A DNA stretch of 24,644 nucleotides from a virus, in the UHGV virus genome UHGV-2020843. One strand, given 5' to 3'. Shown here piece by piece: positions 1 through 24,644 of the stretch. How positions within the stretch are numbered: the stretch's first letter is position 1; every line of letters begins with the position of its first letter. The translations under genes and the position numbers were made by a program. Below the pieces are notes generated by a model. It saw nothing but the letters and a program-made list of their open reading frames with translations. It made no database searches and was not told where the DNA came from.

Positions 1-401
1 GCTGTAGGATTATCAAGCCCGACGTGATCACCATGCCAGTGACTACCGCCATTAATGGAGCAGTCAAAACCTAACAAGATGATGTTTTTCGCCCCCTGGC
101 TGGCAGCAAACAGAATAGCGCGCTGCCCGGAGTTGAAGGCCCACCGGGTATCTGTATCAAACAGATTTAGCCCATAGCGTTTATGAGCCCGGTAATTACA
201 GGTCCAGCGAGAGGCGGAGGACGGCAGAACATCGATGTTTGCATCCCACCAGCGCAGATCACCCGCGTAAATGTATTCACAATCAGGCACGGCTCGCCAG
301 GTGGAGTTAACAGCAATAACCGGCAGCCCCGATCCGGAGATCAGTTCGCAATCTGATTTATTGAGAGACGGGCCGGATGCACAAATGATGAATGTATTCA
401 T
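1..401 (-). CDS. Hypothetical protein, N-terminal 133 aa only (gene continues beyond window start); first gene downstream of Q and the terminator
   Basis: Minus-strand frame open from ATG at 401 to position 1 with no stop (MNTFIICASGPSLNKSDCELISGSGLPVIAV...). GPSL motif is reminiscent of DUF115/MptE-like folds, but this is unverified. Confidence 0.5.
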   Translation of the reverse strand, partial: MNTFIICASGPSLNKSDCELISGSGLPVIAVNSTWRAVPDCEYIYAGDLRWWDANIDVLPSSASRWTCNYRAHKRYGLNLFDTDTRWAFNSGQRAILFAASQGAKNIILLGFDCSINGGSHWHGDHVGLDNPT

Positions 402-594
402 TCGTGTTGACCTGGTTCGGGAGTAATTGGTTACGGTTGCCGATGCTTATCTTCGGCTTGTCTCTGGGGACTGCAATTAACCGTAACGGGGAGAGCACTG
501 AGCCTACTGTGACGGGTTATCGTCACTCTTTCCCCCGAAGGGTGGCCCTCGACGCAGAACGCCCATAAGCCCAATGCTCTTCCCTGTTACGGCC

Positions 595-625
595 ATAAAA
601 AAACCCGCTCGGAGGCGGGTTTAAT
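595..625 (-). terminator. Intrinsic terminator on minus strand (tR'-like position, downstream of Q)
   Basis: Minus-strand reading gives AAACCCGC-CTCCGA-GCGGGTTT followed by TTTTT; lies about 80-110 nt after the Q stop codon. Confidence 0.55.
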
Positions 626-704
626 TTCGTGCAGGCGCAATAACCTACGATTTGAAGCATACACGACAAGTTCGGACAAAATCAAGTTTTAAGTCGCTAA
701 TATG

Positions 705-1508
705 CTAAATTTTGTTCACATCACCACGAAAGCTCGTTGCGTCCTGAAACGCCGAGTCTGCTTTTTGTTCTTCCCTGTGGCAGACGTCGACGAGCACCTC
801 CAGAAACGGTTTCCAGTTACGGGTCCACGTTCTGACGTGCAGATCCGTGACTCGCTTCAGTATCGCTTTATAGGCTGCAGTAGACGGCACCCCAGAAAAT
901 CCGTTTCCGCTGCAGCGCTCGCAGGTTTTGAACACCGGCGCGCCGCGCTCGCTTGTGGCTTTGCGGTCGAGCACCTCACCTTTGCCGCCGCAACGGCATC
1001 GGGCCAGCAGCTCACCTTTACCGTTACATGCCGCGCATTTACGCTTGACCAGTTCGTGCTTGATTTTCGGCGGTACGATTTCCATTCCGTCAGAGTTGAA
1101 GACTCCAGGATGTTTGATCACATCCTCATACTGAGAGGTTAATCCGCTGCCGCTGCAGCTGTGACACGTCACGCTGGTTTCCGCTGAACGGGAGTATTCA
1201 GCAAAGGCGAATTGTGCCAGCGTCAGCATGCACCAGCCAAACTCTCCTGCAGCTGCTTTACGTACATTCCTGGGAGCTGATTCCATTGCATGACGCGCCA
1301 GAGCCTGTACAGCCAGCTGCTCATCACTTTTGCTGATCCCGGTCTTACCAAAGAAGGCAGCCAGACCAAACCGCGCTCGGCTGCTGGTGGTACCAATGGC
1401 CGCCATAACATCGGTGCCGGTGATACGATCCGGAGAGGTTCCTTTCACGTCGTCGCTGATGTGCATTCCCTGAGGGCTAAAGTGTTTTAGTGATGCCTCC
1501 AGTTTCAT
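705..1508 (-). CDS. Q: Late-gene antitermination protein, lambda Q family
   Basis: 267-aa ORF; recalled lambda Q shares blocks EASLKHFSP/ESVAKFHSP, TGTDVMAAIG/SGTDVMAAMG, FGLAAFFGK/FGMAAFCGK, YSRSAET/YCRSAAT, PSTAAYKAI/PASAAYRAV and C-terminal VLVDVCHREEQKAD/ALVVQCHKEESIAD; Cys-rich zinc-finger region. Start overlaps upstream stop as ATGA. Confidence 0.8.
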   Translation of the reverse strand: MKLEASLKHFSPQGMHISDDVKGTSPDRITGTDVMAAIGTTSSRARFGLAAFFGKTGISKSDEQLAVQALARHAMESAPRNVRKAAAGEFGWCMLTLAQFAFAEYSRSAETSVTCHSCSGSGLTSQYEDVIKHPGVFNSDGMEIVPPKIKHELVKRKCAACNGKGELLARCRCGGKGEVLDRKATSERGAPVFKTCERCSGNGFSGVPSTAAYKAILKRVTDLHVRTWTRNWKPFLEVLVDVCHREEQKADSAFQDATSFRGDVNKI

Positions 1509-2365
1509 TCTTCACACTCCCCTACCAGGTTAAGAATCACCGCCGCGCCGTGGTTTTCCATGAATTCGTCCTTTCCACTGTCAAGAAACCAGCGACATAC
1601 CTCAACGGCTTCGACGCGCGTTACGGGTTTGATGGTAGCCAGCAATTTTTCAAGGTAGCGCTCGCGGTCATATACCGATTCGTGATGCTCTGAGTAACCA
1701 AACTCATAGCCCTGTTCTTTAGTTGCAGTGTGGCGAACGCTGTAGAGCCAGTCCCAGTAAACAAACTCACGAACAACGTCAGAAAGCGTATTGGGCTCTG
1801 GCAGTACATCACGATAGCCTTCAACAAATGCCCGGCGCTGTTCATCAATTTCGTTCATACGGCTGCCGTTAATGCTGCCAGCTTTCCTCTCGGCCGGAGT
1901 CCATCCCCAAAGGTGATCGTCGATAAATTTCGGGGAAGACTTGATTACTCGCTCGGCCTCCACATCTTCGAGAGCTGCCTCATAGCTGCCGAACGTGGCC
2001 CTGACTGATGCTGCTTTTTTGATGTCCTCCCGGGCGTTCCTGATTGCCTGTGCCGGGTTATCCATGCCGATGGTACCGAAAGCAACCTGGAAAGGATCGC
2101 CACCATTCGCCAGCAAATAACGCGCGTAACGTTCCTCGGCCTCTTTTGGGGAGATTTCAATTTTCTCCAGCGCGGCTTCGGCTGCGTCCAGATGTGCGGG
2201 TTCGTTCAGACGGATCACCTCCAGCACCCAAAGATAAGCGTCAGTTTGCTTATGCCCGGTGATTCTCCGTTGCTCGGGCAGACGCTTGATGTTTGCGAGG
2301 GCGGAGCTGTGCGCTGCCGTCGGGATGGTGAATAGTGCTTTATGTTCGTTGTTATCAGTACGCAT
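1505..2365 (-). CDS. Hypothetical protein (286 aa) translationally coupled between primase and Q
   Basis: Long ORF with TAATG overlap to primase stop and ATGA overlap to Q start; no motif I can assign. Confidence 0.6.
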   Translation of the reverse strand: MRTDNNEHKALFTIPTAAHSSALANIKRLPEQRRITGHKQTDAYLWVLEVIRLNEPAHLDAAEAALEKIEISPKEAEERYARYLLANGGDPFQVAFGTIGMDNPAQAIRNAREDIKKAASVRATFGSYEAALEDVEAERVIKSSPKFIDDHLWGWTPAERKAGSINGSRMNEIDEQRRAFVEGYRDVLPEPNTLSDVVREFVYWDWLYSVRHTATKEQGYEFGYSEHHESVYDRERYLEKLLATIKPVTRVEAVEVCRWFLDSGKDEFMENHGAAVILNLVGECEE

Positions 2366-3339
2366 TACGCAGCCGCCTTTTTCTTGAAGAAAACCACCTC
2401 ACGAACCTGATCGCCGTTCATGAGCATGTCGTTAAAATCCCCGTTATCCGGGTAGTAGATGCTGATTTTTTCCAGGTCATTTTTTGCCAGTAAGTTGGCA
2501 TGGGCGCATTCCGTGGCCGCAGCCAATCCAGTGGCGCTGTTTACGTCTCGATCTGCGAAAATAATCAAATTTTTCACACCTGCAGGAACACGGAATTTCT
2601 TCATGAATCCGCTGGTCATGGTGGCCCAGGTGTTAACGTTGTATAGCTGCTTGCAGGAAAGAGCCGTTTCGATACCCTCGGCAATTCCGAGGGTCGTCGC
2701 TACCGGGAACATGCGAATAGCGACGGAACGGGCATGATCCAGATAGCTTTCGTCCTGAAGAGATTTCTGGCGCTTCGCTCCGGCAGAATCCCTTAGTTGG
2801 GCTTTCTGATTGCCGTCCAGTAAGGTTCTGTGCAGATAGCAAAGCTCGCCTTTGTCGTCAGTTGCGAGTGAATACAGACACTGGTAAACCTTACCGCCGT
2901 AGCGTTGTTTATCATTGAACTTCACTGCCTCTTGTGGGAGCTGATAAATTCCCCTGGCCTGCAGATATTCCGCCCCGGTAGTTCCTTTCAGGTTGACCAG
3001 TTTCGAAAATTTGGACAGAACCCGATCACGGGCGCTTACGGCATCTGAAGTGCGCGGAAACGCTTCGCGGGTAAAGTTATTACCAATCAGCTGGTCTATT
3101 TCCCTGCAAATTTCATTGAATGGCTTCCCTTGCGTCAGAGTGACAAGCTTCATTCCGTCACCGCTGCCGCAGGTACAGATCCATGTTCCCCGGCCGTCCC
3201 GGTCATCAATACGCAGCTTTCCCCGCGCACCACATACCGGACATTCGCCTTTAAAGTGATTTCTGGCATTAATGGGAGGTAACCCGAAGTGCTCAAAAAT
3301 CATTGCCCATTGACCTTTTGCCGCTTCTGCCGTCTTCAT
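2365..3339 (-). CDS. DNA primase (zinc-ribbon plus TOPRIM domain, phage/P4-type)
   Basis: N-terminal CPVCGARGK...WICTCGSGDG zinc-binding motif followed by TOPRIM-like IAEGIETALS and FADRD acidic motifs; ATGA overlap with helicase stop. Confidence 0.8.
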   Translation of the reverse strand: MKTAEAAKGQWAMIFEHFGLPPINARNHFKGECPVCGARGKLRIDDRDGRGTWICTCGSGDGMKLVTLTQGKPFNEICREIDQLIGNNFTREAFPRTSDAVSARDRVLSKFSKLVNLKGTTGAEYLQARGIYQLPQEAVKFNDKQRYGGKVYQCLYSLATDDKGELCYLHRTLLDGNQKAQLRDSAGAKRQKSLQDESYLDHARSVAIRMFPVATTLGIAEGIETALSCKQLYNVNTWATMTSGFMKKFRVPAGVKNLIIFADRDVNSATGLAAATECAHANLLAKNDLEKISIYYPDNGDFNDMLMNGDQVREVVFFKKKAAA

Positions 3340-4952
3340 GCTCGTTTTCCTAACTGCTGTTTGATATCGCTAATCGCTTTCTGTGCTTGCTGTACTGAGG
3401 ATGGGGCTGCCGTGCCTGATGCCTCCTGCAGGCGCTTGGCCTTCTCCTGCCCTTTCGCATACGCAATCAATTTGTGCCGGATGAAATTAGAGACAGTCGG
3501 GGTGATCTCCATCGGAAAATCGCTTAACCCGTTAGGCCACTCGTCAAACCGTTCGCGAAAGGTATTTGCGCACCAGCCATCGCTGACGGGCTTTTTCCCC
3601 TGCGATACGCGCTGACGCTGATAGAATTTGATCTGACTCCACCAGGCCTGTTTCTCTGCCTTAGTGGGCTGATGCTGGTTTTTACCCAGCTTTTTGAGTT
3701 TGCGGCCGGTGTCGGTATCGACGTCCTCACCGCCCAGCGGCTTATGCCCACATTTCGGGCATACATAGACGCCAGCTGGCTTCATGTAATGGCATTGAGA
3801 GCATTCGTGTGGCAGTTTTTCGGCCCGTTCCTCAGCTGCGCGGCGCGCGCTTTCCTCCATGCCGTCAGACTTACCGGGAAGATCGTCGTACTCGATTGAA
3901 TCCGGATAACCCAAACGGTGCACGGTACCGCTGTGATCGAAGATGAGGCAGGACTCTTTACCCGGTGCGGTGCGCAGGCCACGCCCGAGCGCCTGCAGCC
4001 AGCGAATTTCGCTTTTTGTTGGCCTGGCGTAGATGATGCAACGAACGTCACTATCGAAGCCGGCCACCAGAACGCCCACACTAACGATGATTTTCGTTGC
4101 ACCGGTTTCAAAGCGGTGAATGATGGTCTGGCGTTCATCCACTGGAGTGTCGGCGGTCATGACCTCAGCGTTAACACCCGCCAGGTTAAACTGAATTGTC
4201 AGGTAATTGGCGTGGGCTACGTTGACGCAGAAAGCGATGGTAGGCAGATCCCGGCCATTCTCCAGCCAGTTCTGTACGATGTCGCCCACCAGCGTAGAGC
4301 CGCACATGATTTCAGCCAGCTGCGTTTCGTTGTAATCGCTGCCGTACTCAAGCGATGCTTTGGTTTTAACACCTTTCAGATCCGGCTTAGTTGGCGCGTA
4401 AAATTCATATTTACTCAGATCGCCACGCTGAATTAACTCGCCGATGGTGGTGGGCTTAATCAGTCGGTCATAGTATTTGCCCAGGAACGGGGAAAACGGA
4501 GTACCCGACAGGCCAATCACCTTTACGCCTTTGCCGCGTAGACGGTCGATATCCTTCAGGATGCGTTTTTTACGCAGGTGTGCTTCGTCGATAATCAGCA
4601 GATCGATATTTTCAGGAAAAACACGACGAATAAGCGTATCGGCGCTGGCAATCTGAATTTTCCGGTCCGGATCGTAGTTCGGGTGATCCGCCCAGATATA
4701 ACCGATTTCATCCCCCGGTAATCCATACTCCACGAACCGATTAGCCGTCTGACCGATCAGGATGGTGTACGGTGCACAGAACAGGACGCGCATACCACGG
4801 CTGACAAACCCGGCAACGATGAAGGCCGCCAAACCCGTTTTACCGCTACCGGTTGGCGAATACACCATGAAGGTGTCGTTTGCCTTCCAGTCACGGCGCA
4901 ACATGTTTAGCGCTCGTTCCTGTGCAAAATTCGGCGTGATCGTCAGCTCCAT
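3336..4952 (-). CDS. Phage SF2 DNA helicase (DEAD/DEAH-box type)
   Basis: Walker A SPTGSGKT, Walker B IIDEAHL, C-terminal Cys4 motif CSQCH...CPKCGH; 538 aa; GGGGG ribosome-binding site upstream. Confidence 0.8.
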   Translation of the reverse strand: MELTITPNFAQERALNMLRRDWKANDTFMVYSPTGSGKTGLAAFIVAGFVSRGMRVLFCAPYTILIGQTANRFVEYGLPGDEIGYIWADHPNYDPDRKIQIASADTLIRRVFPENIDLLIIDEAHLRKKRILKDIDRLRGKGVKVIGLSGTPFSPFLGKYYDRLIKPTTIGELIQRGDLSKYEFYAPTKPDLKGVKTKASLEYGSDYNETQLAEIMCGSTLVGDIVQNWLENGRDLPTIAFCVNVAHANYLTIQFNLAGVNAEVMTADTPVDERQTIIHRFETGATKIIVSVGVLVAGFDSDVRCIIYARPTKSEIRWLQALGRGLRTAPGKESCLIFDHSGTVHRLGYPDSIEYDDLPGKSDGMEESARRAAEERAEKLPHECSQCHYMKPAGVYVCPKCGHKPLGGEDVDTDTGRKLKKLGKNQHQPTKAEKQAWWSQIKFYQRQRVSQGKKPVSDGWCANTFRERFDEWPNGLSDFPMEITPTVSNFIRHKLIAYAKGQEKAKRLQEASGTAAPSSVQQAQKAISDIKQQLGKRA

Positions 4953-5380
4953 TGTGCTGCCCCCGTGCTGATGAGATAATAATTTTGTGATGTGGTTTTC
5001 ATGGATTCCCCCTCACATGGCTGGTGGCCTCCCCAAAGGCTGCCAGCCTCCCTTCTGATTCAGCTCCTCTGAAAAAATCACTCTTCCAGGAAGAACCCTT
5101 TTCGTTTCTCAGCGCCTGAGCGCTTTGTACTACCTTGCTGATACAGGCGTTTTTTAAATTGCGCCCTTAAGACAGTGATCTACCTAACCAATGGATCTCT
5201 CCTGTTGGAAAAGACCCTATTCCTGCCCCTACACCCAATCCCCCCTTACCCCCCTTTCCCTCTTCCCCATAAAAACGTACTACTTCCCTAGTACATATGA
5301 GGAGTTGGGTCAGTTGGTTGCCAACCTGAACAGGCACCTTTAAGCCTGCTTCTGTTCGGGTACCTTTAAACCCGAAACAA

Positions 5381-5674
5381 TCAGGATCGCGATTGCGTTC
5401 CAGCCAGGGGAGGTTCGGCGGTATACCCCTGTAAAGCTCTGCCCTGATTTCTCACAAACAGGCGAAGCCTTGTGTTTGCTTCATGCCTTGCCCGGTTCTC
5501 CTTGCGGTACGAAACGGGTTCGGCCTCGAACGTCTCCTGATACACTGCTGCATAACGCTGCATGGCTTTTTGTTTGGCGGCCATACTGAGTGACTGCAGT
5601 TGCTCACCTATCCACTGACTGTCCGCAAGGCAAAACACAGCTGGCATCTCTAACTGCTGAAATGCCTGTGACAT
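5381..5674 (-). CDS. Hypothetical protein (97 aa) immediately downstream of cro (cII-like position)
   Basis: In-frame ATG at 5674 lies 1 nt after the cro stop; the open frame extends to 5776 (131 aa) but that would overlap cro by about 100 nt. No recognisable similarity to lambda CII. Confidence 0.4.
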   Translation of the reverse strand: MSQAFQQLEMPAVFCLADSQWIGEQLQSLSMAAKQKAMQRYAAVYQETFEAEPVSYRKENRARHEANTRLRLFVRNQGRALQGYTAEPPLAGTQSRS

Positions 5675-5675
5675 A

Positions 5676-5906
5676 TCAGATATCCCCGGAAGGTCGTGGG
5701 AATACCGTTGGGATATCAGGCCGTAATTCGTATGGCTTAACCTCCCCGTTTGTAGCCATTGAGATAGCGACTGCATTTTGAGGGGAAATCTTCTGATGGT
5801 TGTTCAGCCACTTCCAAACAGCCCCCTGAGTGACACCGATGGCTCTAGCCAACGCAGATTGGCCCCCTGCCAATCTCACTGCTTTCTGAATAGCGTTTTC
5901 TGACAT
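5676..5906 (-). CDS. cro: Cro/YdaS-like helix-turn-helix regulator
   Basis: 76-aa ORF with HTH-like segment QSALARAIGVTQGAVWKW, divergent from the cI-like repressor across an operator-containing intergenic region. Confidence 0.7.
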   Translation of the reverse strand: MSENAIQKAVRLAGGQSALARAIGVTQGAVWKWLNNHQKISPQNAVAISMATNGEVKPYELRPDIPTVFPRPSGDI

Positions 5907-5922
5907 ATTAGCGCCCTTAAAA

Positions 5923-6010
5923 ATACTTTAGGATTTGGATGATATTACCATAGTATTAATTTAGCAAGAATACTCTAGTGTTGAATGGAAAAAGCTTTTG
6001 TACTAAATTA
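5923..6010. promoter_or_regulatory. Immunity switch: three operator sites (5923-5936, 5945-5958, 5970-5983) with divergent PR-like and PRM-like promoters
   Basis: Three 14-bp sites each 2 mismatches from palindrome AATACTATAGTATT, spaced 22-25 bp. Minus strand -35 TTGCTA (5963-5968) and -10 TATCAT (5940-5945), 17-bp spacer, for cro. Plus strand -35 TTGAAT (5982-5987) and -10 TAAATT (6005-6010), 17-bp spacer, for cI. Confidence 0.5.
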
Positions 6011-6039
6011 ATCCGATCGTATTAACCAGAGGCAAAAAC

Positions 6040-6747
6040 ATGAGTGGAACGACTTTTTCGGACCGGCTAAGAGACAGCATGCAGAAGGCTGGGCTGACCC
6101 AAAGCCAGTTAGCTGAAGCAGTCGGAGTGTCACAGGGGGCAATTCAGAAACTTGTATCTGGTAAGGCAAAGTCGACAACTAAGCTTGTTCAGATAGCTAA
6201 TGTCCTTGGTGTTCGCCCTGAATGGTTAAGCGAAGGCGTTGGTGCGATCCGTAAATCAGATGATTTCCCTCCAGAAGAAAAGTGGAGCAAAGTCGAGACC
6301 TGGGATAGCAACACGCCTTTAGAATCTGATGAAGTGGAAGTCCCATTCCTTAAAGATATTGAGTTTGCATGCGGTAGCGGCAGAGTTATGGAAGAAGATT
6401 ACAACGGTTATAAACTGAGGTTTTCGAAGTCTACCCTGAGAAGAGTTGGAGCAAGCACAGATGGTTCAGGCATTATCTGTTTCCCGGCTGCCGGGAACAG
6501 TATGGAACCACTCATACCAGACGGTACAACAGTGGCTGTTAACATCGAAGACAAAAAAATCGTTGATGGAAAGATTTACGCGATCAATCAGGAAGGGTGG
6601 AAGCGGATCAAACTCCTATACCGGACAGGCCCGGATGAGTTGACTATCCGTAGCTATAACGCAGAAGAGTACCCTGATGAGGTAGTGAAGATGTCCAGCG
6701 TAGAGGTCGTTGGTAGAGTGTTTTGGACTTCTACAGTTTGGAACTAA
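6040..6747 (+). CDS. cI: CI-type phage repressor (N-terminal HTH, C-terminal S24/LexA-like peptidase domain)
   Basis: 235 aa; HTH LTQSQLAEAVGVSQGAIQKL; C-terminal AGNSMEP Ser motif and downstream Lys (KRIK), typical of autocleaving LexA/CI repressors; GAGG ribosome-binding site upstream. Confidence 0.85.
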   Translation: MSGTTFSDRLRDSMQKAGLTQSQLAEAVGVSQGAIQKLVSGKAKSTTKLVQIANVLGVRPEWLSEGVGAIRKSDDFPPEEKWSKVETWDSNTPLESDEVEVPFLKDIEFACGSGRVMEEDYNGYKLRFSKSTLRRVGASTDGSGIICFPAAGNSMEPLIPDGTTVAVNIEDKKIVDGKIYAINQEGWKRIKLLYRTGPDELTIRSYNAEEYPDEVVKMSSVEVVGRVFWTSTVWN

Positions 6748-6748
6748 G

Positions 6749-6770
6749 CCGGGGAAACCCGGTTTTTTTT
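6749..6770 (+). terminator. Intrinsic terminator after cI
   Basis: CCGGG-GAAA-CCCGG hairpin followed by T8, immediately after the cI stop codon. Confidence 0.65.
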
Positions 6771-6828
6771 GCGAAAAAAAATAAAATCCATTATTTTCAT
6801 TAGGTTACATGAAAAAGAAAATAAGATT

Positions 6829-6869
6829 AATACTATAGTATTGACGCGGGATTAATCCTCCCCTATTCT
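6829..6869 (+). promoter_or_regulatory. PL-like early promoter with perfect palindromic operator
   Basis: Perfect 14-bp palindrome AATACTATAGTATT (6829-6842) overlapping -35 TTGACG (6841-6846); 17-bp spacer; -10 TATTCT (6864-6869); about 30 bp upstream of ORF 6901. Confidence 0.5.
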
Positions 6870-6900
6870 CATCTCATCGGCAAACAACGGAGCCAGTGAG

Positions 6901-7221
6901 ATGACGACCAATACGACAATCAAAAAATTATATCAGCTTGTTGATATTCCAGATTTTCGCTACAGCAAAGATAGTTCAAGTATTGATTATGGTGATATTG
7001 CATCAGATTGCGATACTAAAACTGTTTCTATCTTTGAAGCCATTAACCATATCAGCTTAAATATTTTTTCCATTGCTGAAGATAAAGAAATCAGCAAAGA
7101 AAAGATATTAAACCTTTCTTGTATCATCGCTGACCTTGCAGAAATTGGAATGGCAACGAATAAAATTTCTCAAGCTGCCTCATATCTTTCTGGATTAAAG
7201 GATGGCAATCATGGCGCATGA
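6901..7221 (+). CDS. Hypothetical small acidic protein (106 aa), first gene after the PL-like promoter
   Basis: ORF in AT-rich segment directly downstream of predicted early promoter; no recognisable motif. Confidence 0.5.
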   Translation: MTTNTTIKKLYQLVDIPDFRYSKDSSSIDYGDIASDCDTKTVSIFEAINHISLNIFSIAEDKEISKEKILNLSCIIADLAEIGMATNKISQAASYLSGLKDGNHGA

Positions 7222-7405
7222 ATTTTCATTAGAACAAGCGAAAGAGAAAGCATATCAGGCAGAAATAATCTGCAAAATGATTGAGTTATACCCCAACAAA
7301 ATGGACTGTTCTGAAATCGAGGCCATTGCAGCATTATTAAGTAAGTTAACCAGTGATGTTTGTGCATGGTTAATTGAAGAGCAAGCTATTAGATCCAACG
7401 CTTAG
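7211..7405 (+). CDS. Hypothetical small acidic protein (about 65 aa)
   Basis: ORF overlapping the previous gene's end (alternative start at 7202); AT-rich. Confidence 0.45.
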   Translation: MAHEFSLEQAKEKAYQAEIICKMIELYPNKMDCSEIEAIAALLSKLTSDVCAWLIEEQAIRSNA

Positions 7406-7578
7406 TTTTTTTAGATTCCTAAATAAATAACAGCTTTATTGCTGAGGGGATTCCATACACTTTTTTAGGAAAAAACATGATAAACATCAACGCCTTTAAT
7501 ACTGCTAAGTTATTTTGTTCAGCCGGTTACTGGGATATTGCGAATTTATATCTCAGGAAAGCATACGGGAGATAAATC

Positions 7579-7803
7579 ATGTCAACACAAGATCGCCAAG
7601 ACGTGCAAGGTGTGAATATTAAAGCTGAACAACTTAACTTCCTTATGCAAACAATTCACGCTCACCATAAGGATTTTGACTGCCATCAACTTGATGGCCT
7701 TTTAGGTCTGGCTTATGACCTTGCCGGGTCGGTATATAGCTGGCCCGAGGCAGAGGAAAGGATCGTTTTAGAAAATGAAGATGCACAAAGAAAGGTGTAT
7801 TAA
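7579..7803 (+). CDS. Hypothetical small acidic protein (74 aa)
   Basis: ORF with GGGAG ribosome-binding site; stop TAA immediately followed by the next ATG. Confidence 0.5.
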   Translation: MSTQDRQDVQGVNIKAEQLNFLMQTIHAHHKDFDCHQLDGLLGLAYDLAGSVYSWPEAEERIVLENEDAQRKVY

Positions 7804-8169
7804 ATGGATAATTTAACCAATACGTATCGCCGAAGAATTTTAAAAGCTGCGTTATTACGCCACCAGCGTAAAACCGGAAGCACCTGCATCATTATTAATA
7901 TGCCTAAAGGTGGAATAAACACAGTCGAATTAACAGAAATACTGCTTGATGGTTTGTTGAGACGATTCGAAAAGCTGGCTCTCAGTGAATACGGGAATAT
8001 CGACGGTGTAAAAGCCATCAGAGGAATTTACAGCAACGCCGTAGATGTGAATGGCAGCGGTGAGTTCCTGACAGAAAGCGGAAAGGCATTAATCGACGAT
8101 CTCATTGCTGAGCTGGTCGAATTTGCTAAGAAACAAAAATCAGTCACAGCGGAGACAAGCCATGAGTGA
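7804..8169 (+). CDS. Hypothetical protein (121 aa) with arginine-rich N-terminus
   Basis: ORF begins MDNLTNTYRRRILKAALLRHQRK; contiguous with flanking ORFs. Confidence 0.5.
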   Translation: MDNLTNTYRRRILKAALLRHQRKTGSTCIIINMPKGGINTVELTEILLDGLLRRFEKLALSEYGNIDGVKAIRGIYSNAVDVNGSGEFLTESGKALIDDLIAELVEFAKKQKSVTAETSHE

Positions 8170-8374
8170 TCAGACACCAATTATCACGCACGAACCAGTA
8201 AATATCGTGCTGACAATCGAGAACGGGAAAGTTATCCACGCGCGCCCGGTTCAGAACGGCGAGGTTACAGCATCGCTGGAGACTTTTTTATGGATGGCTG
8301 AACAAGCCGGTTACACGATCACCCCACCTGCAGGAGAGAAGGACAATGGCCCTGACAGCGATACGAATTCCTGA
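8162..8374 (+). CDS. Hypothetical small acidic protein (70 aa); candidate antitoxin partner of the following ORF
   Basis: ATG at 8162 with GGAG ribosome-binding site 7 nt upstream; overlaps upstream stop and overlaps downstream ORF by 29 nt. Confidence 0.45.
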   Translation: MSDQTPIITHEPVNIVLTIENGKVIHARPVQNGEVTASLETFLWMAEQAGYTITPPAGEKDNGPDSDTNS

Positions 8375-8567
8375 GTGGGTGCACCTGCAGGCGGTCCATG
8401 TCCTCCGCCAGTTCAGAGCCAGGCGGATTCATCCCTGCCGTATGCACGGCTCCGGAAACCTGAGCCTGAGGGTTAATCGCCGCTGGCGGCTGCTGTCCCG
8501 AGACGGCGGCCATAACTGGGAAGTAATGAGCCATGAACGATACAGCAAACTGAAGGACAGAAAATGA
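8346..8567 (+). CDS. Candidate RelE/ParE/HigB-superfamily toxin-like protein (73 aa)
   Basis: Segment GSGNLSLRVNRRWRLLSRDGGHNWEVMSHERY resembles the RelE/HigB core (recalled E. coli HigB GGNELRVVAMVFF...YIREVMTHKEYD); strong ribosome-binding site GGAGAGAAGGA; GC-rich relative to neighbours. Confidence 0.4.
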   Translation: MALTAIRIPEWVHLQAVHVLRQFRARRIHPCRMHGSGNLSLRVNRRWRLLSRDGGHNWEVMSHERYSKLKDRK

Positions 8568-8665
8568 AAGCGCTTTTCCTTTCCCTGCTGTTTGGCCTGT
8601 TATTGGTGGCCGTCGTTTTCGGCGCGCTGATTGAGTACAAATTTTTGATGGATTTCGGGAGTTGA
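8564..8665 (+). CDS. Small hydrophobic peptide (33 aa), likely membrane-inserted
   Basis: MKALFLSLLFGLLLVAVVFGALIEYKFLMDFGS; ATGA overlap with upstream stop; AAGGA ribosome-binding site. Confidence 0.4.
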   Translation: MKALFLSLLFGLLLVAVVFGALIEYKFLMDFGS

Positions 8666-8667
8666 TT

Positions 8668-8880
8668 ATGAAAACGGGACAACAACCAGCTTACCCATGC
8701 CCTCGCACTGATTCTCCTCAGGGTATGACATATCGCCAGTATCTTGTAAGTCAGCTCGCGCCCGTAATCGCTGCTCAGTTCTTCGAAAGTAGCGCATGGA
8801 CCGACTACGACGACATGGGCGGCTCTCTGATGATGATGGTCGACAGCATTATTGAAGCTGAAAAGGAGACAGCACAATGA
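8668..8880 (+). CDS. Hypothetical small acidic protein (70 aa)
   Basis: ATG at 8668 with GGGAG ribosome-binding site; the ORF track extends it to a TTG at 8662. Confidence 0.45.
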   Translation: MKTGQQPAYPCPRTDSPQGMTYRQYLVSQLAPVIAAQFFESSAWTDYDDMGGSLMMMVDSIIEAEKETAQ

Positions 8881-9275
8881 GCAAATCAGCAAAAGAGCTT
8901 TATACCGTACCTGAATGGATGCGCCCATACCTTACGTTATTCCAAAACACTGGAGGTAATGACGTTGAGGATCTGCTGCACGATGAAGACACCAATATGT
9001 TCGCAAATAGCATTCGGTACATGTTGATCGTGTCCGCTCGTTCACAATTCAGATTGCTGATGGATATGTATAAAAATGGGCAGATTATCGAGCTTGAAAC
9101 GATGAAAACAGACCCTGTTGGTGAAGATTATCAGTCAGCGATCGACATCTTGCGCGACAGAGCTGCTCGCGAACTCGATGGTGGTTTTCGCTCACATCAC
9201 AACGCCCTGATTTATGCAGCTAATGAACTGGAAAATGCCCAGGCCTTCGGGCGGGAGGTCAGCCATGAGTCTTGA
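8877..9275 (+). CDS. Hypothetical protein (132 aa)
   Basis: ORF with ATGA overlap to the upstream stop; no recognisable motif. Confidence 0.5.
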   Translation: MSKSAKELYTVPEWMRPYLTLFQNTGGNDVEDLLHDEDTNMFANSIRYMLIVSARSQFRLLMDMYKNGQIIELETMKTDPVGEDYQSAIDILRDRAARELDGGFRSHHNALIYAANELENAQAFGREVSHES

Positions 9276-9474
9276 TTGCGTACCCCTTTCTACGTACTGC
9301 AGGGACGCGGGGGAAACGGTAGAAGCCGTTAACAAACGGATACAAAGGGGGTTATGGAAGGAGGGAGTACATGTATTAAAAGTCGATGGCGTTAAAGAAC
9401 GCTGGATTGACTTAACGGAGGTTTCAAAGTGGGCAAGAAAGAACAAGGATCATTATCTCTCCCAAGAGGAGTAA
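9265..9474 (+). CDS. xis: Excisionase-like protein
   Basis: About 69 aa, immediately upstream of and overlapping the integrase; GGGAGG ribosome-binding site; small basic DNA-binding-like protein in the canonical xis position. Confidence 0.55.
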   Translation: MSLDCVPLSTYCRDAGETVEAVNKRIQRGLWKEGVHVLKVDGVKERWIDLTEVSKWARKNKDHYLSQEE

Positions 9475-10601
9475 CCATCCGCCAGCATAAAACTGGCGAC
9501 ACTCTGGTTATCACTTTCACATACAAAGGGGTTCTGTGCCGGGAGCCCCTCTCCAAAATGGAAGCAAACGCGCGCGGTGTGAAGTACGCCGAGCGCCTGC
9601 TCGGGGAGATACAGAACCAGATCGTCAGTGGCACCTTTGAATATGCGAAATATTTCCCCAACTCCAAAAAGCTGGAGCTATTCGGGGTGGTGAAGAAAAC
9701 CAAAAACATAAAGTCCTACCTGGACGAGTACCTCAAAATCTGCCAGAACCGCAACCTGTCCCCGTCGACTATAAATGGTTATGAAAAATGCCTGTCGGCA
9801 CTGTCAGCTCTGCATAAACTCCACGTGTCAGAACTGACGCCAGCGGTCCTTAAAAACTGGATAGCCAGCCGGAAAACAAAGCTGAAAACGACCAGGAATA
9901 ACCTTTCGTTTCTGCGCAGCGCAATCGATGAAGCTGTTACGGATGGCCTGCTGACCATTAACCCGGTAACCCTCGTCAGCGCCAGCCGGTACCACGTGAT
10001 CGACAGCAGCCCGAGCGCCGACGATTACGAGGTTGACCCGTTCACGCCAGCGGAGACCCTCGCCATTTACCAGAACTGCAGGTACCCGGAATGGGAAAAC
10101 CTGTTCCGCTTTGCTTTCAATACCGGTCTGCGGAGCTCCGAACTGTGCGCGCTGCGCTGGCCTGATCTCGACACCATCGCGAACACAGCCCACGTTCAGG
10201 CGGCCAGTGTCGTAGGGGTACTTAAAGGCACCAAGACAAAAGCCGGTACCCGCAAGGTGGAGCTGAACAGTGAGGCGCTGGCGGCCCTGCAGGCGCAGAA
10301 GCAATACACCTTTATGAAAAGTGAGTTCATATTCAGCGATCCGAAAACGGGAGAACCCTGGGCGAACGCCGACGCTATCCGTAAAAAAGCATGGGTGCCG
10401 ACCCTGAAAAAAGCTGGCGTGCGCTACCGTAACCCGTACCAGACGCGGCACACATTCGCCACCAAGCATATTAGCCAGGGCGTTAACCTCTTCTGGCTTG
10501 CCGGACAGATGGGCCACAAAGGGCCGGAAATGATATTCCGCAACTACGGTAAATACCTGGCTGAATATGACGGTAAAACCGCGATTTCAACCGCGCTGTA
10601 G
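9429..10601 (+). CDS. int: Tyrosine site-specific integrase (lambda Int-like)
   Basis: 390 aa; C-terminal catalytic region with RHTFATKH, GHKG and YGKY (R-H-R-Y type residues); located next to the attachment-site core. Confidence 0.85.
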   Translation: MGKKEQGSLSLPRGVTIRQHKTGDTLVITFTYKGVLCREPLSKMEANARGVKYAERLLGEIQNQIVSGTFEYAKYFPNSKKLELFGVVKKTKNIKSYLDEYLKICQNRNLSPSTINGYEKCLSALSALHKLHVSELTPAVLKNWIASRKTKLKTTRNNLSFLRSAIDEAVTDGLLTINPVTLVSASRYHVIDSSPSADDYEVDPFTPAETLAIYQNCRYPEWENLFRFAFNTGLRSSELCALRWPDLDTIANTAHVQAASVVGVLKGTKTKAGTRKVELNSEALAALQAQKQYTFMKSEFIFSDPKTGEPWANADAIRKKAWVPTLKKAGVRYRNPYQTRHTFATKHISQGVNLFWLAGQMGHKGPEMIFRNYGKYLAEYDGKTAISTAL

Positions 10602-10724
10602 CGGGGTAAATATTTCAAAATGTTGGACAGAATCAGGACGTTAGACAGACCTCAATATGCACGTAAAATGCACCTGAGGTATATCACAGTGAAAGAATTG
10701 TTTATTTTCAATGAGTTAAATGCC

Positions 10725-10760
10725 TTTCGGACGCGAGTTCAACTCCCGCCAGCTCCACCA
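10725..10760 (+). other. Attachment-site core: 36-nt copy of the 3' end of tmRNA (ssrA) ending in CCA, not a complete gene
   Basis: TTTCGGACGCGAGTTCAACTCCCGCCAGCTCCACCA matches the recalled 3' end of E. coli ssrA with one mismatch (A for G in the T-arm stem); sequence upstream does not resemble the ssrA body. Confidence 0.7.
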
Positions 10761-10807
10761 AAATTCTCCATCGGTGATTACCAGAGTCATCCGATGAAGT
10801 CCTAAGA

Positions 10808-10839
10808 GCCCGCACGGCGCAAGCCCTGCGGGCTTTTTT
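10808..10839 (+). terminator. Intrinsic terminator downstream of the ssrA 3'-end copy
   Basis: GCCCGCA...TGCGGGC stem followed by T6. Confidence 0.6.
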
Positions 10840-10963
10840 GTGCCCTCAATTTGTCCCGCGAAGTCCGAAGAGAACTAATTAAATCCGAACCTTTTAGGCC
10901 CATTGATAGGCCCAACGAAAAGCTCTATTGTTTACGTTGGGCCTAAACGCAGGGAGACTCCCC

Positions 10964-12205
10964 ATGGCAAGAAAAACCAAGCCGTTAACTGATACGGAAA
11001 TCAAAGCCGCCAAACCTAAAGATGCCGATTACCAGCTTTATGACGGTGACGGGCTTACTCTGTTAATCAAGTCCAGTGGCAGTAAGCTTTGGCAATTCCG
11101 TTACTATCGGCCTTTGACCAAGCAGCGAACCAAACAGAGCTTCGGTGCCTATCCTGCCGTCTCGCTTTCTGATGCACGTAAACTCAGAGCCGAATCTAAA
11201 GTTTTATTGGCGAAAGACATTGATCCTCAGGAACATCAGAAAGAACAGGTGAGGAATTCTCAAGAGGCCAAAACCAATACCTTCTTGTTAGTTGCCGAGC
11301 GTTGGTGGAATGTGAAGAAAACCAGCGTAACAGAGGACTATGCCGACGATATCTGGCGCTCGCTTGAGAGAGATATTTTCCCGGCAATCGGTGATATCAG
11401 TATCACTGAGATTAAGGCTCATACTCTGGTTAAAGCAGTTCAGCCGGTTCAGGCCAGAGGTGCATTAGAGACTGTTCGCCGCCTTTGTCAGCGTATTAAC
11501 GAAGTCATGATTTATGCGCAGAACACAGGCCTGATTGATGCTGTTCCTAGTGTAAATATCGGAAAAGCTTTCGAGAAACCGCAAAAGAAAAACATGCCAA
11601 GCATCCGGCCGGATCAACTTCCGCAGCTAATGCACACCATGCGTACGGCAAGTATCAGCATGTCCACAAGATGCCTGTTCATGTGGCAACTTCTAACCAT
11701 CACCCGCCCTGCCGAAGCTGCTGAGGCTCGATGGGATGAGATCGATTTCAATGCTAGCGAATGGAAAATTCCTGCAGCTCGAATGAAGATGAACCGGGAC
11801 CATACGGTTCCACTATCTGATGGGGCTCTTGCTATTCTGGAAATGATGAAGCCTCTCAGTGGTGGCCGAGAATTTATCTTTCCTAGCCGTATCAAGCCCA
11901 ACCAACCAATGAATAGCCAAACAGTGAATGCAGCACTCAAGCGTGCTGGCTTAGGAGGTGTACTTGTTTCACACGGCTTGCGTTCTATCGCCAGTACGGC
12001 ACTCAATGAGGAAGGATTTCCACCTGATGTCATTGAAGCAGCGCTTGCTCATGTAGACAAAAATGAGGTGCGTCGCGCTTATAACCGCAGTGATTATCTT
12101 GAGCAACGTCGTCCGATGATGCAATGGTGGGCTGATCTCGTAAAAGCAGCAGATAGTGGTAGCATCGTTTTAACTCATTTGAGCAAAATTCGTCTTGTCG
12201 GATAA
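10964..12205 (+). CDS. intA: P4-type tyrosine integrase IntA
   Basis: 413 aa starting MARKTKPLTDTEIKAAKPKDADYQLYDGDGLTL; AGGGAG ribosome-binding site; C-terminal HGLRS...AHVDKNEVRRAYNRSDY catalytic region. Confidence 0.9.
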   Translation: MARKTKPLTDTEIKAAKPKDADYQLYDGDGLTLLIKSSGSKLWQFRYYRPLTKQRTKQSFGAYPAVSLSDARKLRAESKVLLAKDIDPQEHQKEQVRNSQEAKTNTFLLVAERWWNVKKTSVTEDYADDIWRSLERDIFPAIGDISITEIKAHTLVKAVQPVQARGALETVRRLCQRINEVMIYAQNTGLIDAVPSVNIGKAFEKPQKKNMPSIRPDQLPQLMHTMRTASISMSTRCLFMWQLLTITRPAEAAEARWDEIDFNASEWKIPAARMKMNRDHTVPLSDGALAILEMMKPLSGGREFIFPSRIKPNQPMNSQTVNAALKRAGLGGVLVSHGLRSIASTALNEEGFPPDVIEAALAHVDKNEVRRAYNRSDYLEQRRPMMQWWADLVKAADSGSIVLTHLSKIRLVG

Positions 12206-12448
12206 AATATTTATCAGCCCAGCTCTCTGGGCTGATATTTCTAAAAGATCGCACTAAATAGCTACGCGGAATAGTGCTCTACTTTCGTTTAGCCCTTTCA
12301 GAGGTAAGACATTAGGGCAATTTCACTGTATGACTGCGCAGTCATCGAGTCTGTGGGGTGTTGCTCCTTTTGCAACGTATCACTTGTCAATAAATAGAAA
12401 GTGTAGATGTATTAGGCGCAGCTATTTAGTCTATATGGCAAGTAGTAA

Positions 12449-13405
12449 TTATTTACTTCTTTTTTTTCTACGAACAGCGCTATCGAAAGCTTGTTTTACA
12501 TCTTCATTTTTTAAAGACCATTGATTTAAAATAGTATCAACCAAAGCATCTTGACTCATTGTTGCTACACGATATTTTTTATTTTGATTATTTATCTCAA
12601 ACTCTGACATTTGAATAAAATCCCATAGCGGTTCGATAAGTTCATTAACTGCTACAACCTTATTTTTCCACCCATCATTCGGAACAGAGTCATTAATTAG
12701 CTCAACCAACTTCAGTTGAATGATATGGTACACTTCCGCTTTGCTTTTGCCACCCTTCTTTCCTGCACTCCGCCTGACTTCTGATAATTTTTTTTGATTA
12801 CAAACAGAGATGTTAAACCAAGTCATACCTATGCACTTATCAAATAACTCCGCAGCCCGATGAAATGCTTTAAAGGCAACGTTTTCATTTTCAGACATGA
12901 TAGATTTTCCCCAGAAAAAAGAGATTGAGGCGAACATAAGGTGTGCCTTGAAAATGTCATTAATGGAAAATGGCTCGATAACAAGAGGTAAAAACGTTTC
13001 CTTGGTAAGGTTTGAACTTAGATTTTTCCAGCATTCTTGAGCTGGATCATATAATTCAGTGTATTCTTCCTTTATCTCCAGTTGCCCATTCACTGTATGG
13101 TGCCTTGTTTCCCATGGTACATCGCAGGAATATAACCTCACACGAGTACCTATTTTCTCAGAGCTCCAGAATTGCTCTCGCATTCTGCCTAGCTCAATCC
13201 GTATTTCCGGATGATCTTCCTCTAGAACATCAGTATCCACCGCCCATTCGCATTCGGACATGTGATAGGCGAGATCACGTCGTTTTCTACAAATTTGTTC
13301 ATAAAAATCATTCAGAGAAATCATAAAACCACCATAAATCAATGTATTAGAGGTTGTAAAAATTGTATTTTTGGTACATGGGTTTTTTGCCTTAAAGATA
13401 CCCAT
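12449..13405 (-). CDS. yfjH: Uncharacterised island protein YfjH (318 aa from ATG at 13405; alternative start at 13324)
   Basis: AT-rich ORF between intA and alpA, on the opposite strand; position and length match recalled CP4-57 yfjH. Confidence 0.65.
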   Translation of the reverse strand: MGIFKAKNPCTKNTIFTTSNTLIYGGFMISLNDFYEQICRKRRDLAYHMSECEWAVDTDVLEEDHPEIRIELGRMREQFWSSEKIGTRVRLYSCDVPWETRHHTVNGQLEIKEEYTELYDPAQECWKNLSSNLTKETFLPLVIEPFSINDIFKAHLMFASISFFWGKSIMSENENVAFKAFHRAAELFDKCIGMTWFNISVCNQKKLSEVRRSAGKKGGKSKAEVYHIIQLKLVELINDSVPNDGWKNKVVAVNELIEPLWDFIQMSEFEINNQNKKYRVATMSQDALVDTILNQWSLKNEDVKQAFDSAVRRKKRSK

Positions 13406-13448
13406 TAATCTCTCTGCAACCAAAGTGAACCAATGAGAGGCAACAAGA

Positions 13449-13661
13449 ATGAACAATCGATCGGCCGTTAGAATACTACGGTTACCAGCGGTTATCCAAA
13501 AAACAGGTATGGCACGGGCCACCATCTATGACTGGTTGAACCCCAAATCACCACGATACGATGCCACCTTTCCCAAAAAGCGAATGCTCGGCGTGAAATC
13601 TGTCGGATGGATTGAGGCCGAGATTGATGAGTGGTTATCACAACGCTGTAAACTTATTTGA
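13449..13661 (+). CDS. alpA: AlpA-family transcriptional regulator (excision/int regulator)
   Basis: 70 aa, MNNRSAVRILRLPAVIQKTGMARATIYDWL HTH typical of AlpA/phage regulatory proteins. Confidence 0.85.
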   Translation: MNNRSAVRILRLPAVIQKTGMARATIYDWLNPKSPRYDATFPKKRMLGVKSVGWIEAEIDEWLSQRCKLI

Positions 13662-13789
13662 GGGTGTTACATGAATTCATACTCAATTGCTGTCATCGGA
13701 GTGTAAACATCCTGCTATTTCCGCCATTAATAGCGGAATAGCCATATTTGCTAAACAATTTCTTAATTTAATTAAATAAGAGGCATTGC

Positions 13790-15199
13790 ATGTTCAATGG
13801 TCGTCCTTTCCCTGTAGATGCATTTCCTAAAATTATCAGGAATGCAATTTATGAAGTGGAACAGCATACGCAGGCCCCTCAAGGTTTGATTGCTGCTTCT
13901 GCTCTTGGGGTAATTTCTCTTGCCTGTCAGAACCGGATTGATGTTTGCCGATTGAATAATCTACGTGGCCCGGTATCACTTTTCTTAATGACTCTGGCTG
14001 AATCAGGTGAACGTAAGAGTACGGTTGATAAACTGCTGATGAAGCCATTATATCAACTGGAAGAGGATTTATTTGAAAAATACACCCACGATCTTACCGC
14101 ATGGAGAAATGATGAAGCAATTTTTAATATTGAAAAAAAAGCACTGATGTCAAAACTTAAATCAGATATTCGACGTAACAAAGATCACTTGGCAACAAAT
14201 GAAAGACTTAAAGAACTACTTACGACAAACCCGAAAGCTCCAGTGAGATTCAAATTTTTATTTAACGATGCCACACCTGCAGCTATTAAAGCTCATCTCT
14301 GTGGGCACTGGCGATCAGTCGGCATCATGTCTGATGAAGCTGGGATCATTTTTAATGGTTACACACTTAACGAGCTGCCGTTTATCAATAAGATGTGGGA
14401 TGGTTCAATATTTACGGTGGAAAGGAAAAACGAGCCCGAGAAATTAATTAGAGATGCAAGAATAACACTGTCGCTGATGGTCCAGCCTAATGTTTTTAAG
14501 GGTTATATCGACAGGAAAGGAGATATGGCAAAGGGGATTGGATTTTTTGCACGGTGCCTCATGTGCCAGCCTGCTTCAACACAAGGTAACAGAAAAATTT
14601 CCAACCCAATTTTTTCAAATGAACATTTGCCGGTATTTCACCAACGTCTTATGGAAATTGTTAATGAGAGCATCATTAAAATTAATGAAAATAATCGCAT
14701 CTGCCTCCGATTCTCTGCAGAAGCAGAAAGACATTGGATCGAATTCTACAACCAGGTCGAGTCAGAAATGAGAATGATTGGCCTTCTTTATGATTTTAAG
14801 GATTATGCTTCTAAAATGGCGGAGAACATGGCGAGGCTTGCTGCCTTACTTCATTACTTCAGCGGTGATGGAGGCGATATATCTGTTACCGCAGTAAAAG
14901 CAGCAGTGGAGATAGTGGCTTGGTATATTGAAGAATACATCCGCTTGTTCTCTAAAAAAGAAGAGTTTTCTTTAGATGTTTCAGAAGCAGATGAGCTTTA
15001 TTGTTGGATAAAAGATTACTGCACGCAAAAATTTTCTTCCTGCATCAAGAAAAATATTATCTTACAATTTGGGCCAAATAAATTTAGAAATCGTGACAAG
15101 GCAAATGAATTAATTAGAATCTTAATTTCACAAAACAAAATATTTATATCTTCATGGGGTAAAACAAAAATAATAAACATAACTCATTGTGTTTTTTGA
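13790..15199 (+). CDS. yfjI: YfjI, DUF3987-type protein (possible replication or primase-associated)
   Basis: 469-aa ORF in AT-rich region following alpA, matching CP4-57 order. Confidence 0.75.
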   Translation: MFNGRPFPVDAFPKIIRNAIYEVEQHTQAPQGLIAASALGVISLACQNRIDVCRLNNLRGPVSLFLMTLAESGERKSTVDKLLMKPLYQLEEDLFEKYTHDLTAWRNDEAIFNIEKKALMSKLKSDIRRNKDHLATNERLKELLTTNPKAPVRFKFLFNDATPAAIKAHLCGHWRSVGIMSDEAGIIFNGYTLNELPFINKMWDGSIFTVERKNEPEKLIRDARITLSLMVQPNVFKGYIDRKGDMAKGIGFFARCLMCQPASTQGNRKISNPIFSNEHLPVFHQRLMEIVNESIIKINENNRICLRFSAEAERHWIEFYNQVESEMRMIGLLYDFKDYASKMAENMARLAALLHYFSGDGGDISVTAVKAAVEIVAWYIEEYIRLFSKKEEFSLDVSEADELYCWIKDYCTQKFSSCIKKNIILQFGPNKFRNRDKANELIRILISQNKIFISSWGKTKIINITHCVF

Positions 15200-15351
15200 T
15201 TTTAATGACAATCTAAAAGGACTTAATTTAAGAGTAAAAACAAACTCTAAACCCAGTTCGGATAAAAGCTTGTCATCTTGATAGGTAATATATAGGTACA
15301 TAGACACATCAGAACGATCACTTACTCCAATATCATTGGCCAGGATACTAT

Positions 15352-15978
15352 ATGACATACGATAGTGAATTCGGATCACATGTATCCCTATATCGGGATA
15401 GAATCAAACAGGTTATTGATGACTCCCTAAACGAACATCTTAACTCAATGATTCTACGTGTTGATCTGCATGACCCAATTGATACAGAAAATATGGATAA
15501 CCCATTCTTTCAACCCAGGGTTGACTCTGGTGCTATATCTCGCTTTACCAGTGCGTTAAAAGCAAAGCTTAAACACGATAAGCATATTAAAACTCAACGG
15601 AAAGACTGGCCTGATACTCGACATTCAACCTTACGTTACGCATGGGTCCGAGAATATACCAAAAATAGAAAGCGGCATTACCATTTGATACTGTGTTTCA
15701 ATCAGGATGCTTATTATCATTTAGGTGATTACGACTTAAACCGTAACACGTTACGTACAATGATAACGACAGCTTGGTACAGTGCACTTGGCATCCCTAT
15801 AGATAGCTCGGGGAAGTTAGTTAATTACCCGCCAAATGGCAAATACCTTCTCAATCGTAAAAGGGACAACTTTGAGCAGACTTATAGCGATTTGATGAAT
15901 AGGGTGGATTACATGACCAAAGTAAGGACTAAAATAGTCGGTGACGGAGACCGTAATTTCGGCTGCAGTCGCGGGTAA
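15352..15978 (+). CDS. yfjJ: YfjJ, YagK/YfjJ-family protein (inovirus Gp2-like replication-initiation fold)
   Basis: 208-aa ORF with AGGA ribosome-binding site, followed by a hairpin terminator. Confidence 0.7.
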   Translation: MTYDSEFGSHVSLYRDRIKQVIDDSLNEHLNSMILRVDLHDPIDTENMDNPFFQPRVDSGAISRFTSALKAKLKHDKHIKTQRKDWPDTRHSTLRYAWVREYTKNRKRHYHLILCFNQDAYYHLGDYDLNRNTLRTMITTAWYSALGIPIDSSGKLVNYPPNGKYLLNRKRDNFEQTYSDLMNRVDYMTKVRTKIVGDGDRNFGCSRG

Positions 15979-15996
15979 TTTATTTTTTACAACAAT

Positions 15997-16035
15997 GGCC
16001 TTTCTTATGGCTGGAAAGGCCTGATTTGTTTGTAT
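15997..16035 (+). terminator. Intrinsic terminator between convergent yfjJ and yfjK
   Basis: GGCCTTTC-9 nt loop-GAAAGGCC hairpin followed by T-rich TGATTTGTTTGTATT. Confidence 0.6.
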
Positions 16036-16155
16036 TAAGATATCGGTAATCTTTTGATGGTTGGAAGCCCGTCCTGGTAGACGACCTAGCCTACCGAAGA
16101 TGTGAGTTATTCAAAAATGTCGCTTTCCCGCGTTCCGTAGACAAACGTACCTAAA

Positions 16156-18345
16156 TCAATGTCGTCTAATACCGAGCGCGCGCCTGATAAACATCTGATC
16201 AACGTACCCAATCGATCTACTCCAAATGTCCTGAGTATCCCGAAGATACTGGCTCAACTCATCCACATCAGCCTCGTCGGAAAATTCCAGCAAGTCTACC
16301 AGTCGGTGTAACGTCTGAATGGGAATGCCAATCTCTTCTAAGGCATTGACACCTGGTGGTAGATGGAAACTTTCGAACGCCAATTTGACATGTGTGTAAT
16401 CGACTTTGCTGCGTATACCACGCTTTACAGCGTGGTGTTTAACTACATCCTCCATCAAGCTGAGCACCTTAGGTAGGGTATAGCCGAAGGTATTGGTTAT
16501 GAGCTTCAAATCATTGTTGAGGGCAATGGAAAGAGTACGTTTCTCCCCTTCAGAAATCCACTGTCGTGCATAATCGATCTGATTTTTCAGATATTCCGAA
16601 TAACTTTCAGCACTTAAATAGCCGGCAAGTTTTGCGATCATGACATCCGTAGGCTTAACAGGGACCCCATTGCGACTGAACGTATGGGGAACCAGTCTGG
16701 CAATGATCTTTGCAAAGGTCTTGAGGAAGTTTGTCGCGGGAGTCCAGTGAAACACTAACGAGGAAAATTCGTTATCGTCCATCATCTCGAACATGCTTTG
16801 CAGCATTTCGAACTGCTCGACACGGAAGTACGAATGCTTCTTCACAAGGTCGATGGAAACACGGTCGTTTATGAAAACCTCATCAAAGCGATCCTGTGAA
16901 AACTCGGACAAGTGGTCTGGTTGAACGCTGGCTAACAGGTTGATTGGGGTATCAATGCCCTGAATACCGAGCGGAATATCCACCTCTTGATTGAGATTGT
17001 CTTCCGGGATTTCCTCCAGGCAAAAGATTTTGCCGACGAAGTGAACGCCCATGCGCCCGGCGCGACCTTTGATGTTCCCATGGGTGAATTTGTCAATGCT
17101 GCGAGTTCCATCGCGGTTGTCGTAGATCACAACGTTCTTAGCGATAGTGTTGACTCCTTCAATGATCGTGGAGGTGCAGAGCAAAAAGCGCAGTTTTCCA
17201 GCATTGAATTGGTCGGCAGTGTATTGCTGCAGTGCCCTCGGTAGCGCGCCAAAATGCAAGCCAATACCGTTTCTAAGGGCGACTGTGTAATCCCAGTCGG
17301 CATCGAACTCTTCGCTGACCCAGTCGACATGGGGATTCTCAGTCGGAGTGCCATGCCCAAGCCTGATCAGCTCGCGCGCCACCAGGCCCGCAACAGTTGG
17401 TGACTTGCAATAAATGATCGTTGCGTCGACACATGCGTGCGCGATTTCCCCCAGCGCTTTGAGCTTGGCTTTGTCGTCATTCGCTTTGATGCCGAACGTC
17501 TTAACATCTAGCGCGACTGTATTGAAGTCGGTAGAAACGAAAGTATGCGGATATCCAAGTTTTTCGAGACCGCGAATGCTGTTAACGAACGGTCCCGTCA
17601 GGTAAAACTGCCTGGAGACCTTAAGCAGTTTGCTTAACGCAATGTTGAGCTCGATGACTCGTTCGTCTTGATGATCAATGTCCCCGCTTTTCAGTTGTCG
17701 GAACGCCAACTTGTAAAACTCGTCAATGACGAAGAGGTCAATGTCGACGATGTCGTCACGCTCGTTCACTCGCTCCTGAGTTAACACATAAACAGCCTGA
17801 TCGGAATGGCACACTTGGGAACTGTGGTGGATGATCTGATATCGGTCACCGAATCGCTCTTGCAGTCGGCGACGGGTTTCGTCGGCAAGAGCCACGGTTG
17901 GAACAACCAGAACAAGCCGTTTCAAAGTTCCCATGCCGAGCAATGAATCGACGATTGCACTTTTGCCCATGCTTGTAGGTGCACTCAGCACCACGTTTTG
18001 ACCAGACTTGAGCAGATCGAATATGTGGAACTGCATTGAGTGGAAAACATAACCATCCGAGAATGGCGTCCGGTATAGCTCAAGCACCCTCAGGTCATCC
18101 GGTGTCAGGCTGGTGAACTCCTTTTTGAGATACGGGAACAAACCTGATTTTCTCACCATATTTTTCAAAATTGTGGTGTGCTCGGAAAACCGCTCGCGCG
18201 AATCGAGAGCTCGCACGATCAAGTCCCGTCCCAAGTCATACGAAACAGGGTTAGACAACAGCTTGTTAACCGCAAACAGATAATTGAACGATGAGAAGTC
18301 CTCACCCTGCAGGCTATGTTTCGCCTGTTCATAGATCTCTGTCAT
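16156..18345 (-). CDS. yfjK: SF2 helicase YfjK (AbpB), Hachiman-type defence helicase HamB homologue
   Basis: 729 aa with Walker A LSAPTSMGKS and DEAD/DExH-like VIDEFYKL; ATGA overlap with the upstream yfjL stop. Confidence 0.85.
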   Translation of the reverse strand: MTEIYEQAKHSLQGEDFSSFNYLFAVNKLLSNPVSYDLGRDLIVRALDSRERFSEHTTILKNMVRKSGLFPYLKKEFTSLTPDDLRVLELYRTPFSDGYVFHSMQFHIFDLLKSGQNVVLSAPTSMGKSAIVDSLLGMGTLKRLVLVVPTVALADETRRRLQERFGDRYQIIHHSSQVCHSDQAVYVLTQERVNERDDIVDIDLFVIDEFYKLAFRQLKSGDIDHQDERVIELNIALSKLLKVSRQFYLTGPFVNSIRGLEKLGYPHTFVSTDFNTVALDVKTFGIKANDDKAKLKALGEIAHACVDATIIYCKSPTVAGLVARELIRLGHGTPTENPHVDWVSEEFDADWDYTVALRNGIGLHFGALPRALQQYTADQFNAGKLRFLLCTSTIIEGVNTIAKNVVIYDNRDGTRSIDKFTHGNIKGRAGRMGVHFVGKIFCLEEIPEDNLNQEVDIPLGIQGIDTPINLLASVQPDHLSEFSQDRFDEVFINDRVSIDLVKKHSYFRVEQFEMLQSMFEMMDDNEFSSLVFHWTPATNFLKTFAKIIARLVPHTFSRNGVPVKPTDVMIAKLAGYLSAESYSEYLKNQIDYARQWISEGEKRTLSIALNNDLKLITNTFGYTLPKVLSLMEDVVKHHAVKRGIRSKVDYTHVKLAFESFHLPPGVNALEEIGIPIQTLHRLVDLLEFSDEADVDELSQYLRDTQDIWSRSIGYVDQMFIRRALGIRRH

Positions 18346-19958
18346 ACGACCTCTCTCACCTTCTCATCAACTAATTGGGTTAACCGCTCAAGACTCGGGG
18401 CTGGATAAATGAATACGTGGATGCAAAGATTCGCAAACGGCGAATCCTCGATGAGGTCAGCCGCGAATTTTTCGAACAGCACCGCTGTTTCTTTCTCCAG
18501 GTCATCCTCGAACCCCGGCGTTTCAGGCTCGGTTAGTAGATTAGAGTCGTAGCCCACGAACAGAACAAACGTGAAACGATCGAGGTGAGCATCGAAAGGT
18601 TGGCTGCCATCAAGAATTTCGTCAATGTCGTGGCGAAGCAGGTAGTTATCGTCTTTAATGTCGAGGATTTTTTTGCGCGCGGTATCGATGCAATCCGAAA
18701 TGTCCTCGTACAACTGATCCCGTATCTCCGGCAATCTGACGGCAATGTTAATATCAGTCACCAACTCGCTGAAGCCAATCCAAAGCTGATCACCTTCTGG
18801 ATCGCGGCGAACGATATGCACGTTTTCAAGAATTTTTTCGGCCCCTGCTTTTTCCACGTATAGCATGCAAGGAATAGGCTGGCTTTCGTGGTGCTGCCGG
18901 ATCGTTGCGTGCAACAGCACTCGACCCAAAAATTCGCTGACGTCATGGAGCGATTTGAAGACGGAATTCTTTAGTCGTTCTCGCTTTTCAATGAATGTCA
19001 GTTTATGAATATCAGACATTTCTTTTGGTCGGAGAAAAACCTCATCCAACCATTGACAGACGTTATCCGCGATGTGCTTGTAGCGGTATTTCTTAAGTGA
19101 GTACTGCTGATGTAGAACCTGGCCTTTACGCTTAGCGCAGACCGAAGCCATAGGCGCTCTAAATGGCGTAAGGATGTGGGGTAAGTCCCGTTTGACGTAG
19201 ATTTTGCGGCCTGACCGAGATTGGTCATCTTCGACACGCTGCTTGAACCACTCAAGTAGGTCTGGTCGTAAGTAGGACTTGTCATCAGCACTGTGAATGC
19301 GTCGAGAATGCTCGCCCTTGCGCGTCACAGTATCAAGGATGCGGCACCAAATGTCTTCGGCGACGGTTTCGGAACTGAGAATGACCCCATGTAGATCTTG
19401 GGAGGCCAGCCGTATGTTCTTGATCCCTAGAAGTTCCAGTTCGCGCAGGGATGAAAACACTTCCCATGTAGCCGCATCGATCCAATCTGAAACGCTTATA
19501 CCTGAGTCTGTTAAAAAATTGTCTGTGCGTTTGTTGAGGTCATCGATGAGTTCCTGTCGACCTGGCTTATCTAGTCGGGCGTTTGGGCTGATCGTCAAGT
19601 ACTCAAGGGTTTTGTTGACCTTTTCCTCTGTGACGATGGAGTACCTACGTCCAAGGGACAGGTCAGACTCACACTGCATTGATTTGTGCAAAATTGAACT
19701 GCAGGGGATCGTCTTTTTATCAGCACCTTTTGAATTCTGAACGATGTCCGAAATGTTCCAACGTGTTTTGCCGGTGCTTTTTACCTGAACGAAGTCGATG
19801 TATCCATCAGATACAATGTCGATATCGTCTGTGACCTCGCAGCGCACACTGCGGATAGTCTTGTCACGAAGCATTCGGGTGACATGGTAAGCGGCTACGC
19901 AGTCCTGAAATAAGAAACCGTGCTTGGCGGCTACTCCGCCTGAATCGTTCGACTCCAT
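18342..19958 (-). CDS. yfjL: YfjL (AbpA), Hachiman-type defence effector HamA homologue (DUF1837-type)
   Basis: 538-aa ORF immediately upstream of and translationally coupled to the helicase, in the conserved CP4-57 position. Confidence 0.8.
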   Translation of the reverse strand: MESNDSGGVAAKHGFLFQDCVAAYHVTRMLRDKTIRSVRCEVTDDIDIVSDGYIDFVQVKSTGKTRWNISDIVQNSKGADKKTIPCSSILHKSMQCESDLSLGRRYSIVTEEKVNKTLEYLTISPNARLDKPGRQELIDDLNKRTDNFLTDSGISVSDWIDAATWEVFSSLRELELLGIKNIRLASQDLHGVILSSETVAEDIWCRILDTVTRKGEHSRRIHSADDKSYLRPDLLEWFKQRVEDDQSRSGRKIYVKRDLPHILTPFRAPMASVCAKRKGQVLHQQYSLKKYRYKHIADNVCQWLDEVFLRPKEMSDIHKLTFIEKRERLKNSVFKSLHDVSEFLGRVLLHATIRQHHESQPIPCMLYVEKAGAEKILENVHIVRRDPEGDQLWIGFSELVTDINIAVRLPEIRDQLYEDISDCIDTARKKILDIKDDNYLLRHDIDEILDGSQPFDAHLDRFTFVLFVGYDSNLLTEPETPGFEDDLEKETAVLFEKFAADLIEDSPFANLCIHVFIYPAPSLERLTQLVDEKVREVV

Positions 19959-20217
19959 TTAGACATCCGTGACAATTTTGCGAAAATTAAGGAGATGTTA
20001 TGACACAGTCCAATCGGATCACTGCATCATCACCAGTGATCTAAATACTTCACAGCCATTCTCGGTCGCAGGTATCAAGCTTTTCAGGATTCCACAAATA
20101 TTGTAACCCTGACGTCTAATTTGGTTATATAACATACTGCCCCAACTAACGTAAGGTAGGCACAGCCTTAATCAAGGTTTTGGTTTTCAAATAGTTCAGA
20201 GCTGAGACCGCCAACCG

Positions 20218-20284
20218 CACTATGGCACTATGGCACTATGGCACTATGGCACTATGGCACTATGGCACTATGGCACTATGGCAC
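20218..20284. repeat. Perfect tandem octamer repeat (TATGGCAC) x 8, intergenic
   Basis: Eight uninterrupted copies of TATGGCAC (20221-20284) preceded by a partial CAC; lies between the yfjM stop and the yfjL start. Confidence 0.95.
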
Positions 20285-20333
20285 CGCCAGCGATTGTAAT
20301 CACACTTGATATTATAAAACACAGTTGCACGCA

Positions 20334-20597
20334 TTATTTCCTGGTTGGTAGGGTCATATCTCGATGCTCTTTGAGCAATGTCAACATCGCGTGTTCATGG
20401 CTTTCTATATTGTTGATGCCTTGCCCATCCGGACCCCACTCCTTATAGCTCATCATGATGGCTTGTTTTGGGCTCTCTGCTCGTTCTGTTTCGACGTAGA
20501 ATTTTTTCTTGTCTGCTGGCGAATAATTACTAAGTATCGAGTTGCTGCTTGGTGAGATCAGGAAGAGGTTACCGAAACGATGGACATCATCCCCCAT
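20334..20597 (-). CDS. yfjM: Small uncharacterised island protein YfjM
   Basis: 87-aa ORF in the CP4-57 position between yfjL and rnlA. Confidence 0.6.
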
Positions 20598-20738
20598 TTT
20601 GTGGACTGCCCCCCCGGTAGACGATCCTGCCCTATAGTTGGAGTGCCCCCTATTCAGGTGGCTAAATTTAGCAAATCAATACACTTCAGGGGGGTATTAT
20701 TGTAGAGTTTCCCCATATGTTTCTATGGGATCCAGGAA

Positions 20739-21812
20739 ATGACAATCAGGAGTTACAAAAACTTAAATCTGGTCAGGGCAAATATCGAGACTGAATCCAG
20801 ACAATTCATTGAAAATAAAAACTATTCAATCCAATCAATTGGTCCTATGCCAGGGTCAAGGGCTGGGCTTCGGGTCGTATTTACCAGACCAGGGGTTAAC
20901 TTGGCAACTGTGGACATTTTTTATAACGGGGACGGTTCGACTACAATTCAATATCTCACTGGAGCCAATCGTTCTCTGGGCCAAGAGTTAGCGGATCATC
21001 TTTTTGAAACCATCAATCCTGCTGAATTTGAGCAGGTAAATATGGTACTGCAAGGATTTGTAGAGACAAGCGTTCTACCTGTACTTGAGCTATCAGCAGA
21101 TGAATCGCATATAGAGTTCAGAGAACACTCTCGTAACGCTCATACCGTAGTGTGGAAAATTATTTCCACCAGCTATCAGGACGAATTGACTGTGAGCCTG
21201 CATATCACAACAGGTAAGCTCCAGATTCAGGGCCGACCGCTGTCATGTTACAGAGTTTTCACGTTTAACTTGGCAGCCCTGCTTGATTTACAGGGTTTGG
21301 AGAAAGTGCTAATCCGCCAGGAGGATGGTAAAGCTAATATTGTTCAACAGGAGGTTGCCCGCACTTACTTGCAGACTGTAATGGCCGATGCTTACCCGCA
21401 TCTCCACGTGACTGCCGAAAAATTGCTCGTTTCAGGGCTATGTGTTAAACTCGCCGCCCCTGATTTGCCTGACTACTGTATGTTACTTTATCCTGAACTA
21501 CGCACCATTGAAGGTGTCTTAAAAAGTAAGATGAGTGGGTTAGGCATGCCAGTACAGCAGCCGGCAGGTTTTGGAACTTACTTTGATAAACCTGCTGCTC
21601 ATTACATTCTGAAACCGCAATTTGCAGCTACTCTTAGACCGGAACAGATTAACATCATCAGCACAGCCTATACTTTTTTTAATGTGGAACGTCATTCTCT
21701 GTTCCACATGGAAACTGTGGTCGATGCCAGCCGTATGATTTCTGATATGGCCCGGTTGATGGGTAAAGCCACTAGAGCGTGGGGAATAATCAAGGACTTA
21801 TATATTGTTTGA
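20739..21812 (+). CDS. rnlA: RnlA toxin (RNase LS endoribonuclease)
   Basis: 357 aa starting MTIRSYKNLNLVRANIETESRQFIENKNYS; followed by overlapping antitoxin gene. Confidence 0.85.
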   Translation: MTIRSYKNLNLVRANIETESRQFIENKNYSIQSIGPMPGSRAGLRVVFTRPGVNLATVDIFYNGDGSTTIQYLTGANRSLGQELADHLFETINPAEFEQVNMVLQGFVETSVLPVLELSADESHIEFREHSRNAHTVVWKIISTSYQDELTVSLHITTGKLQIQGRPLSCYRVFTFNLAALLDLQGLEKVLIRQEDGKANIVQQEVARTYLQTVMADAYPHLHVTAEKLLVSGLCVKLAAPDLPDYCMLLYPELRTIEGVLKSKMSGLGMPVQQPAGFGTYFDKPAAHYILKPQFAATLRPEQINIISTAYTFFNVERHSLFHMETVVDASRMISDMARLMGKATRAWGIIKDLYIV

Positions 21813-22176
21813 AATCACCGGAATTAACGTCTCAGGGGCTCTAAAAGCTGTCGTTATGGCGACCGGCTTCGAGAACCCTTTGTCCTCAGTTAATGAAATT
21901 GAGACGAAACTTTCTGCCCTACTGGGTAGTGAGACCACTGGTGAAATCCTTTTTGACCTCTTGTGCGCTAACGGTCCAGAGTGGAACCGCTTCGTTACGC
22001 TGGAAATGAAATATGGCCGGATCATGCTGGATACGGCCAAAATTATTGATGAGCAGGACGTTCCGACACATATCCTGAGCAAACTGACTTTTACTTTACG
22101 TAATCATCCTGAGTACCTAGAAGCCTCTGTTTTGTCTCCCGATGATGTACGCCAAGTCCTGTCAATGGATTTTTGA
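21805..22176 (+). CDS. rnlB: RnlB antitoxin
   Basis: 123-aa ORF overlapping the rnlA 3' end by 8 nt; canonical toxin-then-antitoxin order of the rnlAB module. Confidence 0.8.
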   Translation: MFEITGINVSGALKAVVMATGFENPLSSVNEIETKLSALLGSETTGEILFDLLCANGPEWNRFVTLEMKYGRIMLDTAKIIDEQDVPTHILSKLTFTLRNHPEYLEASVLSPDDVRQVLSMDF

Positions 22177-22478
22177 AACTCTTCTTTCTAAACGAACCAG
22201 TATAGAATTCGCCCTTTTGGCATGATATTAACTTGTCCAATATGATCAAATAGCATTAACCCCCCCTCACAACGTCCTGCATAGGGAACACGTTTTCCCC
22301 TGTGCACCCACGACTAAATTTCCCCCCCTTTAAACTTCTCAATAATGTCACCAATTTTCTGGAAATCCTATGATGCCTTTCCCGGTAAATGGTGCTGTGA
22401 GTTCAGAAAGATTCTGCAATCTATGTGCATTGAAAAAATCTTCAGATAGATATCATTCTCCTGAACAATCCGATGAAC

Positions 22479-22511
22479 GGCAGAACCTCGCGGTTCTGCC
22501 GTTTTTGTTTT
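22479..22511 (+). terminator. Intrinsic terminator-like hairpin in the leader immediately upstream of yfjP
   Basis: GGCAGAACC-TCGC-GGTTCTGCC followed by GTTTTTGTTTT; ends 10 nt before the yfjP ribosome-binding site. Confidence 0.6.
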
Positions 22512-22530
22512 ACTTTTCAGAGGAGTGGTG

Positions 22531-23394
22531 ATGAAAAATTTTGAAGTTCTGCAGCCACTACAGAACTCCCTTTCCGGTCTACCGCTATGGGTATCTGAAC
22601 GTATATTGCAGCAGATAAATCAGTTAACCCACTACGAGCCAGTGATCGGCATCATGGGTAAAACTGGGGCGGGAAAGAGTAGCCTTTGCAATGCCCTGTT
22701 TGCCGGTGAAGTATCGCCGGTCAGCGATGTAGCGGCCTGTACACGTGATCCTTTACGCTTTCGCCTGCAGATTGGAGAACACTTTATGACCATCGTGGAT
22801 CTGCCCGGCGTGGGCGAAAGTGGCGTTCGCGATACCGAGTATGCTGCGCTGTACCGCGAACAACTTCCCCGGCTCGACCTGATTCTGTGGCTGATTAAGG
22901 CTGATGATCGGGCACTGGCGACTGATGAGCATTTTTACCGTCAGGTGATTGGCGAAGCATACCGGCATAAGATGCTGTTTGTTATCAGCCAGTCAGACAA
23001 AGCTGAACCCACCAGCGGTGGAAATATCCTTTCCACAGAGCAGAAACAAAATATCAGCCGCAAAATCTGCCTGCTGCATGAGCTATTCCAGCCCGTGCAT
23101 CCGGTGTGTGCCGTGTCGGTTCGCCTGCAGTGGGGACTAAGGGTGATGGCAGAGCGGATGATTAAGTGTCTGCCGCGTGAGGCCAGCAGCCCGGTAGTAG
23201 CGCTACTGCAACATCCCTTTCGAACAACGGTAGCCCGGGAGCAGGCACGTGACGATTTCGGTGAAACCGTAGGTGCCATACTCGATACGGTAAGCACCTT
23301 TCCCCTTATTCCCGCCCCGGTGCGGACCATTATTCAGGCCGTGCGTTCCTCGGTGGTGTCAGTGGCCCGCGCTGTCTGGGATTTCTTCTTCTGA
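22531..23394 (+). CDS. yfjP: YfjP, predicted GTPase (YeeP/YkfA paralogue family)
   Basis: P-loop GIMGKTGAGKSSL and DLPG G3-like motif; 287 aa from ATG at 22531 with AGGAG ribosome-binding site. Confidence 0.8.
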   Translation: MKNFEVLQPLQNSLSGLPLWVSERILQQINQLTHYEPVIGIMGKTGAGKSSLCNALFAGEVSPVSDVAACTRDPLRFRLQIGEHFMTIVDLPGVGESGVRDTEYAALYREQLPRLDLILWLIKADDRALATDEHFYRQVIGEAYRHKMLFVISQSDKAEPTSGGNILSTEQKQNISRKICLLHELFQPVHPVCAVSVRLQWGLRVMAERMIKCLPREASSPVVALLQHPFRTTVAREQARDDFGETVGAILDTVSTFPLIPAPVRTIIQAVRSSVVSVARAVWDFFF

Positions 23395-23485
23395 GTGTTT
23401 AATTCTGCCCTATTATTCTCCGAGCCCTGTCGCAAGTGCGGCAGGGCTTTCTTTATTTGTTTTACCCATACTGAGGAGTCTGCTT

Positions 23486-24307
23486 ATGACCCGTCTGGCT
23501 TCGCGCTTTGGCGCTGCAAATCTTATTCGCCGTGACCGTCCGTTAACCCGTGAAGAGTTATTTCGCGTGGTGCCCAGCGTATTCAGTGAGGATAAACACG
23601 AATCCCGCAGTGAACGCTACACGTATATACCCACAATTTCCCTGCTGGACAGCCTGCAGCGGGAAGGCTTCCAGCCATTCTTTGCCTGTCAGACACGGGT
23701 ACGTGACCCCCGTCGTCGTGAGCATACTAAGCATATGCTGCGCCTACGTCGGGAGGGGCAAATTACCGGTAAACAGGTTCCGGAAATTATCCTGCTTAAC
23801 TCTCACGATGGCACCAGTTCGTACCAGATGCTGCCGGGCATGTTCAGGGCGGTGTGCCAGAACGGTCTGGTCTGCGGCGAGTCGTTTGGCGAGGTGCGGG
23901 TGCCACACAAGGGGGATGTGGTGAGTCAGGTTATTGAGGGGGCGTATGAAGTGCTGGGGATTTTTGAGCGTGTGGAAGAAAAGAGGGATGCCATGCAGTC
24001 GTTGCTTTTACCGCCACCTGTGCAGCAGGCACTGGCAAAAGCAGCGCTTACGTATCGCTTTGGTGAGGACCACCAGCCGGTTACTGAATCGCAGATACTC
24101 TCCCCACGCCGCTGGCAGGATGAGAGCAATGACCTTTGGACCACCTATCAGCGGATTCAAGAAAACCTGATTAAGGGCGGACTCAGTGGGCGTAATGCTA
24201 AAGGCGGACGAACTCATACTCGTGCCGTGCGTGGCATTGACGGGGATGTGAAGCTTAACCGTGCGCTGTGGGTGATGGCAGAAACACTGCTCACGCAACT
24301 GCAGTAG
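23486..24307 (+). CDS. yfjQ: YfjQ, DUF932-family protein
   Basis: 273-aa ORF following yfjP, matching CP4-57 order; GAGGAG ribosome-binding site. Confidence 0.75.
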   Translation: MTRLASRFGAANLIRRDRPLTREELFRVVPSVFSEDKHESRSERYTYIPTISLLDSLQREGFQPFFACQTRVRDPRRREHTKHMLRLRREGQITGKQVPEIILLNSHDGTSSYQMLPGMFRAVCQNGLVCGESFGEVRVPHKGDVVSQVIEGAYEVLGIFERVEEKRDAMQSLLLPPPVQQALAKAALTYRFGEDHQPVTESQILSPRRWQDESNDLWTTYQRIQENLIKGGLSGRNAKGGRTHTRAVRGIDGDVKLNRALWVMAETLLTQLQ

Positions 24308-24523
24308 ACGTTTCATGTTGCCACGTTGTTAATATCGGACACCACCTGTCCGCATCGCTATGTGCTCGTGTGCCTCAATCCCCCGGTTATAGCTTTTAAC
24401 CCCCGTTACATCTGGCTTTTGCAGAAATAAAAAATAGTTTCTGCGTTGTCCATACCCTGTCCGCCCCCCTCTTTAAAGTAATCACATCATTTTCAGTCAG
24501 TTAACTTTCCTGGAGAATCTCTC

Positions 24524-24644
24524 ATGACACAGGCAGAACGCCGCCATGACCGGCTGGCTGTCAGGCTGTCACTGATAATCAGCCGTCTGGTTGCGGGTGA
24601 AACGTTGAGCGTGCGCAAACTGGCGGCTGAGTTTGGCGTGTCAG
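24524..24644 (+). CDS. yfjR: YfjR N-terminus (DeoR-type HTH regulator), truncated by window end
   Basis: ATG at 24524 with GGAG ribosome-binding site; [43 protein letters not shown]-like start. Confidence 0.7.

What the first reader, a model, noticed from the sequence alone, without database searches (positions are those of the whole stretch)
22430..23394. Terminator-like hairpin in the yfjP leader suggests attenuation control of the GTPase/DUF932 pair
A candidate promoter (TTGAAA 22430-22435, about 15-16 bp spacer, TATCAT 22451-22456) is followed by a strong terminator hairpin at 22479-22511, which ends only 10 nt before the yfjP ribosome-binding site. A terminator between promoter and start codon implies conditional readthrough (attenuation or antitermination). 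The intergenic region upstream also has two C7 runs. The function of the yfjP/yfjQ pair is unknown.
Basis: seen in the sequence. Interest (0 to 1): 0.4.

Follow-up and report, generated by a model that had tools for sequence, protein, structure and literature searches.

The report
Promoter–terminator cassette guarding yfjP GTPase
The 100 bases before the E. coli prophage gene yfjP hold a conserved promoter followed at once by a real transcription terminator, and the promoter has the same sequence as a repeated promoter-type motif of giant (jumbo) phages, so the gene may be built to stay off until such a phage infects.

Summary
TTGAAA-15-TATCAT (22430-22456) is followed by a 13-bp hairpin (22475-22504) with a T-tract ending at 22511, 8 nt before the yfjP ribosome-binding site. 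It is not chance. The same order (box, short leader, hairpin plus T-tract, RBS) precedes YfjP/YkfA/YeeP-type GTPase genes in more than 80 loci across Enterobacterales. The hairpin covaries and is replaced by unrelated hairpins in distant members. A second conserved terminator lies between yfjP and yfjQ. No promoter fits downstream of either hairpin, so every yfjP/yfjQ mRNA must read through. Classical attenuation is excluded: the leader is 4-14 nt, with no leader peptide, alternative fold or Rfam family. The 25-bp box (22441-22465) is conserved far beyond sigma-70 needs. It matches a multicopy intergenic motif of phiKZ-like jumbo phages (SPN3US: 19 sites in 150 kb against 0.5 expected), where such motifs are taken to be early promoters read by the virion RNA polymerase. 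Phage copies lack the terminator. My best reading, which is an inference, is a phage-type promoter gated by a terminator, giving infection-triggered expression. A constitutive leaky attenuator is the main rival. No start-site or 3'-end data were found.

The parts
22430..22435 (+). -35-like hexamer TTGAAA (family consensus TTnnAA), at the upstream edge of the conserved block
   Evidence: Conservation starts sharply at -34 in 77 distinct leaders. Shimada 2014 assigns TTGAAA-15-TATCAT to both yfjPQ and ykfA.
22441..22465 (+). 25-bp conserved box TTCAGATAGATATCATTCTCCTGAA. It contains the -10 hexamer TATCAT (22451-22456) and the dyad TTCA-N17-TGAA, and it matches the jumbo-phage promoter-type motif
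   Evidence: Near-invariant in more than 80 loci. Exact pattern present in several copies in large phage contigs. SPN3US has 19 sites in 150 kb against 0.5 expected. Positions outside the search pattern also agree. It is the only match in the window.
22463..22463 (+). Predicted transcription start (G, 7 nt after the -10; T-1 and G+1 invariant). Not mapped experimentally
   Evidence: G+1 in 77 of 77 and T-1 in 71 of 77 leaders. No start-site record found.
22475..22504 (+). Leader terminator t1: 13-bp stem with loop TCGC
   Evidence: Covariation. Unrelated replacement hairpins in distant homologues.
22502..22511 (+). T-tract TTTTTGTTTT of t1. The expected 3' end would give a leader RNA of about 46-49 nt
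   Evidence: Mean 6.2 T in the 8 nt after the stem, against 2.5 A in the 8 nt before it, which gives plus-strand polarity.
22520..22525 (+). yfjP ribosome-binding site GAGGAG
   Evidence: Sequence; conserved in alignments A1 and A3.
22531..23394 (+). yfjP, a YeeP/YkfA-family GTPase (287 aa)
   Evidence: Annotation. Pfam MMR_HSR1 and Dynamin_N.
23422..23449 (+). Second terminator t2 between the yfjP stop codon and the yfjQ RBS, followed by TCTTTATTTGTTTT
   Evidence: d score 30. Conserved in nearly all GTPase-DUF932 loci: 96% of cells paired, 38 G.U cells, 0 of 500 shuffles.
23473..23478 (+). yfjQ ribosome-binding site GAGGAG
   Evidence: Sequence. GAGGAGTCTGCTTATG is nearly invariant.
23486..24307 (+). 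yfjQ, a DUF932 protein (273 aa)

Best explanation
The yfjP leader is a promoter-terminator cassette that travels with YeeP/YfjP/YkfA-family GTPase genes. Shown: a conserved promoter-like box is followed after about 12 nt by a genuine intrinsic terminator and then directly by the RBS. A second terminator precedes yfjQ. No promoter fits downstream of either hairpin, so host RNA polymerase starting at the box or reading in from upstream cargo such as rnlAB should mostly stop after about 46-49 nt, and only readthrough expresses yfjP and, less still, yfjQ. Also shown: the box matches, position for position, a multicopy intergenic motif of phiKZ-like jumbo phages of enterobacteria (SPN3US, Erwinia, Cronobacter, Serratia and Klebsiella phages). 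In that phage group such motifs are regarded as early promoters read by the injected virion RNA polymerase. The phage copies lack the terminator. Inferred: the island gene is wired to the phage's own transcription signal. It is kept off in uninfected cells by the terminator, which handles the weak sigma-70 recognition of the same AT-rich box, and it is switched on when a jumbo phage's polymerase, or a phage-modified polymerase, initiates at the box and passes the terminators. In other words, expression is triggered by infection.
For: Anatomy. Conservation in 80 genomic loci plus plasmid copies down to 43% protein identity, with unrelated hairpin sequences. Covariation of t1 and t2. The box is conserved at positions that sigma-70 does not read (-22 to -13, -1 to +3). 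The phage link rests on several results. The exact 20-position pattern occurs in several copies in phage contigs of 98-322 kb, upstream of non-GTPase ORFs. Those contigs are phage, with a terminase and a 749-aa phiKZ-type major head protein. BLAST of a 39-nt consensus hits 89 phage records at 308 places, and nearly all records listed are jumbo phages. SPN3US has 19 sites against 0.5 in shuffles; 14 of the 17 plus-strand sites lie 48-116 nt upstream of a co-oriented CDS, including RNA polymerase beta-type genes. Positions outside the search pattern agree (A-34, A-29, A-28, T-23). The host window and 32 kb of CP4-57 contain no other match. A terminator follows the motif in 63 of 70 island leaders but in only 3 of 40 phage leaders. 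The review PMC7598289 states that each RNAP-encoding jumbo phage has a conserved AT-rich motif centred near -10 that marks virion-RNAP early promoters. The islands carry anti-phage cargo immediately upstream: rnlAB, abpAB, a retron Eco8 effector, and a methylase with a helicase. A hint that transcription here depends on polymerase properties: in an rpoZ mutant, yfjP probes appear in both the most-increased and the most-decreased RNAP occupancy lists, and yfjQ mRNA rises 4.8-fold (PMC5811629).
Against: There are no start-site, 3'-end or infection expression data for this leader. In phiKZ the virion polymerase works inside the early infection vesicle and is not known to reach host DNA (PMC13282480). 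Phage transcription units in these contigs end in ordinary hairpin plus T-tract terminators (seen upstream of the promoters), so phage polymerases may also stop at t1. The early-promoter status of the motif in SPN3US-type phages is taken from a general statement in a review, not from mapped transcripts. Part of the phage-island match is circular, because the phage sites were selected with the island pattern. Sigma-70 holoenzyme binds the spacer in vitro, and the -35-like TT is better conserved in the islands than in the phages, so a purely host-driven promoter remains possible. YfjP has no demonstrated defence role; PADLOC gives only weak P-loop matches to LeoA/LeoBC.
Confidence: 0.4

Rival explanations
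1. Constitutive leaky attenuator and insulator that uses host RNA polymerase only. The box is a weak sigma-70 promoter. Terminators t1 and t2 act as fixed valves that keep a possibly harmful GTPase and DUF932 protein at low, graded levels and block read-in from variable upstream cargo. On this view the resemblance to phage promoters reflects ancestry or shared AT-rich promoter logic and has no present function.
For: Sigma-70 holoenzyme binds both the yfjP and ykfA spacers in vitro, and the ykfA spacer has no other sigma-70-like site. Both terminators score as genuine. In K-12, t1 is also the first terminator downstream of rnlB. No regulator was identified. Intercistronic partial terminators are a known device, for example rplL-rpoB (my own knowledge).
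Against: It does not explain near-invariance of spacer positions -22 to -13 and of +1 to +3 across GTPases only 43-57% identical, whose hairpins were completely replaced. It does not explain why the promoter always lies upstream of the terminator rather than downstream of it. It does not explain the position-for-position match to a multicopy jumbo-phage motif.
Confidence: 0.3
2. Control by an island- or host-encoded DNA-binding factor acting at the box. This could be a repressor binding the dyad TTCA-N17-TGAA that straddles the -10 and the start site. Alternatively it could be a Q/AlpA-like processive antiterminator loaded at the promoter. A candidate is the uncharacterised 'geneX' protein with a ribbon-helix-helix-like tail, whose stop codon abuts the box in 22 loci. 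That layout resembles lambda Q-PR'-tR'. The gene is absent from K-12.
For: The four outer dyad pairs are complementary in 47-51 of 58 distinct boxes. Terminators occur in series before successive genes, as in Q- and AlpA-controlled operons (PMC7969949, PMC9371919). GeneX lies immediately upstream in 22 loci, with a weak Arc-like match in its tail.
Confidence: 0.15
3. The hairpin is simply the terminator of the upstream transcription unit (rnlAB in K-12, geneX elsewhere), and the box between the stop codon and the hairpin is incidental.
For: There is no other plus-strand terminator between the rnlB stop (22176) and the hairpin. In 22 loci geneX ends 4-60 nt before the box.
Against: The hairpin is retained where the upstream gene is divergent (30 of 72 loci). 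It is linked at a fixed short distance to the box and the GTPase RBS in every context, including plasmids. The box is under its own strong constraint.
Confidence: 0.07
4. The short terminated leader RNA of about 46-49 nt is itself the product, acting as a small RNA or decoy, and GTPase expression is a by-product.
For: It would have a 5' single-stranded stretch with partly conserved GAACAUACC followed by a terminator hairpin with a U-tail, the shape of an Hfq-type small RNA.
Against: The 5' stretch shrinks to 4-5 nt and changes sequence in distant members. No complementary target was found in 32 kb of CP4-57. There is no Rfam family, and no 3' end was reported in the Term-seq tables held.
Confidence: 0.05

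Closest known systems
Early promoters of phiKZ-like (Chimalliviridae) jumbo phages, read by the injected virion RNA polymerase
   Same: A conserved AT-rich core of about 10 nt centred near -10 within a longer motif. The SPN3US-type motif aaaaWWTTCAGATAKATATTATCTnnGTGA agrees with the island box at essentially every informative position from -34 to +2 (review PMC7598289).
   Different: The island copy sits in a bacterial integrative element in front of a GTPase, and it has C rather than T at -9. It also has a better conserved -35-like TT and is followed by a strong intrinsic terminator, which phage copies lack (3 of 40 against 63 of 70). Recognition of either copy by the virion polymerase was not tested here.
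Lambda PR'-tR' with Q, and P. aeruginosa PalpB-tB with AlpA (processive antitermination)
   Same: A promoter is followed by a terminator ahead of the first gene, with further terminators in the operon. Conserved sequence lies between -35 and -10, where the Q and AlpA binding elements lie.
   Different: No Q- or AlpA-like protein was found. The -10-like pause element is not conserved. The terminator lies only about 12 nt from the predicted start.
Classical leader attenuators and riboswitches (trp, pyrBI, thiC)
   Same: An intrinsic terminator lies between the promoter and the start codon.
   Different: The leader has no leader peptide, no alternative antiterminator fold and no aptamer. The stretch upstream of the stem is only 4-14 nt.
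Intercistronic partial terminators such as rplL-rpoB (from my own knowledge)
   Same: t2 sits between two co-transcribed genes, with no promoter after it, and should lower expression of the distal gene.
   Different: Here the same device also precedes the first gene, and it is conserved as part of a mobile-element module.
Satellite or island genes switched on by helper-phage transcription factors (P4 with P2 Ogr/Delta; PICI operons) (from my own knowledge)
   Same: A mobile element would use a phage-specific transcription signal to sense infection.
   Different: In those systems a phage activator acts on host polymerase. Here the signal would be the phage polymerase's own promoter combined with a host-type terminator.

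Membership tests
Intrinsic (Rho-independent) terminator | G+C-rich stem-loop with a short loop | tested here: met
   13 pairs, 7 GC, loop 4. Hairpin energy -18 to -20 kcal/mol.
Intrinsic (Rho-independent) terminator | U-tract immediately 3' of the stem on the transcribed strand | tested here: met
   TTTTTGTTTT in K-12. Mean 6.2 T in 8 nt across 46 leaders, against 2.5 A on the other side.
Intrinsic (Rho-independent) terminator | Structure conserved through compensatory change | tested here: met
   11 of 12 pairs show changes on both sides, and 0 of 500 shuffles reach the observed score. Unrelated hairpins occur in distant members.
Intrinsic (Rho-independent) terminator | RNA 3' ends at the U-tract in vivo or in vitro | not testable with these tools
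   The Term-seq supplement texts held contain no entry for yfjP.
Sigma-70 promoter | -35 and -10 hexamers with a 16-18 nt spacer | tested here: inconclusive
   TTGAAA and TATCAT are present, but the spacer is 15 nt in all loci, and the scan tool does not call it.
Sigma-70 promoter | Binding by RNA polymerase holoenzyme | not testable with these tools
   From the literature: genomic SELEX peaks in both the rnlB-yfjP and perR-ykfA spacers (PMC3946193).
Sigma-70 promoter | Mapped transcription start | not testable with these tools
   Not found in the start-site supplements held.
Leader-peptide or alternative-hairpin attenuator | Conserved leader ORF or mutually exclusive antiterminator fold | tested here: not met
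   The only overlapping ORF (22370-22531) starts in non-conserved DNA. Only 4-14 nt lie upstream of the stem.
Riboswitch or other described cis-regulatory RNA | Match to a curated RNA family | tested here: not met
   No Rfam hit at the gathering threshold. Only sub-threshold hits appear at permissive E-values, as expected by chance.
Q/AlpA-type processive antitermination | Conserved factor-binding element within the promoter | tested here: inconclusive
   Spacer positions -22 to -13 are near-invariant, but no factor is known to bind them.
Q/AlpA-type processive antitermination | -10-like sigma-dependent pause element in the initially transcribed region | tested here: not met
   GAACAT or AACAAT occurs in many leaders, but others have GAACGC or GAATCC.
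Q/AlpA-type processive antitermination | A Q- or AlpA-like protein encoded nearby | tested here: not met
   E. coli AlpA gives no match to the solved P. aeruginosa AlpA chains. The geneX model shows no Q-like fold.
Jumbo-phage (phiKZ-like) early promoter motif | Sequence agreement with the phage consensus at its conserved positions | tested here: met
   Exact 20-position pattern in phage contigs. The profile comparison includes positions outside the pattern.
Jumbo-phage (phiKZ-like) early promoter motif | In the phage: multicopy, intergenic, in sense orientation upstream of genes | tested here: met
   SPN3US has 19 sites against 0.5 expected, and 14 of the 17 plus-strand sites lie 48-116 nt upstream of a co-oriented CDS. 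Several copies occur per contig.
Jumbo-phage (phiKZ-like) early promoter motif | Transcription by the virion RNA polymerase early in infection | not testable with these tools
   Only a general statement from the review PMC7598289 is available. No mapped SPN3US transcripts were found.

The most novel reading that the evidence does not exclude
A family of enterobacterial integrative islands has placed a GTPase gene (often followed by DUF932) behind a copy of the early promoter of phiKZ-like jumbo phages, and has added host-type intrinsic terminators. The gene would then be silent under host transcription and transcribed only when the phage's own polymerase is present. That would make it a transcriptional infection sensor aimed at nucleus-forming jumbo phages, and would imply that the virion polymerase can act on host DNA.
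Probability: 0.3. Interest if true: 0.85.

Novelty: new variant of a known kind. Interest (0 to 1): 0.62.

Why it matters
YfjP/YkfA/YeeP GTPases and their DUF932 partners are among the most widespread genes of unknown function in E. coli islands. They sit directly beside a hotspot of anti-phage cargo. This work shows that they carry a fixed regulatory cassette that has not been described in any source I could search. The cassette gives a concrete handle on when these genes are expressed. If its promoter is read by jumbo-phage polymerase, that would be a new way for bacteria to detect phages that hide their DNA from DNA-targeting defences. It would also predict a function for the GTPase module, and it would give a simple reporter for virion-polymerase activity. 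If the cassette is instead only a leaky attenuator, it is still a clean natural example of a promoter-proximal terminator valve that is conserved by structure rather than by sequence.

Tried and rejected
1. AlpA as a Q-like antiterminator. The shared name with P. aeruginosa AlpA is not homology: E. coli AlpA is a 70-aa PF05930 protein and does not hit the solved AlpA chains.
2. YfjR (WYL) as the binder of the box. Its own upstream region carries different repeats (GGACA-N5-6-TGTCC). The resemblance between GCAGAA..TTCTGC there and the t1 stem is not conserved in other loci. The literature gives no binding at yfjP.
4. Extra copies of the box elsewhere in the islands. They are second GTPase copies or remnants such as ypjI, or two-mismatch hits at about the chance rate.
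5. A promoter box in the yfjP-yfjQ spacer. None was found.
6. Strand assignment from G.U against A.C counts in t1. It is uninformative (28 against 21), although t2 has 38 G.U cells.
7. Small-RNA target search in CP4-57. Only the self-match was found.
8. Start-site and 3'-end data in the supplements of six papers. No entry for yfjP was found; the files may be truncated.
9. Fur, LexA, OxyR, IHF, ops/RfaH and alternative sigma consensus sequences were compared by eye. None is convincing. The IHF-like WATCAA-N4-TTR match is partial.
10. YfjP homologues in phage genomes. None was found, so the cassette is not simply a phage gene carried over with its promoter.

Full report
Context. The window is E. 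coli K-12 DNA that runs into the cryptic prophage CP4-57. The order of genes is rnlA 20739-21812, rnlB 21805-22176, a 354-nt spacer, yfjP 22531-23394 (GTPase), then yfjQ 23486-24307 (DUF932).

Observation. TTGAAA lies at 22430-22435, followed by a 15-nt spacer and TATCAT at 22451-22456. A 13-bp hairpin spans 22475-22504 with loop TCGC. The T-tract ends at 22511, the RBS GAGGAG is at 22520-22525 and the ATG at 22531. The scan tool calls the hairpin. The fold is -27.3 kcal/mol with z = -3.6, and a classical terminator score is clearly positive. The two C7 runs exist but lie in K-12-specific DNA.

The element is real and belongs to the GTPase gene.
- Homology to paralogous loci (ykfA and other GTPase-DUF932-WYL islands) begins at about 22429, exactly at the putative promoter. 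DNA further upstream is unrelated cargo: rnlAB, a retron Eco8 effector, a methylase with a helicase, IS elements.
- A protein-based search returned 80 loci from many genera of Enterobacterales, with GTPase identity of 52-100%. All show the same order: box, about 6 nt, TGAA, hairpin, T-tract, RBS.
- In 46 distinct leaders, 90% of stem cells pair against 30-53% for slid controls, and 11 of 12 pairs change on both sides.
- In distant members, and in plasmid copies down to 43% identity, the hairpin has an unrelated sequence but keeps the T-tract. One copy precedes Ag43 instead of DUF932.
- T-richness lies 3' of the stem only.
- The nearest upstream ORF is co-oriented in 41 distinct loci and divergent in 30. 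The hairpin is therefore not just the terminator of a neighbouring gene, although in K-12 it is also the first terminator after rnlB.

Consequences of the anatomy. Only 8-25 nt separate the T-tract from the RBS, so no promoter fits there, and every yfjP mRNA must traverse the terminator. Between the predicted start (G22463, invariant) and the stem there are 12 nt in K-12 and 4-5 nt in distant members. This leaves no room for an alternative fold, a leader peptide or an aptamer, and Rfam has nothing. Classical attenuation is excluded.

More terminators. A second hairpin with a T-tract (23422-23449) lies between the yfjP stop codon and the yfjQ RBS. It is conserved in nearly all GTPase-DUF932 loci, with 96% of cells paired and many G.U pairs, which points to RNA of the plus strand. 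That spacer has no promoter box. Outside the window, the GTPase remnant ypjI has its own copy of the box and hairpin, and yfjX/lfgA is preceded by another hairpin with a T-tract.

Promoter.
- Genomic SELEX with sigma-70 holoenzyme gave peaks in both the rnlB-yfjP and perR-ykfA spacers. The authors assigned TTGAAA-15-TATCAT to each (PMC3946193). The ykfA spacer has no other sigma-70-like site.
- The box is conserved far beyond what sigma-70 needs. Conservation starts sharply at -34. TTCAGAYAKA at -22 to -13 and T-1, G+1, A+2, A+3 are near-invariant.
- TTCA and TGAA form a dyad around the -10.

Search for a factor. P. aeruginosa AlpA is a Q-like antiterminator with the same promoter-terminator layout, but E. 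coli AlpA is an unrelated 70-aa protein. YfjR has different repeats upstream of its own gene and no reported binding here. In 22 loci an uncharacterised gene ('geneX', 310-400 aa, with a ribbon-helix-helix-like tail) ends 4-60 nt before the box. This resembles lambda Q-PR'-tR', but its predicted fold matches no antiterminator, and K-12 lacks the gene.

Phage link.
- Searching IMG/VR for the exact box pattern gave 49 places. About a third are GTPase leaders. The rest lie in large phage contigs (98-322 kb), with several copies per contig, upstream of unrelated ORFs.
- Those contigs encode a terminase, virion proteins and a 749-aa phiKZ-type major head protein.
- A 39-nt consensus hits 89 GenBank phage records at 308 places. 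Nearly all records listed are phiKZ-like jumbo phages of Salmonella, Erwinia, Cronobacter, Serratia, Klebsiella and Vibrio.
- In 150 kb of SPN3US there are 19 sites with at most 4 mismatches, against 0.5 in shuffles. Of the 17 on the plus strand, 14 lie 48-116 nt upstream of a co-oriented gene.
- Positions outside the search pattern also agree with the island profile.
- Host DNA in the window and in 32 kb of CP4-57 has no other match, and base composition is the same in both.
- A review states that every RNAP-encoding jumbo phage has such an AT-rich motif centred near -10, which marks early promoters read by the virion polymerase (PMC7598289).
- Phage copies are not followed by terminators (3 of 40), whereas island copies are (63 of 70).

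Synthesis.
- Shown: a conserved promoter-type box, two genuine terminators that must be read through, and identity of the box with a jumbo-phage promoter-type motif.
- Inferred: the terminators silence host transcription, and the gene is expressed when a jumbo-phage polymerase, or a phage-modified polymerase, uses the box.
- Objections: in phiKZ the virion polymerase is enclosed in the early infection vesicle. Phage transcription units themselves end in ordinary terminators. No expression data exist. YfjP is not a known defence protein.
- One experimental hint that polymerase properties matter here: in an rpoZ mutant, RNAP occupancy within yfjP is redistributed and yfjQ mRNA rises 4.8-fold.
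- The main rival is a constitutive leaky valve driven by sigma-70 alone.

Novelty. I found no description of this leader in Rfam or in the searchable literature. It is a new variant of promoter-proximal termination control. If the phage-sensing reading holds, it would be a new kind of infection sensor.

Noticed in passing
window 15978-22429, with L003, L008 and L002-L009 upstream of the box: The DNA immediately left of the conserved box is a cargo hotspot. K-12 carries abpAB, yfjM and rnlAB there. Other strains carry a retron Eco8 effector, a methylase with a DEAD-box helicase, IS elements or hypothetical genes, in either orientation. The conserved block starts sharply at -34 of the promoter.
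   Followed up: partly
L013:2736-3899, L047:2710-3894, L035:2969-3898 and 19 further loci (not in the window): An uncharacterised protein family ('geneX', 310-400 aa) has no Pfam or NCBIfam match and only 34 clusters in 5.8 billion proteins. It has a C-terminal ribbon-helix-helix-like tail, and its gene ends 4-60 nt before the box with the stop codon inside the -35-like ATTnnAAA. The predicted fold has no informative match.
   Followed up: partly
L010:30455-30516 and L010:30874-30896 (MG1655 2775454-2775895, outside the window): The pseudogene ypjI is a truncated second GTPase copy with its own box and hairpin. The antirestriction gene yfjX/lfgA is preceded by another hairpin with a T-tract 24 nt before its ATG.
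   Followed up: partly
window 22543-22569: A 12-bp inverted repeat (GAAGTTCTGCAG..CTACAGAACTCC) lies at codons 5-13 of yfjP. The scan tool flags it as a minus-strand terminator-like site. It appears specific to the K-12 yfjP allele.
   Followed up: no
The blocks lie in the same order and at similar spacing. This may be a relic of a yfjR-type promoter region, but the alignment is weak.
   Followed up: partly
L010:24488-24703 and homologous spacers upstream of yfjR (just beyond the window end): Conserved repeats GGACAnnnnnTGTCC and GTCCATACCCTGTCC lie upstream of the WYL regulator gene yfjR in many loci. They are probably its operator and are unrelated to the yfjP box.
   Followed up: no
window 19958-20334: The window is 16 bp longer than NC_000913.3 somewhere between abpA and yfjM (coordinate offset 196 upstream against 180 downstream). 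An ORF there (20230-20448) begins with a duplicated MALWHYGT peptide, which suggests a short tandem repeat difference.
   Followed up: no
SPN3US (L145-L147) and the IMG/VR phage loci L097-L144: Phage copies of the motif are usually preceded by a hairpin plus T-tract terminator of the previous gene. Many are followed by a small 5'-proximal stem-loop that starts at or near the predicted +1, with aatcgactatta-like sequence before the RBS in SPN3US.
   Followed up: partly
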